This document shows, piece by piece, positions 1-64,000 of a stretch of 64,000 bases of DNA. The notes under the pieces were generated by a model that had not been told where the DNA came from, did not search any database, and saw nothing but the letters and a program-made list of their open reading frames with translations. The DNA is taken from NCBI GenBank assembly GCA_038496445.1, contig JALMLS010000354.1:62001-126000 (forward strand). Reading direction: 5' to 3'. Each line of letters starts with the position of its first letter. The first letter of the stretch is position 1. This stretch comes from Trichosphaerium sp. ATCC 40318. Its lineage: Eukaryota > Protista > Tubulinea. The position numbers and the translations under genes are program-made.

Positions 1-149
1 AACGGCACAACTTTTATCACATCACATACCTTTAACTTTGCTCATGCTGTGACTAACTTTTTGTTGAGCTAAGTGCAGAAAAACAAAAATTTGCGTTTGT
101 GAAAGCTGCTGACCATCAAAGTTATGCGATTAGCTCTGATGCCTGTGGT

Positions 150-2460
150 ATGAGTGTAGCTGCCAAATTGACTAGAAACACAGCTAAGCGTGCAACATGG
201 GCCAGTCAGATTAAAATCGACGCGTTTACACGAAAGGTTAGGCTTATATTGTACCCTACGCTTACAATTACGCTGTAGATAGAACGAAATTTAAAAATTA
301 AGCACATTGATGAATGGTACTCAAGAACAGCTCAAGACATTATCCAACACGGCGGAAAGACACTTTTAGAGTGCGTTAACGCACATTATAACTGAAATGT
401 TTACCAAATACAGCAAAAAAAATGGTTCTCTGCAACAATGCTTAGAGGCTATGTACCCAACTGTCAAGTGGCAGCAATGGGATTTCCGTGCGTCTTATCC
501 TGTATACAAGCTTTGGTTTTAACATCAGTAGATAAGAAACATGGTTTTTGGAATGAACGGACAGCTAAATCCTTCATTAGACACGTGCGCAAAAAAAAGT
601 TAAAAATTGAGCTAACGTTAATTTGTTGCAAATCTAGCTCAAAAAAAAGCTTAAAATAAAGAAGTTATCTGATTGGTACAATTGCAGTGCTAGGGATATA
701 CGAGACCACGGCGGTGGCGGGTTACTGCGTCACATGTACGCGATGATGACAAGACTCGGCTGTTGACACACTCGCTCTTCACTAGGTACAATGGTTCTCC
801 AATGATGATGTTTCAGAAACTCTATCCTGGATATGATTGGGAACCATGGAAGTTCCGCGCAGCACCTAGAGAGTACTGGAAAAATGAAGATCATTCACGC
901 GTTTTTTTGATTCATGTACGATTTAAGTACAGTGATGCACTTCACTTCCTCACTTGTATCATAGGTAGAAGAGAAGCTAAACATTAAATCTATAGAAGAT
1001 TGGTATAGTATAACGTACAATGATGTTACTAAATACGGTGGAACAGGAATACTTGCGTAAGTAGTGCAACATGCAGTGTCCGTTTGTATTAACAATCAAG
1101 AAGGTATTTCAATTGTTGTGTCGCTGATTTTTTAGTGCACATGTATCCAGATATTAAATGGGATGCTACAAAATTTAGTGCGCATTGTTGTTGCTAGTAA
1201 AAGTGCTAACTTTAAGAAAGATATTGTTAAACGAAATTACTGGGAGAGTTTGGAAAACCAACGGGAAGAAATTATAAATGCACGTGTCAACATAAAGTAC
1301 TATTTGTTAACATTCGTTGCTTAGGTTGAGAAACGGTTGAATATTTCTAAGCTTGATGATTGGTACGATGTCAGATGGTCTTCTTTGAAAAATGGGCTAC
1401 TGAAGTACGCTTTTTTGTCAAATTGAAAAAAAAGAAAGTTAAAAAAAAAGTTAGCCATCATTCAGCATCGCGATATAATTTATTGAAAACACATTACCCT
1501 GATCATCCATGGGACATATCTAAATTCAGGAAACATACAGGTTAAGACTGGTCTTATCAATCATTAGCTAATGTTGTTGTTGTAGCTTTGAAACCTGTCA
1601 AGTACTGGACGAAAAGTGAAAATGTCAAACCCTTTTTGAAGAGTCTAGAAGGTGTGCTTGGTATCAAATCACCACAAGATTGGTACCGAGTGTCAATTCG
1701 ACAACTTACACAGCTTAATGGAGGAGGTCTTAAACGCCACTGGCCTGGTGTGTTGAGTATGCTTTACCCTCAACTAAAATGGTCAAACACTCCCACAACA
1801 TGTGATGATAAACGATCGGCACAGAGGTAAGTCACTTCAACTTAGTGGCCGAGAACTAAACCATACTAAGATGGCTTATTGAATGTTTACACACGCTGTT
1901 TGATGGTGCAGAGATAATAGAAGAATATAAATTGGGCCTAGTTTCAGACAGTGCAAGAGGAGATTTGGTTATAGATGCTTTTATTCCTTCCGTTAAACTT
2001 GCAATGGAGTACCAAGGAGAGCAACATTACATAGATAACATGCACGCTTATGGGTTTTCTCGACTTCAAACCTCTAGAGATACAGAAAAGGTGGCCAAAT
2101 GCGATATTCTAGGTAGCTAAGAATTGTATTTTATACTGTCATGATTGTTTATACCACATTAGGTATTACATTGGTACCTATACCGTATTGGTGGGTACAA
2201 GGCGATATCCACGCAGTGGCAGCAACTATTCTACACTACAGGTACGAACAACTTTCAAGTACCGTCTTGACATTAGTAAAAGGCCAGACATTACATTTTC
2301 AATACCAACAAGCGGACGTCCTCTTCTCGCACCACCAAATGAGGACATGCATATAGGTGCGTTTTGACATTAAATTTGCAGTGCTTTTGATCACTTTTTT
2401 TTAACTGTTTTAGGGCATACAATGGCTCCCATTAGCGAGTATGTATGCGAAAGACGGTAG
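150..2460 (+). CDS. Tandem-repeat protein (5 x ~75-aa repeats) with C-terminal Vsr/DUF559/RAP-like PD-(D/E)XK nuclease domain; multi-exon, may start upstream of the window
   Basis: Spliced translation gives repeats such as LKIKKLSDWYNCSARDIRDHGGGGLLRHMYNGSPMMMFQKLYPGYDWEPWKF and LNIKSIEDWYSITYNDVTKYGGTGIL, then EEYK..VIDAFIPSVKLAMEYQGEQHY..RDTEK..GITLVPIPYWW. Stop TAG at 2458-2460. A branch-like ACTAAC at 52-57 suggests a further upstream exon. Confidence 0.8.
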
Positions 2461-2590
2461 CATATCAGTGTGTGTACAAAACGAGGTTGTAAATTAGATT
2501 TGATATTGTAACAGTACAGAAAAAAAGTAAAGTGATAATGTTGGCTTATTTGCTTAAGTTATGCACTTTTATTCAATAAAATTGTAAAGG

Positions 2591-3559
2591 ATGGCAAAGG
2601 CAGTGAGGCTTGAAAGTATTTGGATTGTACTACGCTCTTTGAGATTACTTTTGTACTTATTAGGTTAGTGGTTGGCAGAAAAGACTGTTCCTGATCATGT
2701 GGGGGTGCCAAAGGACCAGATAATTGATGAGCTGGCAGCTGATCCAATGATAAACAACAAGAACAACAAAAAATACAAAACTATTGCAAAGGTAATCAAA
2801 ACTAACGCGAGCATTCGAATTGCTAACTTGTAAAGAAACTTGTGACGAGAATGCTCCCATTCGTGCATAAAGACATAAAAACAGGCGACGATGTCTTCTA
2901 TCTACGCAAAATAGAGATAAAGCCGCGTACTCGAAAGCGTAAACGCTCTATTAAGGCATTACCTGAATTACCGGCTGATTTACGTAAACAATTACGCAAA
3001 GAAGTCGCTTTGGAGATTTTACAGCGCAGGACATCAAGTTTGGGCAGTCTTGTTTCAAACGATAAAATCCCTCTAAATAAGACCACCACAATAGCCAAAA
3101 ACACAACTACAAACACAGTAATGAAAGCCGTACGTAAAAACGACCAAAAAACCTCAGCTCCATTCTTTTTTTTCACACAGCTCATTAATCAACACAAAAA
3201 ACGATCAACTTCCATACACCTTTAGAATAATTTTACGGTTGTCTCCGACACATTTTAACAGTTTTCAGTTTTTACATTTCCTCGAATTTCTTTGGTATAC
3301 TTTTTTTTAAAACCTGTTTTAGAAAGCAATTAAGGCCTTACCTGCTGGTAAATCTCCACCTATCGTTATGGCGTCCGTATTGGAGCCGCTATCAATGAGT
3401 ATAAGTGATACACCACGACCAAAGAAACGACAACGTATTGGAAGTAAAACAAAGGTACCACACGTGCTTTTTTATTTTTGACTATCATTGGTTGTTCATT
3501 GCTAGCTTGCCTGCTACATGTTCATGTCTTTTCCGATTGGCACAATGACAAGTGTATGA
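2591..3559 (+). CDS. Hypothetical basic, probably nuclear protein; weak winged-helix (RFX-like) resemblance at the N-terminus
   Basis: Exons join as MAKAVRLESIWI|WLAEKTVPDHVGVPKDQIIDELA...|KLVTRMLPFVHK...KPRTRKRKR. NLS-like RKRKR and PKKRQR. The 3' exon structure is uncertain. Confidence 0.45.
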
Positions 3560-4259
3560 AACTGATGAACAACTTTAGGAGTCCACAATTTTAGCACTAA
3601 TCGAGAGCATCGAGCATAGGCAAGAACAGATTGATAGTAACCTTTCAATGCTTCAAAGGCCACTATTTTCTGAGTTGTGACCACCCTTTTTGAAGGTTTT
3701 AATCGTAACCGTGTTGTAATACATTTGTACTTGTAGTTTGTTTTCATTTGTATTTTGGTAGTTGCACGAATGTTGTTTGAGGAAATTGCTAAGTGTGGCA
3801 TTGGCAAATCGTTAAGCATTGGCTGGTGTGCTTGTCACCATTGCAACTTGCTGTGACATATCGCTGTGATAAGAGTAAAGCGCCCTTTCTTTGAAAAACT
3901 AATATTCGTTCAGTTCTACTTACTTTGACTGTCAGTGCTTTTCCTCGGTACAGCATAAACGAATTGCAAAATTGGTTTTGCTCCTATAATTTTAGCGTCA
4001 TAGCTACATAGTCAAATTAGCAATTGAAGTGTAAATGGTTCTGAGGTAAGTACAAAACGTCTCAAAGATTGTCGTAATCCGTGTTTCAAACTGTCTCAAA
4101 AGCGATGCTGATTACAACGCACAGGTGCACTTAAATATCAAAATGTACCTATTGTTTTATGACAGCAAAACCACACGAGACATGACTTGGACTTTAAGTT
4201 TAAGCAAGAAGTAAAACAATAACCCAACTTGTACTGTATATTTGAAAAAACAAGTTGTT

Positions 4260-5740
4260 TTAGTTCATGGTAATACTGCCTGTGTATGTATTACAATCAA
4301 ACTGTACTGTAGCTTTCGTCCATTTACGAACAAATACACCACTGCCACTTGATGTCTCATGACAAACCTCCGTTGGTGTTCCATAATCAACCTTCAATTC
4401 ATCAGGAAACAAGTACGGTTTGCCTTTAGCGCCTGGTGGATCTGAACCTGTAGAACAACCGCTCCATTCATATCCAAGCCATGCGTAAGGTCCTCTAACA
4501 AGTAGAAATCCTGCCAAGTCTTCATTGAACTGAGGAAGAGGAGAAACAGCTTTATCTGTTGTTGTGTACTGAAACAAAAAGTCAGCGTTTCTTATAAGGT
4601 CTGAAGTTGTTTTACCGTATAGTATAGTGCATTGGTGTATGCTAGAGAGTCTTTGTTACATTCAGCTCTGAATGTCAAGGCGCATTTTTCTTTGGTAGGC
4701 GTTGCAAAATCAGTGAATTGTTGCCAACTCCATCCTCCTTTACTGGCAATAGCGGCGTGTACTTTGGCAATATTTGCTTTCCAATGTGTGTAAATTGCTG
4801 TAGTGTCGTTCTGTGTGAGACCCATATCTACGGTGCAATAGTAGTCTTCTTCAGTGGGCCCACCTACAAAGAGTCAGAAAGCGACACAAAAGAAAACGGA
4901 AAAACGGGGAATACCATATTTGGAGTGAGCGCAGTATTTTTCCTCCGTAACTTGCAATCTTTCTTTTTGTTTAGGGGCATCTGTCCAGCTATCATCAAGG
5001 TAAAAACCAGATATTTGAGGATTGCCAAGGCCTAAAAACGTTTTTGTTAACATACCACAAAGCTGGCAAACATTGCTTGCCTGTTTCGCCAAGAATCACG
5101 TGATCTACCAAATAATCCGTTAACGTCGTATTACGATGATCCCAAAGGTATTCACCGCATGGAACGCCTCCACAATCGCATGGATCAGTGCAAGAACCAT
5201 CTCCTTTAGGATGTTGAGGTGTTTGAACTTGATCGTGATAAAACTCTGTACAAAGTGGCGGATCGTAGTTTGTGTCGCATTGAGGCACGTGATAGTTGTT
5301 TTTACCAGAGAATTTTAAAAACCATCCAGCGTAAGAAGGGTCCGCTATTTTCGTGCGAACATTCGTGTACCAAGGAAGCGCTGTCGAGTGGTTAAAAAAC
5401 CCAAGGAAGCAAAGAAACAACTCAAGTACCTTTGACCAGGTTTCTGTACACGAAAACTTTTGTTTTAGGATTCACAGCCTTTACACGTTTCACTTGCTCT
5501 ACCAGTAGCTCTTCGCAGGTCATTGGTTTTGCGTTAGCCCATAGCTGCTTCGCATTACTCCAATCGAAATCAGCAATACCAAACTGAGCTGCAAACTCAG
5601 CGTCGAAGAAGCCGGAGTAATTACAAGGCATAAATATTGTTGACATTTGCATGTCATACGTTGGCGTCCAGTTTGGCGTTGTGCCGCAATAAACAAAAGC
5701 CAACAAGGCAATGAATATTGTTAGAGACGTGGTGTGTCAT
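4260..5740 (-). CDS. Secreted glycoside-hydrolase-like protein of uncharacterised family
   Basis: ORF pieces 5422-5706, 4995-5420, 4874-5092, 4592-4825 and 4260-4577 join via introns. Signal-peptide-like FIALLAFVYC, then KVFVYRN, GFYLDDSW, FLLVRGPYAWLG and GVFVRKWTKATVQFDCN. The ATG at 5740 is out of frame with the signal peptide. Confidence 0.6.
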
Positions 5741-5848
5741 ATATTGGCTTGGGTACTCTGTGATTATTTCAATGTGCACTAAGGCACTGAGAAAACTACC
5801 AACAAAATTCAAACTGTGTTTTTACAAATTATCGAACCATGGTTCTTG

Positions 5849-8800
5849 TCATTCTGCGTTACATATTTGCTTCATTATTGGATTTCCGCTTGATTTTGCC
5901 TTTGTGGCAAGTGTTCTAATATATGCGAGCATCTCTGTGTTTGACATTTCAAGCAACTCTTTACTTTTGAAATCATTAAAAATGTTGTCTATTTCCATGT
6001 CAGCTTGTTGTATTACATCATCATCTTCGTTTTCAGCTTTATCTAAATAATAGCAGTACATAAGAACATTGTATATACAAAAATACGTACCATCAAAGTT
6101 TTCAAGCTGTGCTGCTTTAATCTGAGCCAAGTTTATCACTGAATCTGGAAAGTTCGCTAACCGTGCCACGTGAATACCAAAACTTTTATCTGATGGTCCT
6201 TTCTTTAGCTCATATAGCAACGTCAATCTGTCGCCATGAATCTGAATACACAAAAATAGTCAGAACCTGGTAAAATCAAAATATAAAATATAAAAAAGTT
6301 GTTTTTTTGTTCACCTTCGCATCAACATGTAGGTTCTTAATAGTAGGCTGCTCGTTTTGTAGGTGGGTGAGTTCGTGAAAATGTGTTGCGAACAAACATA
6401 GCCCTTGAATTTTGGTGATGATAAATCTAGACGACAAGCAAGTTATTCACTTAAAAAAAATCACGTTTGTTTAAAAGGTGCAAGTACTCTGAAATAGCCC
6501 AAGCTAAGCCAAACCCGTCATATGTGGATGTGCCCCTACCAAGCTCGTCTATAATTATCAACGAATTTTCAGTAGCTGCGCCAATAAGTGTTGCTGTTTC
6601 AAGCATTTCAGCCTATTCAAGTAAGTAAATCGTACAACTTGTCTTGAGCCTACCATAAAAGTGGAAACGCCTAATCGAGATTAGAACTTGGCGTGCTTAA
6701 AAAAGTACATAAGCGCCACATACCTCGTAGTTGGCTATCTCCTGCGCCAACACGTGCGAGTATCTTATCACAAATCTTGATAGAAGCGGATTCACAAGGG
6801 ACAAAGCATCCAATCTGTGCCATAAGCACAATCAACCCCACCTGTCGGATATACGTCGATTTACCACCCATGTTTGGTCCTGTGATGATGAGGAACGATG
6901 ATTCTCCTTTGTGACACAAATCGATTAGAAAGGTCAGCTGTAGCCTGGCATTGTACCTTTCTTCATGTGAACATCGTTTGGCATGAACACAATATCGGGT
7001 AACGTTTCAACAAGAGGGTGACGTGAAGCAACCAGTTTTATTTCCTCGTCATTAAAAGTAGGTCGACAATACGCCGTGCCAGCATTTGAGAAAACAAAAG
7101 CCAGACTAAACCATGTTAAAGCACGTGATTACTCCTGCTCAACGAGTAATATAAGTACCTTGTAAACACATCCAGACGTGCCATCGTATTGTAGCAACTC
7201 TCTAAGACAGGTACATATGTCTCTGTAGTAATCATTATTATTAGCAACAGTTTGTTTATAAAGGATCAATCGTACTTGCAGTGGCCAAAACACCCTCTGC
7301 GATGTAACTGGAAACATGAGAATAAGATGTATCATTTGCTTCTAATTTACGGTTCAAAGAACTCAACTTTCCGTCTGTGAATCTCACAATACTGCGAGAG
7401 TAGTTTCCTGACAGTACTTTGTAATCCTTTTTACCGCTCAAGCACTTTGAATCCTAAAAACCAATTTAACAGACTGAAGTTTCTTGAAATGTTGCACCTT
7501 CTTAGATACTTGGAAGTGGTAACCAATAGCACTGTTGTGAATCTATGAGTAATTAGATTTCTATACAGGTGCAAGAAGTGGTTAAGTACCATTTTGAAGG
7601 ATTTGGCTGTCGACAGAGCGAACCCTACTTGGGACTCGCGTTCTTTCATTTTTTGCAATAAAGCATCTTTAACCGAAGCTAATTTTTCAAGTTGTTTATC
7701 AAAAGCTGGGAGTATTCTAATGTCCCTTTGTTCTAGTGAAGCCAAGTCGATAGCCTGCTCTACAAGCTCTTCGAATTTGCTTAAATCTGCACGTGCACTC
7801 TATATCAAGAAAATGAATAAAAACACATTAGGCTATCATACACATTAGTAAGTTACCTTTAGTGGTTTAATAAATGACTGCTTGACAATGGTCATGAATT
7901 TATCTTCTCCATCGTAACGTTCTAGTTCTTGTACTATCGAATCTATCTTTCTAGAGAACTGGTAGACTACCACAAGATCCTAACAGCAAAACATGAGACA
8001 AGGAACCTGCAAACACCCCAACCGTACATATAATTTGCCTTTATCTCTTTTCAGTCTGTTGACAATGCGTTCCAAGTCAGGCACACGACGTAACTGTTGT
8101 GTCCGTAACTCTGTAGTGAGTGCCATGTCTGTATAGAATAATTCTACAGTATCTAGCCTTTCTTCTATCGCTACTTTATTGACAAGAGGCTGCTTTATCC
8201 ACTGGGATAGCCTTCGAGAACCCATTGCTGTTCGACAAGCGTTTAATAGATAGAATAGATTGTTTTTAGAATTTCCTGTAACAACTTTTAGCAACAGGAG
8301 CAGGAATCGTCCTCTCACCTTGTTTGGGATCCATGAACAGATCAAGTGCAGTTGATGCAGCTGGATCCAATCTCATGTACTGAACGAGATCATACGTTTC
8401 AAGCGAGAAAGATCCTCTGTTTTCATCATCTGCTAGTAACTACGAAGGTATTTAGCGAAGCCTATCATGATAAGATGTACGTCTAGACCACTTATCAAGC
8501 ACGCCAACGCAGCCATTGCTGTAGGTTCTTTCAAGATATCTAAATAGCTTACGTCAATACTCACAAGCTTGTTGGAGGTGCTGTATACCTATTGCTTGGT
8601 ACTTGTTTCCTAATAAATTCGTCAAATCCTGCTCTGTGTTGTTGGTATTGAATTTATTATTTCCAACTGGTGCTGTAGTAACCTGACACCGCTCAAGGAT
8701 TTCCTATGTACTAAATAAACAACGTGGTGTATTTGTTTGTTGTCACATACGTAAAGCTTGCAAATATCTGGATCACTTTCTGTAGCTTCCTGTAGTAGAC

Positions 8801-9794
8801 ATTCCTTTGCTCCACATTGAAGAATGAGCGACTATTACGTTGTCAAGACAAGCACAAATAAGTCTCTGACTCACTTGTATATTGTGGAGCTGTTCGTTGT
8901 CTTCGAATTCGCATACATACATTTTTTGTAACACTTTGTCAGCAAAAGCAGCACCTATCACCTAAACAAGAAGTAACTACCCTAGCCTTTTTTATTTCAT
9001 ACACGTACACGTGCTCCTTGTTTGTGTGCAATCTTAACGGCCAACATGACATTAGCATCTGACATGGGCGTGTTGTGTGTAAAGATAATATCCTGAATGT
9101 CCGCAATGTTACCAGGTGACGCTTTGAAGCTGAGTAAGCGCACGTGATTAACATTCATATTACCTTTATAATTTAAACCCCACTTGTTATGATTAAGGGC
9201 GTATATCTCAAGCCTGAAGAGCCTGTCAAAGATGAGAAGCTTGGCTATTGTTGCAAACTGTGATCCTTCACTAGGAAAAAAAACCGTTAGAACAAATAAA
9301 TGATTTGCTCTGTACGGTACCTAATAGTGATATATTTCATCTCATCTCTATTTTGAAACTCCCTAGTACAGTTAGCGCGTTTAAATACTTTTTGGCGCAA
9401 CTTGAGGATTGAAGTCGTTTTAAAGAATGACTGAGCGATGTACTCAGCGTCTTCACCATGAACACAGTAGTAACCCTACGTTTAACAGTTTTTAAACAAA
9501 GTGCCAAAATCCAGGAAAAACTGTTTTAAATGCTATTCGTTGTTGTACCGATCTACTAAAGAATCTTATGAGGTTTTGGGGCTTCTATACGTGAAATAAA
9601 GTGAGAACACTACTACAGCTGTAATAACGCACCATTGGCAGTCTGTTAAAGAATTTAACGAATCTGGAGTCCTGTGCTATCTCTGTGGCCGCGTTACAAT
9701 TGGAAGAAACTTTAGACATACCTGTTTTCATCTTTTTAACCTGTACTTCGTCATCCTCTGTAGTTTCTAGCTTTCTCTTGCGCCAGTTATGCAT
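5849..9794 (-). CDS. MSH2: DNA mismatch repair protein MSH2
   Basis: [87 protein letters not shown]; many short GT-AG introns. Confidence 0.95.
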
Positions 9795-9968
9795 TATGGC
9801 TGTTTTATCAAAGTGTCAACAAAACTTTTATTCTGGGTAAACCAGTGATTGTATGTATACGTTGGAGGGATGTATTTAGTATTAAATTACACGTGAGAAT
9901 AGAGTGCTAAAGAAATAAACGACGTCGCTTAACGAAAATTCAGCAAAAACACAAATAGAAATGGATTG

Positions 9969-12646
9969 ATGGAAAAGGACGCTTCAGAGCAGTCTCGCCT
10001 CATTCATGAGCCTAAGAGCCCAATTGATACAACATACAACACTCTTGAAGTCGATGATTCAATTACAACGCATCCAACGTTAGAAACAAGCCAAGACGTC
10101 AGCGTGTTTTTTGATGGCTCCGTGCCTAATATTGGCAAGTTTTTGGACAATGTAAGCTATTTTCTTTGGGGAATTGCTGATTGGCGCCAAAGGTGTATAG
10201 ATATTACTACAACAAAGGATTCTGGGTTTGCATATGCAGGAGAATACTAAACCTCGCGTACGTTAGCTATATGCATTTATTTATTAGACGCGCCGTACAC
10301 TAATTTAACGTAGCGGAATGCTGTTTGTTATGGCGTTATTTTTGTTTCTAGTGGGATGGGTAGATTACAGCGTATTACTAAAAGACAGAGACAAGCCGAT
10401 ACCATTTCACGACGTTATCGTAAAACCTAAATCGTACGCAAAAAACCAAGGAGTTAGAACATTTCCCTTGAAAACCAAAAATTTGATTCGGTTTCACAGA
10501 AATTTATTGGTTTACACACTTTGGCACAAATGTCGCTCCCTAACAATTTTTTTTCCGGAAATAGTGCTGCTACGTATACCTTTGTAGTCCTGTTTTGTAT
10601 AGTATTTATAGGGTTCTGGCTCCTTGAGTTGTGTAAGCTTCCATTTTACATTTTTCAAAAATGGACGATGAAAAAATTTTACAACGACGAACTGAAAATC
10701 ACAGAGGTACATCACTCTTCCCTTCTTATAATGATCAGAAACACCGATTACAAAATAATTACATGTAATGGCATTCATTTGAACTAAAAAAGAACTTAAA
10801 GGAGGAACTCCAAAGCATGTACTTCCAGGACGTCTGTAAAAAACTTTTGAATTGTAAAAAGATCTACAATTCCATCGACAAGGAAGATCTCACTGAGCTT
10901 GGTAAGTGCACACGTGTTTATGTAATATACGTGATAAAGAAGATGGTAAGCTTACGCGGTGTATAGATATAATCCAGATAATTATGCGTAAAGACAATTA
11001 CATGATTGCGTTGTTCAACAAGGACATTATCAACTTGAGGGTCCCTTTTACGCAAATTCGCTTCTTTACAAGCACGCTTGCATGGGCTCTAGATTACACT
11101 TTGTTTGCAGAACTGTTTAATGTCAACAAGCGGTGGATAAAGGACGACTTTAACAAAGAAGGCTTCAAGTGCGATAATGATGACTTGCAGTGTTTTACAT
11201 GATGTATCTGACATGATTATTTTAGAGATCGTCTAACAGCAAGAATCAAGAAACGATTCTATGTTTTTGGGCTTGGATGGTTTATCTTACTACCCTTCTT
11301 GATGACGTACTTGATCATATACTCCTTCTTTAGATACGCAGAGGTGAGAAAGTCACAAAGTGAGTTATAAACTAAACTGTTTTTGCTCAGGATATAAGGC
11401 ACCGTCCTTCCACGTTTTCTCTTAGAGATTGGTCTGTCCTCGCAAGGTGGAAGTTCAGAGATTGGAATGAGCTACCTCATCACTTTGATGCTAGGCTCAA
11501 TAGATCTTATGAGCACGCTCAAAAGTACTCCCAACAGTTCCGCAATACACTTGGTACAACAAAACCTGGTTTTCGCTTGTGCTAACTTTGTGACAAGGCA
11601 CAACATTTGCGAATTTTGCGTCCCTGGTTCTTGGATCTCTAGTAGCTGTAGTCATCCTCCTATCTGTAGTTGGTGGACAACAAGTGCTCATTGGTACTGA
11701 GATATCCGGTAAAAGCCTGTTGTGGTGGGCCGGTATAATCAGTACAGCTCTAGTAGTTGTAAAGGGAGCCCTCCCTAAGGCACATCCAATAAATGAACCG
11801 AACAAAGTGATGCAAGACCTTCAAGCTATCATTCATTACTTTCCGCTTGCATGGGTACGTTTTAATCCTTTTGTTGCCTTTTATACTTTCCCTGTTTGCA
11901 TTGACAAACCGTTGTACTTTATTCTAAAGCAAAGGCACTTTAGGTAGAAAAAGCACATACACCTGTAGTCAAGAATCAATTCTTTTCATTGTTTCAACAC
12001 AAGTTCTTGACGCTCTTGCTTGAGTTCGTAACCTGGCTCATCATTCCAATTCTCTTCTTTTGCAGTCTACCTGCTTGTTCAGGTACCCCTTTTGCAATCA
12101 AATACACCAAGTATTTGAATTAAAACTCATAGTTGGTTATAGAGCGTGTGGTAGACTTTATTGGCAAATTTTCGAGTTGGGATGACCCACTAGGACCTGT
12201 ATGTACCTTTGCTGGTTTCTCTGATAAGACGCTACAAGATCACGGCAGCAAGAAGGTATTATTTTCCTGGTCTTTATATTTACTAACTTTGTGAAAACAG
12301 CTGGGCGTTGTGGCTGGTACAAACATGGCTGGGAACCTATCAAATAATGGCAAGCTCGAAGCATCTGTGCTTAACTTCAAGTCACTATATCCATCTTGTC
12401 CAATGAGCAAACAAAGTGACGACTTTTATCATAAAATGGAAGGGTCAATGGTGCGTACATTTGAAAGTGTTTATTTTTGTATTGACCACTTGTGCCTAGT
12501 TTGGAAGTACCCAACGCAATACTAATATTGCCCCACCTCCTCAGGGATTACCATTGCGTGTTTCCTCTGACAGCATGGATTTATTGAGTCATACTATCTT
12601 TGAACGACAGGAGGCTACAATACATCCACACAGCAAAAAAGTGTAA
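9969..12646 (+). CDS. ATG9: Autophagy-related protein 9 (lipid scramblase)
   Basis: FLDN|VYRYYYNKGF, IMRKDNYMIALFNK, RDWSVLARWKFRDWNELPHHFDARL, GKLEASVLNF; several TM segments; stop TAA at 12644-12646. Confidence 0.9.
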
Positions 12647-12685
12647 TTATTGACAATACAAAACGAAAATAAAATATTTTTATTT

Positions 12686-15267
<2,582 letters not shown>

Positions 15268-15450
15268 AGCTACTACTAGTTCTAACGTTAATAGAATGAT
15301 GCTATTATTCGAAAAAGTATGAAATTTACCAGGTAATTCGCGAGATTTACTAAAATGGCATGTTGATCGCGTGCCATACTTGCCACTTTTTTAGATTGTT
15401 GTTTGGTCTTAGTTCTCTGAATTAGGGTAATGACTTCTTCACACTATTCC

Positions 15451-16881
15451 TTACTGCGTGCGCTTGGCAAATACGTGTCTAACTTGTTGTAATATACCCC
15501 TTTTGTTGCAGTCATAAGAAGTGAGTTTAAAGGCGCGTGGTACCTTTGAGTTGATCGTTTATATTTAGAGTTGAATCTGTGCCACTCCCATTCAAATTCA
15601 GGATAGAAGATGCCCAGCAGTTTTGGATAGTAAGGGAGTAACCCTGATCCACCAGATTTTGCAAGCTGCGTGTTTGTAATGTTGTACCTAAGGTGAAATT
15701 GTAATTAAATTAAAAGTGCTCACAAAACAGTTCATTACCATTGTGTAGGGTGAGTAATATTCATACGACTCTCCGTTGACAGAATAAAAGACAAGATATT
15801 GTCCGGTTCACACCAAAACCCTTTAGGAACAAGCCGAGACTGAGTGCTAGCGACCGTTAATAATGACATTGATGTCGTTTAAATATAGCATACTGAAACT
15901 TGACATTCTGCCAGGCAAACCTAGGATATAGGGACTGCAGTGTAGTTTTTAAAGACCATTTATGCCTAAAATTAAATGACCTACCAGAAACAGTAAAAAT
16001 AGCTAGTTACCTGGACAAAATCGGAGCACCTCCTGCATCCATCACTTGGCGCACAGTGGCGTTCGGCCAGTCCTCTAGGCAGTTGATTCCTAGTGAGTGT
16101 GCTATATCTTCAAACTTTGCAAGTTGTATTTGTACGCTCTTAAACCTTCGCTTGTGTCTAGAACACGTGAGTCCTAAACACCTCTTGGTAACGTACTTAA
16201 ACTTGCTCCATTGCCAGCCATTATAGTGAGGATATATGCAACGTAATGCCTCTGGCAGGGATCGTCCATATCTGTTTGTAGATCCTTAGTAGCCAGAACG
16301 AGCTTGGCTATTCTGAACAACGTACTTGTGAAGCAAACCACCTAGACCTACAGGCTCAACTTGTTCGACTGATATTGACACCCAATCATCAAGCGTTTTA
16401 ATCTCAAGTTTCTTACCAGCTTCATTGAACCTTTGTAGCTGTTTTTCAAGCGTATTCCATATCACCGAATTGCTACAGATGCTCAGCTGTCATATTTTGT
16501 TTTTTGGTGCGTTTTACCTCACTCTCATAGAATCCCAGGTGTGTTGGGGGTATACCAGTGATAGTGTGCGCTGAAGGGATTGTTTATACAGGTTTCTGCA
16601 GTCAATAAGCGTTTATACCAGCAAAAACCTTACAATTTAGGCCTCTTGTTAGGCACAGACTGTTTTACTTGGTCGCATGTCTTCTCTATCCAATCATCAA
16701 ACTGATAGACGCGTAGTTTAGCCGCAACTATTTCCATCACGTCCCTTCGGTACTTGTCGTTTGTCCATGTCGCATTTGGTACCTTTTCTGATGAAACAAG
16801 GCGAGAACCTTTTGACAGCCCAACTTTAGTTTTCAGGCGTATAAAATGAGTACTAGTACCTAGGCTGTTGTAACGGCTCAT
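15451..16881 (-). CDS. Paralogous tandem-repeat protein (4 x ~75-aa repeats) lacking the nuclease domain; possible mitochondrial presequence
   Basis: MSRYNSLGTSTHFIRLKTK... then KLRVYQFDDW, KLEIKTLDDWVSISVEQVEPVGLGGLLHKYGRSLPEALRCIYP, LGINCLEDW..AGGAPIL, MNITHPTQWYNIT..SGGSGLL..FYPEFEW. Ends shortly after KRSTQR; an alternative short last exon to about 15349 is possible. Confidence 0.75.
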
Positions 16882-17017
16882 GACATTGGGTTGCTTTAAG
16901 CCATGGGTAAGTTGATTTAAGTTTCGCCAGTTTGTAAGTGTCAAACACGTTAAGCGAACGAAAAGTTGGCGAATTCTCTCTTCTTACATTCTAGTTAAAT
17001 ACACCAACTAACGCATC

Positions 17018-18458
17018 ATGAAAAGAAAGCGCAGTGAAGCATCTACAGCCGCCAAAGCCAAAAAGCAAAAGAAAACAAAAGCTGTAAAGCCAGACACAGC
17101 TCTATTAAAGCAGATTGACGAACTACTAGCAAAATTGAACAAGAACAATACCAAAGTGTTGCAAGAGGCACAAGATTTGGCAACAGCGGATATTGAAACC
17201 CTCCGACGAACATGGGACGAAACGGGCGTACTGGTGCTAAAAGATGCTATGAGTGAAGGTAGCTTGAGAAGGGCCAAGGCAAATCTGTTCACTTGCATGT
17301 CTCTCATGACTTTTGATTGTAACGACGCCAACACAGTTAAGGAGTACAAAGAGGAATACGCCAAGATCAAAGAATCAATACCGGAGGAAGACAAGAAGAT
17401 ACTAGCATTTAACGCTTTTCGAAATTCCAAAAATGGATTTGGAAACGTAGCATTCAGCTACATTGGATTGCAATATACAGACCTTTCAGATACTCATAGG
17501 ACAACTATAGAATCTATTGATGGAGAAGACGATGTGTACTTTGCTTATAATCCTGTTTATGCCAACGTCAACATCCGTCTACTATTGGACAATCCAGAAA
17601 CAGCAAAATTCATCCTAAGACTTACTGACTTTGACAAAGACCTACGTCGCATGATATCATGGGACAGCGCAAAAGTGGCTAACTTTCCTAGACCTAAGCC
17701 TAAGGTAAATCAGTCCAGGAATATATGAAGTAGCTAACTAAAGATAATAGGACATGACAAAGCAAGCAGCAACGAAACGACACTTTGACATTTACAACAC
17801 TGAAACATCAGCTGGTATACAGCGCACACAAGCCATCTTGGTTAACGAAGGAAGGGTCAAGTTAGGTTACGTACCTTTTACGAACAATGAAAACGTGAAG
17901 GCGTTAATCGAGCAGTACCTGGGGAAGAAAAAATTGTACGAAAGGCGAGGGTTTATAGGACTTCCAAACAATGCTGTTGGCGATGCACTGGGAGCTGTAC
18001 TTGATAAATATTGGATGGCACCTCCTAAAAATGCACTGGTAGTATGGAAGTCGTCTGTGTTTCACTACGAAGGTACCACAAAGCCTGTACCTGACAAATG
18101 CGGACTCTTCGGATTGCAAAGCGCAAAAGAGATTGCTTCGAATCAAATGTTATACCGCTTTGTCATTGGCACGCACAAGCCCAAACAGATATCAGACAAG
18201 GGTCATATTAAAGCGGCGAAAATGGCGAAATCAGGCTTCATACCTGACTATTACTTTAGCCACAACAAGGGAACATGCGTTTGGCCAAACATCGTCAACT
18301 CGAAAACAACCCAGTGGAAAAAAACAAGAAATTTTCTGCCAAGCGAGAAACAAAAATTTGCAACTGCTGTAACGGACTATGCTAAGTATGAATCTCTTAC
18401 TAAACTAGAGCGCCACCTTCTCGGTGACTTTCAAACAAATAACATTGATGAGTTGTAA
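17018..18458 (+). CDS. Putative 2-oxoglutarate/Fe(II) dioxygenase (PhyH-like fold) with N-terminal NLS; single intron 17705-17750, ~464 aa
   Basis: Two long ORFs joined in frame by a 46-nt GT-AG intron. MKRKRS..KKQKK NLS; WDETGVLVLKDAMS; HxD motif (RHFDIY); distal His in APPKNALVVWKSSVFHYEG. Confidence 0.65.
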
Positions 18459-18513
18459 TCCTCATCTTTGTGAATAAAAAAATTAGATTGTTATTTGATC
18501 TTGTACAATTTGG

Positions 18514-20617
18514 TCATGTTTTTGCCACCTTGTTAAATATAGCGTGTTTCATAACAGCTGCGCCTATTGAAGGAAACGTATATGTAACACCTCTCATCAA
18601 GGTTGCAGCAATGCCTGGGCTGAGGCGTGCATCGTTCTACTCAAGTTAGCTGGCTTAAAAAGTACAGATTGGTGACATACATTTTGCTCTGCAACGAATA
18701 TTTTAGAAGCCAACTCAACGGGTGTCATGCGTTTAGCTTCTCGGGAATTATCTGGACTACAATCGCGAGCTTGTTGAGTTCGTGTCGGTCCAGGATAGAC
18801 GGTTAAGGTGTTCCATCCAGCAACACGAAGATTTCTACAATTAAAAACGGTCATATCTCAAAAAAACAAAACAAGATCTGTACCTGGATAATGCAGCTAC
18901 AGCACATTTTGTAGCAGCGTAAACAGATGCCCCAGGATATGTCACAAATCTAGCGAGTGATGAAATATAGATGTGCTTAGCGTTAATAGTAAGTAAGTTT
19001 CTTGAAGCCAATAAAGTCGACAATACTGTTGGTGCTATTAAGTTAACACGTATTGTGAGCAAATGTCGGGAAATGTCAATGTCTTCAAAAGATCCAACAA
19101 AGTTGACTCCTTTAACAAGAATGGATTAGAGAAACTCTATTATTTCAGAAAACAAGTACCAGCATTGTGTACAAAAACATCAACAGGATCAGTGGCCCCA
19201 AGTGTTTCAATGATACTTTCAAGATCTTTTTGCAACGACAGATCAGCTGTAATGCGTTTTATGCTATCGTCGGCTTCTGATCCTTCCCAATTTATATCAA
19301 TGCCTGTAACCACATACCCTTCTTCCTATTAAACATTAACATTCCAGTGGTAGTCCACAACCAGTCTTACCAAGTATCTGTTAGCTATTGCAGCACCAAT
19401 ACCTTTTGCAGCGCCTAAACATATTAATCCACGTGTTCCCACATACCCCAGGGCATTACCTGTAACGACGCAGTGTTTGACATCTGACACAGGAGGAGGA
19501 TTATCATTTTGCGTTGCCAGTAGAGCTCCGGCTGTAGATTTTTTGTGCTTGTAAGCGAGCAACCCTTCTAAAGAGTAATTGTGAATAATAAAGCCGTTTG
19601 TGAATATGATAACGCACCTAACCAATTACTTGCAGAAAATGTGACGCCGACAAGTAGCTTGTTTGTAATGCCCATGGTTAAAGTTTGTTTTGTTGTTCTT
19701 TCAGCAATATACTTTATTTTATTGGCAACTTTATCGGCGCTTGCAAAGTTTTTTGTTTGTTCGGCTGTCATCCCTACCTTGGCATGCATAGTCGTCTATG
19801 AACTATGAAAAACCACAAAAAGGTATTTTTGAGGGTACCTTGGTAGCTGGTGGTCTAATTAGCTGCACCAATACAGGTTGACCTTGCAGCTCTATTGCTA
19901 GGTTCTTTGCAAAGCCTTCAATACCAACTTTCGTGAGACTTGAAAGCAATAAGCTGACTATATGTTACATATCCATACCTGTACACGTTGTACATTGGAG
20001 ATGGTACCCAAGCAGCAACAGAAGAGAAGAACACAATGCGACCATGAATATTCTCGTGAACCGTGCTCCCACTATCACTTTGAATCCGCAAATAAGGGAG
20101 AAGAGCTGAAAACGAAACGTTATTTCTTTCTTCAAATTGTTCACGTGACACGTGCCCAGAGTGATTGCAACAGGAGCAACAAAATTTGTGTTTATCATAG
20201 CTATGATGGAATCAGCCGATTGATCAGATTGGTGCCCGATCCAAGCTGTTGCTGCATTATGAAAGAGTACGTTGACGGCCTTGGAAATGATTTAGCGAGA
20301 CTTCAAAACATTCATTGATCAACTTGATCACATGGAGGCACTTGCGCTTATTTTCTGTTCTTCAAGAAACGCTACAATCGTCTGTGCGCAAGTGGGTGAC
20401 GCCAGATCGACTTGGCAATACGTTTCAGGCGTAAATATAGTTTGAAGGTCAGCGTCTTCACCAATAACATCAAGGAGCTCTCGACGGCCCTAAAACAGTA
20501 AATATGCAATACTTGCGCTATTTTGCGCACGATTAACACCAGGGGTGCGGTGCCGTTGTACAACCGTGCTAATGACAGTCCAATACCGCTCGTAGCGCCA
20601 GTTATAACTACTGCCAT
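18514..20617 (-). CDS. Tandem (two-domain) short-chain dehydrogenase/reductase
   Basis: Domain 1: VVITGATSGIG..SSVAAW..YNVY..SK. Domain 2: VVTGAAKGIG..HNAG..SSLARFVTYPGASVYAATK. Stop TGA at 18514-18516. Confidence 0.85.
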
Positions 20618-21176
20618 GATTACACGAGAATACAGTGAATAATAAACGAAGATTACCCGTGTTGACAGAATTTTTACACCAGACTGCAGTTGTGGACGCT
20701 TCCAGTACAAGAGCGATCACCAATAGGTAAGCCAAGGAAGTAGACAAACCGACATATAAACTCTGAGAGAACCTAAACATTTTGAACAGTTGTAAGTCAT
20801 TTAACAACCGCGCCTCTCTTACTGTACATTGTGTTACCTTGTTTTGCGCTTGTTTTGACGTTACATCAGTATTTCTGGTACAGCAAACTTCTACGACAAT
20901 TGAGAGCTACTGGTAGCATTAAAACTGCGGAATGTAGTACTACAGCGCCAAATGTAATTAAATGGATGTACGCGTGGTGTAGTTAAGTCAACAACCATCA
21001 TTTCGCGCCAAGCAACAAACCACAAGTTACGTCAAATACACCACTTCATGACAGAATGGGTACGCTTTCGGTTTTTTTGAAAAAAAAATAGTCGTTGGTT
21101 TTGGTTTTTGATTAAACCACCTTACAAACGTATAAAAACGCTTCCACACTATTTCTAAGCTACTTTCCCTATAGAA

Positions 21177-24100
21177 ATGAGTGTAGCGCAAAACATATCA
21201 CCCCACAATGCGTTCAATACAACAACCGCACCCGCAGTAGGCGAAAAACGCAAACTAACTGATGAAAGTAATCAAAAACTTACAAACGCCAACCAGCCAC
21301 TAGTCAACAACGCAGACCCTGAAAATACGGATTCCAAAAAGCGAAAACTACAGGCTAGCTACTCTGCGGTATCTCCTATTGCCTCCAAAAAACAAAAAAC
21401 AATGACTCCATTATTGGCAAACCAAGCGATGCCCAATATCCTTGCCACAAGATCTGTCAATATACCAGGAGCCGTCTTCTCCACGTGCAACCAAACAACA
21501 ATCCAATCCGTACAGCCTATGATGCAATCGCCGGTACAGCCATCCTCGATGCCACCAGCGCAGTACATGCCTGTCATGGCAGCTCCACAACAACAAGCAT
21601 ATGTACAAATTCCAACAGGTAAACCCTTTCTTTGACTCAAATACGACGTACTTACAGTGTAATGTAGGATATGTACCGGTAGCAGTACCTGTTGCTCAGC
21701 CAATAACACACTCTATGTCTCCACCACCCAAGAAACGACGGCGGTTAACGCCTCAAGAAAAGGTGCGTTCTTCACTAAGGTTACTTTTAAAGAAAATCTT
21801 ATCGAGTATCACAACGCATTTACCATCCCACAGGCAGCACGAGATGCTGAGAAGCTGAGAAAACAAGCTGAGAAGGAGCAAAAAAGGATAGAGCGAGAAG
21901 CCAAGAAAGCCAAGGAACTTGCTGAAAAGGAAGCCAGGGTAAGGACACACTCGAACACAGCATGTTAGCAAAATCTCATAGAAATATTTTTGTAGAGGCT
22001 AGAACGTTTAGAAAAGCAACGATTGAAAGAAGCAGAAAAAGCACGCAAACAAGAGGAGCGTGAAAAATTACGAAAGGATAGAGAAGAAAAAAAGAAGCGT
22101 TTAGGTAACCCTTTCACCCACTCCTTTAAATTTTATATCTCTGCTCTCGCACTCACAACATCCACCATTCAGAGTTAGAAAAACAAGCTAGAAAAGAGGA
22201 GAAGGAGGCCGCAAGGCAGAAACGAGAAAAAGAGAAGCAGGAGAAGGAGGCGGCTCGAAAGAAGAAGGAAGAAGAAAGACAAAAACAAATCCAAGAAAAG
22301 ATGCTAAAAGAACAACAGGAGAAGCAGTACGTAGAAATTGCTTATGTTTGCCGAAGACCAAAATAAAATTAATGAACGTACTTTATAGGCAGCAAGCAAA
22401 AAAACAAAAGAAACAAGCCGCGTTCTTGATGAACTTTGTGAAGAAAGCAGCCAAACCACAACAACAAAGTACGTCGCCATTCGATGGATACTTGCCTTTG
22501 TAGTTGACACGTGTGATTGGTAGGCAATACAAACGACAAGAGATATCACGAAGAGTATGCATCTGTAGGAAAGTTTGGCCGATGGTGTCCGCCTTCAGGT
22601 GCCGTGATGAATGGTTGCGTGTTGAAAACGAATGCCAAACCTACAGTTTCAGACGACAAATTTTTACAAATGCTGGCAACTTGTACGTCTACTTTTTTTG
22701 ATAACGCAATTCCACTATTATAAAAAACAACACCATGTTTACATGCACCTGCACAGCAAGTCAAGCACCTACACCACCACAAAAGATGTTCGGATCTGGG
22801 TCTAAGAGGCAGTTTGCTAATATTCGAGAAGATCGCATAAAACGAAGAAGACAAAAGTTCTCAGGCATCGTCGATGTTGATAATGGGGTACCCTTAAACA
22901 CTATCACATATAATTATTTTATTTTCTGTTAACTGACCAAAACCGCAATAGGGTGAAGCATCAGAAAAGGTGCGCAAGCTGATATTGGCTGGAAGGATGA
23001 AGCTGATCCAATTTGATAAAACGAATCCAATCACATGTCGAAGACCACCTTACTTTGGCACATATTCCAAGACATCCAATGTCATTACAGCACGTCGCCC
23101 ATTTTCTAAAGACAAGGAATTGCTGGATTACGAAGCGGACAGTGAGGAGGAGTGGCCATCTGAGGAAGAAGAGGGAGAAGACTTGATGGACAGTGACGAT
23201 GAGAAAATCGAAGAAGAGGTTTACGACTACACTGGTGAATTTTTAGTGCCTGATGGATACCTTTCTGGCGAAGAAGGAGACGGTGAGAATGACTTCTTGG
23301 ACCGCAAGCAACTGTTAAAAAAAGTACGATTGCATCAGAACCATTTTTTTTTGGTTTGCACTAAAATACTTAATTTGTATTTTTGGGTTGTTTATTAAAC
23401 ACCTTTGGTGCAAACGTTATTTACTCACCTGCTTCTTTAGCAAAAAACAAGCGAAGCAGTTGCCAAGCCAATAATAATTGGTGTAACTTTCGACATGTCA
23501 AAATTATCAGGTACGTTGTTTATGGGAGTGTCAAGAGAGAGGTCTTAGATTCATTTCTAACATTGTGTAGAATCATCATCTGAACAATACAACCTCTTGA
23601 CAACGCACACCTACGAACCACTGATGGATGTGCCTATAATCGTAATCACCAAAGCAGTAACCAAGACGCCAGCGAGCACACCAAAGAAACCAAAAACTTT
23701 TCCACCAGATGTCGTTAAAGCACTAGCAAAGGTGAGCCCCTATTAAGTCCACATCATGTCAATCAACATTTTGGCTTGAACCCACTGTATGTTGACGATA
23801 CATTGTAGTTGATACAAGGATCATCAGCGAGCCGCACAGAGCTAGCTACAGTATTTCACAAGACGCACTCGACGATTGCGATCAACTCTATTAAAAACAA
23901 AATCTCGAAGTTAGCCACTAAAAAACGACAACCTAATTGGCCTAAAGCGGCATGGACACTCAATGAAGACATACAAGCGCAATTTGTTCGTAGTCAATTG
24001 TTAAACCCAAATTCGTTTAACCTAGTCGCTAGAACATCGAGGACGTAATGGTAGTCACCCCAACCTTGACCGCACAACCTCCTACACCAATGGTATCGCC

Positions 24101-24388
24101 AATGCTCATGATGACCCATATAGCGCCGCCCGTAGCCGTGGCACCAATGGCTGTGACACCAATGGTTGTTACCCCAACTATAACGTCCAGCCAACCAAGT
24201 GCCTCCTCGCCTGCTCTTCAGACTTCACCAAGCAAGGATATCACAGTACGTTCTCAGAACCCCTTTTTGGCCCATTTCAGTCACTTATAGCTGTATTCTA
24301 GTCCTATTTTCAGCCTGGTGGCAGTGCCACTGTGACACCAATGGATATCGATGCTTCAATCCCTCAATCCCGGACTCCGTCTCAGTGA
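21177..24388 (+). CDS. CHAF1A: Chromatin assembly factor 1 subunit A (p150)
   Basis: KER-rich coiled coil (21840-22330), MKLIQF..RRPPYFGTYSK..ARRPFSKD..LDYEADSEEEW, ED-rich tract with FLVPDGYLS, C-terminal winged-helix-like segment. Confidence 0.88.
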
Positions 24389-24537
24389 GTATTGTAAACA
24401 GGAACTGTACATAAAATGGCATGTATTTTTAATGAAAGGGTCAATAATGTTCCTGTAAGTGTTTGTTTTAAGTCTAGACAAATCGACATTAAGCTCCCTA
24501 TAAGCGAGCCATCACAAGCGCATCACATACATTTAGT

Positions 24538-25211
24538 ATGATTACGCGAGCGTGGGTGGCCTCAGTTGGTGTAAGGCCAGAAAGGCGAAAAATGGTCGCT
24601 TCCAAAGCGATCAAAGCTAATTGTTCGCGTACACACCACCTACGCGTGTGCAAAGGTAACACAAGTATGTACGCCCAATTTCGTTAACAAGTCACATTAC
24701 ATTTAACCAAACGCACTCAGCATCAACCGATTTACGATGGTATCGCACAACTACGCTAAATTACGAGGAAGAAGATATGTTCAAGGCATTTGATGAAGCC
24801 CAGGCTAAAAGCATGGTAAAAAAGCCCAGGAGCGATGGCGGCGAATGGCGGTTGAAAGAGCTAAAAACCGCGACATTTGGCAGTGAATTTGAGACGACCT
24901 TCAACAAAAAGGAGGAACTACCTCCAATTCCCAAGACCAAAGCGCCAGCCGAACCTAGCGCTGAACCAAAAAAGCGTAGAAGGAAGACATACGCAGAAAT
25001 AGTGGCAGAGGAAGACGAGCGTCTGCGTATAGCTCATGAATCACCTGACAAACCCGAGCTCGACGAAGACTTGCGCGCACAGTATGACATGATACAGCAA
25101 GAGTATAGAGACAGCCTAAAGCCAAAGCCAAAATCCAAGAAGCCAGGTGATGCCTTAAAACGGCCTGAAATAACACCTCGCCACGAAATACAAGAAGAAG
25201 AGTTGATATGA
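24538..25211 (+). CDS. Hypothetical charged protein, possibly mitochondrion-targeted
   Basis: Arg-rich N-terminal exon MITRAWVASVGVRPERRK.. spliced (GT-AG, ~24656-24720) in frame to ORF 24777-25211. Confidence 0.55.
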
Positions 25212-25384
25212 TTTTTTGCGCCTTCATAAATATATTGACATTGAGGTTTTTTTTTTTTCTCTTTTTTGGTATTTTTGTTGTATTACTATTGTGTGTAGCC
25301 ACGGTGGGATATCAACGCCACAAGCCACCGTTTTGAAAAAAAAATAAATAAAGTGCTCGAAAGCCTTTACTGTGTAATGTTAGT

Positions 25385-27229
25385 TTACTGCTTGTTGGCC
25401 AAAAAATCGATTGCTCGTTTGCGCAAGGCTTTCACCCGGCGTACAACACTGCTCAATTCAGCAACCTCCTCGTCACTCAAGCCTGCAAGGCGTTCAATCG
25501 AACCAACGCCAGCTCCAAGTAGTTTATCTCGCGTCTTTTCGCCAACGCCGTACAGCTGGTCAAGCTTTGACGCGTGTCAGTAACAATTTCACATTGAATA
25601 AAAAAAATTAAAAATTTTTAAAAAACACGTTTGGCGTACAGCTACTTCGTTGGAGGCCTCCTCGGTATTATCCTCTAAGTATTCAACCTCTACTTCTTCT
25701 GTTTCGTTTTGAGGTTCTACATTTTGATGTTGAGTTTGAGTGAGTTCAGTGTCTTGACCTTCTAAATCGACTTCTGGTGCCATCTCATGTTGTTCTGGTG
25801 CCTCTTCCTCATGCTCTACTAGCTCCTCTTCGACTTCAAGTGTTGGAGGTTGTTGTGTTGCACGCGTGTTAGCATGTTGTGTGTTGTCAAAATCGAGCTC
25901 AATATCCATATCTTTGGGTGGTACGGCTGCAGGTTGATCCTCATCATCAAGATCCTCTTCTTCAAATTGCATATCTTGCACTTCATTCTGATGGCCTTGT
26001 GGCTCTGTATCATCCACCGGCTGTACCTGGTCCCTTGTTACAGCATCTAGGTCAAATTGCAAGCCAGGGGCATCGTCCAGCTCAAATTCAGCGTCAACTT
26101 CATTTTGTTGAGCGTCAGCATCAGCCGTGACATCATTCACTTGTTCATCTTCAACTATGATTTCAGATTGTTGTTTTTCGTTTGCCTTTACTTCTACTAC
26201 GTTATCAATTGCATCAAAATCCTCATCGAAATCGTCGAAACCACGCGCGTCAGGTATAACATTATCTGACACGCCGCCTTCTTCCTGTTGTACTTGTACT
26301 TGTTGTTGTTCTTGTTCTACTTCTTCTTCAAGTTGAGGTATTGGTGCTTCTTTCTCTTCCACAGCTTGTTCTTCAACGACACTCGATTCTACAGCCGCTG
26401 CCTCTTGTGGTGCTTCTTCTGCTGCGAGCACTGATCCTCCTCCAATTCAGGTATTTGATGTTCTAGCTCTTCTGTTGCGTGTACTGCCTCTACTGCTTCT
26501 TCTAATGGTTCTTCTCTTCCACAACTTCTTTTGAAACAGGTTCCTCCACGACAGGTTCTACCTCGGTAGGTATAACATCATCAAGGGGTGCTTGTTCTGT
26601 TGCACCATGGAAGTGTCCCTGCTCTTCTTCTTCTGCTACCACATTTTCTTGAGCTGGCTCAACTGAGTTCTCTACAGGCTGCTCACCGGCAACAGTATCC
26701 AACGTATCTGTTGGTGGATTCTCGTCCGTTATGTGTTGAGTTTGCGTGTTTTCTTGTTGTACTGATTTCACATCAATTTGCTCCTCATCCTACACGCATT
26801 ATACTCTGTCGAGGTGAAGTAAACCGTTATTCTTAACAGTGTCGGGTTCGTTCATGTCACACACCTTGTTTTTGCTCAAATTGTGGCTGTCACCAACGCG
26901 GTCCATTGCTGTTGTATGTACCATGTTTGCGGGACCCTTAGCCTGCTTTAAATCCGCTTCAAAATGTGACGGTTGTGTTTCGACCACTACGCTATCAGAT
27001 TGTGTATCTATTGGCGCATTCTTCACAGCTACACGAATAATAAGATTTGACAATAAGTTAGAGCTGTACACCACTAAAAACGCGTACGTGGAGCTGTGGG
27101 CCTATTTTGGCCAACGCCCATGGCGACTAATCGGTCTGTAGCCACTGTAGCAGAACCATAATTGCTACGTGGGTATATCTTTGTAAAGACCGCGTCGCTT
27201 ATTTTCGAGATGAACCGAAACGCATTCAT
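25385..27229 (-). CDS. Long acidic disordered protein with C-terminal helix-hairpin-helix domain; two apparent 1-nt frameshifts at about 26430-26515
   Basis: E/D/Q-rich ORFs 26502-26771 and 25589-26431; last exon LDQLYGVGEKTRDKLLGAGVGSIERLAGLSDEEVAEL (HhH); stop TAA at 25385-25387. Confidence 0.7.
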
Positions 27230-27381
27230 GGGGTCTAAAACGCGAAACACAAGCAGCTTGCTTAAAACTGGTAAAGATACTTAACATCAACAAAAATCAA
27301 AAGCTACACAAGCGTAGTGGTAGGAATAACCACTTGACAATAAAAAAACAGACAGCTTTTGGGATTACAGATTATTTGGGT

Positions 27382-28395
27382 ATGGCTTGGAATTCTTCAG
27401 CAACGACAAACGAAGAACTCGTAAGGAATCTGTGGAGTACGTAAACGGAATGCGCGCTACAGTGCCGTTAACACCCATGGCGTTAATTAGAAAATAAAAT
27501 TATTCGTGACAAACGGGTTTACAACGCTATGCTTGCAGTGGACAGAGCGCACTACTGTAGGACTTCTCCGTACAGCGACAGCCCTCAAGGGATAGGTGTG
27601 GCCGTTGTCCAGCGTCAAAGGTGCGCTAACCACAATAGGCTATAGAGCCACAATATCAGCGCCACACATGGTATGCATCTATACAGTTATGCAACTTTTT
27701 TTATTACTTTTATTGTGCTAACCACGTGATGAAGCACGGGTACTGTCTACAACTATTGTGCAGCATGATACTGCGCCCAAATGCTAAAGTACTGGACGTT
27801 GGTTCCGGTAGCTGTTACCTGGTGGCGTGCATGGGCAGGCTACAGCAGCAGAATCAAATAACAGTACATAGCCAAAAAGTTGAAGTTGAAGTTTTGCCTG
27901 ACTGAACTAGGGCACTGTTGTAGGTATAGATCACATTGAAGAACTGGTTGCATTGGGCACCTCCAATCTTAAAGCGGACGCAGAAGATTTATTGGCAAGT
28001 GGTGCTATACAAAACAAAGGTACGTACCTGTTAGTGGCTCTGTTTTAGAGACAGCTAAAAAAGTTGTAGTGGGTGACGGTTTTTTCGGCTTAGCAGCGGA
28101 AGGGCCTTTTGATTGCATTCACGTTGGCGCAGCTGCACCTAGTACGCTGACAATTGTTTTCTTACTTTACTTACTGCTTAATGGCGGTTACTGACTTGCG
28201 ACTGTAGGCATCCCGGACGCACTGATCGCTCAATTAAAAGTGGGCGGTCGTATGGTTATACCAGTTGGCCCAGACGGTAAAAACCAAGAGCTAACCCAGG
28301 TGGACAAGATGCCAGATGGTACAATAAAAACCAAGACGTTAATGGGTGTAAGGTATGTTCCTCTAGTAGAACACAGGCGATCACGTGCTACGTAA
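27382..28395 (+). CDS. PCMT1: Protein-L-isoaspartate O-methyltransferase
   Basis: [79 protein letters not shown]. Missed by the ORF track because the exons are short. Confidence 0.93.
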
Positions 28396-28584
28396 TGATT
28401 TATACGACCAAGCTTGTTTCAAACACAATAAAGTAGAAGAGCTTGTACGCACTGAGAATAGCCACCCGCCATACATCTGTCCACATCGGTTTTGTAAAAA
28501 ATTTATTGAATACAATCGATTGTTTTTTTTCTGTTTACTGGCCATTGTCTTATAAACGTAAAAGCGGAGAATACCAACGTCCAC

Positions 28585-29081
28585 TTACTCTGAAGGGCCT
28601 TCAATACCCTTTTCCTTCATGAATTTGGCGACCTCAGCGTTTTTTTCCATGTTGGCGAGGATGTCGTAACCTCCAACAAATTCTCCCTTGACGTAAAGTT
28701 GTGGGATGGTAGGCCATTCGCTACAAGGCATCAGGACCAAGAAAAATGTGAAAGGGCGTACGAGAACTCCTTTATGCCTTGTCGAATTTGCATGTCGTCT
28801 AACACGTTGTAGCTCGCATAATTGCTAATACCTACGCGGCGTAAGCGATTAGAGCGCGTTTTCGAAGTTATTGTACCGTTCTTTTGTAATATTTGGACAA
28901 CGCCTTGAGAAAAGCCGCATTGAGGTGCATTTGGTGTTCCTTTCATATACAATACGACATCATTGTCATTAACTTGTTTTTTGATGCGCTCTTGGACCTG
29001 TAGTGTCTGGCACCACCTTCTTTGGCTCTGTGGCTTTACAGAGGCGTAGGATCTTTGAATACGGGTTGAGAAGCGCAACAT
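28585..29081 (-). CDS. GLRX5: Mitochondrial monothiol glutaredoxin (Grx5)
   Basis: Presequence MLRFSTRIQRSY; VVLYMKGTPNAPQCGFS; RQGIKEFS|EWPTIPQLYVKGEFVGG. Confidence 0.93.
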
Positions 29082-29296
29082 CTGGTGTGGTAGAAACTGT
29101 GAAAATCAAATATTTGATTTAGGCACAGAACTTAAGTCACTCAAAAACACCACATCACAGAGCTTCTAGCGAGCACGTACGGCCAATGCATGGCTACGGT
29201 AAAAAAAGGCAAGGAAGCACAGCTACAACAACAAGACAGTTTTCTATATTTACACACATGCACACGAAAGCGTCGTGTAACGCATGGCAGCACCTG

Positions 29297-30304
29297 CTAC
29301 GTATCCTCATCTTCAGTATCTGAGCTAACTGATCGCTTGCACAGTGGGCACATGTCGCGTATGGCAAGCCATTGTGCTATGCAGTCTTTGTGATAAACGT
29401 GGTTGCATGGAAGTTGACATATTTGACACTCTTTCTCAAAGTCCACTTGACACACTGTACATTTGGCGTCATGTATTGTTGGATCAAAAACAAGGCAGGG
29501 TAATGAATCAATGGTCTGTTGCGTGGCGCCTGGCTTGCGTTGATCCTTTCTCAAAAATAGCCAGTGTCCTAAACGTACACCACACTTAGTAAATAACCGG
29601 GTATACAGGGTTGCGTGTATGCACGTGCCATCAAGTTGCATAACCCTGGTGTGATTCTGTGCTACAAAGGTTGTCCAGGCTTCTTGAGTCATTTCAAAAT
29701 CATCAGCGGTGCGGAAAAATAGAATTTCGCCGCAACCTTGCCTGTGCATTTGCGTTTAGGACTCTAGGAGCTTAAATAATTAAAAGAAAAAAGGCCGCAC
29801 CACCTAAAGGAGAACTCTTGATTGTCTTGAGGGTCGAAATCAATTACGCCTTATTATGCGTTATGGGCGTGCAAATGTTAGTGTGGTGTACCTGGAATCC
29901 TAAAGACATTAATGTAAGTTGTCTGGAATAGCAAAAAACCTAAAATTGAACTTATTGTCATTTATAGCTTACCAGCACGGATCAGTGAACTGTGTGCCAG
30001 CAACGCGTCCTCTACTAACGTTTGTGTCTAATTCTACTTCAAAAGTAACTTTCCCTATTGGCCGTTGTGAGCACGTTTTGGTGCGTCTACTAACCCGCTG
30101 GTACATTTACATCGCCTGTAATCTTTGTCGCAACTAGTTTATTGTTTTCAAGTGTCAGAGCTATCAATTCAGGTCCATGTCCACCTATTATTGGTTAATG
30201 ACGCGCTGTGGTACAGTCCCGATACCGTAACAACCAATATACCGTCCTTGTAGCACTTCGATACCGCTGAGGTCGCTAGCCTCTTGTTCATTGCTGTTTC
30301 CCAT
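29297..30304 (-). CDS. DUF3506 (cyclin-D1-binding/EXECUTER-type) domain + RING-H2 protein, predicted N-myristoylated
   Basis: MGNSN..GRYIGCYG|GHGPE..LVATKITGDVNVPAG|KVTF..GRVAGTQFTDPCW|IPG; C-terminal CTVCQVDF..LPCNHVYHKDCIAQWL..MCPLCK. Confidence 0.8.
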
Positions 30305-30556
30305 AGAATGGATAAATGTACGCGACTGACGCCTCTTTTTGAAGAATTTGAAGCAACTTAAAAGACCAGTACGGCCACTTAAAACCGAATTGAGGATATT
30401 CCGTATTTCCATTTTTGCTTCAAAATATATTTTTTTCTTACAGTGGGGTAGACGCAATAAAAATTTGTGGTTGAGTGTCAAAATGAGACAACCTCAAAAG
30501 ACAACACGTGTTGTTTCGCCTACAGCCAAAATCGCATCGAAAAGGGCGACGGGCTA

Positions 30557-33500
30557 TCAGTATTTCTCAGCCATAATGAGCACAACCAATGCTGTCCATC
30601 CTGCAAATGGGTGCTGACCACTACAAAAAAATATGTGAGTAAGGACCACGTGAAAATTGTAAAAGGATTTTGGTTTGCAACATTTTCACAATGTGGCAAA
30701 TGAGAAAATAGCTCAAAATGTTGAGCAAAATGAAACGTACAGACCCTCGCCTGTAGTTGGCGAGTAGTGCTCGAATATGTCGTTTTGCTTTTTGTAGACC
30801 TTGACTAGGTTCGATACAATATTGCGGCGCAGCGTTGTGTACACTATTTGCGCACGTGCTGCATATGGGCCATCATGCATGTAGTATCTGAACAACGCCC
30901 TAATCACGTTAAGTAAGTATAATGCAAATGATAATGTGTTTGTTTCAAATAGCGGTACCTGAGTACGAGGTAGTTGATGTTTATCCACACTGGACCGCGC
31001 CAGTAATTTTTATCCTTCCCGTACAGCCTATGAGATGCAGATAGCGAACGTAATCCAAAACTAAGGCAATAGTGAGGAGTGTAAGTGCACAAAGAGCAGT
31101 TGTGTGGTTCGAACATACTTGGTTTTGAGGTGCTTTGGATCTTCCATGAGGTCAAGTAACTGGCCCAATCGAGGTGAGTCCACAGACACCAGACCGAATA
31201 AGAACGGAAATAAACTAATGTATCCAACATTGTCAACGGTTCTACCTTCTCTACCATCGTAGTCCGTGTATGCATTGAACTCTTCATTCCAGTATCTCTC
31301 TAGGCAAACTAATTGAGCGCTAGGGCATTCAAGTTGAACAAAACAGACCTTGAAGTCTATCTAGGAGCTCCTCTTCGATCATCTTAAACTGAGGGATATC
31401 GTAAATATCCACAGTAGTGGCCAACTTGTCCAAGATGTTGGATGATATGATCATCCATGACAGCAAGTCTACATGTTCCTACAAAGATTCTGTTTAAAAA
31501 AATACCAAATGGGGAGATTGTACTTCTTTGTCAGTGCGCTCTTCTTTATTTTCAGGGCGCTCTTCGTTCGTCCTAGGATAGTCATCGAGACCTTTGGAAT
31601 GTTAACCAACAACATAACAGAAACTAATGTGTAGGAGGTACCGGAAGGGAGTGTGTGCACGCCGCTTGCTCCTCTCCAGCGGAAGGTATTTCGTTCAGGA
31701 CCCTTTTGTGTCTTGACAAACCACTTAAAATTGGCAACCAATGCTGAAAATGCTCCCTTTAGAAATTTGAGATCGCCATCTGTCAAATCACCCTCAATAT
31801 AACCGTTAGTAACTCTAAGCTGAAACCACGTGTGCGTACCCTATCAATAAGTCCTTCAAGCGCCAAATAGAGTGTAGGAGGATTGGCATTATCTGGATAT
31901 TGTACTATAAACTCAGCAGGTACACGACTCTCTGCCTCTGCGCCCAGTATTTGTTCACGTGGCACCCATCCATCCTTATCAACTAGTTTTAGCCAATGCG
32001 CCAACATGTCCTTACTAAGAAAAGACGTTAAAAAACTGTTCTGGCTAATCAGCGAAGTTCTCATTCAGACCTCATTTCCTTGTCCCAAATTGAGATGAGA
32101 AGTTGGTGGAACCCCTCAAGAGTTCGTTAGACGATGGTTATGTTGCGAGAACGGTAGTACCTCGTCCCACAAGAATCCACGGGGAAAGAATGTGCGGGAT
32201 GGCGTAGCAGTGAATAGACCTCGAGGCACGCTTGACAGGTGGTATTGTGGTTGGCCCTTAAACAACAGTAAACGCCTAATCAACACGTTTTTAAAAAAGC
32301 GAGTACCTCTGGCCGTGGTGAGTGGACACGATGATGACCAAAGAAGTATCTAGACAAATTATTGATACGTGGAAGGTGGAAGATTATACAAAAAAAAATG
32401 TAACTAAAAAACGCATGTGGTGATCACACCCGTACATACCCTATGCCTCCCATCATATTACATAGAGCCACTTTTGCAAAGTCTACATGCTCTTCATTGT
32501 AGCCCTTTTGCCGTATACCGAATGTGGCTTCGAACCTGTCATCAAATTGCTTTGTCTTTTGTGCTGATGTTGGGTTACCACACTCACTTTGCGACACGTG
32601 CTAATGCAACCAATGTACGTACCTATTGCAGCGTCCAAACCCTTTCCTGCAAGATCTTTGGCCGCATTTATCATCTATTGAAAAAAAGTTGATGACTGTG
32701 CCTGTCTGTTGATTCTGGGTACCTTCGAAGTGCTGGAAAAGCGATCTTTAGTGTTTGATAAGAACGTCATATCCATCTTGCGCATTTTGCATTAATAACA
32801 ATTAAAGGTAGGCAGTAGTGAGTACGCACTGAAAATTCGCCTTTGTAAAAACGTTGTAGTACAAAAACATTACTATCGCCATGCACCAAGTTTTCTAACT
32901 GTGCACGCCTTGAAGATCTTGGCACAACAAGCCTAATCATCCTTGTCAGAACGACACTACCTTCGAATGCTAGTCAAGTACCTTAAATGCTTCTCTATCT
33001 GCCAAACCTCGCGCAAGTGTACACCACTAAAGTAGGTTCGTGTACCAGACTTTTGTTTGTGCTCTGTATTTGTGATTGTAAGCGTTCTAATCCTGAACAA
33101 TATTTGGACAAATCCAAAAATCTTACCTTGTGGAAGAATAAGAGCAAAGTCTCGCGTTGATGGCATGAATCCCTCCAATACTGGCGTGTTTGTGATTGGC
33201 TAAAACAAGTAAAGTCGATAAGCAATGAGAAGACACTTAGCAGGACTTACACGCTGGTTTTGTGCAGAGGAAGTGTCGAGGTGTATGTTACCCTGTTGTA
33301 AAAGTTCGATACCATAGTAGAACATGACAGCCAGTTTCAAAGGCTTATCACGGGATGCATAAGGTACACCACGAACCCGAAATGCCCAATCGCCGCCTGT
33401 AGATTGCATGTAAGGTTGATGTACGCATAATAACAACAAAAAAACAGTGCTAACAAAGCAAGACACTAATTAATTGGCAATCAACGGTACCATTTTTCCC

Positions 33501-34652
33501 AGGTTTCTTGTAAATGTATGTGTGCAACTCCACTCCAAGTCTAGTATCGTTGATGACTTGATATCCAAAATCTCTGCCATTGTGCACTAGCCAACGTATA
33601 CCAATATCATCCTCATTCTTTGCCACGTGACGTAACTCTATAGAGAGGGTAGGTGAGTGTGTCAATCAGGACGTACAAACAACCAGTTTAACTTACGTAT
33701 GTGATAAGGATTAGGCCCAGGTTCATACCTGCAGCGTATCGAAGTTAGTATAATTGCCAATAACATTGGATAGGAGGAGAGTAACAACACATTGACTTTT
33801 TGTCATTTGTATAGTGTGGACGTACCACATCATGCCCAAAACGAAGGCGTCCGTTGTAGTCCGTGTGCGCATGCCGTAGTAGATATGTGGGCGATAAGTA
33901 CCTGAAATTAAACCGCATTTAGACAAAAACAAAAAACCAATAAATAACGGCAATCTTGTGTTTTCACGCGGATTGTGTACCCCAAAGCAAATCTGACTGG
34001 TGTTGGTCATCAAATACATTCAAAGCGTTCTCGTCCCGTTTTGTAGCAGGGGATTTGTCTATGCCTAATCCGCGGTTTACAGGTTGCTACTACGTAGTAC
34101 ACGCTAATAAAATAAAAATTGGAGGAGGAGACAAACCTGGTATCAAACTGTCAATGTCAACCGAATTTCGTGGTGCAGTGTCGCCACCGCTTATAGGGCT
34201 CGCCGTTGATTCAATGAGCGCACTTACATAGTTTATGTAGCCGTCTAAATGCCACCTGTCAGCAATCCCTATTTCAATGCTGGCTAGTACCTTCTGGTTG
34301 AAATGCTACTCCCAAAAACGCTACAATAGCAGCGATAACCGACAAGCGAACGGTCCATGGATGCCACTGCGTATCTTTGCTCTTTCGCCCTTTGCGCATC
34401 GCTTTCATTGCGCTTTGGCGCTTAGATTTGCTTTTAGACGTTTTTGAGTTTGCATGTGTTTTCTACCGTGCTTTAGCGTCCTGTTTGAATAAAACGTAAT
34501 GCGAACGATGTGTGAGTTGTATTTCGCAGCGAATTATGCATAGTGTACAGACACGAGAGTTTGTTGAAAGTTTGTTATTTTCTGATTTGCAGCAACGTTA
34601 AATGCATCGCGCAGTGTACCTTTCTATCTCTAATTCCACCTTTTGTACTCAT
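30557..34652 (-). CDS. MOGS: Mannosyl-oligosaccharide glucosidase (ER glucosidase I, GH63)
   Basis: [83 protein letters not shown]. The first exon is uncertain. Confidence 0.92.
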
Positions 34653-34847
34653 GATGGCTTACACGTCAGCACCAACTTGTTTAATATTCTCGTATTACAC
34701 TCGCGTAAGGCAAGCAATGAGGTATACTTGAGTTGGTAGCAAGGCAACACTAAACAAGTTGACTTTAGTGGAATGTTGGTGATGTAGTGACACTTTTCTA
34801 AAGTGTTAACATTTTGATTGGACAACCGCAATAAGTGAATTGCCTTC

Positions 34848-36445
34848 ATGAGCGACGGCCAGGCTCCTAGTAATATCACACGAGATGCCGATTTGTTCCT
34901 ATCTAACGCCAAACGATCACAGCACGCCCATCACGTAACAAACACCCAAGGAGCACCAACAAACGATGTTTCATCGTTGCTGCGTGATCTCCCCGAAGAA
35001 TGTAGAATGGTAGGTTTTCTACGCTGTCCTAGGCGCTAAATCTACGTAATTTAGGTTATACAGGCGCTGTTTCAACAAAATAATGTAAAAGAAGTTGAAG
35101 ATGTACTATTATTGCCCAATACAGTATTAGAACGAGCCACAAAAGGCACAACTAACAGTAGTACAGATTTACAAGTGCAAATAAGCAGGTTAGGTACTGA
35201 CATTCCTGGTAAAACGTCTAACGAAACCCATAGACTCATCTTTCAGCAGAGCATATTTCCAGCAACAACAGTGTCCAATCTTTTGAATGATCCAGCCTTC
35301 ACAAACAGAATGACAATGGGATGCGCCGCTATTAATGACTTGTTTCAAGGTGGGCTCCCTCCTCGCGGTATAATAGGTACTGTCACGTTTATTTTTGAAA
35401 AGAAAATTGCTCATTGCAAAGTCAGAGGTTACTGGAGAGGCTGGAGTGGGCAAGACGCAATTTTGTTTGACAGGTACAGCCCATATCTGTAAAATTACCA
35501 AGTGAGATTAACAACATCTTAGCTGCACTACATGTTCAGTTAGCTCCTGAAAAGGGAGGATTTGGCGGATCCTGTATTTACATTCAAACTGAAGGCAAAT
35601 TCCCAGCAGACAGATTTAGACAGATGACTACTGCCTTTCAAAACAAGTTCGTACCAATATTCAAAGGTCTTTTAAATTAACAACAACTTGCAGGCACGGC
35701 ATTACAAATGCCGCAGATAATGTCATCGTTATTGAGAGTCGCGCAGTCAACTTATTGCAGGTCATTCTTCTTCAATTTCTTTTAAGTACTAACTCAGTTT
35801 TGCAGGCAACGCTAAACGATACAATCCACCATCTTTTGAATGGTTCCAATCTACCTGACAAGCCACCAGTAAAATTAGTTATTGTGGATTCTATAGCAGC
35901 TCTTTTTCGGTCCGAGTACGCCTCGGCAGGTACGCTTAAAATAGTTTACAGCTTGGTCTCTAAGTCAGTTGTCCAGATGGTATAGAAAAGGCGAAGAAAC
36001 TGCGAGAACATGCACGAGCCTTGGCGCTGATAAGTGGTCACTACAGTCTCCCTGTGATTGCAGTAAATCAAGTTACAGACTTGTTTTATGACAAACTCTC
36101 TCAGCAAGCTTTCGATAAAAAGAGGTACGTACTGGTGATAATGGTTGCATACAAGTAGTGTAACGAATGAATAGGACTATAATACCGGCCTTGGGTCTAG
36201 CTTGGACAAACTGCGTTCACACACGTGTGGTTTTATCCAAGACAAAGCGGCAATATCAAGGCGCAGATGTAAACATAGATACTACCAGGGACGCGAATGG
36301 CGAGCCAGCGCGAAAGAGGCGTAAAAAGGCGGCTAGTTATGCACCTCCAATACGAAGAATGACGATAGTACTGTCGCCTCATCTGCCAAATCGCGGCATC
36401 AGCTACATCGTTGACAACAACGGCATTCATGGCGTGAATGCTTAG
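34848..36445 (+). CDS. XRCC3: RAD51 paralogue XRCC3-like
   Basis: TMGCAAINDLFQGGLP, Walker A GEAGVGKTQ, IYIQTEGKFP, Walker B LVIVDSIAALFRSEY, VNQVTD, PALGLAWTNCVHTR, SPHLP. Confidence 0.85.
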
Positions 36446-36563
36446 TGTAAAGAACGCCGATAAATATTGTAAATAAAGCCGAGATTTTAGAGTTGCACGT
36501 GATAAATTACCTTTAAGGCAGATTGAAAAAAAAAAAGTCGTTAAACATACAAACGTCACCTTG

Positions 36564-39132
36564 ATGAGAAACGCACTTGTAGCACTTGTGTATTGTGTCA
36601 TTGCTTGTGGCTACGCGCACGCCATTAGCAAGGGCCACTTGTACTCGACAGGAGACCCTGTAGCTGTACATGTTTCAAAGGTTGGTCCTTATTTAAACCC
36701 AACAGAGCAATACGACTATTATTCTCTACCTTTGTGCGCACCAAAGGGAGGTGCAAAAGCGATCAGGCAAAATCTGGGCGAGAAGCTCGAGGGAGATCGT
36801 ACAAAGACAACACCATTCCTGATAGATTATAGAAGTACGTGGGATTATTTTGAGTCACTTGCGTTTGACAACGTGGTTTTTATTTATTCAAACACGTAGA
36901 AAACATTGACAACGCGGCATTATGCCCTAAAAAACAATTAAGCGTTGAGGACGTTAGCAAACTAAAGAATGCTGTTTCTAAATATTATTATTTCGAGTTT
37001 GAGATCGGTACGTCGTCTGTTACGCCACATGTTAAACGCTCACACGCCCCTGATAGATAAAATTCCTGTTCGCGGCTTTCTAGGCAAAGTACAAGGTACG
37101 TCATTCAATGACACTCTAGTGAAGTGACCCTCCTTCTGAAGCCACACCAAAGCAAAAAACGGTGTACCTGTTTACACACATGGAATTTACACTTCTCTAC
37201 AACGACAATGATCCCAGCGCAAAAGGCAAAGGAGTTGTAAGTACAAACAAAATTGCTACACGCGTGATGAAAAATATTTGATGAAAGTGTGTCTCATTTT
37301 TCTCATTTATTTTTTCGATTGTAGGTCATATACGCCAATGTCAGTACCAACTACAATAAGCGCGTAGCCTTGGTAGAAGGAAGTCCAATGGAAGTCCAAT
37401 TCACGTACTCGGCAAAGTGGCACAAGACACCAACACGCTTCAAGGACAGAAAAATATATTGGTCGTCGCCATCCAACTCACAAGAACTCGAGATTCACTG
37501 GCTATCTATCCTCAATTCGTTTGTTTTGGTTGTTCTATTGACAAGTTTTCTCGCCATCATCATCTTGCGCATCCTCAAAAATGATTATGCGCGCTATGAC
37601 GACAAGGACCCTGAGGAAGGAGGTACAACCAGCATGCTCTTTTTCATTTTTTTTATTTTCATTCATACTTCTCCTACCGCCTCAATTATGGCTCCTGTAC
37701 TCTTTGGTAGTCTTTGTAACTAATCCGTTTAGAGGACTATGGATGGAAGCAAGTTAGCAGTGATGTTTTTAGATACCCACCACTTCTGAGTTTGTTTTGC
37801 GCATTCCAGGTAGGTCAACAACCCACGCCAAATTTAATATCTTGGGGTTTTTTTCCAACAAATTAAAAGCCCACGCAATTTGCAACACAAGACATTAGTC
37901 ACTAAGCCGGTATTGTAGGGTGTGGGCGTTCAATTCTTGTTGATCATGTCAGGTATATTGATCCTTGCTGTTGTTGGCTTGTACTACCCAGGCAACGAAG
38001 GCAACCTTGTCGTGTCAGCTGTTGTTCTGTATGCACTCACCTGTGCTGCATCTGGTTTTTGCTCGGTTCGGTACGTTCCCCTTTTGTGCACAATTACGTA
38101 TTGCACACCTGTGTTGACTCATTTAACTATAGCTGGTACGTACAGATGGAAGGCAAGTCATGGCAATGGAACATTATACTCGCAACCACAGTCTACGCTA
38201 TGCCATTCTTCTTAAACTCGTTCGTACTGAACATGGTCGCTGTATCATGGCACTCCACTGCATCCATCCCAGTTACAGCAGTACTAACAGTGATTGCTAT
38301 TTGGCTCTTTGGTACGTACCACGATTGCATTCTGTTTTTGTACTTTTTGCGCTGACACCGATGTAATGTAGTTGGCTTTCCTCTTACGTTATTTGGTGGA
38401 TTCGCCGGCAAACGCATGGCCGGTACGTTTTACGCACCTGTCCGCACAAAGAACTTCCGTCGTGAAATTCCACCTATTCCATGGTATGCACAAATTTACT
38501 TTAAGGCAATTGCGCTGGAAAAAAAAAAGGTGGCATCCAAACTGACATTTACGTTTAAAGGTTCCGTTCTCTACCACTTCAAATGTTGATGGCTGGATTC
38601 TTGCCTTTCAGGTACTGTGCCCTTTCGGAATTAAAGCAAGACACGGGTCTCACTTTTGTATATAGCGCCATCTACATCGAATTGTTTTACGTGTTCAACA
38701 GCGTTTGGGGCAGATCGACATACCAGCTCTGGGGCATCCTCTGTCTTGTCTTTATTATCCTCTTGATCGTGACAGCTTGCATTACTGTTGCACTCACATA
38801 CTTTCAGTTGTCGATGGAAGATTGGCGATGGTGGTGGCACAGCTTTTTGAGCGGAGGGTACGTACTTCTTTTCACGATTTGTAAAAAGTAAAGCCCATCC
38901 AACTCGTTACTAATATTTTTATGCCACCAGGTCGACTGGTCTGTTTATCTACGCTTACGCAATTTTCTACTACGCTTATAGATCTCGAATGACAGGATTC
39001 CTTCAGGCGTCCTATTACTTTGGCTACATGGCCCTCATTTGCTATTTCTTTTTCCTCATGTTGGGCTTTGTCGGTTGGTACAGTTCGCTCATCTTTGTTC
39101 GCAACATTTTCAAAAACCTTCACTTTGATTGA
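36564..39132 (+). CDS. Transmembrane 9 superfamily (EMP70/nonaspanin) protein, TM9SF1-like
   Basis: [69 protein letters not shown]; ends NLHFD*. Confidence 0.92.
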
Positions 39133-39281
39133 GGACACACAGTATATAAAATCGTTACGACCACTTGAACAAAAATCCTTTTTTATCCCCTCTTAAATAA
39201 ATAAACGAACCAAAAACAGTAGTTTTGGTATTAATCAGTAAGAAAATAACAAGAAAGGTAAATACAAATTGGTTTTTTTTA

Positions 39282-40882
39282 CTATTCGTTCCACTTTGCT
39301 TTTAAAGGTAACATTATGCTCCAATAGCCATTTGAGTATTCTCCGTATCCTACCAGTTGTTTCAACTTGTGTGCGCTTGCGAAAAAGAAAAAAACCAAAG
39401 CAAAGAAGAGGTGGTGTACCTTGATCAATGTACTGTGGTTTTAATGTACCAGCTTTTACAGCGGTTATCATTTCCTTCAAGCCTTCCAAGTCTTTCATTG
39501 CAAGATTGTCCGAGACATGTCCACAACTCATTCTAGTAAACTTGATTTAGTACACTGAGTGCGGGATTGTGTATTTTAACCTCTTGTCCTTGTGTTCTGT
39601 GTATTTTTGGTTGATTTTACTGGCTTGGTTGGCGCTAGACGTTAATGCTCCGGCAGCCCCTGCAGCACTTGCAGGTGGTGCCAATTGAGCAATGTCCTGT
39701 GGCATGGACAAGTACATGTTTACAGCGTTTTCCACTGAACCGTCACACAGCGCCATTAGCTTGTGCGGATCAAACTGTTTGGAGAGTGTCGCCACATCGA
39801 CGCAGATGATGCTTGAAAGTGTGTTTACCTGCTCTTGGTATGGGCTTGTTGGCGCTACAGGCGCTGTTGTGGGTGCTGTAGCTTCAGCTTGGTCAACATT
39901 GTAGGTGATGACAGGAGGCGATTGGTTCTACACAAATTCAAACAAAAATCAGGTCGCTACTTTAAGACAACTGCGTTCTATTGTACCAGTGGTGCTGCCT
40001 TTACAAAATCAATGAGCGTGTTTACCGAATTCCAGTAGTCCTATATAGCCTGTCTTAGTTTTCTTAGAGGTTTTGAGTGAAGAGCCGTCAAAGGCATGGC
40101 GCACTTGTATGTTGGAGCCTATGCAGTCAAGATGAATGACTGTGTAAGGATACATTGAGTCTCCTATGAAGACCCTATTGTCTTTGTAGAGATAAAACGC
40201 TACCGAGTCAGGCGTGTGGCCAGGTGTAAAGATGACCTGAATGGCATTCTCGACGGCTACAGTGGCGCCATCGGCAACGTCACACAAAGGTATGAGCTCT
40301 CTGTCAGATAGCCATTTAGTCACTTTGAACCCTTCCACTTTGGCACCGTGGTGCGCCAGTGCTAGACTGCTTATTTCAAAGTTGTTTGTGAAGGTCTGAT
40401 CGCGGTTGCCCATGTAAACGCCCATGCAATCGAAAATCAAAAATCAGATTTTTTACATTTTTTTTAAAGGTTAGTAGTGTACCTGGCTTGTCCACAAAGT
40501 ATCTGACGCCGCCTATGTGATCAAAGTGGACATGTGTCAACAATACGAGGTAAGGCAATCCATTCGGGTTGAAATATGGCTCGTGCGCTTTTATGAAGGC
40601 GTATGTGTCACCTGTACCGCACCCTAATAGACCGTTAACAAAAATCATAAATTCTACGCGTTTTACCACGCGACACAGCTAGTAAGATCATGTGGTGGCG
40701 TAGACGTGCCTGTGTCGATAACTACTATTTTGTTATCGCCAATTACGAGGTAAAAGAAAGGGTACTGCTTGAATCTATCGTCTAATAGCCTTGTTACAAA
40801 AATACGTTAACTAAGGGCTGTGTTCACCTTCTACCACTTTCCATACCATTCCCGATACACGAGACAACGTGAAGCGAGACAT
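39282..40882 (-). CDS. Metallo-beta-lactamase-fold hydrolase (MBLAC2-like) with internal UBA-like insert
   Basis: IDTGCG, THVHFDHIGG, FTPGHTPDS, VFIGD, late SCGH; helical insert KLMALCDGSVENAVNMYL. Confidence 0.8.
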
Positions 40883-41142
40883 TTGTGAATCCTGGGTGGT
40901 TTTAGTAGAGACTGTGAAGGATTGGCTTAAAGTATTCATTTCATGCCCCAAAACGCCTCTATGTACTGCACAAAAATGGCTGATCTGCCACGTGTAATCC
41001 TAAATACACTTAGGCAGTGGTTGAAACGGAGTGGAGGCTCTGAGGCATTGTGGATGGGTGTTAATTAATGGACGTCTTTAATGAATGACTGCGAAACAAA
41101 ATGTGTTACAGTTTGTGTCGGTTTGAAGTACCCAAAGTGCAA

Positions 41143-42703
41143 ATGACACCCAAACGAGGCAGGTTACAGCGTGAAATTGCGTCCTGGGGCTTCAATATCG
41201 TCCGTGTCGATGAGGTACGTGAGCGGAGGCGTCAAACTTGCTAACTATGTTGTTTTGGCGTAGTTATGCCACAACAAACCCCTGCTGCACGTGGCTAAAA
41301 GTATTTTGACTATCCGCGGGTTAGACGCCATGTACGTCCACTGCACTTGTACAAACCGGTTGTATCTCACAAGGTGTCCTCGTTTAGTGTGGATATGGAT
41401 AAATTTGCGCGCTTTGTTAACAAGGTGGAAAGAGGATATTGCGGTGGCAGCAAAAAGACCAAGAACCCTTACCACAACAACTTACACGTGCGCAAAAACC
41501 CCCCCGTGATGGTAGCATTGCTGATTTACACATAAAGGCTTGTGAAGTACTACAAGCAATGCATATTTTTATTAGCAAGGGGGAACTAGAAAAGTGCGTG
41601 TAATGGTGTTTGCGGGGCACTATTCGGCTAATAACTAATTTAAATTAACCAAAACCAGATTACTTTCACCCGAAGAAAAACTGGGTGCCCTTTGTGCAGC
41701 CCTGTTACACGACTACAAACATCCCGGATTGACTGCCGGATATATAGAGGTCCAAGAATAGCTGTTTTTCAGTTTTGCATTGTTTGACTCGCCCTAACGT
41801 TTTGTAGGCGGTACAGCACCAGATTTACAAGGAACACGGGAGTATGGAGCACTATCACGTGCACGAAGCGTTTAATCTGTTAGAGGGTACGAAACATTTG
41901 GTACTTTGCAAAAATAGAAAATACTCATGTAGTACATTCACAGGCGACTCTTCAAAGTACATGTTCGTTGATAAGGACAAATATCCTACCCATAATTTTT
42001 TTTTTCTCATTAGCCAAAAATATGTTTTTTTTTTATCCCTTAACGATACAAAGTGGCAGCGTATTAAGCCAATCATTCAGGATTTGATATTAGCCACGGA
42101 GTTCAAGGGTAACAAGAAGTTTGCAATAGATTTCCAAACACGGCTCGATAAAGGCACCAAAGGTTTACCTGTTTTTTGTTGTATTAATCTTTGGGGAATA
42201 AAACAGGTTTTGTTCTGGGCCACAACAACAAACTCTTAGCTTTGAAGCTATGTCTTAAATGTGCAGATCTGTGCCACGCTTGCAGACATACTTCATCTCA
42301 CGTGTACGTTTGAATAGGATTATTGGTTGAACTGATTAAAGGTATTGCTCATAGGTACTGGTCCAAGCACGTTTATCAAGAGCTCTTTGCTGTTGGGGAT
42401 TTGATGGAAGATAATGGTCTCCCAGTGCCAAGTATACTAAAGCGGTATGAGCGAAATGCACTTGTTCGCTACTAACTTTCTTGTGCCCATTGTAGGACAA
42501 CCAACATAGGTGCATTGCAACAAGGATTCTTAATGTCAACGCGAAAAATATTTAACTGTATAACTACCCTCTTCCCTGACACTGCATTTATCTTGGACCA
42601 TCTACAGGCGAACGAAGATAGTTGGAAGTCCAGCATTAAACCGTTCATGCCAAAGTTGAGGCGTGGTGTGTCGATAGATTCTATTATTCCAAAAACAATG
42701 TAG
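41143..42703 (+). CDS. Class I 3',5'-cyclic nucleotide phosphodiesterase, catalytic domain only; contains an AT-AC intron
   Basis: SWGFNI, NPYHNNLH|ACEVLQ, AALLHDYKHPG, EHYH, LILATE, LKCADL, QQGF. Confidence 0.88.
41981..42049 (+). other. U12-type (minor spliceosome) AT-AC intron, 69 nt
   Basis: 5' ATATCCT, T-rich body, branch CCCTTAAC, terminal AC; removal restores the expected PDE motif spacing. Confidence 0.85.
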
Positions 42704-42750
42704 TGTATGTAAAATATCAAGCAAAAAGAAAATTGTTCTTGGATTTTCTC

Positions 42751-45700
42751 TTAGTTCTTTTTTTTATTATTATTACCGTTTGAATTGTAATAATTTTTTT
42801 TTTGTTGTGATGTAGTTCCCCCCTTATTGAAAGGGCGTCGCATGTTTGTAGAAGCGGCAGAGTCGCTGTTTGTTGCTGGATTGCGCCTAGATCGGTGAGC
42901 CCCGTCTTTACGTGGTGTCCAGCCAATCCATTCCAACTCTTTTCCTGATGGTCTTTGTTCTCTGTAAAATCGCTGAATATCTCTCGCGTGAGACTCGCTA
43001 ATCCCTATGTGTAATGTTATTATTGCACTGTGCTCGGAGAAGAAATATGGAGAGAAGTTGAGAAGAAAATAAGGCGCAAAGCAAGGCACAAACAAGTACT
43101 AACCCGCCACACTCCGCAAATTCCGTGAAACGAATTTATCAACCTTAAATCCCTTTAACACAAAGTCCTTGACATAGTTAGTTTAGTAGTACACAGACAT
43201 TAACCAAGTGCAACAAAGTGAGTAAGAGTACCTTGTATATTTCAAAAGCTGTGTCAAATTGGTAGGTCCGTTTGCAAGCAGCAAGCATTGTTTTAAACGC
43301 TTTTTCGTCAGGCTCATGCGCTGATAAAAGCTGATGCCAGTGGCGCTCTACACCTTCGACATTGTTTGCTCTGGCAGAGGCATCAATTGCGTATGTTAAC
43401 GCTTTTAAACCTTTTATTGGAAACAAAAAAAGTCAATGAAACGTTTCAAGCAGAGGAGGTCCAATGAATTATGTGAGAAGTACGTACTGGGTTCTATGCC
43501 TTCCTCACGCATCTCCTCGTACCAGCCTAAAACACGCCTCATTTTTCCGTGGTAATAGGCACCTTCAAGTAATATATCGTATATTTTGTCTGTCATGACG
43601 TGATCTACAAGTACCTAGTCAGAAAGCGCCTCGACGACATGTAATTTTGATTATTTTTAGATGTCCACTTACCCAAGTCCCTTGCTCTGTCCAAGATGAC
43701 ATCTATCTTTTCAAAATTACCACTGTTGGCCAAATACCGCAAGAGGTACTCATATGCGTGAATAGGGAACAAGATCTTTTCATCTGATTCATTCATCGTG
43801 CTCTACAAACAGCATGTGAGACGGAGATTTCATTCTTTTTTGCAAGCAAAATAGTGGGGGTGGTCCCTAGACGCACAAACAACAAAGCCTCAGCATCATC
43901 AACTTTACCCAACCGCATCAACAAATTTATGACACAAACGCTGAGTAGCACTCTATAATTGAGATGACTGCCCTTTTGCTTTTCTCGCCATCTTGTAAAC
44001 TTTTCGCACACCTTATCAAGGTTTTGGTTAGTTTTTGTCTTGGTAGGCGAAGAAGCTAGTTTCAATAACTGTCTTGTTTCAGTATAGGTACCTCTTCTAA
44101 CCTATCGTTGTCTCCTCGCCTTTGTAATTTTTCCAAAAACAAATCAAACTGGTCAGCTGCAGGAATGCGTTGCCTAACAAATCGTCTTGAGCATATACTG
44201 TTGTGAAATGCAATGGTAAAGTCCGACACTAATCGCTAGCGTAATTGTTGCATTAGTAACGTACTTGTGTAGTATCTCTGTGAGGTACTTCATTGAATAG
44301 TCCGGGTGTAAATCAGCGTTGGCTGCCATCAAGAAACTCAATGTTTGCGCATCAGGCATTATCTTTTGCTCGCGTTTCATTTCACCAACAGCGCTTTGTA
44401 AAAGATCATAACACTTATTATTGGCAAGGTTGCAAAACAACCGATTCCAAGCAGAGACTGTCCTAATAGATGGCGAGTTCTCCTTGAACATTTCCCACAC
44501 CTTGTTGAATTGATCCAAAGGTGCGACAGCGTTCTTCTTTCCAGACATTCTGGAACGTAAGTGAGTACAGGTCATAACCGCCAACAACTAAAAGCCATTG
44601 CGTACATGTCTAAAATTTCTAACCAACTAGACTTGTCGTACACGTGACCGTCAGTCATCGATGCCTCAACCGAACGCACCGCCTTTCGGAAAATGAAAGT
44701 GTGAGTCTAAATTGTTGCTCTCGCCGTGATTGAATGTAGTGTACCTCGATCCAACTAGCACGTGCAGCATGGTACTTGAACAGTCGCAGGTAACATTCAA
44801 CGTAGAGCGGCAAGCACGGGGCCCCTTGTTCATGTTGCTTCCGTGCATCATTTAACAGTTGGTTTGTTAAATCCAAATTCTTCGCAAAGATGGTTGCTGC
44901 ATTGATATGTCAATAACTGATTTGTTGTTGCAATAAAAACAAAACAAAAAAAAAAAAAACCAGTATTATATAGTATACTCCAATACGTACCCTTTATTAA
45001 GGCACTGTACGTCATGCGATCAGGAAATACACCTATGTACAACGTTTAGCACTTTCAAAGAAACTATGTAGCCTAAACTAAAGGTGTGGGTACGCACCAC
45101 TTGTTTCCATATCTTTTTTATAGTTGAATGCTTCAACAAATAATTTTTTTTTTGCAAAAGCTCCTATTATCGCGTTGTACATGGAAGATGTCTCAAGCCC
45201 TTGACATGCATGTAAGACACAAAGGTGTGTTTGTGCAAAGTGGGTTTTCGGTACCTTGCTCCTTCAACTCTGCAAATTTTTGTCTGGCCTCTGATATTTC
45301 ACCACCTAGATAGACACATAAGTTATTGTCAATTTTTTTTTTTTTTTGGATTCATTTTCTAGAATTAAAACAAAAACCTACAATGGATGTAGCCGCTAAG
45401 AAGAATGCGATAGTGTGAAGAATTTGGTGTAATGGCATCCTCCCTCATTTCGTTCCAGATTCGTCTCAATAGCAACGGATTACCACTTCTCTTTGCGCCT
45501 TCTAGCATATAATAGTAGATAAACTCTGTTGGTTGGCTGGGAGATTCCCGAATTTTTTGTAGCTGTTTGTAGGCGCCTACAATCACAGGTGTCAACATAC
45601 CTGTCAATTTATAAAACTGTGAGCACCTTGAAACCTGTCTGTTAGTACATATTGCTTGATCTTTAGCGCAGTTCGTATTGACGACTGTGAGAGGGCGCTG

Positions 45701-45907
45701 GAGTCGTTGAGGTCATTGAGTAAATCTAAAACGTTTTAGATGATTCTCGTGGCAAAAAGCCATCCATAACGCACCTAGGCTGTCGACTTCGGGGTCAATA
45801 TCCAATTGCACGCGCGAAAGTGAGAAACGACGAGCTGTGGTAGTGGGGTGGCGCTTCTGTAAACACTGTGCTTGTTGTTGCGCCCATTTTCTCGTAAGAC
45901 AGTACAT
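42751..45907 (-). CDS. Pentatricopeptide-repeat (PPR) protein, probably mitochondrial
   Basis: Presequence-like MYCLTRKW..RRFSLSR; PPR-like units such as IWNEMREDAITPNSSHYRILLSGY, GVFPDRMTYSALIK, EMKREQKIMPDAQTLSFLM, WYEEMREEGIEP. Confidence 0.8.
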
Positions 45908-46191
45908 AGTTAAAATGCGAGCATACAACTCGACAGAACTCAGAAATCAAAACAACTAAAAAAAAGCAACTACAGGTCAACTGAGGTCTAGCTTTTGACG
46001 AGCAAAACCAACCTCCTTACGTGCAATTTGTAGTTGCTGAAACAGCTTTTAAAATGCGGCCCAGAATTTGTGTAGAGGTGTTGTGGTACAATTACTTAGT
46101 TGGAACATTTTTGGTGACACTTGGGAACAGTAAGTTTCTACAACTTAATCATCTTTTTTATTTTTCGTAACAACATCTTTTACTCAACAAC

Positions 46192-47778
46192 ATGGCCGAC
46201 CAACAAACCAAAAAACGCAAGTTTCAAGGCACTATATATCATATCAACTCGTAACGTTTCATGTTTGCTTACCTATGTTTTAGCAAGCGGATTCAACCCA
46301 CCCTGCGCTGCTCCAGTTAGTTTCCGTAAAGAACTGATCGCTACTGCTGTACGCCATCTACTCACGCGTGTTTAGACATTAAGACCTTGTAGAGAGCCAT
46401 TGCTACTCCTGGACGCGGTATCCTTGCAGCTGATGAGTCAACTGGAACCATCGGCAAGCGTTTGGCTGCCATTTCACTTGAGAATACCGAGGAGAACAGA
46501 CGTGCTTACAGAGAGTTGTTGTTCCGCACTGAGGGTACGTTTATGCGTGACTTTGGTGATCTTACAATACCACCCCCAGGCTTGAACAAATACATCTCTG
46601 GTGCCATCATGTACGAGGAGACTCTATTCCAAAAAGCCGCAGATGGCACTCCAATCGTTGATTTGTGTAAGGCTCAAGGTATTGTACCTGGCATTAAAAC
46701 TGACTTGGTACGTTGGGAGAAGATTAAAAAAAAAACGGTATAACTAATATCTGCTGTTTAGGGATTGCGCGCCATCCCTGGCACTGACGAAATGGTACGT
46801 GACAGTTTATAGGCAAAACAGCCAGGTTTCTTAAAGCAAACTCATTTTTAATTTTTTTTCTACAGGTAACTCAAGGCCTCACAGACCTCGACAAGCGTAG
46901 CGCCAAATACTACAAACAAGGTGCCAGATTCTGCAAGGTACCGTGCTTTTTGACTTGAGTCGACAAGCTAAAAAAAGTTTGTGTGCTCACCGTTTTTTTT
47001 TTACAGTGGCGTGCTGTTTACAAGATCTCTGATACGACACCATCCCCAGCTGCTATCAAATTGCAGGCTGACAGTCTCGCTCGTTACGCTGCAATCTCTC
47101 AAGCCAATGGACTTGTGCCTATTGTAGAACCAGAGGTACTTTTTATATCATCATATCTACCAAGTTTTTTTTTCGTCTATTGAAATTGGTGCTAATTGAC
47201 CTTGGTAGGTTCTCATGGACGGCCCTCATTCCATTGAAAAATGTGCTGCTGTATCAGAGAAAGTATACGCTGCTGTATTCAAGGCTTTGAGCGACAACCA
47301 CGTCATGTTGGAGGGTATCTTGTTGAAGCCTAACATGATCACATCTGGTTCTGATGCTAAAGACAAAGCTGACCCTCAAACTGTTGCGTCATACACACTC
47401 CGCACCCTTCAACGCACAGTTCCACCAGCTGTACCAGGCATTAACTTTTTATCTGGTGGCCAAACTGAGGAAATGGCAACAGTACACCTAAACGCCATCA
47501 ACCAACTCAAAGGTGCCAAACCATGGAGAGTCTCGTTTTCTTTTGGTCGCGCCCTTCAAGCATCTGCAATTCAAGCTTGGAAAGGTAAAAAAGAGAATGT
47601 TGCTGCTGCACAAGCTACTTTGTTGAAGCGAGCAAAAGCTAATGGTGAAGCTGAGCTTGGCAAATATGGTATGAAATTTCTAAAATCAAATTGCCTGTTT
47701 TGACTCTGTTTTATAGGTGGAGATGCTGCTGATCCAGATGCACAAGTTTCCTTGTTTGAAAAGGATTATTATTATTAA
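46192..47778 (+). CDS. ALDO: Fructose-bisphosphate aldolase class I
   Basis: [58 protein letters not shown]; C-terminal Tyr. Confidence 0.96.
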
Positions 47779-47948
47779 TTGTTTAAATAAAGTAGTTATT
47801 CTTTTAAGCCTTCTTTTGTGCAAAATTGTTCTACTCTTTGTGAGTTTTCTCAACATGCATACATATATACAGGGCTGCAACTATTAAGCATTTTTAACAA
47901 AGGTTTTTGCCATCAATACAACCTTATTTTCCACCAACAGGGCTAAAA

Positions 47949-48753
47949 CAGGTCTAAAAAAATAATATTAATAGTTTTTGGTATATACCACTTTTATACC
48001 ACTTTTTTATACCAGTTTGTTATGGTATATACCTCTTATATACCACTTTATGCCTACTTACAATACACCTGCAATTCCAGAAAATACACTTTATTTAATA
48101 CACAGTTTGTGAGTTACAAGTTTTGGACAATGTCCACTACAGTTACATTACTATGGGCATCTGGAAAATTCGTCCATCTCCATGATCTTTGTATACCTAC
48201 TGTAAAAACATGCTGCGCACCTAATGAAAGTGGTCCCACCTGAATCCATCAATTACTAATGCCTATGGAGGTCAGTTAATGTATATCAAACGAAAATAAA
48301 ATAAAACTTTGTCTGGTACCCACGAACGTCTGTATAATACCTGCAATATAGTTTCCTTAATGTTGGTACTGGAATCAGGTCCTGCGGTTCGAATGAGCTT
48401 GGTTTGGTTAGATTCTATGATATACTAAGGTCTCTACGCACCGTTCAATGTATGGCATCTATGATCATTCAACAAGAAAACCCATTACCAAAAAGCTCCT
48501 TAATGACCTTCTTGAAGCATATCATAAAAGTGGTATATACCAATAAAAAGGTGGTATATACCACTTTATATATCATTTTTAGAAGGTCTCATTATGTGAA
48601 TGAAAAGTGGTATATACCACTTCCATATACCTCTTTTTTATTCACTTAATTTCTAAAAAAAGTGGTATTTCAAAATGGTATATACCAGTCCATATACCAT
48701 TTTGTTGAAAAAAGTGGTACAACCATAAAAAAACACTTTAATTTTTAGACCTG
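47949..48753. mobile_element. Non-autonomous TIR element (MITE-like), 805 bp
   Basis: Perfect 12-bp TIR CAGGTCTAAAAA...TTTTTAGACCTG; both ends carry clusters of the palindromic GTGGTATATACCAC motif and its half-sites; no clear TSD. Confidence 0.75.
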
Positions 48754-48901
48754 AACTGAAGTTGGCATGTAAAAGCAAATCCCAGTTTAAATGCCTGGTT
48801 TTAAGGCTAAATGCCTGTTAGATGTGATGCAGTACACAACTATTCCAGGCATAAACAAGCCATTTAACCCTCCAAATGTTGGGCATAAATCAAGCATTAT
48901 T

Positions 48902-48971
48902 CAGGTATAATGCAGGGTAGCTGCGCCTAGCTTGTAAAAAAAAAAAAAAAAAAAAACAGGTATAATGCAGG
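48902..48971 (+). mobile_element. Minimal retroposed insertion: 19 nt + A21 flanked by a perfect 15-bp TSD
   Basis: CAGGTATAATGCAGG (48902-48916) - GTAGCTGCGCCTAGCTTGT - poly(A) 48936-48956 - CAGGTATAATGCAGG (48957-48971). Confidence 0.85.
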
Positions 48972-50062
48972 CATAAAATGCATTTTTAAGGCATCAATCT
49001 TGTATTTATTTAAATGAATTAGGGTTTTTTAGAATTGATGAAATACTAAGAGCATTACATGCTGTTTAATAGAGGACCACCATTTTTAGCTGTTGATATA
49101 TTGGAGATTGTACTTTTTCTTTGTACCTACCTTAAAAATATACAAACATGAACAATCAAACATCCCTTTATTGAACAAAAAGGGTTTGACATTGCTTACA
49201 TATGCTGATTAATGCCAAAGAGGCATGTTTTGAAATGCAATTGTTATTTGTGTTCCATGAAATGCATACTTTATGCTTCATTATGCTTTATTTCAACCAA
49301 ATGCCAGCATTTGGTAGATAATGCCAACTTCAGTTTCAACCATGAAATTGCAGCAACAAGCATTTTTATTGACATTATACATGTTTACAACTGAAAAATC
49401 ACAATTAAAGCACATCTTGTTATGGCATTGGTTTACAGTCAAGCTTACTTTTGTAGCCAAACCAAACAATGTATTTGTCATCTCCAATAACCTTTTTTGC
49501 CTCTGGTTATCCCAGCATTACAATACCTTGCCACCTACTTTAGCTGAGTTATAACAAAGGTTGGAAAGTTGATTATGCTTGATTTCAATGTAGTTTTTTG
49601 CTGGTTTTTGTTGTGTTATTGCATAACTTACAAACTGCTCAAAAAAAGTGGCATTGGTATATTTAAGTACAATGCATGGTTTCATGGTGGTTTGGTTCAA
49701 TGCACCTTTTTTAGGCAAAAACAACAGAAAATATGTATTTGAAGTAGTTTAAGGGTGTTTTATAATATTTTACTTTGTTTGACCATTGGCAGTGTTAAAT
49801 CATAACACATGTGCACATGGCAACAAAAGAGGTGTAATTATACCATTTATTTCTCCAATAACAAATTCATGGTTGTGGAGTATTTGGCAGTATAATTACT
49901 GCTATTACTTGCTAATTATGTTTGGTTGACAGGTTTTTTATGATCCCTCTAAGTATGCAATTAAGCAGAATAAAGAACAGAAATAACACCAACTCACAGA
50001 CACCTACAAAACCACCTAGTCAACATCAAATGGATAAACCAAAAGAACTACTTGCAAGATTA

Positions 50063-51175
50063 CAGTGGTGGAATCAGACAAAATACGCGTGCCTAAAACG
50101 TGCCATTTGTGTGGAAAATAAACGTGCCCAAAACGTGCCCAAAACGTGCCATTTGCGTGTTGTATATTTGCAATAAACGTGCCCAAAACGTGCCATTTGC
50201 GTGTTTTAACCATGTCCTGTTCTTAATAGAAATTTGGAGAAAAATTCAAAATAAAAAAATTGACAAACTCAAAACTCAACCATCTCACCCCAAAGCCGAT
50301 CGCCTCCAATCGTCAACAATAAAACATGTATTTTCACCCAAGTAAGCAGTAGTTAGGTTTGTATCGGCATGGTTCTAAAAGTAGGCGAAAAAATCTAAAA
50401 ATACCCAAAAACCAACAATTTCTTGATTTTTCTATTTTTCGTGAATAACTCAGGTCTACTAGTACGAATCCTTTAAAAAACGAAGCATGGCCCACTATTA
50501 GGTACGATGCATGGTTTCGTGGTGGTTTGGGGTTCGGTGCCCCTTTTTAAGGCAAAAACGATAGAAAATAGGTATTTAGGGTAGTTTAAGGATATTATGG
50601 CTCAATAACTCCACTAAACCTCTTTTTAAAGACGATTATTGGATTTGAGATTTTTTGCCTAATTAGGTAAGTTCTTGCTTAAGTATTTACGATAAGGCAG
50701 AATTGGTGAAAAAAGCAGGTAAAATGGCAAAAACATGAAGTTGGTTGATATAAACTGGGTATCGTTTATGTGGGGATAGTTTTATGTAAAGTTTGTAATA
50801 ATTGTACCAAACCTCTTTGTAATTGTTATGTGTTATGTATCATAATAAATCGTTATTTTCTTTTCCTCTATAAAGTGGTGTTTTATGCATGCCCAAAACG
50901 TGTGATATGCGTGGCAAATATGCGTGCCCAAAACGTGCCCAAAACGTGGAAAATAAACGTGCCTAAAACGTGCCCAAAACATAGATAATAAACGTGCCCA
51001 AAACGTGTCCAAAACGTGCAATTTGCGTGGCCAGCATGTGGAAGAGAAACGTGCCTTTTGCGTGGGAAAAAAACATGCCCAAAACGTGTCCAAAACGTGT
51101 CTTTTGCATGGAAAATAAACATGCCCAAAACGTGCCCAAAACGTGCGATTCGCGTTCTGTCCAATTCCACCACTG
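50063..51175. mobile_element. Non-autonomous Tc1/mariner-type TIR element, 1113 bp, TA TSD
   Basis: TA|CAGTGGTGGAATCAGACAAAA ... TTCTGTCCAATTCCACCACTG|TA; subterminal arrays of AAAACGTGCCC at about 50085-50205 and 50890-51146, in the same orientation. Confidence 0.85.
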
Positions 51176-51283
51176 TACCTACTATTAAGAGAATGTCATG
51201 CAAGACTTTATTCTTATCAAGGTTTTCAGCAAAGTTTAGATGACATACAGTATTAAAAAAGCAAATTTTCTTTGACAGCAACC

Positions 51284-51383
51284 AATGTAAAACATGCAAA
51301 TGGCACATTTTGGGCTGTTTTGTGCATGTTTATTTTCCACACATACAGCATGTTTTAGGCACATATTTTGTCTAATTCCACTG
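51284..51383 (-). repeat. Older inverted copy of the left end of the 50063 element
   Basis: Reverse complement aligns to 50063-50165 with all CpGs lost. Confidence 0.8.
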
Positions 51384-51409
51384 GTGGTTTTTTTATGAAA
51401 CCCAAGTAT

Positions 51410-52645
51410 CAGTACTGGAATTGGGATTTTGACCCGTACTAAACCCGTATGGAACCTGTACTTTTGACCCGTACAAAACCCGTACGTGACCCGTACTTTT
51501 GACCCGTACTTAACCCGTACGGGTTCCGTATTGTTGACCCGTACTCTACCCATACGGGTTACGTACAGGATCCGTATGGGTAGAGTACAAGTAAATAGTA
51601 TGAAAAATTGTAATTATTGGATACAGAATATACTCCATACAATGTATGTGTACACATATATCACATGTGTGCCAAAACCACAACCATCAGTATACACTTG
51701 CAATCAAAAAAAATTTGGCCATCAAATTTTGTTTGGATTTGGCGATCAAAAAATCCAAAAAAAATTACTGCAATTAAATGGCAGCTTGTAATCGTAAGAT
51801 ACAAAAACATGTATTATTAATAGATGAGGGTGTTTTAAAGTTATTAGGGCATTTACTTAAGTAAAAAGTAGAGGAGAAAACTTAATAAAGTGCAAAATGT
51901 AGCTTTTTGCTGAATTTTGTTGTTTTATTGAATAACTTTGGTCCGACTGTATGAACTGCTCAGAAAATGTAGCATTAGGTATATTTAGGTATGATGCATG
52001 GTTTCATGATGGTTTGGGGTTCAGCTCACCATTTTTAGGCAAAAATGACAGAAAATATGTATTTGGAGTAGTTTAAGGATATTATGGCCTAATAGCTCTA
52101 TTAAACCACTTTTTAAAGGCGATTATGGGTTTCAAGCATTTTTCTGAAATAGTCGTTAAGTTGTGGATATTAAGTTGGGTTTTAGGACAATTAAGGCATG
52201 ATGTCTAAAATATCTCCTCAAACAGGTCAAAAACATGGTCGTTTAGTGGTAATGGGGTTGTAATGTAATGTAATGTATTGTAATGTGTTGTAATGTAAAT
52301 GTACTTGTTATAGTTAAGAAAACAATAAACCAATCCATCATTTTTACTATTTTGTGTACACAATTATAACTGCTGACACATATTTTGACCTGTACCTAAC
52401 CCGTACGGGTTCTGTACTTTTGACCCGTACAAAACCCATACGGAACCTGTACTTTTGACCCGTACTCAACCTGTATGGAACCCGTACTTTTGACCTGTAC
52501 TCAACCTGTACGGGTTCCGTACTTTTGACCTGGATTAAACCTGTACGTAACCTGTACTTCCGACCCATACAAAACCTGTACGGGATCTGTACTTTTTGAC
52601 CCGTACTCTACCCGTACATTATCCGTACTCCCGATTTTACTACTG
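51410..52645. mobile_element. Non-autonomous TIR element, ~1.24 kb, with TTTTGACCCGTAC subterminal arrays
   Basis: Imperfect TIR CAGTACTGGAATTGGGA / TCCCGATTTTACTACTG; arrays at 51427-51590 and 52383-52630; internal core homologous to 50440-50650. Confidence 0.72.
52259..52303 (+). repeat. Imperfect (TGTAA)n microsatellite inside the 51410 element
   Basis: tgtaatgtaatgtaatgtattgtaatgtgttgtaatgtaaatgta. Confidence 0.8.
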
Positions 52646-52914
52646 AAACAAGCACAAATATCAGTGTCAAAGGTAGCTGTGATGAAGCATTGTTGGCAAA
52701 CAATATTTGCTTGAGCAGCATCATTGCTGTGTTGGTGCCAGAGATAGATGGGTTTGAGGTGATAGCCCTGCTAAGAGGCCCAACATAAGGACAAAAAGAG
52801 TAGGACTAAGAAGGTTGCCTTGGCCAATGCCTTGTTCCACTGTAAATGACTTTGTTGCAGATGATGCAATTAATGTGAATAAAGATGTTCATTTGCAGTA
52901 AATTGACAATGGCA

Positions 52915-55050
52915 TTTTTTTTTTTTTATAAAAAGGTGGGTTTATTGTGCTGTGGACGACAATAACCACGCGTGCTGTTTATTACATATTATATTTTCAT
53001 AGTTCAAAATAAAGATCTTCATCCCATTCTTCTGAGCTTTCATCATCTGAATAATAGTTGTGTCTTTGCCTACTTGACCTACATATAGGTGGGGTTAGTA
53101 ATTTTAACTGTTTGTTGATATAAGTGTTTTTGGAGCTGGTAAGTGGTAAAGGGGGTGGAGGTAAACCAGCACCCCAGTCCTCCCATGTATCTTTAAAATC
53201 TGCCATCCAATTAGTAGATTTCCAGTAGCGGCCAACTTGTGTAAGCTTATCTTTATCAGTGGCCTATTAATTCCCCTAAGAGAGCTGACAGACTTCAACA
53301 TCTTGTGGACTTTCCATCTTTATCCCTCATTGCCTGCAATGTGGGGGCCATTTGACTTCAGAAGCTTTGGGTGTGTTGTGTTTGACAATGTCAGACACTT
53401 TAGCATACCTTTGAGTTGGAGGTATTTTGACATTTTTTGCTAATTTGAGCCATTGGGTAAAACATTCATTGCCTATATTAGAAAGTTTAGATTCCCACAA
53501 GTCAGAGTATAAGGTAATAACTCTAGTATGCCTGGACCATAAAGAAGCTTTGAAATTGTTGGCTATGGTAGATATATCCAGGACAGATAAACCACCCAAG
53601 TGGAATGGCAAACAAGTTCTAGCTCTTAAAGAAGATCGATAAGTATGAGTGCTATTGTACACTTTGGCCACATTATTCATACTGTCATAATATCCATAAA
53701 ACAAAAACCAATTGACTATGTTCCTCCATTGCTTATCAATGTAGGGAGGTATAGTCAATGGCCTAGAAAAGTATATTATTTGTGATTGGGCATAGGTTCT
53801 GAGTATTGCATGCTTGGATTTAAGAGTTTTGGCATAGAGTTTCCAAGAATATAAGGATTTGGTAATGTTGGCTAATGCCTTATGAAAATCAAAAGTTAAG
53901 GTGTTGCTAGGAGATAAAGTGAAGCCTAGGTATTTGGTAGCTGGGGAAGAAGAAAGTGCCTGCTTCAAGTGACCAACAACATTGATTTGAAAACACTTGG
54001 ACTTGTTCAAGAATAGACCAGATGCTGCAGAAAATTTGTTGATCATATCTAGGCACAAAGTAATATCTGAGGATGATGATGCTGTAATAAGTGCATTGTC
54101 TGCAAATAGAATTTGTTTAAGCAATAAAAAAACAGCTTTGGCTCCATTAACATTATTGCTTTGGTTAATCATGCAGTTGAGAGGTTCTAACATGATGGCA
54201 AAAAGAGTGGGAGAAAATGGGTTATCTTGGCCTGTGCCTCTTTCAACTTTAAAAGTTTTGTTGGAGACAACACCATTGATCCTAACTGCTACTTGAATTT
54301 GTAGCTGGGTAACAATGGCTTGAGCTATTATTCTTGGAACTCCAATGTGCATGAGAACAAGTATTAGTACATTGTGAGCACAACTATCAAAAGCTTTTTT
54401 GTTATCTAATGGGCATAAAGAGAGAGGTGTGCCTTATTTTTGGTGTGATTCTACAATTTCTAACGTAGCAATTTGGTTGTCCACAATATCTCGACCTGGA
54501 ATAAAACCGTTTTGGTTAGAGCTGATAATGTTGGGTAGAAACTTAAGTAGCCTGTTGTTGATGACCTTCATAAATATTTTATAGTCGTTATTGAGCAGGA
54601 CTATGGGTCTATAATTGTCCAACAAGCTGGGATCACCTTTTTTGTAGAGAGGGCAAATAACCCCTCTACCAAACCAATCGTGGACATTACCTTCTATGAT
54701 ATCATTGAAAAGAGGACACATATGTCTGGCAATAGATAGACCTAAATCTTTGTAGAGACATACCTACTCCGTCTGGGCCAGGTGCTTTGTTGGATGGCAT
54801 AAACTTAATGGCTGTGAGAATTTCCGAAATAGTAATGGCACCAAACATATCTGTGGAAATTTAATCTTTGCAATACACTTTCCAATAACCCAGTCACTCC
54901 TCCATAGCGTCTTCATCACCTGACCAAAGAGCATACAAATTTTTTTTGTAATAAAGTAGTCCTTTGTTGAGCATACCTGAAAGCCTAGCATCCTTGGGGT
55001 GATCGACAGAGCGTCTCAGTTCCTTAATCTGTTGTGATGCCTGCTTACCC
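52915..55050 (-). mobile_element. Degenerate, 5'-truncated non-LTR retrotransposon (L1/Tx1-like) ORF2 reverse transcriptase
   Basis: PGPDG, YRPIVLLNNDYKI, QNGFIPGR, LDNKKAFDS, RGTGQDNPFSPTLF, FADN (mutated xADD), KYLG. Frameshifted and intronless. AATAAA plus poly(A) at the 3' end (T-run 52915-52927 on +). Confidence 0.9.
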
Positions 55051-55051
55051 T

Positions 55052-55473
55052 TCAATACCTAGTTAAATAGGGTGAAGGCGTTTCTTCATTGGTAACACGG
55101 GAAACTTGAAAACACATATTGAGGAACTCATGTTGTTCGGCCATAAACTCAATGTACCGAGACTCTTCAAGTAAATTGACAATGGCATTAGTTACCAAAG
55201 AAATACCAATGTCAATGAAAATCATGTCAAGAACATTATGAACTGAAAGTGAAGTGTTTGAGGCAACATGACAGGAGATAACCTCCAATGTAGAAATTTG
55301 GTTGTCCACTATATCTTTGCCAGGAATGAAGCCATTTTAGTTGTAATGCTGGGAAGAAACTCTAGGAGATGGTTATTAGTCACCTTCATAAGAATTTTAT
55401 AGTCATTGTTCAGTAGGGCTAAGAGTGGTAGTTTTCCAATAGTGGGATCAGCTTTTTTGAACAAAGGACACTA
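55052..55473 (-). mobile_element. Second, diverged LINE RT fragment
   Basis: Repeats the CPLxKK-DP..LLNNDYKI..DNQIxTLE segment seen at 54440-54670, with indels. Confidence 0.75.
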
Positions 55474-55546
55474 TTAAACAAAAAGGGTACTAGAAAGCAC
55501 TTAATGTTTTTATTGTTTACAAGATTAAATATGTTACAGGTACATG

Positions 55547-58500
55547 TCAGCTAGTATACTTACAAATTACTTTTGTGATTGCATTTTTATCACTGGGTTT
55601 AGCTAAAAATTCATCCATTCCAACTTTTTTGCATAGAGCTTGAAGTTGGTCTGTTGTATGGCCTGTTAAAGCAATTATTGGTACACGTTTAGAAAGGATT
55701 TTTTGTTGTTCCAACTTTCGTATTACTTCTGTTGCTTCATAACCACTCATTACAGGCATTTCACAATCCTTAACAAGATTTAGCACCACAGACAGGTTTA
55801 TTAATAATACTTACCATCAATATAATGTCAAAAGCCTCTGTCCTCGCTTTATCTACTGCTATTTTGCCATTCTCAGCAGTATCACATGAACACCCCAATG
55901 CTGTCACAATTCTTTGATGTATTTTCAAATTTATAATATTGTCATCCTGGTAAAAAAATGAGTTAACAATAAAACAAGACAGATAGCACATCATACCACA
56001 ACCAACACATTCACTGTACTGAGGTCTCTCTTTGATTTAGCACGCTGCACAGGTTGTTGAATATGAGAAATATCAATGCCATGCGCTGTTTTAATTATAT
56101 TCAAGGTCCATTGCATCAGCTTTAATGATGATAGAGGCTTCCAAAAAGTCTTCGAGAATGGAATATTGTATTGTTGCAGCAAGTAATCTTGTGGGTGGGG
56201 AATGCCATCGCGACTGTCCATCAGCATTGCAACGTGAACATTGCTGGCATTGTTATCCCATGTGGTTGCATGTGCCATGACGGCTGTTTGCTTGTCTACA
56301 AACACGAAATACATGTGATCACCACCAGTATGTTGTGTCACCTCCCTAACTATAAGGAAACAAAGGGTTAACAAAACATTTGGTATATAGATTATTAACA
56401 ACATACTCTCATTGGTTGACTGGACAAAAACAATGTTAACTGAGAAATTGGTGCAGATGTGATTGAGCAACGACTTCTGCTTGGCATTTGTCGACACAAC
56501 CACAACAGTAACAGGTAACGCCGCCATGCTAAAGCACACCAAAGCATCTGTGCTATGTGTTTGTCGCTTCATTGGGAGCCTAATTGTAAATGTGCTGCCC
56601 TCATCCTTGCGACTCTGAACTTCAATTGTACCTCCCAACAGTCTGACAAATTCACTGCAAATTGTGAGACCTACACCTCATTAGCACATCGCGTTTTCGC
56701 CATAGTCTAACGCACCTAAACCAGAACCTTGATAAGTCCGCTTTGCGTTGTAAGTTTCTACTTGTGTAAACGGTTTAAAAATGCGCTCCAGATCTTTTGC
56801 GTCCATGCCAATGCCAGTGTCAGTCACCTTGGGGGGGTCAAGTTAGATACAAACAGCAATGTGCAAGCGCTCTGAAATGGCGAGACGGATATTTGATTTA
56901 TTATTTCTTCGCCAATGTAAGACATACCTCAAATGTTACGTCAATCACATCATCGGCACCACTCTTGGCCCGCACTGACAGCACTATATGGCCCTTACTA
57001 GTATACTTGAGTGCATTTGTTGTAATATTCGTGAGAATTTGTCTGACAAGGCCATTGTCGCCGTTAACAAACATTGGGGTGTTCTTATCCCACTGGGCGT
57101 AGATGTCAACGTCGTCATTCTTTAAGCAACTTGTACACGCTCTAACAACGTCTTCTACAAGCTCATACAAGTTGAAGTCGTCCCTGTGCACTTTCACTAA
57201 AAACCATGATACGTTAGTGCGCGACTAATATAAGCCACAAACACATGAATAAAAAAAAAAAAGCCTTACTTCCTCCATTTTCAACATTGGACAGGTCTAA
57301 AATCGATGTGATTATACCACACAATCCATTGCTGGATGCAATGGCAATATCCAACAAGTCAGGCGCAATTTGATTTGTTTTTTGGTGCTGATCCTTGATT
57401 AATTGACAAGAGTTGATAATGCCATCTGTCAGGACAAAGTTAATACCAGACAAAAAGTACAAGTAAATATGAGAAAACATAAAAACCCAGCCAAACGTAC
57501 GCAATGGAGTCCTGAACTCGTGAGCCATCTATCGCTAGGGATTAGAATATAGAGTACAATAGATAATCCGTCAAATTGTTTTTTGTTTGGGGAGTGGTTA
57601 CGTACAGTAGCAAGGAACATTGATTTGGCTTGAGTAGCAGCTTCCGCAGTTTTTCGTGCTATTAAATCGGAAATGTCTGCAAAAGACCATATTAAATTTG
57701 AGGCCAAGTGCAACAACAAAATAAGCGATTGCCGCACCTCTACACATGATCATGTACTTGGTTTTAGGTACAGTGATATCTCTATGTACAGCCAGAGCAG
57801 CGCAAGACACTAGCACCTCAATATCACTTGAACCCATGACTTTTAGTGATGCCCTTTTCGGTTTTCCACTAGCTACCATCTCAGCAACGTCCAATTGCGT
57901 AGACAATATATCGGTGATTGTTTTATCGCGCAACTCGTCTATGGATTTACCAAGTTTTGCCAGCGCAGACTTGTTCACTTTCTCTATTTTTCCTTCCTAA
58001 CGCACGCCAAGTAAGTAATTTTTTTTCAAAGGCTAACGCACGTTGTTGACTACAACAAGCAAGTCGTTCATGCACATAATGATATTACTCAATTCTTGTC
58101 TGGCCACCGTAAAATGGTCCAAAAGAAGCATTACTTGACTAACAACAAGCAGCCATATATGAGATAAGAAAGCAAACATGACTTGAAACATATCAAGGTC
58201 AGCGTTGTTACATGAAATAAATACAAGGGGGGCGTGGTTAAATACATACCTGCAATGTAAACTGCAAATTCAAAGGTAAATCCTGCAAATAACATGCCCA
58301 CAAAGTTGGCTGCTATATCTACGTGTTGCTGTTAGCAGAGAAGGCTTTCAATTCTTTGGTTCTTTTGGTTTGGCCGCACCAGAACCCATGGATAAAATTG
58401 TTAGCCGTTCAGAAAGACCGAAGAATGGTAGTGGTAGTAAATTCATTATGACGTAGATCCACGTTGGCGCTCCTGAACCTGGTTCGGGTTATTTTAAATT

Positions 58501-59021
58501 ATTATTCAAGAATTGAATAAAATCGAAAGATAGATACAGCAAATGCACCAATATAGTAAAACAATAATTATGCATACCTGCAAGCCACGGCCTAACCAAG
58601 TAATAAGACAAAAAGATCATTTCAGTAAAACTCATACCTGTAGAGGTAACCACAAAGCGTCCATACGTTGCGAATACTCTCCAGATCTTTATTTCTGTTC
58701 AAGTTGTGCATCAAGTGGATTCCTGTGTCCAGCAAAAGCGAAAAAAACATCCAGTACGGATTACTACAGCTCCAAAGCATAATTACAGCCAGTGGTATAT
58801 TCCACATGCCTGTTAAAAACGTCAACAAGAACTTTCAATCAGTTTGAGCGTTTTAACACTTACCTATCACGCGGCCAATTTGCATGGTGACATCATTAAC
58901 CCAGGACTCGCCAGCTAGGGCATCCAAACTGGACCACCCTGACTTTGTTAGTCGAGAGAAACACAATTTTAAACGCCATACCGTTTTTAGTTTTGTTCTT
59001 AAGTTGCGCTACTGTATGCAT
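55547..59021 (-). CDS. Hybrid sensor histidine kinase (multi-TM sensor, PAS, HisKA, HATPase, degenerate REC, REC)
   Basis: AKSMFLAT|MAHEFRTPL, GDNGLVRQILTNITTNALKYT, DTGIG, IFKPFTQ, GSGLGL, VLVV|DDN, IILM|DCEMPVMSG, PIIALTG, GMDEFLAKP. Start codon approximate. Confidence 0.92.
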
Positions 59022-59139
59022 ACTCACACGTTCATCCTCTCGCCAAATACGCGTTTTGCGTTAAGTAAATAAAGGATCAACATGCCTTAGAATTGTAAAC
59101 TTTACACCAAAATTTGAGAACAGAAACTTCCACACACTA

Positions 59140-62100
59140 ATGAGGGCGCGCGTGTCGCTCAGTATTCTCATTATATGCCTTGCGGAGGTTGTTGTGTGGT
59201 CTGCACCAATACTCGGTACAAACCTTCGGGAGGCGAAAGACTATATGACAAGGGAAACCACCACGTTCAAGCAAGTAGAGCAAACGGAACATTACTCTAC
59301 AAACGAACGTGAATTGGATTCAAGCGACCCAAACGATCAAGTAACCAGCACCAGTGACTCTACCACAAATAGTGAAAGCGTTGACACCTTTGCAGCCAAC
59401 AGTTTCGCTCATACTGATGGCGAAACACAACCTCATGTGGGGGAAGAGGGTACAACCATTTTTCTACATAAATAGGAAGCTAATTTAACATTTCAGTTGG
59501 AAAAGAGGGCTACTGCACAATGCTGCAAGAGGCACCAGGGTTCCCTATAAAGTACAATGGCACAGCATACGACGTACGCAAAAGGTGTACAGGGTTAAAA
59601 AAAGGATTTTTAACATTGATGTGACGTAGAAAGAGAAGCAAAACCTTACACAGTGCGGACAATTCTTCGACGACAAGGTTTGTTGCACTAGATTTCAAAC
59701 TGAAAGTGCGTTCAAAGATTACTATCAAATACATGTATATTGACACGCGTCACGTGTTTTTTTTTAGGTTTAATGCAGAAATCAAGTGTGTTCTTTGACG
59801 GCATGTTTCATTGCCCGGACTGCTACACCAACTTTTTGAGATTTTGGTGCGAATTTACGTGCTCTCCAAACCAAGCAACGTTTTTGAAGATCAACAAGAG
59901 CTTAAATTACCTTGGTAAAGATTATGCTGAGCAAGTTGTTTTCACTATAGATCAAAAAATGGCGAAGGGTGTATTCGATTCATGTGCCAACGTGAAACAG
60001 GGACTTGTGTCTGGCGAAACAATATTCGATGTCTTCTTTGGTACAAAATAGCTCTCCTTTATTTATATATAAATTGGCTACCATCCATGTGGTTTTATAT
60101 ATATATGTTGTACAACCCCGGACTAACTTTATAAAATGACTAGGTGTAAAAACCTCATACTCAGAGTTTTATGAAAGACTCGGTGCTTCATCAAGCTCGC
60201 TTGGAGGCGTTCGCATATTTTTTGATGTTGCAGGTGAACACACGTACGTAAAAAATACTGCAACGCCTGCGCTATCGCTTAACACAGCTCTTCGCCATTT
60301 TAGACCAGAAAATACATCCAAGCCATTATTTTTCCCCACTGGTAACTGCCAAGACACGTGTTCGTGCAATGATTGCCCTGCAGCGTGTCCCAAGGCACCA
60401 CCTGAGATCCCTCCAAGCAACCATTATATTTTTGGTGCGTGTACAGCACAGACTGCTTTCTCTTCTTCTTTTTTTTTTTCGGCTCAACTAACAACCCTTT
60501 TTTAATAGGTAAGATAAAGTACTTGCAATTCTTTTCAGCAATAGGGTTTTTCCTATTTTGTTTGTTGACCGTCGGTGTGACTGCTCATTGCGTATATTTT
60601 ACCAATAAATCGGCACGTGCGAACGGATACGCCAAAATTACAGAGGACTCTTCAAGTAGTCATGATGAAGCTGACGACAATAACCATGTCAAGCACGTCT
60701 TCAAACGTATTCGTACTCGCTAATGTTTACCTGGTAGCGGTTCTATAAATGATGCGGTAGAGAATGGGCACACGGATACAAATGGTTATGAAGATATCTC
60801 GCCTACGAAAGAAGCTGTAACCACCAACTTTCTCGGAGGCATATTTCGCCGACTTGGATGGGTGGTTGGTCGCTTCCCTATCTTGGTAATTTTTTGCTCT
60901 ATCATTATTGTTGGTATACTTGCTATAGGCATACCAAGGTACTATTATTTTTTTTAACGGTTTGCAAAGCCATTTACAAACGACGTGTGTGGTTTTTTTT
61001 TCTCATCCAAGCACTTACTAGAATCGTCATTGAGACTCATCCAGAGCAACTGTGGGTACCTCCAAACTCCCTCGCTGCCCAACAAAAGTCGTACTTTGAC
61101 GATCACTTTGGGCCATTCTATCGCATTGAACAGTTGATTATCACGTCCAAGAAGGCCGATGGATGTGCGTCATTTCTTTCAAAGCGTATTGCTAATCTTA
61201 AAGTAGCATTGAAGCGGCTGCTAGAAGGAAACGCTGGCAAACGTAATTTGTTGGCAATTTTAGACATCCAAAACAAGATAACTAAGGCACGGTTTTTTAC
61301 CGGCGGTCCCATTTGTTGTTGTTATCTCACGTATTTTTAGATAACCGCCGAAAAGACCACGTCAAATGGCACTCGCACTGTCACGTACGAAGATGTTTGC
61401 TTCAAACCTGTAGCAGGCAAGGGTTGTTTGATACAATCTGCTTTGGGGTATTGGTACGCCGGCGATAAATAATTTGACGATTTTTTCCAACAGGTGATTG
61501 ATGAGCCCCTAATCTCTTTTTTACTAGGCAATCTGATCGGCTAAAGTTAACTGAAGACACCGACTACATAAGTCAGCTTCTTGCTTGTGCAAAGAACCCC
61601 TTTAATCCTCTCCACAATTGCCTAAATTCGATTGGTATACCTGACATGCCCAACGTTATTTTTGGTGGATTTGAAGGTAAAGTTTCACTTTCTAATGATC
61701 CTCCTTGAATAACCTCTTATTTCAATGAAGGCAAGGAGTTCGGCAACGCTACAGCTATCATCGTTACCTTTCTCGTAACGAATCATGTGACCGACGAGGA
61801 AAACGAAGATGCTGCACTTTGGGAACAAGAGCTTTTAAATTTGCTCGAGTCTAAGCCTTTGCATCCTTATGGATTTGACGTAGCATTTTCTACACAGGTG
61901 AGTAACGACCTCTGGTTTTATAGTTAAGCCTTCGAGCAATGACTACTCCCCTTTCAACTATGCGATTCACACCATAATGCTTACGACTGTGGCTTTAGAG
62001 ATCTCTCCAGGACGAGCTATCGCGTGAGACATCTACTGACATTGTAACGGGTATGTCCACCATTATTACCCCTTTTTTTTTTTGACATATTTACCGTAGT

Positions 62101-64000
62101 TGTGATATCATACGCGATCATGTTTCTTTATGTTGCCGTCGCTTTGGGAAGCATACGGTCACCATTTGGCGTGCACACTAAATTTTTACTCGGGCTTTGG
62201 GGTGTTCTAATGGTACTCATGGCTCTTGTCATGGCACTAGGTACATATCAACGGCAACTCCTGCAACCCAATCGCGCTAACCACAGCCAACCTAGGTGTC
62301 GCTGGATTTGCTGGGATACATGCCACTTTGATCATATCTGAAGTTATACCGTTTTTGGTGCTGGCGATTGGTGTTGACAATATCTTTATTCTTGTCGAAA
62401 CATTCCAATCAACAGGTACCACCATCTTAGTTTTGTTATTCTATCCCTATTGTATTATTAACTGATTCATAGACTCGTCACTTTCTCCTCAAGACAGAAT
62501 GGCGGCTACAATGGAAAAGGTAATCCGCCAAATATCATTTGTTTCAAAATCATTTTTGTATTTACTTTTGGATGGTTAAATAGGTTGGAACATCAATCAC
62601 TATGGCTTCCATGTCTGAAGCCCTAGCGTTTTTACTTGGTATTTTGACGCGAATGCCTGCGGTAGTAGGTGCGAAAAAACCCAAAAAGATGAAAAAGTAG
62701 TAGTGGTAGTTGGCTGACTGCCTGTTAGCGTTCTCAATGTACTCCTCATTGGCCATCTTGTTTGACTACTTGCTGCAAATCACCTGCTTTTGTGCAATGA
62801 TGGCTATCGACGCACGTAGAACCAGTGCCAATCGCATTGACTGCGTGCCATGCATCCGTGTACGCTAAGGAACCATTTAAGCCTGGTTTTTAGTCCGCTT
62901 CCTATTAATCTCGGTGTAGCTCAAAGCTGAAGAGTCGTGGCAGTCACGTGAGACCCTGAAGGCAAAGGAAGAAGCTGGCATTATAAGATCTGTGTTCCAT
63001 AGATTCTATGCACCATTCATCTTACATCCAGTTGTCAAGTTCGTTGCAGTCATATTGTTTGTTGGTGCGCTATTTACCAACAATATCCCTTTTATTGTTA
63101 GAAAAGAAACGAAAGTTGTGTACAACAAAATCCTTATTTTGACATGTAGGTCTTTTTGTCATGTGTGTCAATATTGTTGGGAATGGCGTACCTCAAGGTC
63201 TAGAGCAGCAAATTGCGTTGCCTCAAGATTCATACTTGCAAGACTACTTTGACGAACAGGCTGATCTCTTCAAGGTACGCATCTACAACTCCTTCACACG
63301 CAAGGTAGTGCTAACTGGCCCGTCGTTAGGTTGGCGCGCCTATTTATTGGGTGATAAAGGAGCCATACAATTATTCAGCGATTGCGCTACAAAACAAGTG
63401 CGTTCATACATTATTTACAAGTATGCTGTATTGTCATTGAGGCTAATGTGCGTACCTCGTGTAGATTGTGTGCGCTGGGCGCTGGTGTAGACGGCTGTAA
63501 AGCAGGCTCGTTGAGGAATAAATTGGGTGCAGGCACGTGATTTGCTTTATAAAGACACAACAACCACACTGCTTTCCTACTGGCTAATGTCTTTTTGTAG
63601 AAGCACTTATACCAGATCGCTCTTACTTGAGTGGCGCTATCAGCTCGTGGTTAGACACGTACATTGAATGGCTACATGCAACACGAACATGTGCGTCAAG
63701 AGGGCGGGGAGGCCAATTTTGTTGGCATAATTAAAGCAACTCTGAGACTAAATGCGACATATAGGTTGTAGACAATACAAGAACACAGCAGAGTTCGAGT
63801 TCTGTCCTCCTGAAGAAACGGACAGTAGTTTATGTGAACCATGCATAGATCCTTCCGAATTGAATAAACTCGAAATTCGGCTGGGTAGACCTCCTCCACA
63901 AAAGTTTTACGATCTATTTCCAATCTTTTTGCGAAGCACATGCACGGCAGTACGATAGAATTCGTGGTTGAAAAAAAAAAAAATATGGAGCTGATTCAAT
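59140..64000 (+). CDS. NPC1: Niemann-Pick C1-like sterol transporter (truncated by window end)
   Basis: Signal peptide; CPDCYTNFLRFWCEFTCSPNQ, CSCNDCPAAC, ETHPEQLWVPP, YFDDHFGPFYRIEQLI, ISYAIMFLYVAVALG, EVIPFLVLAIGVDNIFILV, GLEQQIALPQDSYL. Confidence 0.95.

Follow-up and report, generated by a model that had tools for sequence, protein, structure and literature searches.

Proteins that join helical repeats to a nuclease-like domain, among them the PPR-SMR, OPR-RAP and FASTK proteins, run much of organellar gene expression and have inspired programmable nucleases. The FASTK/RAP proteins (human FASTKD1-5, plant and algal RAP and OPR-RAP proteins, and the apicomplexan HPR-RAP proteins) consist of a helical N-terminus followed by a Vsr-like PD-(D/E)XK domain, are targeted to organelles and form multi-paralogue families. 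Vsr itself is a mismatch-directed nicking enzyme. The homing endonuclease I-Bth0305I is likewise bipartite, with a nucleic-acid-binding N-terminal part and a C-terminal Vsr-like cutter, and carries NUMOD1. TALE, PPR, PUF and PPR-SMR proteins are likewise built from helical modules in tandem, in some cases with a nuclease attached; the PPR, OPR, HPR and TPR units are helix-turn-helix elements of 34-40 aa, and TALE repeats are near-identical, 33-35 aa long and differ at two specificity residues. How does the gene described here compare with these systems? We propose that it encodes an array of DUF4046-type repeats joined to a Vsr-type nuclease, and that the protein is probably, with confidence slightly better than even, an endonuclease that its array guides to mitochondrial nucleic acid.

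The gene lies on the forward strand of the window, the whole stretch of 64,000 nucleotides from Trichosphaerium sp. ATCC 40318 that was analysed. Joining three forward frames by hand in a splice model gives a predicted gene at 150-2460 (+) with a 541-aa open reading frame free of internal stops, from the ATG at 150 to the TAG at 2458-2460, and the limits given in the preliminary description coincide exactly with these two codons. The model comprises 16 predicted exons and 15 introns, all of which are GT-AG and 35-57 nt long (mean 46), and the predicted 541-aa product has a pI of ~9.3. The exons and the C-terminal tail are as follows:

150-236, 279-370, 414-487, 529-584, 638-735, 786-915 (+): exons 1-6, splice model
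965-1056, 1101-1177, 1221-1285, 1325-1404, 1455-1540 (+): exons 7-11, splice model
1586-1826, 1871-2112, 2163-2241, 2277-2356, 2414-2460 (+): exons 12-16, splice model
2231-2460 (+): C-terminal tail of ~45 aa with no recognisable domain, splice model

The tail beyond the nuclease, encoded by the last two exons, is the least certain part, and an alternative acceptor at 2382 is also in frame. This uncertainty in the tail exons is what a pseudogene or a faulty gene model could appeal to, but such a reading is hardly credible when 541 codons run across 16 exons without a stop, every splice site is canonical and the family-conserved residues are all retained. A candidate GC-AG intron at 1180-1216 was dropped because the canonical GT-AG intron at 1178-1220 also preserves the frame. 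On its predicted exons, the locus is an intact nuclear gene of an intron-rich protist.

Pfam returned no family at E<=1 for the exon translations of the window gene, which are too short, and the domain assignment was therefore worked through homologues, using repeat and nuclease HMMs trained solely on homologues from other organisms. All five repeats noticed in the preliminary description were recovered by these foreign-homologue HMMs at E-values of 9.6e-19 to 4e-27:

186-486 (+): repeat 1 (aa 13-84), family repeat HMM, E 3.4e-21
237-278 (phase 0) and 371-413 (phase 2) (+): introns of repeat 1, splice model
534-858 (+): repeat 2 (aa 87-160), family repeat HMM, E 4.2e-27
585-637 (phase 0) and 736-785 (phase 2) (+): introns of repeat 2, splice model
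862-1222 (+): repeat 3 (aa 162-236), family repeat HMM, E 1.2e-25
916-964 (phase 0) and 1057-1100 (phase 2), with 1178-1220 (phase 1) at the repeat end (+): introns of repeat 3, splice model
1226-1530 (+): repeat 4 (aa 238-309), family repeat HMM, E 1.2e-19
1286-1324 (phase 0) and 1405-1454 (phase 2) (+): introns of repeat 4, splice model
1591-1785 (+): repeat 5 (aa 315-379), family repeat HMM, E 9.6e-19

Repeat 5 alone lies within one exon (1586-1826), for which AlphaFold predicts five helices with a pLDDT of 83.9, and the GG motif is degenerate in repeat 4 (KNGLL). The repeats are 25-36% identical in pairwise comparison, and four of the five have a pI of 9.4-10.2. The skeleton first read from the window, W..L.I..DWY-x10-GG-x2-LL..YP-x3-W-x4-F, agrees with the consensus of 139 family repeats, except that the W-to-L.I spacing is ~17 residues rather than the 12-13 claimed. 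The assertion that the unit is not PPR, OPR or TPR holds, since it has no Pfam repeat match and, in a homologue model and a single-repeat model, forms a five-helix module of ~73 aa, which is also unlike the FAST_1/FAST_2 regions or 37-40-aa helix pairs of FASTK/RAP proteins. Compared with TALE, PPR and PUF modules, the window modules are twice as long, retain the low mutual identity given above and lack a hypervariable specificity pair. A recognition code of the repeats' own is conjecture: no RVD-like hypervariable pair was found, the variation touches every surface position, and, judged from the sequences, the variable sites are simply those that a divergent repeat exposes.

What, then, is this module? 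A likeness to Firmicute DUF4046 repeats and to unannotated amoebozoan proteins, suggested at the outset, is supported by structure and feature searches and by PF13255 tags on homologues. Many homologues carry precomputed PF13255.12 tags, and a rescan of tagged homologues with another copy of Pfam gave no PF13255 match even at E 10. Predicted structures of bacterial DUF4046 (PF13255) proteins, mainly from Bacillota, and of related Planctomycetota proteins have the same repeat fold: DUF4046 clusters in AFDB match the family at E 7.5e-8 across ~300 residues, and in the Atlas comparison with DUF4046 a single repeat reached a TM of 0.63, while the feature score was 0.83. The bacterial proteins differ in sequence, with an identity of just 14-22%, and those among the matches listed are mostly without a nuclease. 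On structural and feature likeness, the window repeat is probably an uncharacterised DUF4046-type module. Calling the system undescribed is accurate insofar as the literature yielded no paper on this family or on DUF4046 function, and inaccurate insofar as the repeat is catalogued as DUF4046 and a close homologue is auto-named 'RAP domain-containing protein' in UniProt. Foldseek and VIA-align comparisons of the single-repeat model with solved PDB structures gave no significant match (best Z 4.2), and the fold consequently lends no support to a nucleic-acid-binding role. There is a weak likeness to SAM domains, with Pfam SAM_TNK below its cut-off and the SAM domains of p63 and Eph at Z ~2.9. 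The resemblance of the repeat to SAM-like or helix-hairpin-helix-like folds, with a GG hairpin between two short helices, is recorded as a lead only.

The domain that follows the array was located by the same approach, together with its candidate active-site residues:

1807-2230 (+): Vsr/DUF559/DUF2726-type PD-(D/E)XK nuclease domain (aa 387-496), family nuclease HMM, E 7.8e-33
1827-1870 and 2113-2162 (+): introns of the nuclease domain, splice model
1920-1925 (+): upstream helix glutamates E410/E411, HMM mapping
1974-1976, 2007-2009 and 2025-2027 (+): candidate active-site codons for D428, E439 and H445, conserved columns in 132 homologues
2079-2081 and 2088-2090 (+): candidate active-site codons for D463 and K466, conserved columns in 132 homologues

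The AlphaFold model of a homologue that is 34% identical to the window protein (pLDDT 93.9, pTM 0.80) exhibits five helices per repeat and then an alpha-beta-beta-beta-alpha-beta domain. The nuclease fold of this homologue matches I-Bth0305I (3r3p) at Z 10.3, Vsr (1cw0) at 9.6 and NGO0050 (3hrl) at 9.1, in superpositions that span 86-101 residues of the model; on the RAP side it matches a Toxoplasma mitoribosome chain, which we infer to be RAP-type, at Z 9.7 and FASTKD4-RAP at 8.8. The Vsr/RAP-like PD-(D/E)XK fold anticipated for the C-terminal domain is thereby seen in the model of a relative at this level of identity. At the level of sequence, DUF2726 was matched in 13 of 17 homologue nuclease domains, mostly below the Pfam cut-off; matches above it are DUF2726 in P0056 (29.6 bits against 24.7) and DUF559 in P0092 (21.5 bits against 20.6). 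The short exon translations of the window gene gave no match to PF10881, PF04480 or PF03852, the RAP profile (PF08373) matched one of the 17 homologue domains, at E 0.19, and a PDB sequence search with whole-family and nuclease-domain profiles returned nothing relevant.

The catalytic candidates named at the outset are present as E(EYK) at 410/411, D(VIDAF) at 428, E(EYQG) at 439 and H(QHY) at 445. Across 132 homologues the columns of D428, E439 and H445 are 98% conserved, and D463 (100%) and K466 (95%) are conserved as well and kept in the window protein. The composite catalytic site of Vsr and the EDxHD enzymes (PMC3239194) is the basis on which, by order and spacing, the D/E/H/D set of the window protein would be equivalent to Vsr E25/D51/H69/D97, and on that reading the composite E...D...(E)...H...D conservation would be shared with I-Bth0305I. 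The window nuclease retains the full Vsr-type candidate catalytic set and looks catalytically complete. The Vsr-like domain of FASTKD4, in which the site is partly kept, is catalytically inert (PMC11879112), and this counts against inferring activity; the window family differs from it in conserving the full candidate set. A contrasting hypothesis is that the protein is a non-catalytic scaffold, whose SAM-like modules make protein or ribosome contacts and whose nuclease fold is a structural relic. The weak SAM likeness, the inactive site of FASTKD4 and the incorporation of RAP proteins into the Toxoplasma mitoribosome would be in keeping with it. However, conservation is 95-100% at the five putative catalytic positions, against an average column identity of 24% for the family, the repeat arrays are basic and all SAM matches are far from significance, and we regard a scaffold as very improbable.

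Counted as cluster representatives at E<=1e-3, the family has at least 2,212 members, which come from Amoebozoa, Heterolobosea, metagenomes and a few bacteria, and most of the top 150 representatives combine the same repeats with the same C-terminal domain. Members have 3-25 repeats (median 6); the arrays are basic (median pI 8.96) and the nuclease domains are not. None among 267 homologues is more than ~40% identical to the window protein over an exon. A second paralogue is present in the window:

15447-16983 (-): about four to five same-family repeats in seven exon-like segments, repeat HMMs, E down to 1e-13

Around this paralogue, no match to the nuclease HMM was found. In some eukaryotic members the nuclease is followed by an ATP-dependent DNA ligase domain (P0083 and P0106 above the Pfam cut-off, five more by phmmer), which suggests cut-and-reseal chemistry. 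Repeats and nuclease also occur together in 'Bacterium UASB270' (L015:5347-6408) and in a Deltaproteobacteria MAG (L016:1792-3525), where the family HMMs give E-values of 1e-22 to 1e-28 for the repeats and of 1e-36 to 1e-39 for the nuclease. In contrast to the window gene, these bacterial genes are intronless, with three or about six repeats; they are solitary, amid signalling and transport genes, and their neighbourhoods contain no conserved operon and no defence context, with one Schlafen/AlbA_2 neighbour only. Since bacterial members exist, the combination of repeats and nuclease is not tied to organelles, and in this the family is unlike FASTK/RAP.

Outside the family, giant-virus MAGs and prokaryotes commonly encode the same nuclease subfamily, there fused to other arrays whose small units bind DNA, either NUMOD1/I-HmuI-like modules or multiple treble-clef zinc fingers (zinc-ribbon arrays). 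A search of IMG/VR with the nuclease alignment recovered nuclease-only relatives, and the same database queried with P0122 yielded no relative. These distributions raise the question of whether the window protein comes from a prokaryote or virus, as a homing-endonuclease-like or defence nuclease that is domesticated or still selfish and acts on nuclear, viral or foreign DNA with no organellar role. I-Bth0305I is the top structural match, the viral structure matches are entries labelled phage 'homing endonuclease', 'group I intron protein' and giant-virus 'restriction endonuclease', and the known hosts of the family are amoeboid protists. However, the gene has 15 spliceosomal introns whose positions recur between repeats, and it therefore expanded within a eukaryotic genome. 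Unlike the EDxHD homing endonucleases, it is a free-standing nuclear gene outside any intron or intein, and its product has a DUF4046 array instead of NUMOD/HTH modules and no NUMOD match, although sequence relatives of its nuclease carry NUMOD1 as I-Bth0305I does. The viral matches are limited to the nuclease domain, with no repeat array in the IMG/VR loci, the bacterial copies sit amid unrelated housekeeping genes, and N-termini that resemble presequences are frequent among family members. An origin of this kind without an organellar role is quite improbable.

Where in the cell would the protein act? Of 29 complete EukProt homologues, 20 have at least 20 aa ahead of the first repeat, and these stretches are low in acidic residues (5.7% versus 12.4%) and high in Arg (10.4% versus 6.4%). 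By composition, many eukaryotic family members thus have presequence-like N-termini, and from this N-terminal composition alone they are probably mitochondrial. The window protein begins MSVAAKLTRNTAKRA and its first 23 residues include no acidic residue; only ~12 residues precede the first repeat.

A mitochondrial location would suit an organellar RNA factor like the RAP/FASTK, OPR-RAP and HPR-RAP proteins, in which the array binds a mitochondrial transcript and the Vsr-like domain cleaves the RNA or merely holds it. FASTKD5 is reported to cleave RNA. In a whole-chain Foldseek search Toxoplasma mitoribosome LSU chains came first (E 7e-3 to 7e-2), and matches were also obtained to FASTKD3/4 and plant RAP proteins (E 0.02-0.2). 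In AlphaFold-DB the nearest cluster, at E 6e-26 and 33% identity, bears the automatic name 'RAP domain-containing protein', a name that the RAP profile does not reproduce. The presequence-like N-termini of many homologues, the many paralogues, the variable repeat number and the nuclease-less members, as in PPR, OPR and HPR families, fit such a factor, as does the occurrence of the family in Amoebozoa and Excavata, where a survey could not detect RAP (PMC8190603). Several observations argue against this assignment. The TM of the whole-chain fold matches is just ~0.2, Pfam RAP was found in a single nuclease domain against the 13 with DUF2726, and those relatives of the nuclease that can be detected by sequence are joined to DNA-binding homing-endonuclease modules. 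Moreover, the ligase fused in some members belongs to a DNA-ligase family, and bacteria have the same architecture. We consider an RNA factor of the RAP/FASTK type possible but doubtful.

If the window protein is instead an array-guided endonuclease, its basic array of five five-helix modules would bind a particular nucleic-acid site and would position there the C-terminal Vsr/EDxHD-type, metal-dependent endonuclease. The nuclease would then nick or cut the bound site, an activity suggested by the modelled fold and the conserved catalytic residues. Paralogues that lack the nuclease would then only bind, and relatives that carry a ligase would reseal the cut. The fusion partners of the nuclease elsewhere point to DNA at least as much as to RNA, and on a rough estimate the substrate leans towards DNA, at about even chances, with RNA less likely and any other substrate unlikely. 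A bolder hypothesis is that DUF4046 modules are new modular nucleic-acid readers, arrays of 3-25 of which programme a Vsr-type nuclease, joined in some paralogues by a DNA ligase, to sites in the mitochondrial genome or transcripts; this is a long shot.

Mitochondrial tRNA 5'-editing is documented in Amoebozoa. One concrete and equally speculative form of this hypothesis is that the family could supply the endonuclease by which mismatched 5' nucleotides are trimmed, so that Thg1-like polymerases can then repair the stem, a candidacy based on the nicking of mismatches by Vsr and the occurrence of the family in Amoebozoa; the nuclease of this pathway has been stated to be unknown (PMC4284800). 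More broadly, the window gene joins a different and unstudied repeat unit to a Vsr-type cutter. Its family runs to thousands of sequences, some of them from Amoebozoa and Heterolobosea, lineages in which the classical RAP family was reported to be undetectable. If the modules bind in a modular and predictable manner, site-specific nucleases could be built on them as a new natural scaffold. Even without modular binding, the family is a strong candidate for the missing activities by which protist mitochondria process or repair nucleic acid.

Positions 1-2700 of the window were read in the three forward frames, which were joined by hand at GT...AG sites, and the resulting splice model predicts a gene of 16 exons that runs from an ATG at 150 to a TAG at 2458-2460 and encodes a 541-aa product with 0 internal stops. 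The limits 150-2460 given in the preliminary description correspond to the start and stop codons of this model. The window itself is eukaryotic DNA of ~38-44% G+C with short ORFs spread across frames. All 15 introns are GT-AG and measure 35-57 nt (mean 46); a GC-AG intron at 1180-1216 was dropped in favor of a canonical GTGCGC...AG intron at 1178-1220 that also keeps the frame. Three intron sites recur in repeats 1-4, and repeat 5 lies within a single exon. These sites and two other observations on the gene are as follows.

Recurrent site a: past the first half of helix 1, phase 0
Recurrent site b: past GGxxLL, phase 2
Recurrent site c: past the closing W..F, phase 1, missing between repeats 2 and 3
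587-607 and 637-657 (+): A-rich 21-nt direct repeat, copies 86% identical
124-153 (+): short upstream ORF, MRLALMPVV, with a TGA stop that overlaps the proposed ATG as ATGA

The recurrence of these sites suggests that the array grew by internal duplication within an intron-bearing eukaryotic gene. Copy 1 of the 21-nt repeat lies across the donor of intron 4 and copy 2 across its acceptor, such that LKKKLKI, with which exon 5 starts, is echoed as RKKKLKI just within the intron. This direct repeat may be a relic of the event by which the protein repeats were duplicated, or it may give rise to alternative splicing.

A search of 1.84 billion representative proteins with the single-exon repeat (1588-1827) yielded 2,212 proteins at E<=1e-3, of which 47 reached E<=1e-30, with 4-20 matching stretches per protein, and most of the top 150 also matched the C-terminal 156 residues of the window protein. 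HMMs of the repeat and the nuclease domain, built from the 132 foreign homologues of alignment A1, recovered from the window protein the five repeats (E 1e-18 to 4e-27) and the C-terminal nuclease-type domain (E 7.8e-33) that had been described by eye, and the earlier repeat skeleton reappears in the family consensus, PxxxWxxxxNxRxFxxxLxxxLxIxxxxDWYxVxxxxIxxxGGxxLLxxYxxSxxxxLxxxYPExxWxxxxF. The same HMMs, run over the whole window, located a second paralogue, in which exon breaks again fall past the GGxxLL motif and beside which the nuclease HMM detected no nuclease domain. It is listed here with other features of the window.

15447-16983 (-): second paralogue, ~4-5 repeats in seven exon-like segments
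5849-8345 (-): MutS-like exons (by eye)
28731-29081 (-): monothiol glutaredoxin-like ORF with a basic N-terminus (by eye)
47215-47703 (+): exon resembling the C-terminal half of class I fructose-bisphosphate aldolase (by eye)
53327-54352 (-): ORF of 341 aa that matches the reverse-transcriptase domain RVT_1 (E 1e-10); probable fragment of a non-LTR retroelement

In predicted models the repeat unit consists of one long and four short helices; window repeat 5, modeled by AlphaFold using 138 foreign repeats, reaches a pLDDT of 83.9. A single repeat has no significant relative among solved structures: the lone Foldseek match was a SAM domain at E 7, and VIA-align reached at best Z 4.2, SAM domains and other small helical domains that bind DNA scoring about 3. 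Among predicted structures the repeat is clearly recognized. AlphaFold-DB clusters returned a 'RAP domain-containing protein (Fragment)' (33% identical, E 6e-26), a 'DUF559 domain-containing protein' aligned across repeats and nuclease, 'DUF4046 domain-containing' proteins (E 7.5e-8), the dictyostelid proteins Q54JM7, F4PGV2 and D3B0J8, the uncharacterised A0A6C0ETA5 and Planctomycetes proteins. ESM Atlas clusters came from Tubulinea, Planctomycetota, Nucleocytoviricota and Bacillota DUF4046 (one-repeat TM 0.60-0.69, feature scores 0.83-0.91). Together with precomputed tags of PF13255, the Pfam model of DUF4046, on many homologues, these matches bear out the likeness to DUF4046 and amoebozoan proteins noted in the preliminary description.

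AlphaFold2, run with A1, gave a confident model (pLDDT 93.9, pTM 0.80) of homologue P0122, which combines four repeats with the nuclease and shares 34% identity with the window protein across aa 85-499. Its C-terminal 110 residues are predicted to form a helix, three strands, a helix, a strand and a helix. In a Foldseek-independent search of 48,161 PDB chains with this model, every top match fell on the nuclease domain, as follows.

PDB matches of the P0122 nuclease domain
I-Bth0305I catalytic domain: Z 10.3
Toxoplasma mitoribosome chain: Z 9.7
Vsr-DNA complex: Z 9.6
NGO0050: Z 9.1
RAP module of FASTKD4: Z 8.8

Foldseek was concordant for the PDB and Swiss-Prot models (V.NaeI, V.XorIIP, HI_0925), and the homologue model supports the Vsr/RAP-like PD-(D/E)XK fold first proposed. 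At the sequence level, DUF2726 is the closest Pfam family, matched in 13 of 17 nuclease members, with DUF559 in one member and RAP in one of the 17 at E 0.19. Vsr, DUF559 and DUF2726 with 1cw0, 3hrl and 3r3p form one clade, and RAP is listed apart (Steczkiewicz et al. 2012, PMC3424549). In the composite Vsr/EDxHD site (PMC3239194), a Glu on a helix is joined by a metal-binding Asp, a His that serves as general base, and another Asp; the putative counterparts lie in columns conserved at 95-100%, against a family mean column identity of 24%. Candidate site residues of the window protein are D428, E439, H445, D463 and K466, and E410/E411 lie in the helix before them; the putative catalytic residues of the preliminary description (E410/E411, D428, E439, H445) are present, the last three in conserved columns. 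One-to-one equivalence with the Vsr/EDxHD residues is putative, proposed from order and spacing.

The homologues with a named source come from Physarum polycephalum, Cavostelium apophysatum (Amoebozoa) and Heterolobosea sp. BB2; the others are metagenomic, and one of these lies on a contig of 883 kb that carries split genes for a kinase and a transporter and is probably of protist origin. In a published survey, RAP could not be detected in Amoebozoa or Excavata (PMC8190603). Bacterial repeats-plus-nuclease genes with very strong scores occur at L015:5347-6408 ('Bacterium UASB270') and L016:1792-3525 (Deltaproteobacteria MAG), both solitary among unrelated neighbors; in L017 (Candidatus Kuenenia MAG) the nuclease lies at the contig end. 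Members of this nuclease subfamily from bacteria, DPANN archaea and giant-virus MAGs (L019, L021 and L022 from Acutalibacteraceae MAGs, L023, L033, L035, L043, L007, L010), which share 33-50% identity across the segment that matched, carry as fusion partners either NUMOD1/I-HmuI-like modules or arrays of several DUF4379 treble-clef zinc fingers plus a CapR homology domain. These partners are further arrays of small DNA-binding units, of the sort seen in homing endonucleases. Viral structure matches, to phage homing endonucleases and giant-virus 'restriction endonucleases', covered the nuclease domain only. Some family members from other organisms carry an ATP-dependent DNA ligase domain after the nuclease (P0083 and P0106 above the Pfam cut-off; P0038, P0117, P0029, P0227 and P0157 by phmmer), and in the Physarum transcript P0208 the end of a ligase domain precedes the repeats.

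Architecture, family, conserved site and fusion partners are established, as are the folds by prediction. We propose that the array would bind nucleic acid, that the domain would cleave it and that the protein would be mitochondrial. Arrays in the family are basic and nuclease domains are not, with median pI values of 8.96 and 6.32, respectively; for the window protein, the pI is 9.4-10.2 in four of its five repeats and 5.4 in the C-terminal part. Variable repeat positions are surface positions on all helices, N12, R14 and R34 are among the partly conserved polar or basic ones, and nothing like a two-residue code was found among the variable positions of the repeat alignment. At least 20 residues precede the first repeat in 20 of 29 complete EukProt homologues, and these stretches, Asp/Glu-poor and rich in Arg and Ser/Thr, resemble mitochondrial presequences by composition only.

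Which nucleic acid would be the substrate? DNA, to which we give about an even chance, is favored by the sequence relatives of the nuclease, by the fusions to a ligase, by the members in bacteria and by the closest structural matches. RNA is a somewhat less likely candidate, suggested by the overall RAP/FASTK likeness, by paralogue expansion with nuclease-less members and by the presequences. Such a domain can be inert, as in FASTKD4, and active nuclease has been reported for FASTKD5 (PMC11879112).

A helical array joined to a Vsr-like domain is already known from RAP/FASTK proteins, and EDxHD homing endonucleases pair a Vsr-like domain with binding modules of other kinds. The repeat unit is catalogued as a DUF only, and our literature search found no paper mentioning DUF4046 and no study of the family. 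Vsr is a nicking enzyme directed by mismatches. Amoebozoa edit the 5' ends of mitochondrial tRNAs, and the nuclease responsible for taking off the mismatched 5' nucleotides has been reported as unknown, a mismatch-recognising endonuclease being one proposal (PMC4284800). We speculate that the family to which the window protein belongs may be linked to this editing.
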